64,000 nucleotides of DNA from contig OZ249439.1 of the NCBI GenBank assembly GCA_965235115.1, positions 38,998,001 through 39,062,000 of the forward strand, in the 5' to 3' direction. The position numbers and the translations under genes were made by a program. Below are positions 1-64,000 of this stretch, piece by piece. The notes under the pieces are model-generated. The model worked only from the letters and a program-made list of their open reading frames with translations. It did no database searches and was not told the origin of the DNA. The stretch is from Laetmonice hystrix (Eukaryota). Each line of letters begins with the position of its first letter. Position 1 is the first letter of the stretch.

Positions 1-539
1 CAATGCTGGAGGTTTCCCAGATTTAACAAACGCCTCGATTATCACATCATACATGCCATATATCACAGACCAGCCTAGGGTCTTCTACCTGCTTTGCGGG
101 AGGTTTAGTAAAATTTTGCGAGAGATTGGCTCATTTTGGGCAAATAATGTGGAAGGTTCTGATTACCTGTATTTTTAAAACACCATGGTAAAAAAAGGAA
201 GGTTCCGCTGATTGTGGCTATTTATTCCACGTTTGCGTCAATTTGAGTCAATTAGATCCTAATGAACGTGGATTTAAGGGGTAGACGTAGGCCTCTAAGA
301 TCTATAGTTTTGGGTGAGAAAGCACTGGGCTCGCGGCAGTCTGATAAAGTTCACAATGTTTTTGAACGCAATTCTATTCATGACAGTGATTCTGTTTTCT
401 CCAGTGTATCGGCTCCTCGCCATTTAAAAAAGAAAAAGAGTGACAGTTCTGACAGAGTTAAAGTCCTATTTGAGATTTCTAAATCAATTTTATCTCTTGT
501 GAAAATTCGTACTAAACCACCTTCAGAACCTAATGCTCA

Positions 540-690
540 ACCTACTGTTCTGATCCTTCTGCTGTCTGGGCGGGATTACTGGCCCTCAAACTAAATGAGA
601 TGGAACCACGTACAAGGAAATGGTTTCAACTGAAAGTTGACATCATGGCTCTTCATGCCATCGAGGGAGATTGGAACTCAGACACCTGAG
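540..690 (+). pseudogene. Possible C-terminus of a Harbinger-type accessory (MADF-associated) protein
   Basis: DPSAVWAGLLALKLNEMEPRTRKWFQLKVDIMALHAIEGDW resembles that helical tail. Resemblance only. Confidence 0.25.
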
Positions 691-1176
691 ATCCTTGTAC
701 CTCATATGTTTTATGATTGTTAGATGTTATTTAAGATCATGCATTTGAGTTCAGAGAAATCATACCAACCGCTGTATGAAAATCTGATACTAGTGAACAA
801 ACATAGATGTCAGAATTGTTCTTTTCTGTCCTTTCGTTCACTTTTATACGTAAGCAAGTAATTAGATTACAAAATATACCATGTCAAATTTTAACACAAA
901 CTTTATTTCATATACAATGACTTTCATTCTAAAATACGTGTTATAATGAATTATATTTGACACATCACTTCTAATTATTAAACGTGAGATCTGATAATAT
1001 ATTAAAGGTTATATTCCCAACTTTAGTCCATATATGAACCTTTGTGGCAAGTTTGACAATGATTCGTAGCACGGTTTATGAAAAGTTCAAAATGAGTGTG
1101 TGACTGAGTGGTGGCGGTGCCAGCTATACGTTCAGAGATTCATTCAAATTCCAGTGGACAATGACGTCTAACACAT

Positions 1177-1801
1177 TGTAAAATGCGATGTGTAGAAGTG
1201 TATACACTTTGTATTACTATACATTATCAATTATGTGCCTTTATGTGCCTTATATAATATCGATTATGTGCCTTATGTTACCATTCATATAATCTTGTAT
1301 CTTATATATTATATAATCGTATATTTCACATAATCTTATAATATTATCATTTATATATTTTTGTATCCTACATATAATATTCTTAGAGTTAAACCGCCTA
1401 GAATCACCTGTCAGTGTACATTCAGTCGTCACGAGCCGATCGGGATCGGGAGTGTTTTAATGGTCAACGTGAACTCAAGAGGGGTGAATCATTTTTATTG
1501 CTTGTTGTTGCTTGTGAGAAGAGTGACCCTACTGAGGCGACGGGGGTTTGCAATAAAAGGCGGTTGAGCCAGGCAGCAGGTACGCATTTGCCGATCACTT
1601 TTCTACCGGAGCATGATCCGAGACTTTACTCGGAGCACTTCACCGAGACAGATTCTACAAAGCTTCTAGCTTGGGACGCCGCTGCCTGGCGACACCATGT
1701 TTTAAACGGTACATCATTCTTATGTTTTAAATTCATCAAGCAAGTGTGCGGCAGTGTCAGGAGTGGGACGACAGGCTCCTGACACAGCAGCACATTTTAC
1801 A
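1177..1801 (+). repeat. 5' LTR (625 bp)
   Basis: TG...CA ends with a 9-bp terminal inverted repeat. AATAAA at 1552-1557. Bases 1620-1801 match 9589-9770 with about 5 substitutions. Confidence 0.88.
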
Positions 1802-1802
1802 G

Positions 1803-1820
1803 TGGCGAGCTCACCAGGAT
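1803..1820 (+). promoter_or_regulatory. Primer-binding site, tRNA-Arg-like
   Basis: TGGCGAGCTCACCAGGAT lies 1 nt after the LTR end. It matches 14/18 to the complement of the tRNA-Arg(ACG) 3' end as recalled (TGGCGAGCCAGCCAGGAG). Confidence 0.65.
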
Positions 1821-2293
1821 CAGCCTCTGGTGGGGCGCTGCAGTGCCGTCAGGTGCTCCCCATCAGTGCCGCTGGTCCATGTGAACCCTGTCGTCGAGCG
1901 TAGCTATCGCGGAGCGGTAGCGGTCTCGTCATGCTCCGGTGACGCCAAGCTAAGGTGAAGTGACTTATTTTTTCACGATGATCATATTGGGGGAATCAGT
2001 TCTCCTGGGTGACTCCGAACTCCCGGATGAACTTATAGACTTGGCGGACGCAACAATTGCCGAAAGAGGTTTCTTTAGTTTTTGGTTTAGGATTCTTGGC
2101 ATTTGGGTGCAAGCCACAGTTATATGTCCCCTGGTTTGCGGTTACGTCATTACTAGCAATGGGCGGTGCATAACGTACAACCTGGAAGACGCCAATGGTT
2201 CTGTGCGGGACAGTAATGAAGATTGAGTTTTTCCTTAATTTTTCCTTAAATTGCTCACGTTTATAGTGACTGTTTTTGTAATTAATAATCAAT

Positions 2294-3182
2294 ATGGCGG
2301 AGGACCGTCGGGAAAAGCAGCTTTCTGGATTCCTCTAGTCTATGCCCCTGACTGACGGGTCTAACCAGGTCCAGTTGGGAGAATGGTTAGATAGAGCGGC
2401 ACTGGTTGTTGAATATGTTCCGGGGATGGACCTCGTAATGTTTAAACGTTTTTTAGTTAAGTCTGCTGCCGGGTCCTTGCTGCAAGATGTCCGTCGCTAT
2501 CAGGCCGAAGAAGCGACTCCGGCCACGTTAGTCGCTCATTTGCGAGAAACCTTTGTAGATGCCAGCGAGGCCGACCGCCGCATCTGACGCGGACAGTTAC
2601 GCACAGTCGCCATACCAGACTGTGTCCGATTACATCGCGCAATACCGATACCATTTTAACCGCGCGTATACAGTGGAAGACACTCAAAACGAGAAATTGC
2701 GCCGGCGACTTATTCGCCAGTTCGTTAACGGGCTGACCGACGAGGCTCTTCGTATGAGCGTCGCTGCCGAGCAGCCCGAAACAATGGAGGCTGCCTTTGA
2801 ACAGGCGCGCCTCGGGGCGAACGCGAGGTTGTGGGTTCGCCAAGCTCCCACCCGCAGGGAGGAGCCCATGGATGTTGATGCAATACCACCCCTGAGCGCA
2901 GGTAAAAAGGGCAGTTCCGCGGAAGGCGACCTTGAGACTGTAGTCTCCAAAGTTGTCGCGAATCAACTCCGCGGTTTCCAAAAACAACTCGGGCAGATTA
3001 TGAATCGCCTGCCTGAGGGTTCCGGCCATGATTCACAGCGGTCGCGGTACAAAACGACCCGACCCTCCGACCAGTCCAAATCGAGCATTCGGTGTTACGG
3101 TTGTGGTCGCCTTGGCCACATTAGGCGCGACTGCCAGGCCCAGGGAAACGGGCGGCTGGTTGTAGATTACGTACTCTGGTAG
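2294..3182 (+). pseudogene. gag: gag (retrotransposon gag domain + CCHC zinc knuckle); in-frame stop at 2336 and a frameshift near 2583
   Basis: MAEDRREKQL...; LIRQFVNGL; EEPMDVD; CYGCGRLGHIRRDC zinc knuckle. Confidence 0.9.
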
Positions 3183-6100
3183 ACACAGGCGCTGCCCGCA
3201 CACTGTTACGTAAGAATAAGTGGGATATATACCGACGCGCTCGCGGTCTCCCCACTTATCTTGAGCCTGCTGATCCTATACGTTCGCTTAGCGGTGATTT
3301 ATTATTGCCCGCGCTAGGTGCAAGGGAAATCACCATCTGTGGCCGTTCAGTACCCGTTATTGTCTAGGAACTACAACACGACTTTTTGTTAGGAGACGAT
3401 GCTTTGCGCCTTTTACAGGCAAAACTCGATTTGTATAGCAATACCGTAATTTTAATGGGGCCGCCGCCGTACGTGCTAGGGACACAGCTCGGGAGGTTGC
3501 TGAAGCCTCGCTGTCAGCCCTCGATTTCTGGAAGGCGGAATTTCCTGATGTTTTTGGCCAACCAAGGCCGCTTGGCTGTAAAGTTGATGTGGAATTCGAA
3601 ATTGAGGTAGAGGAACGTACTAGGCCGATCTGGCAGCGCCCATATAGGGTGCCGCTTACAAAAAGGGCGGTAATTGACGAGCAAGTTGCCGATATGCTCG
3701 AGCAGGGAATTATACGCCCGTCCTCATCGGCATGGGCTAGTCCCGTTACACTCCAGCCGAAGAAGGACGGCTCAATGCGCTTTTGCGTCGATTACCGTGC
3801 CTTAAATTCAGTCACAAAGAAAGATGCCTATCCTTTACCTCGGATTCAGGATATTTTTGATTCGCTTACTGGAGCAACCATCTTTAGTTCCTTAGATTTA
3901 AAAAACGGTTTTTTCCAGCTACCGGTCGCTCCAGAGTCAATACCATACACTGGGTTTGTCACGCCCACTGGTCTTTACGAATTTTTGCGAATGCCGTTCG
4001 GTGTATCAAATGCGCCAGCTTTTTTCCAGCGCGCTATGCACTCTGTCCTCGGTCCATTGTTAGGTACGTGCGTTCTAGTATTTCTGGACGATATCGTCAT
4101 TTTCAGTCGCAATCCCGACGATCACGAGCGCGATGTGCGTGCCGTTTTTGAGGCATTAAGGTCTCACGGTCTTACAGTTAAGGAATCGAAGTGTACCTTT
4201 TGCGAACCATCTATAAAACTTTTAGGGTACGTTGTGAGTGGTGATGGAATATCCCCTGACCCTGAGAAAATCTCTGCCCTCCGCGATATGCCAGCTCCGA
4301 CCGATGTGCGTGGTATACGCCGATTTTTAGGAATGGCTGGCTATTACCGTCAGTTAATACCAATGTTTTCGCATCACGCGGCACCTTTAGTGCACCTTAC
4401 GCGTAAACACAGTAGGTTTATTTGGTCGGATGAGTGTCAAGCCGCTTTTGACCATTTAAGATATGCGTTGACGAGTGATTCGGTTATGGCGTACCCTCAG
4501 CTTGATGCGCCATATAAGCTGTATACTGATGCCAGTCAGTACGCGGTTGGCGGTATTTTAACGCAGCTCGATTCCAATAACATAGAACGGCCGGTACAAT
4601 ATATTTCTAAAACCCTTAATCATGCACAGCAACGTTGGTCCGCTATTGAACGAGAGGCGTTTGCTGTTGTTCACGCCCTGACTGTCGTCAGGCCCTATCT
4701 TTATGGCGCCGAGTTCGAGATTTTTACGGACCATAAACCTTTAAAGGCGTTGTTCTTAAGGGAAGTCCAGAATACTAAGATCCAGTGGTGGAAAAGTTTT
4801 ATTGCCGAGTATGGTGCACCTATCCGGTACACAAAAGGATCGAACAATGTGCGCGCCGATATGTTGTCCCGCATAAAAGTTGTTGACAACAGTCCGGTGG
4901 CGGTCATCGACGCTGACGTGGCCGCAAGTGATCCCCACGATAACTCGATACGAGCCGATGGTTTGGATCCTGCTATCGTTAGTGAGCGAGTAGTGGTGGT
5001 TTTGCGCCGTGTCGGCATCCGGGGCCATCCTCACGGCGAAAACAGAGTTATAAGACCATAAAATCAAAGGAACCTATTTTATCCCGGGTCCCAACGGGAA
5101 CACCACCAAAACACATCTATAAAAGAGTCAGAAGTCCAGCCTCTACCTTTACCTGCTATCGATGCACAACGCGCTCTACCGGAATTCGGCCAATTAGGTA
5201 TTGATGACGAATACACCCTCCATGATGGGTATTTGTGTACTCTACGACCTCCCTCAGGACAGCTCACTTACCCCCGCGGTTTATTACCGCCTCAGTTTCG
5301 GTCGACGGTGGTTAATAACGTGCATGTGACGTATCGGACACCAGGGTGGTCGTAAAACTTTGTATTGTGTACAGCTCACTTATAAATGGCCAGGCCAGTG
5401 GCGGTCAGTGCAGAACGATGTTTACCGATGCGCACTGTGTCGTGTGCATAGCGAGAGACGGCACTACCCGCCCCCCTCCGAGATGCCTGTTGCTCATTAC
5501 CCCGGTCAGGTCATGGCCTTAGATATTGTTGGCCCTCTGACGCCCACCCGTTCGGGCATGCGATACTTATTGACGGCTATTGGCCATAATTCCGGTTGGC
5601 TTGATGCTACCCCTATCAGGGCTAAGTCACAACAGGAAGTTTTTCATTATGTTAAGAATCAACTTGTCCCTCATTACGGAGCGCCCGAGATCCTTATCAC
5701 GGATCAAGGTCTAGAATTCCGGGGCTGTGACTTGGAGGCTTATTTAAAGTTGATAGGTACCGACCACCGACCCCTATCACCCCCAGACTAATGGGAAGAT
5801 TGAGAGAGCGCATCGCACTCTAAAATCTCTCCTACGTAAGTTAACCAACTGTAACGCTGAGTCTTGGGAGGATGAACTGGGTGCCGCGCTGTGGTCGTAC
5901 CGGATTACCCGTCACGACGCGACTGGGTTTTCGCCTTATTTTCTGCAATACGGGAGAGAACCGCGGGTTCCCCTGTCTTGATTTTTATCGGCCCGACCGC
6001 CTGATGACGCAGACACACTGCGCCGTTTTGATGTTTTGGCGGATGCTTTCCATCTCTCGGCGTCAAATACCGAGAATTCTCGCCGTTATAACCGGCAACG

Positions 6101-6587
6101 TTTGGAGGCGCGCGCTTCCGCCAACACGACTCAGATTGGGGATAAAGTACTCCTCAAGGTTAACGAACGAGCACCGTTAGATCCCCATTGGGATTACTTA
6201 TATACTGTTGTGGCTGTGCGCGGTCCTGTTGTCACCGTGACCGGTCAGCGGTCTGGTGCCAGGAAGACCCTTAACCGTGATAAAATTTTATTGGTTGACC
6301 CTGATTTGGACTGGGACGATGTGAACCCACGAGTCAAGCGTCACCGCCGACCTCCCCATTTACCGCTCGAGCGGCGCCGACTTGCCCCTCGCGACGACGG
6401 TCAGCCGCGGCCGTCATGCAGCTCAGACCCTCCAGTGACCCATAACGACCCCCAAACAGTTAATTTGCCCCCCGTGACCGGTACCATTCCCGACCAACCA
6501 GATGTGCCCCCTGTGACCCGTGACGACCTTGCTCAACCCGATGCACCCCCTCCCATGGACGTGGATCCGCCTTGTCTTGTCTTGTGA
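3143..6587 (+). pseudogene. pol: pol: aspartyl protease, RT, RNase H, integrase; disrupted
   Basis: LVDTGA at 3176-3193 in the -1 frame after GGGAAAC. Intact RT/RH ORF 3589-4978 (RFCVDYR, MPFG, VFLDD, LYTDAS, TDHKPL, ADMLSR). Integrase motifs ALDIVGPL, ITDQGLEF and NGKIER. LINE insertion at 4979-5151 plus frameshifts. Confidence 0.93.
4979..5151 (-). mobile_element. 5'-truncated I-clade-like LINE 3' end inserted in pol
   Basis: Matches 6910-7080, 10146-10395 and 17797-17960. (ACTC)n tail on the minus strand. 10-bp TSD CCTGCTATCG at 4969-4978 and 5152-5161; excision restores the pol frame (DPAIDAQR). Confidence 0.85.
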
Positions 6588-6668
6588 TCCGGACCCCCCT
6601 CATTCTTCTTTGAGTCAGCGCCATCCTTGCCTGGCGAAGAAACTTCAGAACGCTTCTATCAACTTATA

Positions 6669-6909
6669 ATGTCACTTTTAACATTTTGCTTGTTAGCCAC
6701 GGCAGTGGTTTGTGTTTCAACAGAGGATCTCCTTGCTCATGATGGAGTGCTTGTCGTACCACCACAGGATGCCCGCGCCACTTCAGCCATATGGCGGGTC
6801 ATTGTTACTCTTCACCCGCCAACCTTTCTTTTCCCGATGAACGGCTGGATCAAGATTATTGATGGTGTCATCGATGCTCATCACGATTATTCGGATCGGT
6901 CTACCAGGG
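6669..6909 (+). pseudogene. env: env copy 1, N-terminal 80 codons, truncated by a LINE
   Basis: Signal-peptide-like MSLLTFCLLATAVVCVS. Near-identical to the env starting at 9073. Confidence 0.8.
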
Positions 6910-7438
6910 AGTGAGTGAGTAAGTAGTGGTGGTTTTGCGCCGTGTCGGCATCCGGGGCCATCCTCACGGCGAAAACAGAGTTACAAGACCATAAAATCAA
7001 AGGAACCTATTTTATCCCGGGTCCCTACGGGAACACCACCAAAACACATCTATAAAAGAGTCAGAAGTCCAGCCTCTGACAAGAACTCTAAAATCACTCC
7101 TGGTCTGACATTGCTAAAAAGATCCTTAAGACCCGTCTCATTATAAAACCTTTGTCTGATGAGAGTAAAATCACCACATTCGAGTAAAAGATGCTTCAGT
7201 GTCAAAGGACATTGACAGCCATAACATTCAGGAGGCGGCTCCCCCTTCAATAAAAACACGTGGGTTAATCTAGAATGACCAATCCTGCATCGAGTAAAAA
7301 CAATTTCATGCCTCTGTTGGGTTAGGCCATGATGATACCTTTGATTTACGATGGGACTGATCTGATACAATTTATTGTTTGGTTGTTCATCCCATTCGGC
7401 CTGCCATTTGTTTTTAACATAAGCCCAGATGGTAGGTC
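6910..7438 (-). mobile_element. I-clade-like (Nimb/I/Loa group) LINE 3' fragment with C-terminal CCHC finger
   Basis: Minus ORF 7050-7445: RCRIGHSRLTH...PPECYGCQCPLTLKHLLLEC...ILEFLSEAGLLTLL. Followed by a 3' UTR and an (ACTC)n tail. Confidence 0.85.
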
Positions 7439-9073
7439 TAACCAACTGTAACGCTGAGCTGGGTGCCGCGTTGTGGTCGTACCGGATTACCCGTCATGAG
7501 GCGCCTGGGTTTTCACCTTATTTTCTACAGTACGGCAGAGAACCGCGGGTTCCCGTCTCGATTTTTATCAGCCCAACCACCTGATGACGCAGACGTGGTG
7601 CGACGTTTAGATGTTTTGGCGGATGCCTTCCGTACCTCTGCATCAAATACCGAGAATTCTCGCCGTTATAACCGGCAACGTTTGGAGGCGCGCGCTTCCG
7701 CCCACACAATTCAGATTGGGGATAAAGTTCTCCTCAAGGTTAAAGAACGAGCACCGTTAGATCCCCATTGCAGGGCTCGATCTTCCCATTTTTTGCCACT
7801 AGCCAGCCGGGCTGGTGGCTGGCAAAAGTCACTAGCCCGTGACAGATTTCACTAGCCCGAACAGAAAAACTATAACTAAATGATCATGATGCTATATCTA
7901 TGTCATGACATTGCCAATCATGGCAATGTCACAATAGATCATTTTATTGTCCAGAACCACAATTAACTGTCCCTGGTTGATTCCACATGATGAGTTTTTG
8001 TTAGTTTTTTATTTGACCGCAAATCTGCCCAAGGTCAATGGCGTCAAAAAACCGGAAGGTAATAAGTTAGGCTAGTCTATCATTCGTTTACCTCCCCCGG
8101 GTATTAAGCACAGTAACATGTAACTGTTGTACGTAAAGTTAATTTGCATACGTGGGTGAAAGCAAGCGTTGGCACAGCCTAAAAGCAAAGACAAAACTCT
8201 GCTAAAATCAATTTGCATACGTGAGCTTCCGCTAATCCAGCATCAGTTACCCTCCCCCGGCTGCCACAGAGCAACAGATACTCTGTGGTAGATAACAGGT
8301 TAATTTGCATACGGGAGTGAAAACAATTGCTGGCAAAGCCAATGCAAATGATGCAGGTCACCACAACCCACCAACCCTTTACAGCATCAATGAACTCTCT
8401 GCCATGGCGGTGCGACGGGCGACTCCACCTAAAGTAGGGGTGTCAGGTTGCCAGCTGCCTGCCATGGGGGGACATTCACGGGGGGAAAGGCTGCCAACTT
8501 CTACTCGCCAGCCGGGCGACTAGACTGGGATTTTTCAGTCGCCGGAGCCGACTTTTCACTCGCCACGGATCCCGGGCGAGTGCGAAGATCGAGCCCTGCC
8601 ATTGGGATTACTTATATACTGTTGCGGCTGTGCGCGGTCCTGTTGTCACAGTGACCGATCAGCGATCCGGTGCCAGGAAGACCCTGAATCGCGATAAAAT
8701 TTTATTAGTTGACCCTGACTTGGATTGGGACGTGAACCCACGAGTCAAGCGTCACCGACCCCCCCCCCCCATTTACCGCTCGAGCGGCGCCGACTTGCCC
8801 CTCACGACGACGGTCAGCTGCGGCCGTCATGCAGCTCAGAACGACCCCTAAACAGTTAATTTGCCCCCCGTGACCGGTACCATTCCCGACCAACCAGATG
8901 TGCCCCCTGTGACCCGTGACGACCTTGCTCAACCTGATGCACCCCCTCCCATGGACGTGGATCCGCCTTGCGGGACAAAACGGTCTTGTGATCCGGACCC
9001 CCCTCATTCTTCTTTGAGCCAGCGCCATCCTTGCCTGGCGAAGAAATTTCAGAACGCTTCTATCAACTTATAA
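7439..9073 (+). pseudogene. pol: Second copy of the integrase C-terminal region (paralogous to 5842-6669)
   Basis: Aligns to 5842-6669 with roughly 8-12% differences by eye. Interrupted by a MITE at 7771-8598. Confidence 0.88.
7771..8598. mobile_element. Non-autonomous hAT-type DNA transposon (MITE) with 6-bp TSD
   Basis: 15-bp TIR CAGGGCTCGATCTTC / GAAGATCGAGCCCTG. TSD CCATTG, confirmed against the empty site at 6185-6190. Confidence 0.88.
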
Positions 9074-9588
9074 TGTCACTTTTAACATTTTACTTGTTAG
9101 CCACGGCAGTGGTTTGTGTTTCCAGAGGATCTCCTTGCTCGTGATGGAGTGCTTGTCGTACCACCACAGGATGCCCGCGCCACTTCAGCCATGTGGCGGG
9201 TCATTGTTACTCTTCACCCGCCAACCTTTCTCTTCCCGATGAGCGGCTGGATCAAGATTATTGATGGTGTCATCGCTGCTCATCACGACTATTCGGATCG
9301 GACTACCAGGGCCTGGTGGCGTGTGCGTTTGGATAGGCTTGGCGGCCTGATCAACCACCCTGCCCGTCGTCGACGTCGTGCCATCCTTGGCTTTATTGGT
9401 GACCTTTCACGTATCATTTTTGGCACTGCCACAGAATCGGAACTCCGTGACGTTTCTCGGATTGTGACGAGTCTTAGTTCCGATGTGGAGGACGTCATTC
9501 ACAACACAAGGGAACTTTGGACCATGTTAAACGGTACGAGCAACTACGTCCAGCAGAATCGCGACCTTATAATTACGATGGAACTGAT
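9073..9588 (+). pseudogene. env: env copy 2: class I (baculovirus-F/errantivirus-like) fusion glycoprotein ectodomain, frameshifted near 9120, 3' part deleted
   Basis: Signal peptide, then a furin-like RRRRR followed by the fusion-peptide-like AILGFIGDLSRIIFGTAT and a heptad-like helix. Confidence 0.85.
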
Positions 9589-9770
9589 GAGACTTTACTC
9601 GGAGCACTTCACCGAGACAGATTCCACGAAGCTTCTAGCTTGGGACGCCGCTGCCTGGCAACACCATGTTTTAAACGGTACATCATTCTTATGTTTTAAA
9701 TTCATCAAGTAAGTGTGCGGCAGTGTCAGGAGTGGGACGACAGGCTCCTGACGCAGCAGCACATTTTACA
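9589..9770 (+). repeat. 3' LTR remnant (last 182 bp)
   Basis: Matches 1620-1801, ends in CA, followed by the ACAT TSD. Confidence 0.88.
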
Positions 9771-10145
9771 ACATGTTTAACTCCGATGTACTTCTTGAAG
9801 CGAATGTGGGTCACTAGGGCACTCTAACCATAGGCCTAAAAGATTATGCATAGTCATTGGCACCTCCTGTGGATTATGAGAGAGGCTGAATATTTTTAGT
9901 TTGTAGCCCTACTTTGGATTGATAAGGCATTGTAATAACACCGCCTTGGTGGATAGCAGCATCGTGTCGGTGGATACACAAAATTTAGCATCGTTGGGTT
10001 ATGAATGATGACCAACCGACATGGGCCATCGCAGATGGAAAAAAATGCATTTAATCAGACATATGACGAAGTTGATTTTTTGCCACCCAGGTTGAATTTG
10101 TATGGGATGGGCCATAACCAGATCTAGAGGATTTAATGGAGTAGG

Positions 10146-10395
10146 GAGTGAGTGAGTAGTGGTGGTTTTACGCCATGTCGGCATCTGGGCCATCTTCACG
10201 GCGAAAACAAAGTTAAAAGACCATAAAATTAAAGGAACCTATTTTATCCCGGGCCCCAGCCGGAATATCATTAAAACACACTCCATCCTGTCAGCTGAAC
10301 AGGGCTATGATGAGCCTGAACTAGCCTGATGAGTCCAGCCTCTGGCAAAAACTCTAAAATCACTGCTAGTCTGACATTGCTAAAAAGATCCTTAA
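10146..10395 (-). mobile_element. Diverged I-clade-like LINE 3' fragment
   Basis: Homologous to 6910-7130, with more substitutions and a ~50-bp foreign insert at about 10281-10330. Confidence 0.8.
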
Positions 10396-10503
10396 TGATC
10401 AGTTAGGAGGGAAGTGGGAATAAACTATTTGATTTGGTTGTTGGTCATAAAAATTGTCTCAGAACGGTTGCCAATAAAACCTTTGTTTTTCAATTTACTT
10501 TCA

Positions 10504-12208
10504 GGTACGACAAGCAAGAAGAGGAAGTAAGGTATGACTTTGAAGCTGCCAAGGAGAAGATCCTCAAACTTAAGTCTTACATTCTCCATGCCAAGAACCA
10601 AGAACATGCCAAATCCGACATTCTACAGTCACTGACAGGAGGCCAGGCATTGGTGACAATGGATTGGGCCATGAAATTTCTGCCAAGCAAGTTTCGAGAG
10701 GCACAGCAGGATTGGTTTGGCAAGAAAGGGGTATCTTGACATGTGTCTGCTGTTGTGTCTGCGGACACAAACTCTGCCTTCCAGGTATGTAACTGAGTGA
10801 GTCTGTGTTATTCATCCTTTTGACAGGCTTTAGGTATGGGGAGTATGGCTTTTTTAGGAACCTGCTGTTGTGGAATTCAAGGGAATGAAAGCAAAGTTTC
10901 TCAATTCTTAGGTCGGAATTCAGTCATCAACCTGAACATGTACCTATAAATATAAACTATTTTTTAATAAACCTGTATGACATGTTTATTGAATTACTTC
11001 CCATTCATTTTCAGATCCATTGTTATGTTCATCTCATTGAACAATGTAAACAGGACAGGTTTGCTGTGTACTCCATCGTCAATGCCACCCTGCAAAAAAT
11101 AAAGTCTGACCTACCAATGGTGAAGGAAGTCTTCCTTCGATCTGATAATGCGGGGCGCTATCACAACGCATCTCTGCTGCTAGGCCTTCCATCTCTCACA
11201 AAGGAATTGGGCATCAGGATCTCCAGATATGACTTCTCAGAGGCTCAAGCAGGTAAAGATATCTGCGACCGGAAGATCGCCCCTACGAAGTCACATATTC
11301 AACGCTACATTTATGAAGGCCATGACGTTATGAATGCTTCCCAGATGCATGCAGCACTGGATTCCCATGGGGGAGTACGCGGATGCCAGGCTGCTGTCCT
11401 GACGTTGGATACAGATGCTGTTGGAGAGAAGTGCTCCTGGCCAGTAATAACAGCATACACCAAGTTTCAATTTGAGGGCAATGGAAAGGGTATAAAATGG
11501 GTGAAGGTACTCTCTTTCTTTACTCCAACTTGATCGGCAAACAACGGCCTCAGGGTCCTTCTAATGTGCAGGTTATAGTTTACTCCAAGCCAGCAGTGGA
11601 GACTGGTGTTATGGGAGCATCAGCTAGGCAGCCTGGTGTTGAGGTGCCATGCCCAGAAGTTGGCTGCACTGAGGTGTTTGGGTCCTATGAGAAACTTGCA
11701 AACCACATGGCAGTTGGTCGTCATGGCAACCAGCCACTGAGAGAGACAAAATTCGATGAAATTAAGAAGAAATGGGCAGGCAAGTTTTCCGTAATTGCAA
11801 AGCCAGGTGTAACTGGTGCCTCTGTAACCATTGGTTCAAAGAAGGTTTCTATGTTGCAAGTGAGCCCAGGATGGGGCCCACATGTACAAAAAGGACACCG
11901 CAGGTATGCGCCAGAATGTCTGTGCCTTCCTCCACCAGGCATTCATGAAGGGAGTGAATACCGGCATAAAGGAGAATCCTTCTGACACATCGAGGAAGCT
12001 GAAGGCGGTATTCAGCAATGAACACTGGTTATCTGTTCAGCAGATGACCTCATATTTCAGTAGACTGTCATCCAGGCAGAAATGTGGTCGTCTTCCAACA
12101 ACCACAGCCACAACTGACGAGGACACTAATGTACCAGAAGTAGCTGTCCAAGATGCACTGTCCAGGTACAGCTTAAGAAAAAGAGTTCAGAAAGAAGTGG
12201 GATACTGA
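10504..12208 (+). pseudogene. Spliced Sola-superfamily (Sola2/Sola3-like) DDE transposase remnant with C-terminal C2H2-like finger
   Basis: Motifs DWAMKFLP..REAQQDWFGKKG, RSDNAGRYH, FSEAQAGKDICDR and CPEVGCTEVFGSYEKLANHMAVGRH. GT-AG intron 10785-11014 joins the exons in frame. Stop at 10737 and later frameshifts. Confidence 0.65.
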
Positions 12209-12399
12209 CAGGCCACTGTAATCAATGGATCGTTACGTTGTCTGATGAAATCATCGAGAAAGACATTCCTTTATGTTGTGGTGTGGCTTAGATGGCTGTC
12301 AGGTTGGATGGGAGGTGGTTTTATGAAAATGTATGACACACGACTTTGCTTAGTTTATATAGGTCTGTATGCCAGTGGTAATGATGACACCTGGAAGTG

Positions 12400-12640
12400 T
12401 TGCAAGTAACCTGGAGAAATCATTGAAAGAAAGAAAATGTAAAGTCTGTGATCAAAGTGCTGTTGAAGATGAAAGCCATTATTTGTTTGAATGTTCATTG
12501 TACAATTCGGAGAGATCTCATTTTATAGAAAGGATAGATAAACCTGATCTACTTAGATCAGAAAAAAGGGAAAATAGGAAAATAATCACGTTAAATGAAA
12601 ATGTTATTGAAACTGGAAGGTTCATATGGAATACATTGGA
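12400..12640 (+). mobile_element. LINE ORF2 C-terminal zinc-finger fragment (CR1/L2-group-like)
   Basis: RKCKVCDQSAVEDESHYLFECSLYNSER. Confidence 0.7.
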
Positions 12641-12723
12641 GCGACGGAATATATTGGTATATACCTCAGCGCATGGACAATGCTTGTTGGTAGGGGGAGT
12701 AGAGGAGTGACAAAAAAAGAAAC

Positions 12724-14915
12724 ATGGCAGACGACTTGGTTGCGACTACAAAGACGCGCAATGATGAGGCTAGTTTGGAGCGTCACGCCAAACAGAGGTT
12801 CAGGATGGCACTAATAGCGACTCTCTACGACAATGGCTGGACGACGTCTCGTCAGCCAAAGAATGGACATAGACAACTGACGAGCTCTCCTTGTCCATGG
12901 TGGGATACCTAGTGAAGGGCGAATTGGACACGTCGGTACGCAGCTGGATCAGGCGTAACGGCCAAGATAGGATCGGCAATACGTGGGAGCTAGGAAGAAG
13001 ACAGAAGCCACGTATTTAGATCAGGATGAGCAGGAGTACCTGCGCCGTCAGATGGACAGGATGATGCAGTCGGCCTTCTAAGACATTAGGAAGTACAGTC
13101 GCTCGTTTGATGTGGCCGGTAAGCGGGCCTATACCGCCACTAAATGGGAGGTGGCAGTCGTAAAGGAAAGGTTGGTACGGACCTATATTTCGGGCATTAG
13201 AAACAGGAACATCTGGACGCGCGCATTCACCCTCGACGCTGCCTACCTAGCAGCCTCCACTATAGAGAGGGCCGAGGCAGAGAGAGGAGGAGCCGATGGA
13301 GGTCGGGGGGCCCTGCCCCCTCCCACCGCGGAGATGCTGAGGGCAGCTCAGTTGGCACGACCACCGGTCCCTCCCACCGACCCTCAACCAGATTTGGAAG
13401 CGACTGTCAGCCGGCTGCTTGACCGTAAGTTATCCAGGGTACAGCGGCAGTTAGGAAACATGGGGAGAGCCCTGGCTGGTCTGTCGACGCCGGGCCCGTC
13501 GGTAGCGACAGCCTTCAGCCGCTCACAGCAGCCAAGGACAAAGATGTCAAAACCACAACGGACACCAGAGGGGGTAATTGTATGCTACGCGTGTGGTCAG
13601 CCAGGTCATATTGCACGGGAATGTGGCGTGCGGGAATCGCCAATTAGCCACTCTAGTCAAGCGGGGTGACACGCAGGCCAGGGTGGCGTTATCAACAACG
13701 TGTGGGCCTCTGAACGGACTAATTAACAGTGAGGCTGCATGTTCTTTGATGGCCAAACAATTTCGGCTTACACTATGTAAGCACAACGGGAGAGAGCCGT
13801 TGGCCCACCCAGCCAAAGAGCCACTCGTATCCCTCACAGGAAAACGTATTAAGGCGGTAGGTACAACCATTGTGAACACTGCAGGTGTCTACGCACTGGT
13901 GTTTATTGTGGACAATTTACAATTTGATGCCATTGTGGGGGATGATGTGCTGGGCTCGGCGGGTTCATGCATTGATTATGTTAACAAACGGATCCATAAA
14001 TACAAGAATTCCGCCTCCTTCTACCCTCGCCACTCGATAACTAATATACCCACCGAAGCTGGGCGATAAAAAGGGAAGCGAGAGCCTCGTGGCGCCGGAC
14101 GATAATAGGGTAAATCACAACAACTTCTGAGAGCCGAGCCACCACCGACGCCCATCATCAGTAAGCAAGTCAAAGTGGAAAAGGCAACAAACAAGGGAAA
14201 GAAAGACTGCAACCCGAAAAAAGGGACAGGATGCCAGGAAAAAGTCACTCGACAATTCCATCAGCTGCTGCAGTGATTTATCGGAGATCTGCCCTATAGA
14301 AGCCTCGCACACACTGGACCAGGCCTTGAACTTGGAATGGCATGACTCCAACTCTCAGACTCAGGCAGGTGATATGGATACCCAAAACAACGAAGTCGTA
14401 CCCGCCAACACAAAGGGTAGGCCTACTAGCCATAACAACAAAGACTATGGTAAACAAATGTCTTGTCAGGGACTGTAAATACCTCATAATATTATGTCGA
14501 CGACATTTTAATTTATTCAGAAACGGGGAGGACCATTTAAAACATCTCGGCATTCTTATCGACCGATTGCATAAAGCAGGACTGCACCTCAAAAGGTGTA
14601 AATGCGACTTCTTTAAGAGAGAGCTTAACTACCTTGGACATGTAATATCAGAGAAGGGCCTCAGGCCAAACCGTGAAAATGTGGCGGCCATCCGTGACTT
14701 GCCCAAGCCCCAAAACGTGCGTGACATTAGGAGCTTTGTAGGCATGGCGTCCTTTTATAAGGGCTATATTCCAAATTTTTCAAAACTGGCTGAGCCATTA
14801 ACCAAATTAACAAGGAAGCATGCAACATTCACCTGGTCAGATGAGCGTCAGCAGAGCTTTGTAACTCTGAGGCATAAGTTGTGTGATCCACCAGTATTAG
14901 CATTCCCAAACCCGG
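12724..14915 (+). mobile_element. Degenerate Ty3/gypsy gag-protease-RT fragment
   Basis: CYACGQPGHIAREC knuckle; protease-like LINSEAACSL...DAIVGDDVL; YVDD at 14491-14502; YLGHVIS...RSFVGMASFY...PVLAFP. Confidence 0.85.
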
Positions 14916-15759
14916 GGTGCAGCGGTCATAGGCAGACCAATTGAATTTTCCAAACTGATATGTCTATCTGTAATAAAAACTAACTGAACCTCTCTGAGCA
15001 AATGTACAAAAGGTTACAGAAAGAAACCAAATGCGACAGTCAGCTACAGTAGCTAGCATCTCGAGATGGTGTCCCACCCCACCTCATTGTGTGGTGGTTT
15101 GAAAGAAATAAACAGTTGTGAAGCAGGTTTGCGGGGAGGTTTGGTTCTCTCCAAATCAGATTGTCTGTAGTGTGGGTGCTTACCCCGGTGATGCCTCCTA
15201 ACAAAAAGGGGAAAGACAAGACTGTTAAAACCTTGAAACAGCAGTCAGACACCGGGTTTTGTCTACCTCGGGCTGGCAAACCAAGATGGGGACTGCCATG
15301 GCCCAGATTTCAAGGATTGGGACACTTAACTTGATTCTGGATCGGAAGACGCAAGTTTCATTGACAAGGAGTATGAAAACCCAGGGTCAGGAGCTCTGAC
15401 TCTGAGTCAGTCCCAGCGGACGACCCTGACACTGATAGGGTGAGTGTCAAGACGGGGCTATCACTGCTGCCCTCCTAAATATTCATGCACGAGTCCACGC
15501 CACATGCACTGCTGCCCCTGCCAAGGCTGTAAAGCTTAAGCACCCATGTGTTTCTATGGCCAACATGACTTTTTGGCAGGTATACAAACCACAGACTTTG
15601 GGATGCATGATCAGAACCCCCTGACTGGACCACGGCACGGCAGCCATCTCCTCCCTTGCAGCACTCCAATCTGTCCGATGGGACCGTGTACGAGAGGCCA
15701 CCGCCAGCGATGAGGACATGCACCTCCTTATTTTGCTCATCGAGGATGGCCTGCTTCAG

Positions 15760-16325
15760 TCTCACCAGGACCTGTCAACCCTGCTTCGGCCTTACTGTCA
15801 TGATATAACGGTATAGCTCGTTCGTCACGTGCGGGGTCAGGACACGCCCGAGGGAGTAGTCAAGACACGGGTCGGTGGTCAGGTCAACCCCGCCTACGGG
15901 ACAGGGCGCACGGCTGACCACCCAATAGTAGACCCGGGTACGCATCGATAGATCCAGGGAGAGAGAGGTAAAAAGGGTTGTTGAGAGTTGCTGCAGGGGA
16001 GTCGAGACGGAGAGTTGCTGTAGAGAGAGTTGGAGAGAAATAAACCACAGAAATCGTCGTCAGTGATCACTAGCTACCCCAACCCCAAGACGTTACATTA
16101 CCACCAATACCGTGAGCACTTGCACTCATCAGATGGCGTGACCCTCTACAAAGGTCATATTGTGCTACCCCTTCGTCTCCGTCAAGACGTCCTTTCAGCC
16201 CTACACTCTGCCCACCAAGGCACAACATCAATGATTGCCCGGGCGGAGCTTTCAGTCTTCTGGCCTGGGATCACCTTGACCATCAACCTCACCTGTGCCA
16301 GCTGCTCACACTGCAACTGGATGGC
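15760..16325 (+). pseudogene. Gypsy integrase zinc-binding (HHCC) fragment split by a solo LTR
   Basis: Removing 15796-16101 gives LSTLLRPYHQYREHL...LHSAHQG...VFWPGI...CASCSHC. Confidence 0.75.
15796..16097 (+). repeat. Solo LTR (302 bp)
   Basis: TGTCATGA...CGTTACA. TSD TTAC at 15792-15795 and 16098-16101. Contains AATAAA. Confidence 0.85.
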
Positions 16326-16370
16326 CATTTTCCATTCATCACTTACCTTCTTCTCTCATTTTCTTTCCCT

Positions 16371-16790
16371 AGGTGTCACCAAAGACCGAGTGTCAAGGGT
16401 AGCCAAATACTATGCTGAACATGCAACTGCCAGGCCGGAAAATCGTGGTGGTTTACGAAATAAAGAAGAATTTGAAGAGAGACGACAGTGTGTGATTAAC
16501 CACATAGTCATTTAAGTGCAAATCCAGCCACTATGGGTGGAGAGGTGCTCCAGGACGCAAGTACTTGCCATCAGATTACACGGTGATGACGATGCATGCG
16601 TTATTTGAGGAGCAAAATCATGCTCACGTGAGCTATTCGCTATACTATTCGGTATTTGTACATCAGTTCAACTTAGGATTTGGCCATCCAGCCACTGATG
16701 CCTGTGCTGTTTGTGCTAAATACAAACAGAAAATGAAAGATCCGCACATGACAGATGAGGAACGAAAAACAGAAGCTGCCATGTTTCCAA
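16371..16790 (+). pseudogene. Sola1-type transposase N-terminal fragment
   Basis: RGGLR...SHYG...RKYLPSDYTV..M...SYSLYYSVF..QFNLGFGHPATDACAVC. Confidence 0.7.
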
Positions 16791-16799
16791 CAGATTCAT

Positions 16800-17258
16800 G
16801 TTAGTGAGCCAACTGGTTGGGTGAATGAAATGGCAGTTGTGAGAAAACATAATGGAACTCTGAGACTGTGTGTTGACCTCTAGAAGCCATCAACAAAAAG
16901 ACGGCCATAATAAAGAGATGCCATGACAAATCAGCTAAGCATCTTTGTTTGACTCAACCCACAGATATCCAAAATGGGAGAAAGGAATTGTGACCAACAT
17001 CTGTGAAACAACTCCTCGGTCCTGCACAATCCAGGGACCAGGTCAAACCACCTACCGGAGGAACCACATTCACATCCGTCCATCAAATAGTGAGACGTTT
17101 AACATAGACATTACTGATCTACCTGAGGCCACTGAGACAGTGACTGCGGACAGGCAGAACCCCCAGTGCCAGGTACCACACAAGGGCCATGGTCCCCCGA
17201 CGGTCCACTAGAAATCGTCATCTACCTGTCCGTCTTGGTGACTTTGTTGCCAAATAAG
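16800..17258 (+). pseudogene. Gypsy RT N-terminal and integrase C-terminal fragments
   Basis: EPTGWVNEMAVVRKHNGTLRLCVDL; WEKGIV...TPRSCTI...YRRNHIHIRP. Confidence 0.65.
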
Positions 17259-17342
17259 TGACTGTACTTACTTGCCGTCCAGAACATTAGTAGTTTGTTC
17301 GAATAAGTGACTGTACCTATCTGCTGTCTGGAACATTAGTAG

Positions 17343-20054
17343 TTTCATAGCAATTTCAAGATTTTTAGTAGACCTCAACGGGCTCAACGAAATAAAGAAG
17401 GTATCGCGCTGTATGTTGGAAAGATTTTCAGGAAAGGTGGTGGCTTGGAAACTGTCACCTTTATTGGGCCAGGCCTGGTGGACAAAATGAGGGCGAAGAC
17501 CTTCGTTGTCATAGCAGACTTTGAACTGCAGGGACCGTCTTTGCGGACAACAAATAGCAGCCAGGTAAGCGTTAATTTGTTTGCTTTTCAGGTTAAAATG
17601 TATTTCTGACAGTCACATTGATTTTAAAACCTTAATCAAATTAAATAATTTAATAAGGAATATGTAGTCAAATTCCTTTATTTGCAAAGCTGGGGTGGCA
17701 AGAGAAGTTGAATTTTTTTTTCAGAAATCTTTTTTCTTTTTTATTTAAATAGACTTTTATTGATTAAAATCGATTTTTACTCAGACATCTGATCAAGTGA
17801 GTGAGTGAGTAGTGGTGGTTTTGCGCCGTGTCGGCATCCGGGGCCATCTTCACGGCGAAAACAGAGTTATAAGACCTTAAAACTAAAGGAACCTATTTTA
17901 TCCCGGGTCCCAACGGGAACACCACAAAAACACATCTATAAAAGAGTCAGAAGTCCAGCCTCTGACAAGAACTCTAAAATCACTCCTGGTCTGATATTGC
18001 TAAAAAGATCCCTAAGACTCGTCTCATTATAAAACCTTTGTCTGATGAGAGTAAAATCATTCGAGTAAAAGATGCTTCAGTGTCAAAGGACACTGACAGC
18101 CATAACATTCTGGAGGTGGCTCCCCCTTCAATAAAAACACATGAGTTAATCTAGAATGACCAACTCTGCATCGAGTCAAAACAATTTCATGCCTCCGTTG
18201 GGTTAGGCCATGATGATACCTTTTGGTTTACGATGGGACTGATCTGATACAACTTATTGTTTGGTTGTTCATCCCATACTGGTAGTCTCAGTAAGTCATT
18301 TTTAGTGTTTCTTGAAATCATATTGGTTGGAGATTTGTGTAAATGATATAGAAAAGTATTTTTGCCTGAGGACAACCACTTTTCAAAATATGGTTGTCCC
18401 CACATAATATTTGGTTGTCCTCACACAAAAAGGAATGTTGGCTTCCTAGGGATATTATTAAATGTTTACTCTATTTTGTAGTGGCTATGACTGCACAATG
18501 TACGTATGAAACATTATGATCATAATACAGATCAGGGGTTTAAATAAGAAACAAAGTAGAAGGGGAAGCTGACAAAGTAGGAGGTAGTAGATAGAAGGAG
18601 GTGGCCCAGGTGCAGCAGCCGCAGGTCGCAGAAAACATACAATATAGATCTATATACAATAATCATCAGCTGAATGAGGTAAATCTATACAAATGTATGG
18701 GTCACTGGAACCTAAAGTTTTATAGAGGGGTCTACATGTATAATACAAAACATGACTGGGTGCATTTTCACCAATTATATTTTTTTGAATGTCCTTTTAT
18801 GTGTCTGGAACCCTTGCAGTCATCAAGCCAGCACAGAATGGCCTCATCTGAATTGAACTTTGCAAGGGAGGGTCCATTAATCTTAATCTGCATCAGCTGA
18901 TTGAGACAGACACACGAGTACCTGACGAATTTTGATCGATTTGTCTTTATTTAACTGCCATTAAACGATAAAATAAGCATCGTTTTTGGTATTTAAAAGG
19001 TGGTTGTCCAGGTATTTATTTTCGGTTGACCGCACGGCTGACATAGGCGTCCGGGACACGCGATTTTTACAGGCCTGTAAGGGCATCTGAACATAAAGGC
19101 TTAGAGTTGTTATAAGTTTGTCATGTTAATTTGTTCTGGGATCATATTCTTTTGTCTAGCGTTAGCACAGAAGCCTCAAAGTAATACTTGAGAATTGAAA
19201 ATTTTATCTCTACTGCTAGCTAATTGGGTTTGTCATTTACACCACAACATTTTTGAAATGTTAAGATCATCTCACATCTTTTCTTAACAGGATGAAGCAG
19301 TGCGAAATGTGAAGAGCAAAGGCTTCACGGTCGCGGTAAGAAACATAACAGTTTCGGATAAAAGTGGCGTTATCCGAGTCGCTTTATGGCAGGAGTCTGC
19401 TAGTGCTGCGATTTCAAGTGGCAGCGTAGTTACCATCAAGGATGCCATACTGAACTTTAACAATGAGAAAAAGGAGTTTACAGCATCTGTCAGCGACATC
19501 AATGATGTTGAGGTATTGTGCTCTAGGCCGACATCTAATTGAATGTGTGGTTTCGTTTGTGCTCACAGGAGTGCCACTTGTCAGCTTGTCATTATTTTCC
19601 AATTGATGGTTGCGCGAGTGGCACATCATGGCCATCCTAGTATTTTTGACATAACTTCAATTTTTTTGGAGTTCAAGTTACAAAACAATTTTTAAGGGTT
19701 TTTTACTTTGATGGGGGGATATTTTACACTGAAATATTTCTTTATTTTATCCTCCTGATTAAATCAATGTAATTTGATGTTACAATTGGTTAGGTTCAGC
19801 AGGAACAAGAAGTTGAGAAAACGCTGATGATCAGTGCCTTACAGCTACAAGAAGGGCAGGTGACCGTTCTTGACGATACAGATGATGTGGATTCCAAGGC
19901 GACGCTAGGCGATCTTCTCACGGAGATGAATGTTACCACTTTTGAGGATGCTCTCGATCTCTTACCATATAGCTTTAGCTGTATGGTTATGAGAGACAGA
20001 ATTGGGCGGTTTGGGTATGTCTTAGTTTTTTTTATGCTCTATATATGTTGCTGA
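17343..20054 (+). CDS. Multi-exon OB-fold (RPA/SSB-like) protein gene or pseudogene
   Basis: Open exons ~17343-17564, 19291-19512 and 19794-~20054 with phase-0 GT-AG junctions. RNITVSDKSGVIRVALWQESA...GSVVTIKD...FN is an OB-fold pattern. An intermediate exon may be missing. Confidence 0.55.
17797..18360 (-). mobile_element. I-clade-like LINE 3' fragment
   Basis: Homologous to 6910-7400; (ACTC)n tail. Confidence 0.85.
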
Positions 20055-20129
20055 TGTGTTAATATCTGTTAATATATTAGTAATGGAAGGAATCTAGTAA
20101 TGCTGGCTATAAGTAATGATGTAAATATG

Positions 20130-20545
20130 CAGGGATGTGGTATATCACATTGGTGTAACTCTGGAGGGATGTGGTATATCACATTGATGTAACTCTGGAG
20201 GGATGTGGTATATCACATCAGTGTAACTCTGGAGGGATGTGGTATATCACATCAGTGTAACTCTGGAGGGATGTGGTATATCACATTGGTGTAACTCTGG
20301 AGGGATGTGGTATATCACATTGGTGTAACTCTGGAGGGATGTGGTATGTCACATTGGTGTAACTCTGGAGGGATGTGGTATATCACATCAGTGTAACTCT
20401 GGAGGGATGTGGTATGTCACATTGGTGTAACTCTGGAGGGATGTGGTATATCACATCAGTGTAACTCTGGAGGGATGTGGTATATGGTATATCACATCAG
20501 TGTAACTCTGGAGGGATGTGGTATATCACATTGGTGTAACTCTGG
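20130..20545. repeat. Minisatellite, 34-bp unit, about 12 copies
   Basis: Unit GGAGGGATGTGGTATATCACATTGGTGTAACTCT. Confidence 0.95.
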
Positions 20546-21269
20546 GATACATTTTGCAGAATGCTGGAGGAGTGCATGGGATACATTTTGCAGAATGCTG
20601 GAGGAGTGCATGTAAGTATATTAACATTGTTTAGCCCTTTTAAATGCACCTTCTTGTATATAAACAAATCATGAACTGGAATTAAACATTAGCACCTAAC
20701 ATAGGGGCAGATAGGGAGTCTCTATTGACCCCTTGACTAAGCTTGCTGGGATTTTGAAGTTAGTTTAGGCTGTCAAATAGAATGTTGCAAATAGTTAAAA
20801 AATTAAAAGGTATTTTAAAATTGATTTTATTCGGCTCTCACAAAACTTATAACCAGGCGTTTACTTTTTCAGGCTGCAGTTCCAGCTGTTGACGTTTAAA
20901 AGGAAGATTACAGAGGAAGCAAGTTTCGCCTGTCCACCAACAATGATCACATTTTCTCAAAAAATGGCAGAGGAGATACGATTTGAGCACTTTCAGACAT
21001 GTGACCTACTTTGCCATGACGTCAAAGGTCAAAATAATGAAGATTGGTAAAAAGGATCTATGCCTGATTATTAGGCTATGAAAAGTTTTGGGAAACTATG
21101 AATTATGGCTTCAAGAAATGCCTATCAGTTTAAAATGCAAAATACGTCATGACGTGACGTTATATGACGTAATAATTGTAGGGATCGATTCTCTCTTCCA
21201 TGGTGAATGTCCCTGTCAAGTTTCATTTGGATATCTTTATAAATGACTGAGCTGTATGCACAAAAGGAA

Positions 21270-21365
21270 CTACTACAACTACTACTTACGGGAATAATAA
21301 TAATACGGAAGACGAAACCATACAACTTTAAGATCCCATCCCCCTCCATGGGGGATGGGATAATT
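21270..21365 (+). mobile_element. Helentron/DINE-like 3' end (microsatellite plus terminal hairpin)
   Basis: (ACT)n/(AAT)n runs, then a perfect 11-bp stem TCCCATCCCCC-tccat-GGGGGATGGGA at 21334-21360, then an A/T tract. Confidence 0.5.
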
Positions 21366-22097
21366 ATAAAATCATGGATGTTCACTAGTACTTCTTATTA
21401 GGTTATTCTCCTTTAATTTTACAATTTGACTCCCCCACACAGGGCAGAGTCGGCCATGATCCGGTACTATTCATTGGGGTCAGGTATACATGTGTATACA
21501 CGTTCGCCCGAACTGCGAAAGTGGTGGTTGAACCCGGGGTTGACTCTTGCCTCTTATCTTCATTGCATTTGGACATGAACATCCTGTTTGCTGTTGCAAT
21601 TCTGTTGCTTTTGGCGTACCACCGGCACACAACACTCGTAGTGGCAGGCACAACTCAGTGGACAATCAGGCAAACATGGCCGAGAGTGCCCAAATCCTAG
21701 CACTATCAGAAAAGTTAGACTCACTGGCAGTCAGAGACAGGTTGGCAGACTTTGATGGCACCCAAGATGTCAATAGGTGGCTGGCTCGCTTTGAGAGTCT
21801 AACAAACAGCAAAGGGTGGCAGGCAAGCAGGCAACAGCATCTGCCAAACTACATGACAGATGCAAAACACGAGTGGTATGAGGACCTTACAGCTGAAGTT
21901 AAGAACTACAACAGCTGAAGGAAGCCTTTATCAACGAGTTCACACCCAAGGCTGCCTCTAAGTTTCAGCGGGAGACAGCACTGCGTGCACTGCCAGCAGA
22001 CGGGCACCACACCAGTGAAGGACTTTGTCCAGTATGTTCGGCGTGAGGCCAGGGCCATTGGTCTCTCCGAAGCAAAAGGGGTTGAGATAATACTCAA
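21361..22097 (+). mobile_element. Dispersed repeat plus truncated retrotransposon gag (module copy 1)
   Basis: 21361-21586 matches 27377-27540. gag from ATG 21676 (DFDGTQDVNRWLARFE...) matches 27843-28265. Confidence 0.75.
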
Positions 22098-22119
22098 AGC
22101 ACAATAAACTTAACCTGCA

Positions 22120-23208
22120 TCAATTTGGGTTTCGAAAAGGATGATCAACAGCAGAAGCCGTAACCAAACTTCTAGAGGAAATTCACCTGTCATTGAACAA
22201 GAGAGAAACCATACTGGTTCTCTTTCTCGACTTCAGGAAAGCTTTTGACAACCATAGTATCCTAACAGATAAGTTAAAATAATTAAACTTAGGTCAGTAC
22301 ACCAGTATACCAGACAACACTGTTTAGGGGAGCTAAATCTCGACTTCAATTGATGACTACAGGGGTCCCCCAAGGTTCTGTACTTGGACCGCTGCTCTTT
22401 CTAATCTACATAAACGACCTCCCTAGCTGCTTAACCCACTCCCAAAGCCAATTTTTTGCTGATGACACTGCGTCGATCTCAAAATACTACGATAGAGAAT
22501 TAGCCTACAACAACTTACAAAATGACATACTAGCTATTAATGAATGGTGCCGAGTAAACCAATTAACCTTGAATAAAAAGAAAACTGAATATATTAAATT
22601 CTCCTTTAAGCAATGCCCACAAGATACTGAAGCCAGCATTCTGAAACTAGATGACCATATCCTACAAAAGGTTACTGAGTATAAATATCTAGGTACGATA
22701 CTTGATCAACGCCTCACCGGAGTACCGCAACATAACAAAATCAATTTTAGGTATCTAATTAACACTGATACTGCATTAGCTATATACAAAACTACTATAC
22801 TCCCATGACTTTATATATTATTTACTCCCTGCGAGTAAGTTGAAGAAGATTGAAACCCTTCAAAACAGCACTTAGATGTGTTTATAACTACCATCCTCTT
22901 CACACCCAAGAAATGCGCGAAATGTCAGGCCTTCCTCATATATGAAGGATCGAAGAAAATTACACATGCTGGGTTTAATGTTTAAGCGTAGTAATCTCGA
23001 GGAATATATTGATAACAGGCAGCTAACCACAAGACAATTTTCTGAGAATATTGTGCTGAAAGTCCCAAGCTTTCGACTTACTAAAACAAGTAAATGTCCA
23101 CAGATCCTAGGCAGTAGACTATGGAACGAATCCCCTCAAACAATACGCAAAGCCAAAACGTACCCTCAGTTTAAAACCATGGTTAAAAACTTCTACAACA
23201 TGGTATAA
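22120..23208 (+). mobile_element. CR1/L2-group LINE reverse transcriptase fragment
   Basis: QFGFRKG, LFLDFRKAFD, GVPQGSVLGPLLFLIYINDL, FADDT, YKYLG; deletions and stops. Confidence 0.9.
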
Positions 23209-24239
23209 AAGACAATTCAGCGACCTATCCCCTATCCCCCCTCACAACTAGTATAATTACTACCTTATATTATCTCACCCTGACCCTCTAGGTAAAACTA
23301 GAACTGTCTTTGTATATATAATTTTTTTCAATATGTTCACTGTATATATCGGGTGGATAAAAAAAAACGCCCCGAACTTTAAACTTCAATATTTCAAAAA
23401 GTAATGATTGTAATTCAATGAAATTTTTCTTCATATCACTTCATGATGTTGTCTCTTAGTTGTTAATGTTACAAGTCAATAGCTTGAATAATATTTCCGT
23501 GGGGCTAAAAACAAAAGTCATTGTACAAAAGCGCAATGCCGTGCTAAAGTTTTCACTCCATACTGCTCTCAGTCTCTTTTTCCAGGAGCCAATGCACTTC
23601 CTGATCTCTGATAGGGAAATATCTTCCCAACATTGGGAAATATGCAACGTTCTGAATGTGTTGCTAAACGTGATAATGATACGATTTCCTACAGAAAATA
23701 TTACGTTTTTTAAGGATGGACTTAGTAATAACGGAACTATTAAGTGAATGGAACTTATAAGGAAGGAACTTATCACTAAAAAGATAAAATTAATCATTGT
23801 TCTGCTAACCAGCACTATGGAGTTGTAGTGTTCTGCCAGCCAACACTGGTACTGTTATAAATGAATGATTTTTGAGTGGAACTGGTATTGAGTGACTTAT
23901 AACTGTATGATACTAAAATGGAGACATGGATTTGAATATATGGGTTTTGTAATATAGAAACTTATACGGTGTCACCGCTTGGTTACATGGTATTTAAATG
24001 GTAATGTGGTTGTAATATAAAGGATATGTATATCATTGAACTTGAATCTTGATATGGTTCAGAACTAATAGTTTACGGTGTACATCAAGGTTGTTTTTCT
24101 TTACTTGTATAGCGGACTGCGGCAGAAAAACAATAATTACTAGTAAACTTGGATGAATCGGTCTCAAATAGGCGGATTAGTTATAATAATCTTAATAGAC
24201 TTCTGTATCTCGTCACAACAGTGGCTCTTCTATTCTTGT

Positions 24240-25947
24240 CATTTACTACACTGTACTACACCAACGTATGGGGGGTGTCGATCAAGAAGCTAGAAGTCTA
24301 ATTCTATCGGCAGCAGACTACCTTTTAGACAAAGGGGGAATTTTAAATCACCTTGGAAGGAATAATAACAATTCAAAGGAAAAACCACATGCAGTTGGTT
24401 GTACAAGAGAGTTTGCAGGGCAGAATATTAAAGGAATACCATGATGGGATACAAGGAGGCCATCTAGGAATTGAGAAAACCTTGAGCAGCATTCGTGCGA
24501 AGTACTACTGGGAGACAATAAATAAAGATGTATACAATTATGTACAAACTTGCCCAGAATGCCAATCACACAAACGCAATACAAACCAACGCCAACCCAT
24601 CCTAGGCACATCCCCCGAACCCAAAGTTCTCGAAATGGTCACTATGGACATTATGGGCCCCCTTAAAGAGACTTCAGATGGGAATAAACATGTACTGGTA
24701 GTAATGGATTATGCCACGAGATATTGTATTCTCAGACCGATTAAAGACACTTCGGCTACTACAGTTGCAACCATTTTCTTTGATGAATGGATTTCCAAAT
24801 TGGCAGCACCACACTGTATTTCTTCGGACAGGGGTCCTGCCTTTGTGTCACAGATAATGCGAGAAGTATGTAGAATATTTGGAATTGGTCAACAGTTTTC
24901 CTGTCCATATGTTCCAAGAACTCATGGTATAGTGGAAAGACTGCAAGAAACAGTCCAACAAGTTTTATCATTTTATCTAGACAAATTCAAGGACGAGTGG
25001 GACCAGGCGATCTAGGCAGTGGCCGCTTGCATAAACGCTATGCCAGGACAATCAACGGGATATTCCCCAAATTACCTTATGTTCGGAAGAGAACCCAATA
25101 GGGCTATAGACACTGTACTTAGATACTTCTTTTCGCATTTGGTGGTGGTCTGAGATTACCTACAAAGGTTTATCTCGAATCTAGAAGAAGTAAGAGAAAT
25201 AGAAAAGCAGAAGTCAAAAGAAAACCGAAAGTCAAAAGAAAACCGAGAACAATATCGCAAAACCTGTAACAAGCGAGCAGAACCGGTAAAATTCTCTGTG
25301 GGCGATATTGTATTTGTCTATGTACCCAAGAAAATTCTCTGTGGGTGATATTGTATTTGTCTATGTACCCAAGAAAATTCTCTGTGGGTGATATTGTATT
25401 TGTCTATGTACCCAAGAATCGGAAAGGTTTTTCTAAATCTTCAAGTCATAGTTGGCACGGACCGTATAGGATTGTGAAAGCGGAAGGACAGTTACACTTC
25501 CGTCTAAGAAATCACGTAACAAATGACATAATGTCCATCCCGATCAATGCACAATGCCTTAAGAAAGGTAGAGTGCGGGAAGAATTGGATCTGGTTGAAC
25601 GACCGCTAGTGCTTGCACAGCAAGAAATTCCTATAAAACAGTTGACGGATGCCGATCTCCCTGAAGATTCATTTTTAGAACCGGTAAAGCCATCGGTGGG
25701 AGAGGCAACTGTCCATGTAAATGAGGCAGCCGTTACGGGCATAGCAAGTCTCTGGGACGAACCAGATGTGTATGAAGTAGAAAAAATTGTGAAAGGTCGG
25801 AATAAGCCAAATGGTGTCGAATACCTAGTAACGTGGAAGGGCTTTCCAAATATACATAACTCATATGTTAAGAAAGCCGACCTCAACGAGGCATGTTTGA
25901 AATTTTTACAATCAAACCCAGTCCAAATGAGTGGCCGACCATCATAG
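24240..25947 (+). pseudogene. Ty3/gypsy integrase with C-terminal chromodomain
   Basis: HDG..GGHLG...CPEC; TMDIMGPL; SSDRGPAF; GIVERL; WHGPY; chromodomain YEVEKIV...EYLVTWKGF...NSYV. Stop at about 25013 and a 43-bp triplication at about 25288-25418. Confidence 0.9.
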
Positions 25948-26949
25948 AGTGGGGATACAACAAGACGATAAACTGCAGGTGCGCACGAGATTTAGAATAT
26001 TTGCGGATCTTATGATTTTATTGAACCTTCGAAGATATTATGATTTTATTGAACCTTCGAAGATCTTATGATTTTATTGAACCCTTGCGGATCTTGTGAT
26101 TTTGTTGAGCCTTTGTAGTCGAAACCTAGAGTGAGGTAATTAAAAATGCTGTGAAGTCTGGCTGGTACCATTACTTTTATGGTGACGCAGCATATGATGC
26201 AGAAGGTCAGTCAGGGTCGGAGTGTATTCAAGCAGAGTATACCCCAAATCACCGTGATTCATATACTAGGAGTGACTCATGTCCCGTGACATATTTTATG
26301 GATGTCCGTGGATATAAGTAAGTTGTATATCGGTCATATATTTAGTAGGACCGGGTGTTGTAAAAGCAGTACAACCTTCCAATATGGAGTATGTTGTGCG
26401 ATTTCTCATATTTGTGTGTAGCACAAGTTATTATGAACACACAGGCGCATCCTGAGGACGTAGAATTATGGATGGGAAATGGAGTCTGGTTTAAACCATT
26501 TACCCAAGTTAGGAATTCCAATTCGGCGTGGAAACATGTAAAGTCTACCAACTTTTATTTGACTTTCCCACCCTCTCAGATATTGAAGTTTTGCCACCTC
26601 TCACTAGAGGGCAGTGGGCGGTCATAGCCGGCCTTACAGGAAGATGGCGCTACACGTATTACTGAGTATGTTTTAATAATTATATTTATGTAGGTACTAC
26701 ATTTATATAGGTAGTTCTGGCGCTGTGTGTTTTAATAGGTGTGTTTATGAAAGTAATACATGTTACACAAGTACTCAAGGTGAAAGCCTTCCTTACATGA
26801 AGTTAGATTTCTCAAATATACGAGTATTATTTTGTAAAGCTTCACATTTATTGTTATTGTATTTTACAAGAAGAACAGTGCTGTATGTATAATAATGTCT
26901 GTTGTGTACCTAACACTTTCCTGGGAATAAAATCCCAAACATTTCTAGA

Positions 26950-27303
26950 AAACACAGGTGACGGTCAGGAGTGGCGGCTGGCAAAGCTTTATCAAGACTG
27001 TTGTCACCCACGTGGGCACTTTCCCGGCGATTGGTATAAAACCTCCACCGTCAGAGAGAGATATCAGTTCACCACTTGGGTACAGGTCACTCTCTGGACC
27101 CACACTGACCAGCCACGCCATGCCGCTGCCGCTCCTGACCGCTGTCCACCACGATGAACAACCAGTGCCAGGTTGGTGAGTGTTGTGTTTTGTAGACAGG
27201 TACGCCATGTATCTTCTTGTCTGTATAACGTTTCCTGCATCCTGCCATCTCCTGTGACACTATGGACATTCCCTGGTGTCCACTCGATCCTGGCCGTGGC
27301 CAT
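26950..27303 (-). pseudogene. Possible degenerate FLYWCH/MULE-type first exon
   Basis: MATARIEW...AWRGWSVWVQRVTCTQVV loosely resembles a W-x-C-SVR...TC-x-A-x-V pattern. Confidence 0.25.
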
Positions 27304-27376
27304 TTTTATTTAACACCGTGGTAGTGTTTTACCCGTAGGCCGTTAGGCCTATATGTTATTTACAAGGATAGTAATG

Positions 27377-28790
27377 TAATTATAAAATCATGAATGTTCA
27401 CTTCTTATTAGATTATTCTTCTTTATTCATGATCCGGTACTATTCATTGGGGTCGGGTATACACGTACGCCCGCACTGCGAAAGTGGTGGTTGAACCCGG
27501 GGTTGACTCTTATCTTCATTGCATTTGGACATGAACATCCAAGCAAAATTCTAGATAATTTTTTTTTGTAACACCTAAAGCGATCCAAATTTACCCCACA
27601 GTTTTACTCTACCAGCTGAAACTATCAAAATTTGCTACAAACGGTGTACTCATGTACTTTAAATCCATTATCTTCCTAAGCACTCTGCCCTGTCGTCGGG
27701 TACACAAACGGCCAACCTTTGACCTCTACACTACCCACCTCACAACTTTATGTCACGACCACTCAATTCGGTTGCTTTTGGCATACCACCGGCACACAAC
27801 ACTCGTAGTGGCAGGCACAACTCAGTGGACAATCAGGCAAACATGGCCGAGGGTGCCCAAATCCTAGCACTAGTTATCAGAAAAGTTAGACTCACTGGCA
27901 GTCAGAGACAGGCTGCCAGACTTTGATGGCACCCAAGATGTCAATAGGTGGCTGGCTCGCTTTGAGAGTCTAACAAACAGCAAATGGTGGCAGGCAAGCA
28001 GACAACAGCATCTGCCAAACTACATGACAGATGCAAAACACGAGTGGTATGAGGACCTTACAGCTGAAGTTCAGAACTCCAACAGCTGAAGGAAGCCTTT
28101 ATCAACGAGTTCACACCCAAGGCTGCCTCCAAGTTTCAGCGGGAGACAGCACTGCGTGCACTACCAGCAGACGGGCACCACACCAGTGAAGGACTTTGTC
28201 CAGTATGTTCGGTGTGAGGCCAGGGCCATTGGTCTCTCCGAGGCAAAAGGGGTTGAGATCATTCTCAACAACATGCTGCCATCAGCACGCGCCACCATAC
28301 CAGCAACCCCAGCCACATATCAAGAAGTAATGGACACGCCCGTGGCTAACTTACCCAAGGGAGAAATTCCCCTTCCCACATCCACCCAACAGCGGACGGC
28401 GCCAACGAAGTCATCAAACAACTGGTGGAACACATTTCATGCAAAGATGCTCACATTGCATCTCTGGAGGCAAGGCAACCGCCGGTGCCCTCACCAGCCC
28501 GACAGACAACCGGGGTGGCAACACTACCAACAACCGTCTGTGCCCCTGACAGACAACCGGGGTGGCAACACTACCAACAACCGTCTGTGCCCCTGACAGA
28601 CAACCGGGGTGGCAACACTACCAACAACCATCTGTGCCACCAACAGACACCAGCCTGACAGACAACCGGGGTGGCAACACTACCAACAACCGTCTGTGCC
28701 ACCAACAGACGCCAGCCTGACAGACAACCGGGGTGGCAACACTACCAGAAACTGCCTGTGCCACCAACAGACCACCAGAAAGTGTGCTAG
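27377..28790 (+). mobile_element. Dispersed repeat plus gag (module copy 2), ending in ~47-bp tandem repeats
   Basis: Homology to 21361-22097. gag from ATG 27843. About 6 copies of ACAGACAACCGGGGTGGCAACACTACCAACAACC... at 28500-28790. Confidence 0.75.
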
Positions 28791-29899
28791 ATGACGTAAG
28801 GTTCCTGGCAACCATAATCAGTTCCACAAACATGGCAACAGTCAAACTTGGTTTCATTAGAAAGAATTAAGTAGCTTCCAACTCTCTCATTCACATACAT
28901 CAACCAGGCAGATAGAAGTCATCATAGATTTCACTACTGCTTCATGGACTCGGACAGCTGGTCTGTCCTGACGTCAAATCCAGACAGCTTCATAAGCATT
29001 TTTCGAGTTTTTCCTATTCATGGTGCCTGGCCTGAGACAAATTGGGAGGAGGACTGGGCGTTGAGGTCGCAGCTGAACCCTTCTTCCTGATGTTGCTTTG
29101 TGCAGCACAAGGTTCCAATAAGTTTGGAAAGTTAATGATTTAAACCTTGGACATGTCACCTCAGAAGTTAAGAAAAAAGGAAACCCAGCACATCAAACCC
29201 AGCACATCTATGGCGTGATAACAACCAAGAGACACTATTTCCAGACAACTACAGTGGAAGTAACCTTTAGTACACAATGTGGTACCGTAATCGATGATTT
29301 CTTTTGAAAATCTATGGTAGAATACTATATTTTTCATGTCCTAGGTAACATATTTTTCAAATGTCTATGAATAACGTCATAGCAAACTAGGTTGACGGGT
29401 AATGGTATGAATGCTTACATTAAGACTTATATCATCGTTCTTGTAACCGAACGTGTAAAACTTATAGCTTGATTTCTGGTTATATGTTGATTTGTTTTAA
29501 TTAACAGTCGTGTAAGGTGTGATTTCAGTTTTAATTTGCCCAGTAGCAAGTCATCGGACTATGTCCTGTCAGTAACAGATGAAAAGTCAATTGTAAGCTA
29601 ACTGATCGTGGCTTTAAAGCCCAAATTACTATATATTTACGTTTTGCTGAGTGACTCAACACATCTTGCCGACATGCTAATGTCAGGTAAGCTCGTCATT
29701 TCCAACGCTATGTGGACGATGTCTTAGCAATTTTTAGACCAGTATGAAGGTCTTATCGACTCTGAGGTGACGGGTAATCCTAGTTAATTGGAATGCTGAG
29801 TTTCACATTTAATACCTAGACATTCTTAGAATATTACACTTTTTAGGTTTGTGCGGAGCAAACCTTTCCAAAATTGACGCACGTATCGTAGAGCTATAC

Positions 29900-31700
29900 A
29901 GTCAGTGTGGGTAAGGGCAGTTATCAACCCCATAAAAGCGGGCAGGCCAGTAGTTAAACAATGGAAACCCAACATGTCTCTCTGACCTTTGTTCCCTGAC
30001 GGCATCCTGCATGTAATGATACACACTATTATCTACGGTACTGGAAATAAACCGATTGCGAGAAGGTGCGGGCCCTGGCCCGGCACAGGGGAAACTTTGA
30101 CAGGCCCATGTCGCTTAGTCAGGATGCACGCCAAGACATTACTTGGTGGATCGATCGCATACCTACGCTTTCTAAATCAACCCCTACCTATTCAGGCCTT
30201 GTTCTACTTTGATGCCAGCCTTTTAGGGTGGGGTAGTTTTGACCCGCAAACAAACACAAGTTACGGGGAGGCGTGGGGACACCAGGAGAGGGACATCAAT
30301 GTTTTGGAACTGCAAGCAGTTCTGAACACACTTCATGTGTTCGCTCATGGCTTACAACACACGCATGTCCTTATTTGACAAAACGACAACAAAACAGTGT
30401 ATAAATAAGCAGGGATCAACTCGTTCAGTTGAGTGTAATGCAGTAACGAGGGACATCTGGAGGTTCCTCACTGCCGAATACTGCCCAGGCATAAACAATG
30501 TGGAAGCCGATGCAGCGTCTAGAAACTGCACAGATGCTACAGAATGGTCCCTCCAGCCAGGGATTTTTCAGAAAATCACTGCTACTCTGGGGGAAACGGC
30601 TATAGACTATTTTGCGTCGGACCATAACTTTCAGGTCATTCCATATGTGTCTAAACAGCCCTCACTCACTGCAATATCCCGTGACGCCTTTAACTGTTGC
30701 TGGACAGCTTCTAACGGTTACTTTTTTCCCCCATTTTGCCTTGCCAGCCGTGTACTGAGGAAGATGGAATTGGACCAGGCGACGGGGATCACAGTGCTGC
30801 CACGGTGGCCGTCACAGCCGTGGTATACGACCTTCCTAGACCACATATCATCACCAGCCTACATAATCAAAGTGGACGACAGCACACTGTAGCTCCCCCA
30901 CGCTCGGGAGAAGGTACACCCCCTAGCGGGCAGGCTGGAGCTGATAGCCACCAGGATATCACGATTACGCTCTCCAAGCAGGGACTGTCATCCAGTGTTT
31001 GTAGAACTATGATTGCGGGACTAGCCCAAACATCTAGAAAACAATATGATACCTATTTTCACAGGTGGATAACTTTCGCCACAGCTCACAGTTTTCCTAC
31101 CGACCAGCCGTCGGTGGCAGAAGCTTTACTTTTCTTACAACATTTATTGGACAGTGGTGTCAAATACAGTGGACTTAACAGTGCCCAGAGTATTTTCTCT
31201 AGTTTCGTTATCCTTCCCGGGGGTCAGACTTTTGGTAAACACCCGCACGTTGTGCGCTTTATGCGAGGTGTATGACGATATATGGGAGTGGGACCCTACT
31301 GTCGATACAGACTTCTTAGTTTCCTTCGGGAAGACGCACGAACTCTCTTTGGACTTATTGACAAAGCGAACTTTACTTTTGTTTCTTCTGGCAATGGGTC
31401 AGAGAGTACAAACAGCTCATGTGCTTAAGCCGGGGGATGTACACTTCCAAGACGGTAGTTGCGTAATACATGTATCGGGTCACGTAAAACAGGTGTTGAT
31501 GCAGGCCGGGGTACCCCTGCGATTTGGCCGGCACAGTGTGCGGTCCGCTTCAACCTCTGCCGCCTTGAGGGCAGGGGTGCGGTGGACACAGTACTGAAGC
31601 AGGCGGGATGGACCCGACACACGACCTTTACCAATTTTTACAGGAGAGACATTATTCCTGAGTCTGATTACTCCAGAGTTTTAATGTCCCACTTGGCCGG
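29900..31700 (+). mobile_element. DIRS-type tyrosine-recombinase retrotransposon (RNase H, N6-adenine methyltransferase-like domain, YR), degenerate
   Basis: FDAS..GWG, INVLELQAV, CPG.NN.EAD.ASR. MT-like IDYFAS...DAF..CW...YFFPP...P.W..QPW. YR GQR...HSVR...AGW...FY. Confidence 0.9.
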
Positions 31701-31960
31701 CCAACGTTGTTCTGAGGCCAGGCCTGGTAGCACAGACCCACAGTGACTGTAGCGCTCACATTTTCACAGTGTATATCCAGGTACCAACGTGTATACATAT
31801 GTATAATTTGTATATATCGTCGGTTGGTTAGAACCTGAATAAAAGCGTTTTTTTCAGGTAACCCTGCATTCCCGTTTCCCATACGAGACAAATATTCCTT
31901 TGATGACGTCACCGTCACCGTCAAATTTACCTGGTTAAACGAGTTTATAACGTAAGTTTC

Positions 31961-34860
31961 CCTTTCCAGCTACACCTACTGTGTGGGGAGCACCAGTAAG
32001 ACTGGAATCAAGTACTGGAAATGCACCGTCAGAAACAAGTCGATATACTGTAAGGCCAAGGTTACACAGCGTGGAGACTCATTTATCCGTGGTCCCAAGG
32101 ACCACATCCATCAACCCCAGGATGGTGCCTTGGTAAAGGCACAAGTTACATCAAGGGCCAAGAGATTGGCCATGGATGAACCTTTCAGGTATGTGTATTA
32201 TTGTGGTTAAGATCTCCGCCTGCTGGTGCACAGGTCTCCATTTAGCCTGTACTAAACTAAATAAAATGTCAATATTTACATTACGCAAAATGTTTTTGTT
32301 TTTGTTTCAGTTTAATTTTTAAATGTTACAATTATTTATATTATTTTACAGGGCTGCTGCTGCGATTGTGGAGCAGGAATTGCAGAGGGTGGGGCCCCAG
32401 CCAGGTCTCCCCAACCCAGACAACTTGACAAGAGCTACGAACTATGCGCGCCAGAGGTTGAGGGCTCCAGACCCAACCGATTTAGATTTTGATCTTTACC
32501 CAGCTATGTATAGCATGAATATTAATGCAAGATCTTTATTAATACACAATATATGGTATTCGCCTATATGGTAGAAACTTGTAAATAACGGTCAAGCAAG
32601 TAATACCAAGGTAATATATGAAAATTAAGCATCCTCTCTCGTATAAACCTGAAGACCTCATCCTTCCAGCTCTGAAACATCCGTCTCAAACACACCTAAT
32701 ATTATTACTTTTTACAAACAGCCGGATATAGAATAGGACTTAATGTTTAATTGTTCCTTTTTTAGGTCAGACGCCAGAAGGCTTCCTCCTGTCTAATGTG
32801 GAGATGGAGGATGGGGCATGGCACCTTGTCTGGGCCACACAGGACCAGCTCCCACTTCTTTCCACTGCCCTGAGGTGGTATGTAGATGGCACCTTTAAGA
32901 TAATCAAGAAGCCCTTCACGCAACTGTGGTCCATCCATGCCTTCGTTAGACAAGGGGACTCTACCAAACAGCTCCCCTTGGTCTTTGTATTTATGAGTAG
33001 ACGACAACGGGCCGACTATTTAGCTGTCCTCCAGGTGGTGAAGGAAAAACTACAAGAGCTACTTGATGGTGAAGACCTCCAAGTAAGTAACAAACTCGCC
33101 CTAATTTATACTAAAATATGGTAACCGTGCAATGAGATACCTTCCAGGTCATTTTACATCTGGCGATGCTACTGATTTCTGAATGGAGCAATCTAAGCAA
33201 TAATATCCTGAATCTTTAAAATGGTATAAGATAACCTTAATGCAATAGCATTATCACCAATCACTCACTCACTCATGTTTTGTTCTAGGTCCAAGAGTTC
33301 GTTTGCGACTTTGAAGCAGCCTTGTGGGGAGCTGTTCCAGAGGTATTTCCTGGTGTGGGGGTCCGTGGCTGCAGTTTCCATTTCACCCAGGCAGTTTATC
33401 GCAAGGTGTGTATTGTGATTACCATTCCACTAAGTTCAACATGACATAGTGTAGATAGGTATTACCACCAATTGCAATAACATTGAAAATATGTATACCA
33501 AAACGGATTCCTACATACAAAACGTATTCCTACATACAAATTATACTCTGTATCATTTATGACAGTACAGAATTGCCTTTGTGACATGTGCTCCATGAAA
33601 TCGCACCATGAGATTACCCTGGCTGTTAACTTGGCATTAAACACTATGTACAATCGTCATTCCAGGTACTGCAATTCGGCTTATCGGCACAATACCGACG
33701 CGATGAGACATGCAGGATGTTCTGCCGGCAACTCATGTCTTTGTGTATGCTGCCTCATGAACATATCAGGCCAATGTTTGAGGCACTGGCAGCAAACGTA
33801 AGTGGAGAAGCTTACACCAACCTGGTCACGTACTTCAGTGTCAACTGGATCGAGTCCACTATCTGGCCACCTTCACAGTGGTAAGTTAGAATTAGTAGGC
33901 CTACCCAGTATAAGTAGTTCATTTGAAATCCTCATTAGAAATCCTTACAATGACGCAAAAATGGAACCCAAAATTAGGTAATTATATAAGCTAATTTGCA
34001 GTCAAGGACCGTCATGATATGAGCAATGAAACTGGGATACCAGGCTTTACGCTATGATTGATATAATTATGAAAGATCTTGACAAGTACATACATTGTGC
34101 CTAAGACAGTTTTATAATCAACATCCAGTAAGACGCCAATATTTCTGCATGATTGGGTCCAGACACACTGGTCATCTTGTAGGGCAATTCGGCAGTACGT
34201 GCAGTTCACCATTATGACATATCACTCATGTATTGATGCCTATAGTTGTTATCTTTTGATATATTTTCATAGAGAATGTTGTATTCCTTTTACAGGTCAG
34301 TCTATCGTCAACCAGTGTGGACAAACAATGATGTGGAGGGATACCACAACAGAATCAACTCTCGGGCGCAAAGGGGCAACCTGCAGTTTTATCTGCTGGT
34401 TCATTTGCTACACAAAGAGGCCAACTTTCTGCCAATCCAGGTAAGGGGAATCGACAATGTATATATGATTAATTGATTGTATGCATGTGTACATTTACAT
34501 GTACATCAAGGCCTATATAATGAGACTGTGAATGCATTTAATTTAATCTACACGATGAGAATTTATGGGACTATTTCCCTTTTGGATATACTTGATCTCT
34601 TGGATGTAAGCGTAACTGTAATGTGCTGTCTTCATGTGCTGCCATTACATACATGTACATGATATTTTTGTATGATTGCTTTAGCTATAATCTATATTTT
34701 CTTTATTTACTCCACAGCTTCAGCTAGTGTCCCAGGAAGAACTGACCCAACATCAAAAGCGGTCATACAGGAACTACCAGGCAAGGATTTTCAAGCTCTG
34801 GGACTCGTACAGAGATGGATCAAAAACCCCCCCGACAAGTGCTGCGTGCACTAGCCAGAA
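31961..34860 (+). mobile_element. Spliced MULE (Mutator) transposase with FLYWCH domain
   Basis: YTY...YWKCTVR...CKAKV...H.H; YVDGTF; CDFE; GCSFH; TNNDVEGYH. Exons include 31961-32188, 32352-~32500, 32766-33082, 33289-33405 and ~34294-34440. Confidence 0.88.
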
Positions 34861-36382
34861 CCCATGGCCCTTTTAACCTGGACCGACTACACCAGGAAGC
34901 TCATCAGGAGGAAGGGGGCAGTTAGGTGCCTTACAGTATGTTAGTAGGCCTTACGCCAATGGCACTGCTACTGTGTCTCTGAGCCATGACCAAGATTGGC
35001 TACATCAAGTGTGTGATAAAAGATTGTTGCAATCACTGATTCACTTGAAAATTTGACAAATCTGTCAAAGTTTGCTAATATAATAATGGAAAAATGCAGT
35101 GTTAATTTGGATACGGCATTTCATTTGAATTATCCCCATTGTTATCTCAAGTCAGTCAAGTGGAAGCATAAATCCACCCCCAGGCCCAGCGGTCAACATT
35201 TGCCACACAGGTCTTTTCACCAGTCAGTACTGGTAAATACCGGTATAAAATCAAATCATTAAAGATATCCGTCCACTAAAAAAGAACTAGATAATGGTGC
35301 ATCGTATGTAGTCTCTTGTGGTTCGTGTTTAAGCATGTTGGCTGCAGTCGAACAAACATTAACGTGTTGACTGTATATAGATCTCCCTGTCGGCCTAGGT
35401 ATGTCAGTGTATGGTACATCCAATGTATGTAGGCCTATGCCTCATCTTATGTGATTACATTTAGCTGTAATTTAGAGAATAAAGTATTGATATTGATTGA
35501 AATTATAAAATGTTTAAGGATATGTTATTTTGTAATTTTGTAATTTTGCCTGTCCAGTATTATTTATGGGCACCCATGAAATGTGTTATGTGAACCTATA
35601 CTTTATTAAAACATTTTTATAAAACTATGATTTTCTTTGTGTTGTTCTTTCTTTTTTATTTATTCCTCCGTATTATGTTTTTCAAAAACAGCATCTCCAG
35701 CATGAGGCAAATTTATACTCAAGTCACTCCTTGTGAGCAGTCATTATTCATAGACTCGTCATTTTATAATGACTGTTAAAATGATTAGCAGTGTCACACT
35801 CACAGTGAGTGTACTATAGGCCGAAGCGAAAAGACATCGGACACTCTTACATCGCCAACGGTCCTCCCAGGGTAGGCTGCCAGGGCGGCGGTAGACAGGG
35901 ACAGCCTGTGGTAGCCGTAGGAGAAACCCATGCCGACAGCAATTAACTAAGCCTAGCCCTAGGCCTTGTCAAATAAGCATGAAGGCATGTTCAAAACACT
36001 CAAATGTGATATAATTTGCATACAAAAATTCCAAATAAAGTACTCCCCCCCCTCCCCAGCAACATAGCAGCCACGGTATAAAAGCAAGTGGGGGGGGGGG
36101 CACATGTTCACACCCCTCTCATTCTTCCCACTAGACACAGCTCCCACTAATAACTGCCAATATCTCTGTCTTATCAAATCATCTAAAGATGAAATTCGCC
36201 AAAAATAAATGTCAATGTTTGGGTAATGTATCTAGTAACTTACTTCAATTTAAAGATGTCTTGAGACATGTAAATTTAGTTTAACACATCCAAGTAGTAA
36301 AATACGTTAGGTTTGAAATTCTAGATGGAGCTGTCAGTCACTGAGTCAGGCTTGTTTACACGGGTCACATGGCATAACAAGG

Positions 36383-39300
36383 CCGATGTCGTGGTGAATT
36401 GACACCGGCACGTACCCAGCGTCTTCCGTCCGTGTTGGCCTCCATGGCGGACCCCCAGCTGGGCGAGCGGTGTCACTGGGGGCTGCGGGATCCGGACACT
36501 GACCGACCGGTGACACGATGTCATCGTGGGGGTCCTCCCCCGTCTCCCTCCTACCTGCGACTGCCGCCTCTCCAGGGTGGGTCCACAACATATTTGGTGA
36601 CCGCGATGGGATGGTCTCCTTGACGGCACCGCGTGGCGCTGCAGTGTGGACATACACACTCCACGCGATGCCTGATCTCATGACCGTCCAGTACACGGAC
36701 TCCCAACCCTGAAAGGTAAGTCGGACGGCGGATTGCAGGCGGTTGCCGCATGGAGGGCACAGTGATAGTTTCGGCTAGAGACTATGCACGTTTAGAACGG
36801 GCGGCAAGAAGGGACAGCATCATTTTGTTGTTCACAGGCGTTGTCGACGGCATTGCCTACCATGCTGCGTACCTAGCCACTAGAAGAATGCTCATCCTCA
36901 TCGCCCAAGACAACCTAGCGCTCCGAGTGTTCGATCCGGTCAGCTTCGAGATCTATGAGGATTCTCTGAGAAACGAGGACTAAAATCGAGTGTGGCCATG
37001 CGGACAACGGCCAAGCCCGCCCTGAAGATTTTCTTCGTCGGGCGGGAGGCGCGCATTAGGGTGGCACCCACCGCCAGGTGCTGCAGCAGGCGACGATGCA
37101 GGGTGCCACTTGCGAGGTTCGGGCACAGTTGTACCAGCATCACTTAACTGGTACGTACGACGGCTGGACTCGCAGGCTGACGTTAAACACCATAGACGTG
37201 GCGATCATCCTGTCCCTGGACGGGGTGCACTACCCCCCCTTCGAGGCCCGGATCCCGGGGCCCAGGATCAGGCTGATCATTGACGGGGGGTGGAGTATCT
37301 GCTGGGCGACCCAGAGGCGCAGGATGGACGTCGCGCGCGCTCGGGGTGACCGTGGGAAGGTCAGTGGACCGGATCAGCTGGGAGGCGTGACTGGCCGCAT
37401 TGGACCTGGGGCGGGGGTGCGTAACCCCGCACTGGCCCAGGGCAGGTCAGTCAGTGTCGCGGGCTGGGCGCCGAGGGCGATGGTGCCTTCGCCTTCGGGC
37501 GCCGAGGGCGACGGTTCGGCGAGGGCGAAGTGCCGCAGAGGGCGGTGGACGCGCCGACAACACTGGACCTGCGGGATGCCAGTTTGGGAACGGACACTGT
37601 ATATAATGTGTATTTACCGTAGGCCATTTCTGGGCGAGCCTTTGTATAGCTAGGCCATAATTTGTAGTGGCGATTTGTGTATTTTATATTCGCCACATAA
37701 CGGACACTATAAACGGTAGGGCTTTTTCTGGTTGTGCAACCGAGTTATAGTATAGGCCATAACCTGCTTTGATTTATAACTGTGTGTTTTGTGTGAGCCG
37801 TAGTATATGATTTGTTGCGTAAATTTGTGCTACGTGTATAGTGCGCGCCTGAACGGAACAGGCTATGTGTTGGATCCCCGACGTGGATCGAGGGGGTCGG
37901 TCGGCCAGACATGATATTGTCTGGCTATGCTCGACAGTGAGACCACTATAGGGTGGTGCGGCTTAACCTACACGGAGGCCGGCTGTCGGAGCATACAGCG
38001 GTTGCCGGGAGGACCGCCTGGCGGCGGCCAAGGAAAATTGGGCTGGCCAGGCGGCGTGATCCTCAGTCGTGGCAAGGATTGACGGGCTACCAGTGGCTAG
38101 GGCGGGAGCGCTGATCACGCTCCAGGTGCGCCCCCTGGTGGCCGTCAATACAAGGCAAACGGAGGCCTTGGGAGTGCGCTCCTGCCGAGGGAGGCACTAC
38201 CCGTCTGTATGACGGGCGTGTGAGGACCAGCCGGTCCTGAGAACTTGACTTGGTAGGTGGGGTTACTCCACGGTGTGATGTGGAGGCCAGCGCCTCCGGC
38301 ACTATTGGGAGTTTGGTGGCACCAGTCGTTGCCGTAACCCCACCGAGGTAACGAAGGTTCCGGGTAAATGTATGTGCAGCGTGGGATGTGGTAGCTAGCG
38401 GCAGGATACCAGCTGGAATGCAAGGCTCACGCACCTCCACGGTAGCATCAGGCTACTCCAGGCTGACGTCGATTCCACCACACGCGATGGCCACTACCGT
38501 AGAATAGATTGAGAATGGACATACAATAGATTGAGAATGGACTTCAATCTTTAAGGGGGGGAGGTATGTTGCGGCTAGGCTTCGCAGCCGCTGGACATTT
38601 AATATAGTTGGCCTCCCCCGTATATATGTATGCCTATATATTTTTACTGTATACTTTACTATCTCTGTATGTTAGTATAGTCGAATCCTTGTGCTCGTTT
38701 ATATTCCCTTAAGGATGGGCGGCTCGGATGTTGTATATATATTTAATAATGTAGTTGCTGGAGTATTGGGTTCCCTTAAGTCGGATGCTGGTACGGGCTG
38801 GAACCGGGAACGCTCGGGCCGTCACCTCCCAAGTTGCGTAACGGTTGTATCGATACCGATGTCGTGGTGAATTGACACTGGCACGTACCCAGTGTCTTCC
38901 GTCCGTGTTGGCCTCCATGGCGGACCCCCAGCTGGGCGAGCGGTGTCACTGGGGGCCGCGGGATCCGGACACTGACCGACCGGTGACACGATGTCATCGC
39001 GGGGGTCCGTGTCGGTGACCGCGGCCACCGGGATCTACTGCTGGCAGAGCGGAGGGGGTGGAGTTCCGGCCGGGATGCCGACACGGACGGCGCTTCGTAT
39101 ATATAGGGGAACCGAATATCCAGTTAGTTATGGTTGTTTTGGCGCTCACCGACTCCACTCCTACTCTGGGAGTTGGTCAGTGAGAGAGTTGTTCTCGGTT
39201 GGTCAGTAGCATGAGGTTCGGCCTCTAGGTTAAGTAGAGTATCTCGCGATACTCTGTGTATATCGGAGAATACAATGATCACCACCGCCAGCCGTCGTTG

Positions 39301-39390
39301 ACTTGTCTTCACTGGGGTACATGGTACGGTATGTCCCCCCCGTCTCCCTCCTACCTCCGACTGCCGCCTCGCCAGGGTGGGTCCACAACA
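36383..39390 (+). mobile_element. Non-autonomous LTR retroelement: truncated 5' LTR, PBS, ~2-kb internal region without gag/pol, PPT, 3' LTR
   Basis: 3' LTR TGTTG(38567)...CAACA(39390), preceded by PPT AAGGGGGGGAGG. 5' LTR remnant 36383-36590 is homologous and is followed by PBS TGGTGACCGCGATGGGAT (36595-36612, 15/18 to tRNA-Trp complement). Confidence 0.82.
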
Positions 39391-40210
39391 ATGTCCTTCC
39401 TCTCCCTTGTGATGAATGTGCTTTGTCGACAAATGGAAGTTTCCTTGTATATCTTAAAAGTGGTTGAGCTTAGTTGCAAAAGGGAAGTAGGGGCCGACGG
39501 TCGTCTAAGAAATGACGGCTGATTAGGATTGGGAAGTTTCAATGTGAAAAAGAAAGGATTCTGGATTATTCTATCACACAGTGAAAAAAAATACTTAATT
39601 TGTAATCTTGTCTACCACGTCATTATATACTGGATAGGAAACACACAGGAATGTATGTAAGATTAGCTCCAGCCTTCCACCCCTAGGACACTTGGATCAT
39701 TAGGGAAGGGTGTCAAATGTCAGGCTGAAGAACGCGCCCAATTTTCCCGCCATAATGAACAGATCTAACCCTATTGCACGCCAAACTGACATTTTGTTGA
39801 TGAGTCACAGAGGGTATCCGCTGGGGCTCCATAAAATAATTTACAAATGTTGTATGTCACATTTAAGTAGATCTATTTTTTAAATTATATTTTTATTATC
39901 AATGAGAGTCTTTCATTGTGTAGCGTCGCACTGAAATATCATGTTTTGCACTACGTAATAACGTTTTGTGGGTACCAGTAGTTGCAAAACTTTTTAAGAT
40001 GTTTATCGATTTCTTGCAAAAATATCAACATATAGGTGCATTACAGACTGGCTGGTTGAGTTCTTCAATAAATTTTCACATGGCATTCCATACAGTCAAA
40101 TCATGGTGTTTTTACATAGTGCACCGGCTGTCAGCTAATGTATCCTGTGCTGAAACTGGCCAAGTTTCTGCAAGTGTTTAGATTTCACAGAGTTTATATT
40201 TTTAATGGTC

Positions 40211-41078
40211 ATGGCTAGCAACACTGATCAGGGACGCTCAAAGACAGCTATTTTCCCGGAAAAGATATGCTACTGATGATGACAAAGATGCTTAGCGATT
40301 GAGAAATGAAAGGAAGAAGATCAAGCAAGCCTCAGGGGAGGCAAAGATAGAGGGAAGGATAAAGTTTTATCACTTTTATGTCAACACTGAGACAGAAAAA
40401 TCAGAAACATTGAACAAGCTTGATCGTGTGAAAATCATTCTTGGCGAGGGAAACCTGTCAATGACATCCAATTTTGAAGCCCTTAATGCAGTGGTTGATT
40501 ATTACTTGGATCATCATCGACCAGTCAGTGACAATAGTGCTACCTCCGAGGAGTTGTCATCGGCATCAACAGGTGTATCCTCCTACCAATACTGCACGCA
40601 GGAAGACACAGAAGAGAGGATATATCCGACGACTTCCTCAAGTATTAAACATCTTTTGAAGCTAATCCAACATCATGACAGAACATGTCAATGTCCCCTC
40701 GAAATCAGTGACGTACAAGAGATGCGCCATGCAGGATCATACACCATGACCTGTACAGGTGAATGTCCATCCTTCCAGTATTCAACATCTCCACACATTG
40801 CAGGAGGAAAGTACTTGGTCAATATGAGGATGGTTCATGGATACATGATGTCTGGATTATTACCTGTCCAGTACGAACGATTCTGTAAAGATGCAAATAT
40901 AGGACTTGTTGGTGACACCCTCTTTAGCAGTCTGAAAGAGGTCTACAATGCTAAGACAAAAGAACAAGTAGTCAGGTCCATGCAAGAAGCACTGCGAGAG
41001 GAAATAGCCTCAGGAAACCTGGAAGGCATAGCTATAGTTACAGATGCTAAGCATGGATGGAGATCTGTTGCAAGCTAG
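40211..41078 (+). pseudogene. Kolobok-like DDE transposase N-terminal fragment
   Basis: HDRTCQCP...H...C zinc-like motif, N.RMVHG..MSG...YERFC, then IVTDAKHGWR (first catalytic Asp-like), after which it is truncated. Family assignment is from memory. Confidence 0.5.
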
Positions 41079-42801
41079 AACTGTGAAAAGATCCTGTCTG
41101 AATTCAAGGGTTATGACCGTCGTGGACGATATGACAGACCGTTTACCTGACAGTCCTGGAAGGGGCAACTTTCTCTTGGAAGTCCCCTTTCTCCAATATG
41201 ACCACCGACCTCTACGCCCACACGTATCAGAATACCAGTAGTACAGATCCTCTCAAATACAGTTGTTCCAACCTATTCATTATTATTGGGTACTATGTTA
41301 GGTTTAAACATAAATATATAGTGTATGAAAAATACCAGTCTCACTGAATACTTAAAATTGTACTAAAAATATTAACAAAGCCTTGGACGAATAATAGAGA
41401 AATAAGACATTCTTCCAAGGAAGAACACGTATATGCCCAACAAGTATCCTGGTGATGTTGTCAGTGTTCTGTGATAAAAACAGCTGGAGGAAGGAGAAGT
41501 GGGGTGAAGAGCTATACTGCCCTGCAAAGCCAGAGTGCAGTAACTCCACTTTCCATCAAAATTGAGATAGTGCACTGGGTGACCTCAGGAGAACATAATC
41601 TTTCATATAATGACCAATGCATCATGGTGAACTCGCCCTCTATAGGAGAAAATGAGCACTAAAATTTGCAGTAACTCCACAATGTGCATGTGAAACCAAT
41701 GCAAAATGCAGTAAGTCCACTTACTGCAGTCTGCCTTTGCTGCTTGCATGTGGGCTTGGAGTTACTGCAGTCTGCCTCTGTAACAGATTATTTACTTTGT
41801 AAGTTACTGCACTTTGCTCCTGTCAAATGGGCGTGCCCCAAATCGAGGCTTGGAGTTGCTGCACTGCACTGCACAGTTTGCTCACGGTGTAGTATCCTGT
41901 GTGCATATGGCATGATTGTGTCGAGATGTCCTTTTCAAGCAGGGGCAAAATGATGGTTGAAATGGCCCTAAGGGCCAAGAAGAGCAGCGGAAGCGGTATG
42001 TAATAATTTATCAATTACAATGTAGCATGATGAAGCATTGTTGGTAGTGGCAACATTGACATGGGCCGGCCCAATTTAGGTAGGCTTGTGACGGCTAGAA
42101 CATGATGTTGGCATCCTAACTTAATTTTCAGGGTTTCATCTGTTTTTGAGGCCTACCTAGGGCATTTACATATTTTACCAACTTGTTGTACAGTTTATAT
42201 CATCATTCATCAAGCAGCTGGTGCTTCAGTGAGGGACTCTGGTGCCGCTAGGTGTCTCGCCTAGTGGTCCTGAACGTCAAATGAATACGTCATGACGCCA
42301 GATGGACAGGCTAGCCAGGTCATCACAGAACTACATATGAAAGTGTGCAGCTATTTTGACGCCACATATGCGCAGAGGCACGTGGGACCGGCTAAGAGAT
42401 ACCATCTGGTGGCGTGAACGGCTTTCATTGTTTATAATAATCAATTGTACCGTTTCATTGCAGGGCTGCCAGTAACAACTAATGGTAGGGATCCCCAACC
42501 AGCAGAAAAAAGGCCACCGCGACAAAATCATACCATGCAAGGTAGGCAGGTCATATGATTTACTGAAACCACAGTGTATTTGTTCAATTATTAATATTTT
42601 ACCGATGGTAGTTATCCAGCCAGCATGTATACGTCTTTATGACGTCATTATCTGGTGTCAAGTGGTCACACTGGTCATCTGGTCACATGTTGACCAGTTT
42701 TTGACGTGAGAATCACGTCAGAATGTGATGGGTTTTTCTAACCACATTATGGCGTGAAAATGACGTGAGGATTTTAACATGTTCATGACCACTTTGAGTT
42801 A

Positions 42802-43743
42802 ATGACGTCACGTAGAAAGAGCACGTTTAGCAAGACAGATGTACCAGTTAGACGCCAAAAAGACTGGCCCGATGATTGCTACGTCAGGAGTGCAGACTTG
42901 CAAAAAGTTGTAATGCTTCCACGTATGCCGGGTAACAAAACCACTCTTTTCACAAGGAGACTTATTGCCTATCATGAAACTTTCGCACCTTTGGGAAAGG
43001 CGGGTAGAAAACAGAAGAAAAATACGACGTCAGTAGTTTGGCACGAAGCTTTAGCTGGGCGCAAAGCAGAGGAAGTCACATCTGCATTCATTAGAGCCAT
43101 CGAAAAAGAAAGGGATGCAAGGCATGTTATTCTTTGGCTTGACAATTGCATGGGACAAAACAAGAATTGGTGCCTCCTGACCAATTTAGTAGCACTTGTA
43201 AATAGTGACCGGGTGCAAACAGAGGAGATTACTCTCAAATATTTCGAACCAGGGCACACTTTCATGAGCTGCGACTCATTCCACCATGGAGTGGAACGGG
43301 AATTTAAGAATCGACCAGGAGGCAATGTCTTCGACTTCATGGATTTTGTAGATGTCATTGCAAAATCTAACTCTGGAAATGTTGACGTTGTTGTTCTAAG
43401 AAATGAGGATGTTCGCCAATATGAAGGAGGTCAATCGCAGTACAAGCTAAAAAAAGCTGATGTCCCACTCCTTAGGAAAATTGTGCTTATCCAGATCAGG
43501 AGAGGTTCAAGATTATTGTACATCAAGTGTGGTCATGATGCACCAGATTTCCAAGAATTGGACTTTCTGAAGAAAAATGTCTCCCTTGATCTACCACCAA
43601 TGCTCCGGAAAGAAGATAGAGGTATTTCAGCCTCAAAGAAGTTAGACATCATAAATAAACTGTGTCCCATGATGCCGGAAAACCGCAGACCTTTCTGGCA
43701 TAACTTGCTGGTAGATGAATCTGCTGAAGATGAGGATGGATAG
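42802..43743 (+). pseudogene. Sola1 transposase catalytic domain (5'-truncated)
   Basis: ADLQKV.MLP...FTRRL; WHEA.AGR; WLDNCMGQNKN; FEPGHTFMSCDSFH..VE. Confidence 0.85.
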
Positions 43744-44213
43744 TCATAAATTGAAACATTTGTCTTGATGTTCGCAAGCTAATACATGGCGTTCCAGTTT
43801 AGTTCACTGTATTTGGTTCCACTGAAGGAAAATTATTTGATGTTGAATTTTTTACAAGGTGTTTACAGTTCACATGTTAAAAATGCACCCTTTTATATTT
43901 TATAACATTTATGGCATTAAATGAATTCGGTGGTCAGCAAATCCAGGTTTGTAGTCCAACTCACTAATTTGCCGAACAGGACAATTTAGTTTCACAAGCT
44001 ACAAAGTACAAAATTGACCAATAGGGTGATCATCCTCTCATTACTACAGTTAGCCTGTTACTCCATCAAACAAACTGCGATGTGCACAGAATGCCATGTT
44101 TTACCATTTACAAACTCGTTAATTCCAAGTTTTACTGTTAACTGAACCCAGAAAGTGGTCTGTCGTTCATGAACATTTTATACGTTTACATACCACAGAA
44201 TGCCATAATAAAG

Positions 44214-46777
44214 GGGTCATTCCATGTGAAATCACCCAGGGCTCCCATAGTGATAGTCTCAGATTTGCTTCAAATTTTTTTAACATGTTGCCTGTGGTGC
44301 CAAATGAAAATATGCAAAGTTTTACCTCATTATCATTTATAGTTTTTTTTTATTAGGGGGTCAAAAAAGTGGGCGTGGCTCCTTTTATCGCGACAAAAAT
44401 GCTGCCGACAGATTTATTCCCATCTTTAGCAAGCCATAGCTCAGGAACTATCAACGATATCAACTTGATTTTTTCAACATAGATCCTTCATCATGTACTC
44501 TCTTGTTGGCAGGTGTCATATTAAAATTTAATCAAGTAGGAGTCAAGCAATTATCTGCTACATTTAAGCATTTTTCTGACGAAAATGAAAAATCGTCACA
44601 TTTCAGATCAGCTTTTCACCCATACCTCATAGGATGAATAGAGTTTAGTTGTTTCTAAATGATAGTACACCTAAAGGGCTTCCTACAGTAACAAAAGCAG
44701 TTACTTAACCCTTTCAGTGCGGAGTTTCTATTATTCAATCCATTGAACGAATTTTAATTTATTTTAGAGCATTTTCACAACTTTTACATTTTCCCTTGTA
44801 GATACCTTTGCAATAGAAGGATCAAGATGAAATTTTCACCAGATTTGGAGAACATCCTGAGGGTCATGGAAATTATGACTTTGACTAATTTTAGGGGGGT
44901 TGGGTCTCTGGGGGGTCACCTGAACCCATTGTAACACGGTTGAACACATTTTTTTCACACAAAAAATGGTAAAAATAGTTACGGGAAAAATAAAAACAAC
45001 CTCAAAAATAGCTTTTAGGTGGGGTTATTTCAAAATATAGATGATTTCTAAATACTCTGAGGTAGTTTGGGGCAAATATTTAAAAAAATAAAGATTTGGT
45101 GGATAAATGAAAAAAGTACAATATTGCTATTTTTTTGGCATTTGAGAGGGTCCCATACAGTTCATCCGCTTTGTAATGACCCCCCACAGGCCATGCTGAC
45201 AACATAAAATCATGTGAGTGATGCAGTCCTGCCCTCTAGTGTAAGGTATGCGTGCAGGCAACCATAGGTCCTTGCTGTGCTGCCATCTATTGATGGGTTT
45301 ATGTGTGGGCGACCAGAGGTCGCCAACCGTCTCTACAGAGAGTTTGAGCTTGGCGACCTGGGGTCGCCAGCCGCACTGAAAGGGTTAAGATCAGTAGTTT
45401 TCTGGCAAGAATAGCAGGTACCGGGTCTCAGCAGGAAAAAACCCTATTTGGGCCCCTTTTTTGAAGATGTGGGTATCCTTCGATTTTGATAATAATTATA
45501 TCATCAGAAAGCCCTTGATGTGTACCGTACCATCAACATACCTATTTTCATTGTTAAACTAGCACCCTTTCATCTTGAAAAAAAATATTGATTTTTAAAA
45601 GTATTGACACATTTCGGACGTCATCATGTCCACCATGATCTTTTAAAGATAATACTGAAAACACATTCCTATGCAAATTATTTTGATAATAATTATATCA
45701 TCAGAAGGTGCTCCCTTGATGTGTACTGTCACCATGCCTATTTTCAATCTGGAATCTGTCTGGTTGTCTGGCAACCCTGTAATTAGAATGTGCTCCTACT
45801 TTTTTGCCAGTTTCTGTCGATTGGCCTGCCACCTAGTGAAATATGAATGAACTACAATAGTGCTGATCTAGCAGTGCATTGGAATTTTCTTTACAGGGTA
45901 TCCTCAGACCTCACCTACGAAATGTCAAAATTTTAAAATACAGTAATTTTTTCCAAAATGAAAAGAGTACTAGTTGCACACTGAAAATAGGCATATACGA
46001 CTGTGTTTTCAGTATTATCTTTGGAAGATCATGGTGGGCATGATGACGTCTGAAATGTGTCATTATTGTTAAAAATCAATATTTTTTTTCAAGATGAAAG
46101 GGTGCTAGTTTAGCAATGAAAATAGGTATGTTGATGGTACACATCAAGGGCTTTCTGATGATATAATTATTATCAAAATCGAAGGATACCCACATCTTCA
46201 AAAAAGGGGCCCAAATAGGGTTTTTTTCCTGCTGAGACCCGGTACCTGCTATTCTTGCCAAAAAACTACTGATCTTAAGGAACTGCTTTTGTTACTGTAG
46301 GAAGCCCTTTAGTTGTGCTATCATTTAGAAACAACCAAACTCAATTCATCCTATGAGGTATGGGTGAAAAGCTGATCTGAAATGTGACGATTTTTCATTT
46401 TCGTCAGAAAAATGCTTAAATGTAGCAGATAATTGCTTGACTCCTACTTGATTAAATTTTAATCTGACACCTGCCAACAAGAGAGTACATGATGAAGGAT
46501 CTATGTTGAAAAAATCAAGTTGATATCGTTGATAGTTCCTGAGCTATGGTTTGTTAAAGATGGGAATAAATCTGTCGGCAGCATTTTTGTCGCGATAAAA
46601 GGAGCCACGCCCACTTTTTTGACCCCCTATTTAAAAAAACTATAAATGATAATGAGGTAAAACTTTGCATATTTTCATTTGGCACCACAGGCAACATGTC
46701 AAAAAAATTTGAAGCAAATCCAAGACTATCACTATGGGATTTGTCTGAAAATTGGGTGATTTCACATGGAATGACCC
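44214..46777. mobile_element. Foldback non-autonomous DNA transposon (Sola2-like termini), ~775-bp arms
   Basis: GGGTCATTCC...GGAATGACCC termini with 4-bp TSD AAAG. Arms are 44214-45664 (minus the insert) and 46003-46777. Confidence 0.82.
44709..45384. mobile_element. piggyBac-type MITE
   Basis: TIR CCCTTTCAGTGCGG / CCGCACTGAAAGGG with TTAA TSD. The empty site is visible in the opposite foldback arm at about 46270-46285. Confidence 0.92.
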
Positions 46778-48302
46778 AAAGGTATTTTTTGGGGAAAAAT
46801 AATCTCTTCTCTTCATTTAAATAATTCCCATCCAACAGTTTCAGTGAGATCTAGTTAGGTGATTGTTCACATTCTAACACCGGTTGGAGATACTGCATTT
46901 TGGTTCTGTTGGACCAAGCGGAAAAATTGCTAGACTGCTCAGCCAATGTGCATTATCTAATGCTGCTAAAATACTAAATTATTTTGAGTATTTTTATGTA
47001 AAGCCAAACAATTATAATAATTCATTGTCTTTGAATCTGTCATCAGGCCCTCCCTTCAAAATACAGTGTGCTCTGGGAAGACAAGAAACTTTAGGGTCAA
47101 TTTTCTCTTGTTGGCCTCCTCTGGAGATACTGCACTCTGGCTTTGCAGGGCAGTATAGCACTGAGTCGCTGCGTCATGCCTTTTAGCCCCGCCCCTCTCC
47201 CTGTCGACCCGCCCTGATAAGGGTTCATGAGCTACCCTTTATTAACGATTCTCCTGTTGTAAAGTGAGCCTTGGCGAGGTCACGGTTGGGCGACCCCACT
47301 GACCTACTTGGCGAGCGTTAATAATAGCACCACCCCTTGGCGGCTCTTGGCGAGGTCTCCAGGAAATCTTGGGCGAGCTCGCGGTCTTGGCGAAGTCTCC
47401 GGTATTCGTGATCAGTGACCTAATTTACACGCACAAACAGACGCTACTGCACCCAACCAGGTTCACTCAGTGAACCGACGATTTTTTTCGAAAACAAGCG
47501 GCCAGGTGGCAGGTCAGCGATCGCGGTCAAGCTCACGGAACCCAGGCGTGAAACAAACACGCCCAAAGTCAAAACCAGTTGTTAAAAGTAAGGCCATTTC
47601 CGCATTTGGACGACACGCACGCCGCCCCTCCCCCCGAAAGAAATATGAAATCTGGCCTACCTGAACGTTTAAGTATGCTGTTGTATAGTGGATCTTCGAA
47701 ACTGGGCTTGAAGCCTTTCCTGCTGCCGTGTTTGGGATGTGGTAAATTCCACGTGTCGTAAATACACACAAACATGATAAAAGATGTAAGGCGCGCCAAC
47801 ACCACACGGGCTCCATCTTGTAAGTCACATGATATCTCCAGTCACGTGACATTCCTCATGGATTTAGGTATCACGAAAATAAGTGTTTTCCGTCGTGCGA
47901 CTCGTGGTCAAGGAAAAACTTTTCTGCAGTTCATGTTGCTATCTATAGAAATTCCACTTAGCTTGTCTAACATAATAGTTCTTGAAAGATATTTTATGTA
48001 TTGAAAGTTGTTTTAAAGTTGTGAAAAGCCCGACACAGTTATTATTTTCATTTATCCTCGTGACACCAGTCTCAGTTCCGACCGGGAGGATAGGACAAGA
48101 CTTGTTTGGAAGTTTGGTAAGACGAAAGAAAGTTTAGAGGTGAACGAAAACGGACAGCTGCGAGTCTGGGGGTCATTTTCCACGAATCTGCAGGCCTTCC
48201 GGGAATGGGAATTAAAATTGAAACCAACGTTGTTTGTCCCCAGTCCAAGATTTGAAAATTAGCTGTGTGTGTGAATCTGATGACGTACTTCACGTAACGT
48301 TA

Positions 48303-48961
48303 ACGTCACAGGACCCTAATTCGCCACCAAAAACGATATATTTACTCATAATTGAACAATTATTTAAGTCATGATGTCAAGCAACCGTTTCAAACAAGCT
48401 GTCCATCTGCCGGGATGTTTCATTGGAAAACTAAGTTATTCCACCCCCTACTGGGGGGAACCCAGGCAGGGGTTATTATTCCAGTCAGGGTTACTCCAAT
48501 TGGCAAGATCAGTACCCTAATTCGCCATTTTAATTACACTAATTAACCCCCCCCCTCGACATAGGTTTTTAAAAAATGGTTAATTTTCAATTTTAATTTT
48601 TTTGCATTTTGGTACTCTGGCACCAGGTAATATATAAGGGGATGGGACAGGGGTATTGGGGTGATCAAGGGCATAGGGGTGGACTGGGTGGCTGAAACTG
48701 AAAGCAGGGGCACACCTAGCAGGTCTCAGGCCCCCTTGAAATTTTACTTTCCACATAGTTTCCTGAATGGACTGTTGTACCCCCTTTTCCAAGTCTTACC
48801 CCTTCCAAATTGATATCATGGATCCTCGCACATCTCAGCTATGTGTTTGTTTTATGTAGAATGTTATATCTAAATATTCTTTACAACACGGGACAAGTAT
48901 TTGCAGAAAAAGCTACGTCATGGCGAATTAGGGTAGCCGGCGAATTAGGGTCCTGTGACGT
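48303..48961. mobile_element. MITE with TA TSD
   Basis: 23-bp TIR ACGTCACAGGACCCTAATTCGCC, flanked by TA. Confidence 0.8.
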
Positions 48962-49190
48962 TAGAGTAGACTGGTCGGTCCGACTGGTCACTGCCACTGC
49001 ACTGCCACTGCCCTTGTCACTACTAGAGACGTCTATGTAAGAAGGAAACGGGGAGGAAAGTTTTCAGAGAGAGAGAAAAAAACGCCTCAAAGAAGGAAAT
49101 ATGCAGGGCTCTCAAAGTTGGCAGAAGTAGCGGGGTACAGAAGAGAAAGTAGGGTACAGCCCTCGCTTGGGCAAGTTGGGGGGGTAAATA

Positions 49191-49985
49191 GTCGATTCGC
49201 CCCACTTCCGATTCGCCCCGGTCGATTCGCCCCACTCGAAAAGACGATTCGCCCCACTGGTAGAAGACGATTCGCCCCACTCGGAAAGTCGTTTCGCCCC
49301 AGTCCAGACTGGACGCTAACTGACTCTATCATTCTATCAGTCTGCGTTTTTATTGTCTTGATACTATCCAGTTCAGTAAACAAGTCGTTTTGTGAACCAA
49401 TTAAGGCCGACCGTCTGGCCCGGAGCGAGCTGCTAACTACCGGCTCTGTACCGCGTGCTGTTGCCGGCCCGTACCGGGCTCCCCACCTCCACGGCCCGGC
49501 AGCCAGGCGGCCGGGTAGCGAGCCGCTGACGACCGGCGGAGCTGTACGTGTCTGTAGGCGGGTTCGCGTAGTAGGCCGTATCGGCCTAGTGCCCTAGACG
49601 GGATCGTGAGCTTGCAACCGCCGCAGCCACCCGCCCGCCCGCCGGCAACCGGCCTGCCTTACTCCACTCAGTCCCCGCTTGCGACCCTGACGCCCGACCC
49701 TTCGAACGGGTGCCAGGACGTCCCCGCCCGGCCCGCTTCTCCCCTCCGAGGCCCGGTGGCGGCCAAGGCCCATCGAGACGAGACAGTATTAGTACTAATG
49801 GCCTACCAACTAACTATAAAAGCTCCAGTGTGGTTAAAGAACTTAGGTTGAAGCAAATTAACTTCGAGATCATCGATGGGGCGAAACGACTTCGAGAGTG
49901 GGGCGAAACGACTAGGGGTGGGGCGAATCGACTAGGTTGTGGGGCGAAACCGACCCGGGTCGAAACCGACCTGGGGCGAATCGAC
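49191..49985. mobile_element. MITE with arrays of subterminal GGGGCGAA motifs (partial second copy at about 50385-50610)
   Basis: TIR GTCGATTCGCCCCA flanked by TA; 6-7 TTCGCCCC/GGGGCGAA motifs at each end. Confidence 0.78.
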
Positions 49986-51907
49986 TATAATTCGTTGGGG
50001 GTGGGGGGGGGGGGGGGGTGGGGGGATCCGGGGTAAAATTTCCTGCCATCTGAGAGGGGCAATTGGTCATCACTGACATGTTGTTTTGGTACATGCTAAG
50101 GCAGGAAAGTGAAAAAAAAAAACATTGTGAAAAAGATTTTTTGTCATTCAACAAAAAGTAGGCGGCGGCAAAACTGGTTTTAGAGACAGCGTTTTGCCGC
50201 CGCAGGCCGGCTACTTTTGAGAGCCCTGAATATAACATAAGCGAGGTAGGCCTACGGCTAAGTATTGCCCTGTGGTGGGCAATTTTATTTGTTAATATCG
50301 AATGGAAGAATAATATCCCCTTCCAGTTCCAGAACGTTTTTTAATAGATGAATAGATATATCTACGGGATATGGTCGGTTCACCCAGGGTGTTATTCGCC
50401 CCACTTGGAAAGACGTTTCGCCCCATTGGTAGAACTAGAAGACAATTTGCCCCACTCGGAAAGTTGTTTCTGTCAATCAATAAAGTCTACGTCTTCATTG
50501 TCTCTTGACGGTATTCAGTCGTTTCGTAAACAAGTCGTTTCAACTTTCATGAACCGATCAAGGTGGGTCTGTAGTGTAGCGAGCTAATTACTAGCCGTGC
50601 TGTAGTGTAGGCGTGTGTAGGCAGACATGGTGAAATCTTTTGACGTTTCACTGGACAAATGTCCTGTGAATTTCTAAAATTCACCGGACATTGGGGCAAT
50701 TTACTGGACATTTACCTGACAATCAAGTCAAAACTAAAGGATCTGGACATGCCCTCTTTTGGGGCTGTGGTCCAGTACGTTAGTTTTTATTGTGGCCTGG
50801 CCTTCCTGGGCTTGGCCCCCTTTACATTATGATATCATCATGATCTTGAGCTGACCGTCATAGAAAAAACAGATAACACCCCCGGGAAAAACCGGTATTA
50901 TGGCGGACTTGTTTACCTTGCTTCGCTAACTGGTGATAGAACTTGTCAATTCATTGTGAAATCAGAGAAAAATTAGGGATTTTTACCACAAATTTAGGGT
51001 ACTAGATCGAAATACCGGACATTTTGTCCGGTGTTTTGCCAACATTTACCGGACATTGCGATTTTTTTTCGTCATTGTCCGAAGTCCGGTGAATGGGGTA
51101 CATTTGACGCATGCGCAATGGGGATTTCAAGTCAAATCCGCAAGGCGGCAGCACTGTGCAAGCAGTCCTTGCAGCAGTACGTTAGCATAAGGTTAGATAG
51201 GACGACGAAATGCTAATGTGCTGTAGGATGACCTAACCTAATCATTACTAAATACTATTAACTAATTTGGACTAAAGTGAATGAAAGAAGTTTAAAAATT
51301 GTCATACCTTTTTAAAACAAATGTCGGTAAGGCAACCAGCCACAGATTAGCAGATATCAGCCTATCTAATTCTATGCTAAAATGTCGCCTCCTGAACCGC
51401 TTGCACAGTGCTTCCACCATGCGGAAAAGGCGGCGACCATGTTCCCCATTTCAGCATGTCTGTGTAGGCCAAGGTAAGCACATGACTGGGGCTGGGTTGC
51501 TGTCCCTACCGTAGTACCGGGCTGCCGACATGGCACGCGCCGGTCATGCCAGTGGTGGTGGCGGGCTTCAAGTGAGCTCTGAGCAGGGAGCACTAACTAG
51601 GCTAAGCGACACCCCCCCCCCCAGCTCCCCCGACCATGACAGTGCCCCAGACTTGTCCTATCTCGATATTTGTCATTTCACAATCTTTATGTCTTTATAA
51701 ATATAGATATTAAACATATAGCTCTAGTTTTCAAGTCTGTATTCCCCTGTCTTATAAATGCCCTATAAGAAGCATGAAAACATGCTGGATCAAGGGGCAA
51801 CCTCCCCCAATATGGTATTGTTGGTAATGTTTGACACCCAGAGCACTGTTTATTTATATGTAATGGGACAGATTGTTTTTTTGACAGACGGAGACACGGA
51901 TCTGACA

Positions 51908-62233
<10,326 letters not shown>

Positions 62234-62482
62234 GTAAGCATGCCATATATTATTGAGAAAGGCAACTCAAAACATAAAATCGCAAGGGTTGGGGATCATC
62301 AAGATCTGTAAATTGGAGCAAAGGATGGAAAGACCAAGAGCTGGCCTTTTCCTTAAAGCAAATCACGATTATCTCTTATTTGATTGACTACAAAATGAAG
62401 ACAGGGAAATAAAATTCTTTGGGCGATGAACCGATGAATTTCATTGGCTGTTCAAGTCCATGCCAGGTCAACAATTTTGTCA

Positions 62483-64000
62483 ACAATCAGCCATAAGCTG
62501 ATTGGTTCAAGTGAAGCCCATACGAAGAGGGTTACTTTATTAATAGTTTATCAATGACAATCAGCCATAAGCTGATTGCTTAAAGTGAAGCCCATACGAA
62601 GAGGGTTACTTTATTGATAGTTTATCAATGACAATCAGCCATAAGCTGATTGGTTCGAGTGAAGCCCATACGAAGAGGGTTACTTTATTAATAGTTTATC
62701 AATGACAATCAGCCATACGCTGATTGGTTCAAGTGAAGCCCATACGAAGACGGTTACTTTATTAATAGTTTATCAATGACAATCAGCCATAAGCTGATTG
62801 GTTCGAGTGAAGCCCATACGAAGAGGGTTACTTTATTGAGAGTTTATCAATGACAATCAGCCATAAGCTGATTGGTTCAAGTGAAGCCCATACGAAGAGG
62901 GTTACTTTAGTAATAGTTTATCAATGACAATCAGCCATAAGCTGATTGGTTCAAGTGAGGCCCACACGAAGAGGGTTACTTTAGTAATAGTTTATCAATG
63001 ACAATCAGCCATAAGCTGATTGGTTCAAGTGAGGCCCATACGAAGAGGGTTACTTTATTGATAGTTTATCAATGACAATCAGCCATAAGCTGATTGGTTC
63101 AAGTGAAGCCCATACGAAGAGGGTTACTTTAGTAATAGTTTATCAATGACAATCAGCCATAAGCTGATTGGTTCAAGTGAGGCCCATACGAAGAGGGTTA
63201 CTTTAGTAATAGTTTATCAATGACAATCAGCCATAAGCTGATTGGTTCAAGTGAGGCCCATACGAAGAAGGTTACTTTATTGATAGTTTATCAATGACAA
63301 TCAGCCATAAGCTGATTGGTTCAAGTGAAGCCCATACGAAGAGGGTTACTTTATTAATAGTTTATCAATGACAATCAGCCATAAGCTGATTGGTTCAAGT
63401 GAAGCCCATACGAAGAGGGTTACTTTAGTAATAGTTTATCAATGACAATCAGCCATAAGCTGATTGGTTCAAGTGAAGCCCATACGAAGAGGGTTACTTT
63501 AGTAATAGTTTATCAATGACAATCAGCCATAAGCTGATTGGTTCAAGTGAGGCCCATGCGAAGAGGGTTACTTTAGTAATAGTTTATCAATGACAATCAG
63601 CCATAAGCTGATTGGTTCAAGTGAAGCCCATACGAAGAGGGTTACTTTAGTAATAGTTTATCAATGACAATCAGCCATAAGCTGATTGGTTCAAGTGAAG
63701 CCCATACGAAGAGGGTTACTTTAGTAATAGTTTATCAATGACAATCAGCCATAAGCTGATTGGTTCAAGTGAAGCCCATACGAAGAGGGTTACTTTAGTA
63801 ATAGTTTATCAATGACAATCAGCCATAAGCTGATTGGTTCAAGTGAAGCCCATACGAAGAGGGTTACTTTAGTAATAGTTTATCAATGACAATCAGCCAT
63901 AAGCTGATTGGTTCAAGTGAAGCCCATACGAAGAAGGTTACTTTATTGATAGTTTATCAATGACAATCAGCCATAAGCTGATTGGTTCAAGTGAAGCCCA
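62483..64000. repeat. Intronic tandem array, 74-bp unit, at least 20 copies, running off the window
   Basis: Unit contains CAATCAGCCATAAGCTGATTG...GAAGCCCATACGAAGAGGGTTACTTT. Confidence 0.97.

What the first reader, a model, noticed from the sequence alone, without database searches (positions are those of the whole stretch)
6667..9075. pol stop and env start overlap as TAATG in both copies: possible stop-restart translation of env
Seen: ...AAC TTA TAA TG TCA CTT at 6667-6671 and 9071-9075. In copy 2 the integrase-tail frame (ORF 8861-9073) ends on this TAA, and the env signal peptide starts on the overlapping ATG. The pentamer is conserved between two copies that differ elsewhere. Established: insect errantiviruses express env from a spliced RNA, whereas UAAUG coupling is known from influenza B M1/BM2 and the SART1 LINE. 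Inference: this lineage may make Env by termination-reinitiation after a -1-frameshifted Pol, making Env very rare and splice-independent. No UGGGA TURBS-like motif was seen upstream.
Basis: partly seen in the sequence, partly recalled or inferred. Interest (0 to 1): 0.7.

Follow-up and report, generated by a model that had tools for sequence, protein, structure and literature searches.

The report
Retrovirus-like element's tight pol-env overlap
In a recently active retrovirus-like jumping gene of an animal, the stop of the polymerase gene shares one letter with the start of the envelope gene; related families overlap these genes more loosely, so the envelope is likely made from its own shorter message, although this family also has a predicted RNA fold that could let ribosomes restart.

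Summary
TAATG is present at 6667-6671 and 9071-9075, but both window copies are broken. Elsewhere in the genome, 7 of 14 junction copies carry an open integrase frame that ends on this stop. Intact copies read gag, then pol in the -1 frame, then an F-type env. The pentamer is family-specific: 18 sister env families show overlaps of 13-88 nt (16) or gaps of 4 and 105 nt. Across 19 families the env AUG has a -3 purine (19/19) and AUGs are depleted just upstream (3 vs 9.3 expected). A different AUG lies nearer the pol stop in 14/19. This fits scanning on a subgenomic, probably spliced, mRNA (about 55%), but no conserved splice acceptor was found and no RNA run was available. This family alone has a host-matched UUGAG in a TURBS-like predicted fold (chance 0.1-8%, defined after seeing it), and two older copies have TGATG. 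Stop-restart therefore stays open at about 30%. The scan's notes held no earlier report of this.

The parts
1177..1801 (+). 5' LTR of the decayed window copy (86% to an intact copy's LTR)
1802..1819 (+). putative primer binding site, directly after the LTR
   Evidence: position only, tRNA not identified
1952..1960 (+). splice-donor-like site in the leader (7 of 9 consensus positions); candidate only
1978..2226 (+). 82-codon leader ORF upstream of gag, open in 11 of 12 leader copies translated; no Pfam match
2294..3182 (+). gag with zinc knuckle (frameshifted in this copy)
3143..3149 (+). GGGAAAC slippery site for -1 gag-pol frameshifting; strong downstream hairpin in the intact copy
3125..6669 (+). 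pol (PR-RT-RNase H-IN), in pieces, with a repeat inserted at about 4982-5160
6603..6641 (+). copy 1 of the U-rich tract / UUGAG / GAAGAA segment (TURBS-like layout not predicted in this variant; also the splice-acceptor candidate)
6667..6671 (+). TAATG, copy 1: Pol-tail stop and env start
6669..6909 (+). env 5' part with signal peptide, cut by a repeat insertion
7455..7770 (+). extra integrase fragment of the same family
8599..9073 (+). copy 2 integrase end and Pol tail, ending on TAA
9007..9045 (+). copy 2: predicted helix (9007-9012 with 9040-9045) enclosing an unpaired UUGA(G) at 9014-9018 complementary to host 18S helix 26; the same letters form a pyrimidine tract plus AG acceptor candidate
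9071..9075 (+). TAATG, copy 2
9073..9574 (+). env 5' part (frameshifted early; furin RRRR and fusion-peptide region in ORF 9101-9712), truncated and joined to an LTR piece at 9589-9770

Best explanation
TAATG is the true pol-stop/env-start junction of a recently active gag-pol-env Ty3/gypsy family and the tightest case of a short pol/env overlap seen in its sister families, and Env is likely made by ordinary scanning on a subgenomic, probably spliced, mRNA whose last exon would begin about 50-100 nt upstream of the AUG. Shown: the architecture, the -1 frame overlap, the family-specific pentamer, the strong -3 context, and AUG depletion upstream. Inferred: the subgenomic mRNA, and splicing rather than an internal promoter. 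On this reading the env start sits just behind a conserved basic motif at the Pol end, and Pol simply stops at the next in-frame stop. In this family the AUG appears to have moved a few codons downstream, so the stop now overlaps it.
For: Offsets in 19 family representatives: 1 (this family), 13, 22, 22, 34, 37, 40, 40, 40, 43, 43, 46, 49, 49, 49, 70 and 88 nt overlaps, plus gaps of 4 and 105 nt. The env tree (21 rows) nests this family among families with 37-88 nt overlaps. -3 is a purine in 19/19 (A in 17) against 53%/26% for background AUGs; at 8 fourfold-degenerate Pol wobble sites it is a purine 8/8 (product p 0.004). TURBS restart does not need this context (PMC10275272, passage). Third-frame AUGs in the 102 nt upstream number 3 vs 9.3 expected (P 0.003; 17 families), with no depletion further up. 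Another AUG is nearer the pol stop than the env AUG in 14/19, several in strong context. The pol stop is not closer than the synonymous null. In this family a pyrimidine tract with AG at -54/-50 lies downstream of the last upstream AUG at -122. Precedent: Drosophila iERV env junctions are mapped as spliced (bioRxiv 2023.08.03.551782, passage); XtERV-S has an env start overlapping the pol stop in the -1 frame with EST-supported splice sites (PMC8278194, passages).
Against: A crude acceptor score showed no enrichment upstream of env AUGs (3/19 below 0.2 in 300 nt; 4/19 in 110 nt). 2 of 11 leaders had no donor-like site at 7/9 or better. 0 of 7 deletion derivatives had GT-AG ends. Families are related, so the P values overstate independence. 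In this family the -3 base is a twofold purine wobble and so uninformative. This family alone shows a host-matched TURBS-like fold, and the older copy L015 lacks the CAG acceptor candidate while having a longer helix-26 complement.
Confidence: 0.55

Rival explanations
1. This family has secondarily gained TURBS-like termination-reinitiation. Ribosomes that frameshift into pol and stop at UAA would be tethered through UUGAG to the host's own 18S helix-26 loop and restart on the overlapping AUG, alone or alongside a subgenomic mRNA.
For: It is the only 1-nt overlap among 19 families. The stop is swapped (TGATG) with the overlap kept in two older copies at about 80-86% identity. The host helix-26 apex has a UUCA loop. 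UUGA at -59 is predicted unpaired (P 0.7-0.9) inside a 6-bp helix with an inner hairpin. The layout is found in this family and in 0 of 18 others under strict and loose rules; null rates were 3/2354, 38/1672 and 128/1672 windows for strict, loose and loosest rules. It is present in 9 of 12 young copies. L015 has an 8-nt complement (null fraction 0.027) and keeps the motif-to-stop distance across a 6-nt deletion and a 6-nt insertion. TURBS activity follows the host's helix-26 sequence (PMC3035654 and PMC11921876, passages).
Against: The layout rule was written after seeing the sequence; under the loosest rule 4 of 19 families pass. Complementarity in young copies is only 5 nt including a G-U (null fraction 0.43), with the G predicted paired. 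The linker is 27 nt and the fourth pair is U-A, against at least 6 nt, 12-23 nt and C-G in known TURBS (PMC11921876). L015 folds its motif paired. A second in-frame stop 4 codons on means the TAA is not needed to end Pol. No structure is predicted downstream of the stop (z +0.56), unlike SART1 as described in PMC10275272. Output would be a few percent of an already minor Pol.
Confidence: 0.3
2. Env is made from genome-length RNA by internal ribosome entry or shunting that lands about 50-100 nt upstream of the AUG and scans, independent of the pol stop.
For: It fits the -3 purine, the short AUG-poor zone and the lack of conserved acceptors. The leaders hold many upstream AUGs, so these RNAs probably already use non-standard initiation. 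IRES activity in Drosophila gypsy RNA is recalled, not checked.
Against: No conserved or unusually stable structure was shown (upstream 122 nt z -1.5), and there is no direct test.
Confidence: 0.1
3. The whole clade uses a loose, RSV-M2-like restart in which ribosomes slide back 13-88 nt from the pol stop.
For: The env AUG lies within 105 nt of the pol stop in 19/19 families and in the -1 frame in 17/19.
Against: Competing AUGs nearer the stop are not purged (14/19), while upstream AUGs are. Stops are not close by the null. TURBS-type restart falls off beyond about 30 nt (PMC10275272).
Confidence: 0.05

Closest known systems
Env-carrying Ty3/gypsy elements ('ancient errantiviruses', F-type env) of Chary and Hayashi, PMC13524379 (abstract, sections 5-7 in part, 22, first part of supplement 1)
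   Same: LTR-gag-pol-env order, multicopy and recent, F-type env with signal peptide, furin site, fusion peptide and TM.
   Different: That paper's main text has 0 hits for splic, overlap, reinitiation and frameshift, so env expression is not addressed there. Placement in its Pol tree was not tested.
Drosophila insect ERVs (gypsy, ZAM, Idefix), bioRxiv 2023.08.03.551782 (passages)
   Same: F-type env as third ORF; the default model of a spliced env mRNA.
   Different: There the start codon or N-terminal peptide comes from the upstream exon. Here env has its own AUG and full signal peptide at the pol end.
XtERV-S of Xenopus tropicalis, PMC8278194 (passages)
   Same: [quoted passage not shown]
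   Different: A vertebrate class III retrovirus with a class I env; overlap length not seen in the passages read.
TURBS elements of influenza B M1/BM2 and caliciviruses, PMC11921876, PMC3035654, PMC10275272 (passages)
   Same: UAAUG; an rRNA-complementary motif enclosed by a helix about 60 nt upstream (predicted here).
   Different: The motif is UUGAG, matched to a different host loop; 5 nt rather than at least 6; 27-nt linker; no C-G at pair 4; function untested.
SART1 LINE and CHV1 UAAUG coupling (seen only through review PMC10275272 and a search listing of PMC2699510)
   Same: The same pentamer joining two long ORFs.
   Different: They couple ORF1 to ORF2 (A to B), not a frameshift-dependent pol to env; SART1 needs a downstream structure, which is not predicted here.

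Membership tests
env-carrying Ty3/gypsy (errantivirus-like, F-type) | LTRs, target-site duplication, PBS and PPT | tested here: met
   LTR pairs 99.6-100% identical in 6 of 10 regions, 4-bp flanking duplications, polypurine run before the 3' LTR
env-carrying Ty3/gypsy (errantivirus-like, F-type) | gag with CCHC; pol order PR-RT-RNase H-IN | tested here: met
   Pfam on L023; protease only weak (E 0.04)
env-carrying Ty3/gypsy (errantivirus-like, F-type) | F-type env: signal peptide, furin site, fusion peptide, TM | tested here: met
   569 aa; hydrophobic peaks at 1 and 507, RRRR at 99. Baculo_F at E<=0.1 for 7 of 9 envs tested (2 over cut-off) but not for this env itself. Profile hit to PDB fusion protein 9w4d, E 4e-4
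env-carrying Ty3/gypsy (errantivirus-like, F-type) | 'ancient' group: RNase H plus mini domain; position in Pol tree | not tested
   no reference sequences to hand; no fold run
TURBS termination-reinitiation element | stop and start within 20 nt | tested here: met
   1-nt overlap
TURBS termination-reinitiation element | at least 6 nt complementary to the 18S helix-26 apex (UGGGA core in mammals) | tested here: not met
   no UGGGA; 5 nt with one G-U against the host loop in young copies; 8 nt in one old copy
TURBS termination-reinitiation element | P1 helix flanking an unpaired motif | tested here: inconclusive
   predicted in 9 of 12 young copies; no covariation available; not predicted in L015
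TURBS termination-reinitiation element | P1-to-AUG linker 12-23 nt; fourth P1 pair C-G | tested here: not met
   27 nt; third pair C-G, fourth U-A (read)
TURBS termination-reinitiation element | downstream ORF depends on termination at the upstream stop | not testable with these tools
   needs a reporter
spliced env of insect errantiviruses | leader or gag donor joined to an acceptor before env | tested here: inconclusive
   candidates exist in this family, no clade-wide enrichment; no RNA data
SART1-type UAAUG coupling | RNA structure downstream of the stop | tested here: not met
   z +0.56 for the 119 nt after the stop

The most novel reading that the evidence does not exclude
An invertebrate LTR retroelement has independently evolved a TURBS-like element matched to its host's own 18S helix-26 loop, and makes its fusogen by frameshift followed by stop-restart on one unspliced RNA. 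That would be stacked recoding not found in print for any LTR element by my searches, and a TURBS without the UGGGA core.
Probability: 0.27. Interest if true: 0.78.

Novelty: new member of a known kind. Interest (0 to 1): 0.42.

Why it matters
How env is expressed in non-insect env-carrying gypsy elements was not addressed in the survey text I searched, and this genome offers 19 families for comparison. On the likely reading TAATG is ordinary genome compaction, and a warning that a stop-start pentamer alone is weak evidence. If the rival holds, it would extend rRNA-tethered reinitiation to retroelements and show that such signals should be sought with host-specific rRNA complements rather than UGGGA. 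One short reporter series would decide.

Tried and rejected
RNA evidence: no RNA holder listed. Four contig runs of unrecorded kind from one sample, laid on this family, and two of them on a sister family, gave no leader-to-env joint; this says nothing either way. DNA of closer relatives: metagenome and viral contig scans gave 95 and 99 pattern matches, none confirmed, so junctions of the 53-61% identical envs could not be read. Further family copies: a DNA search gave the same 14 junction copies; a pattern search was at control level (107 vs 142 matches) and 7 of 7 checked hits were unrelated. Spliced retrocopies: 7 deletion derivatives showed microhomology or filler joints, none GT-AG; none of 15 leader loci joined to env within 1.5 kb. 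TATA-like words upstream of env occurred in 8 of 19 families at scattered positions, most overlapping Pol basic-residue codons; rejected as promoter evidence. A cluster of helix-26-complementary words about 58 nt before the stop in several families mostly reflects homologous E/A-K codons; rejected. A second -1 frameshift giving Pol-Env was considered and rejected by argument only: env has its own AUG and signal peptide in all 19. Supplement 1 of PMC13524379 (1 of 34 parts seen) lists no ORF coordinates; bioRxiv supplements with splice maps were not seen; the SART1 paper is not held; the leader ORF got no Atlas comparison.

Full report
Observation. TAATG lies at 6667-6671 and 9071-9075. The window holds a decayed Ty3/gypsy element from 1177 to 6909 plus two further fragments, 86-94% identical to intact copies. 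Neither window copy has an integrase frame that reaches the TAA, and both env pieces are broken. Agreement between the two copies is expected: 389 of 495 five-base windows are identical.

The family. A genome search gave 22 matches, covering 14 distinct copies of the junction: 12 TAATG and 2 TGATG. Seven have at least 663 open Pol codons into the stop. Of 10 regions fetched whole, 4 have gag, pol and env all open, and 6 have LTR pairs 99.6-100% identical. Gag is 294 aa, pol 1151 codons stop to stop in the -1 frame, env 569 aa. GGGAAAC with a hairpin (z -3.9) supports -1 frameshifting, and slippery heptamers occur in 11 of 12 gag/pol overlaps. Env has a signal peptide, RRRR, a fusion-peptide region and a TM segment. 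It is F-type through its relatives: Baculo_F in 7 of 9 envs but not in this one, a PDB fusion-protein hit, and 602 related clusters in public data.

Is the pentamer conserved? Three protein searches showed many other env families; 72 more regions were fetched. I kept one representative for each of 19 families. Dropped were near-duplicates (L077, L086, L104 and L123, among others), derivatives lacking the Pol tail, and copies too broken to read. In L115, L116, L117 and L130 the pol frame was inferred from the tail motif, since these copies are decayed. Result: overlaps of 1 nt (this family) and 13-88 nt (16 families, all -1 frame), and gaps of 4 and 105 nt, the latter seen in two copies. The env tree nests this family among 37-88 nt overlaps (midpoint root, moderate support for the immediate neighbours), so the pentamer looks derived. 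In most families the AUG lies in or just behind a conserved basic KRR-C-like motif at the Pol end; its role as a nuclear import signal is recalled by analogy and untested.

Tests between mechanisms. Position -3 is a purine in 19/19, against 53% background, and in 8/8 free wobble sites. Third-frame AUGs are depleted in the 102 nt upstream (3 vs 9.3, P 0.003; 17 families) but not beyond. Another AUG is nearer the pol stop in 14/19. The stop is not closer than synonymous shuffles give. Together these point to ribosomes arriving from upstream by scanning, not from the pol stop. Against splicing specifically: no acceptor enrichment, 2 of 11 leaders without a good donor, and 0 of 7 deletion derivatives with GT-AG ends. 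The families are related, so the P values are optimistic.

The TURBS question reopened. TURBS motif 1 pairs with the apex of 18S helix 26 and must match the host (PMC11921876 and PMC3035654, passages). The host 18S has a UUCA loop at the helix I identify as h26 from a recalled anchor, so UGGGA is the wrong probe. This family has UUGAG at -59, predicted unpaired within a 6-bp helix with an inner hairpin, in 9 of 12 young copies, including window copy 2. No other family shows this under strict or loose rules (null 0.13% and 2.3%); under the loosest rule 4 of 19 do (null 7.7%). One old TGATG copy has an 8-nt complement at the same distance despite two compensating 6-nt indels, but folds it paired. 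The rule was written after seeing the sequence, and three published features are not met (at least 6 nt, 12-23 nt linker, fourth pair C-G). The same letters are also the best acceptor candidate. It therefore works like a possible TURBS but is not filed as one.

Literature. PMC13524379 (abstract; sections 5 and 6 part 1, 7 and 22; supplement list; supplement 1 part 1 of 34) describes the element class without addressing env expression. bioRxiv 2023.08.03.551782 (passages) maps spliced env in Drosophila. PMC8278194 (passages) shows the same overlap geometry with EST-supported splicing. PMC10275272 (passages) gives the 20-30 nt limit and Kozak independence of TURBS. bioRxiv 2025.03.14.642691 (passages) describes small ORFs upstream of gag. 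Nine searches listed no paper on stop-restart expression of env in an LTR element; most subscription journals are not covered. The scan's own notes held no matching report.

Verdict. The feature is real, in a new member of a known class. A subgenomic, probably spliced, env mRNA is about 55% likely, family-specific TURBS-like restart about 30%, and other routes about 15%. No RNA data were available to decide. Interest 0.42; 0.78 if restart is shown.

Noticed in passing
window 1978-2226; L023:1769-2017: An 82-codon ORF with a hydrophobic, Cys-bearing middle lies between PBS and gag, open in 11 of 12 leader copies translated, no Pfam match. Sister families also carry leader ORFs of 60-184 codons; weak similarity to the L124 and L110 ORFs (phmmer E 0.01 and 2e-4 in a 13-sequence set). 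Reminiscent of sORF1/sORF2 of MDG1/412 but without the myristoylation motif.
   Followed up: partly
L124 (C8:25541350-25551250) leader: Two leader ORFs (70 and 77 codons) overlap as ATGA; in the related L110/L123 family one copy has two ORFs 1 nt apart and the other a single fused 158-codon ORF. Possible translational coupling in the leader.
   Followed up: partly
G000:C12:27539000-27899500 (L096): A large tandem array of about 25-30 pol-less partial gag plus signal-less env derivatives with a roughly 13-kb period; related copies elsewhere have 99.6% identical LTRs.
   Followed up: partly
L068-L074, L102, L109, L113: Several amplified non-autonomous deletion derivatives of sister families; L109 keeps gag, the Pol tail and a complete env but lacks most of pol.
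   Followed up: partly
Pol tails and Gag of many families: A P-M-D/E-V-D-like motif recurs both in Gag and 25-40 codons before the Pol end. The Pol frame over the env signal peptide keeps a C-x7-F-C/W pattern, suggesting true dual coding.
   Followed up: no
P0001-P0152: Among 67 env homologues with a clear signal peptide, residue 2 is Y, C, H, W or F in 27, as expected if a Pol cysteine codon overlaps the env AUG in other species too; indirect evidence only.
   Followed up: partly
window 4977-5240, 6910-7173, 10139-10395, 17796-18059: A short repeat with GAGT-type tandem ends is inserted four times in the window and also just upstream of the env start in old copy L014; a minus-strand ORF at 7050-7493 adjoins one copy and may be a LINE 3' end.
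   Followed up: partly
window 44243-46739; 62409-63966; 10407-12036: Nested long inverted repeats (up to 365 nt, 97%), a 74-nt tandem array of 18 or more units, and a decayed transposase-like or zinc-finger region.
   Followed up: no
window 13082-15334: A second decayed gypsy element (gag zinc knuckle, RT fragment), resembling the L088/L089 env-carrying family.
   Followed up: partly
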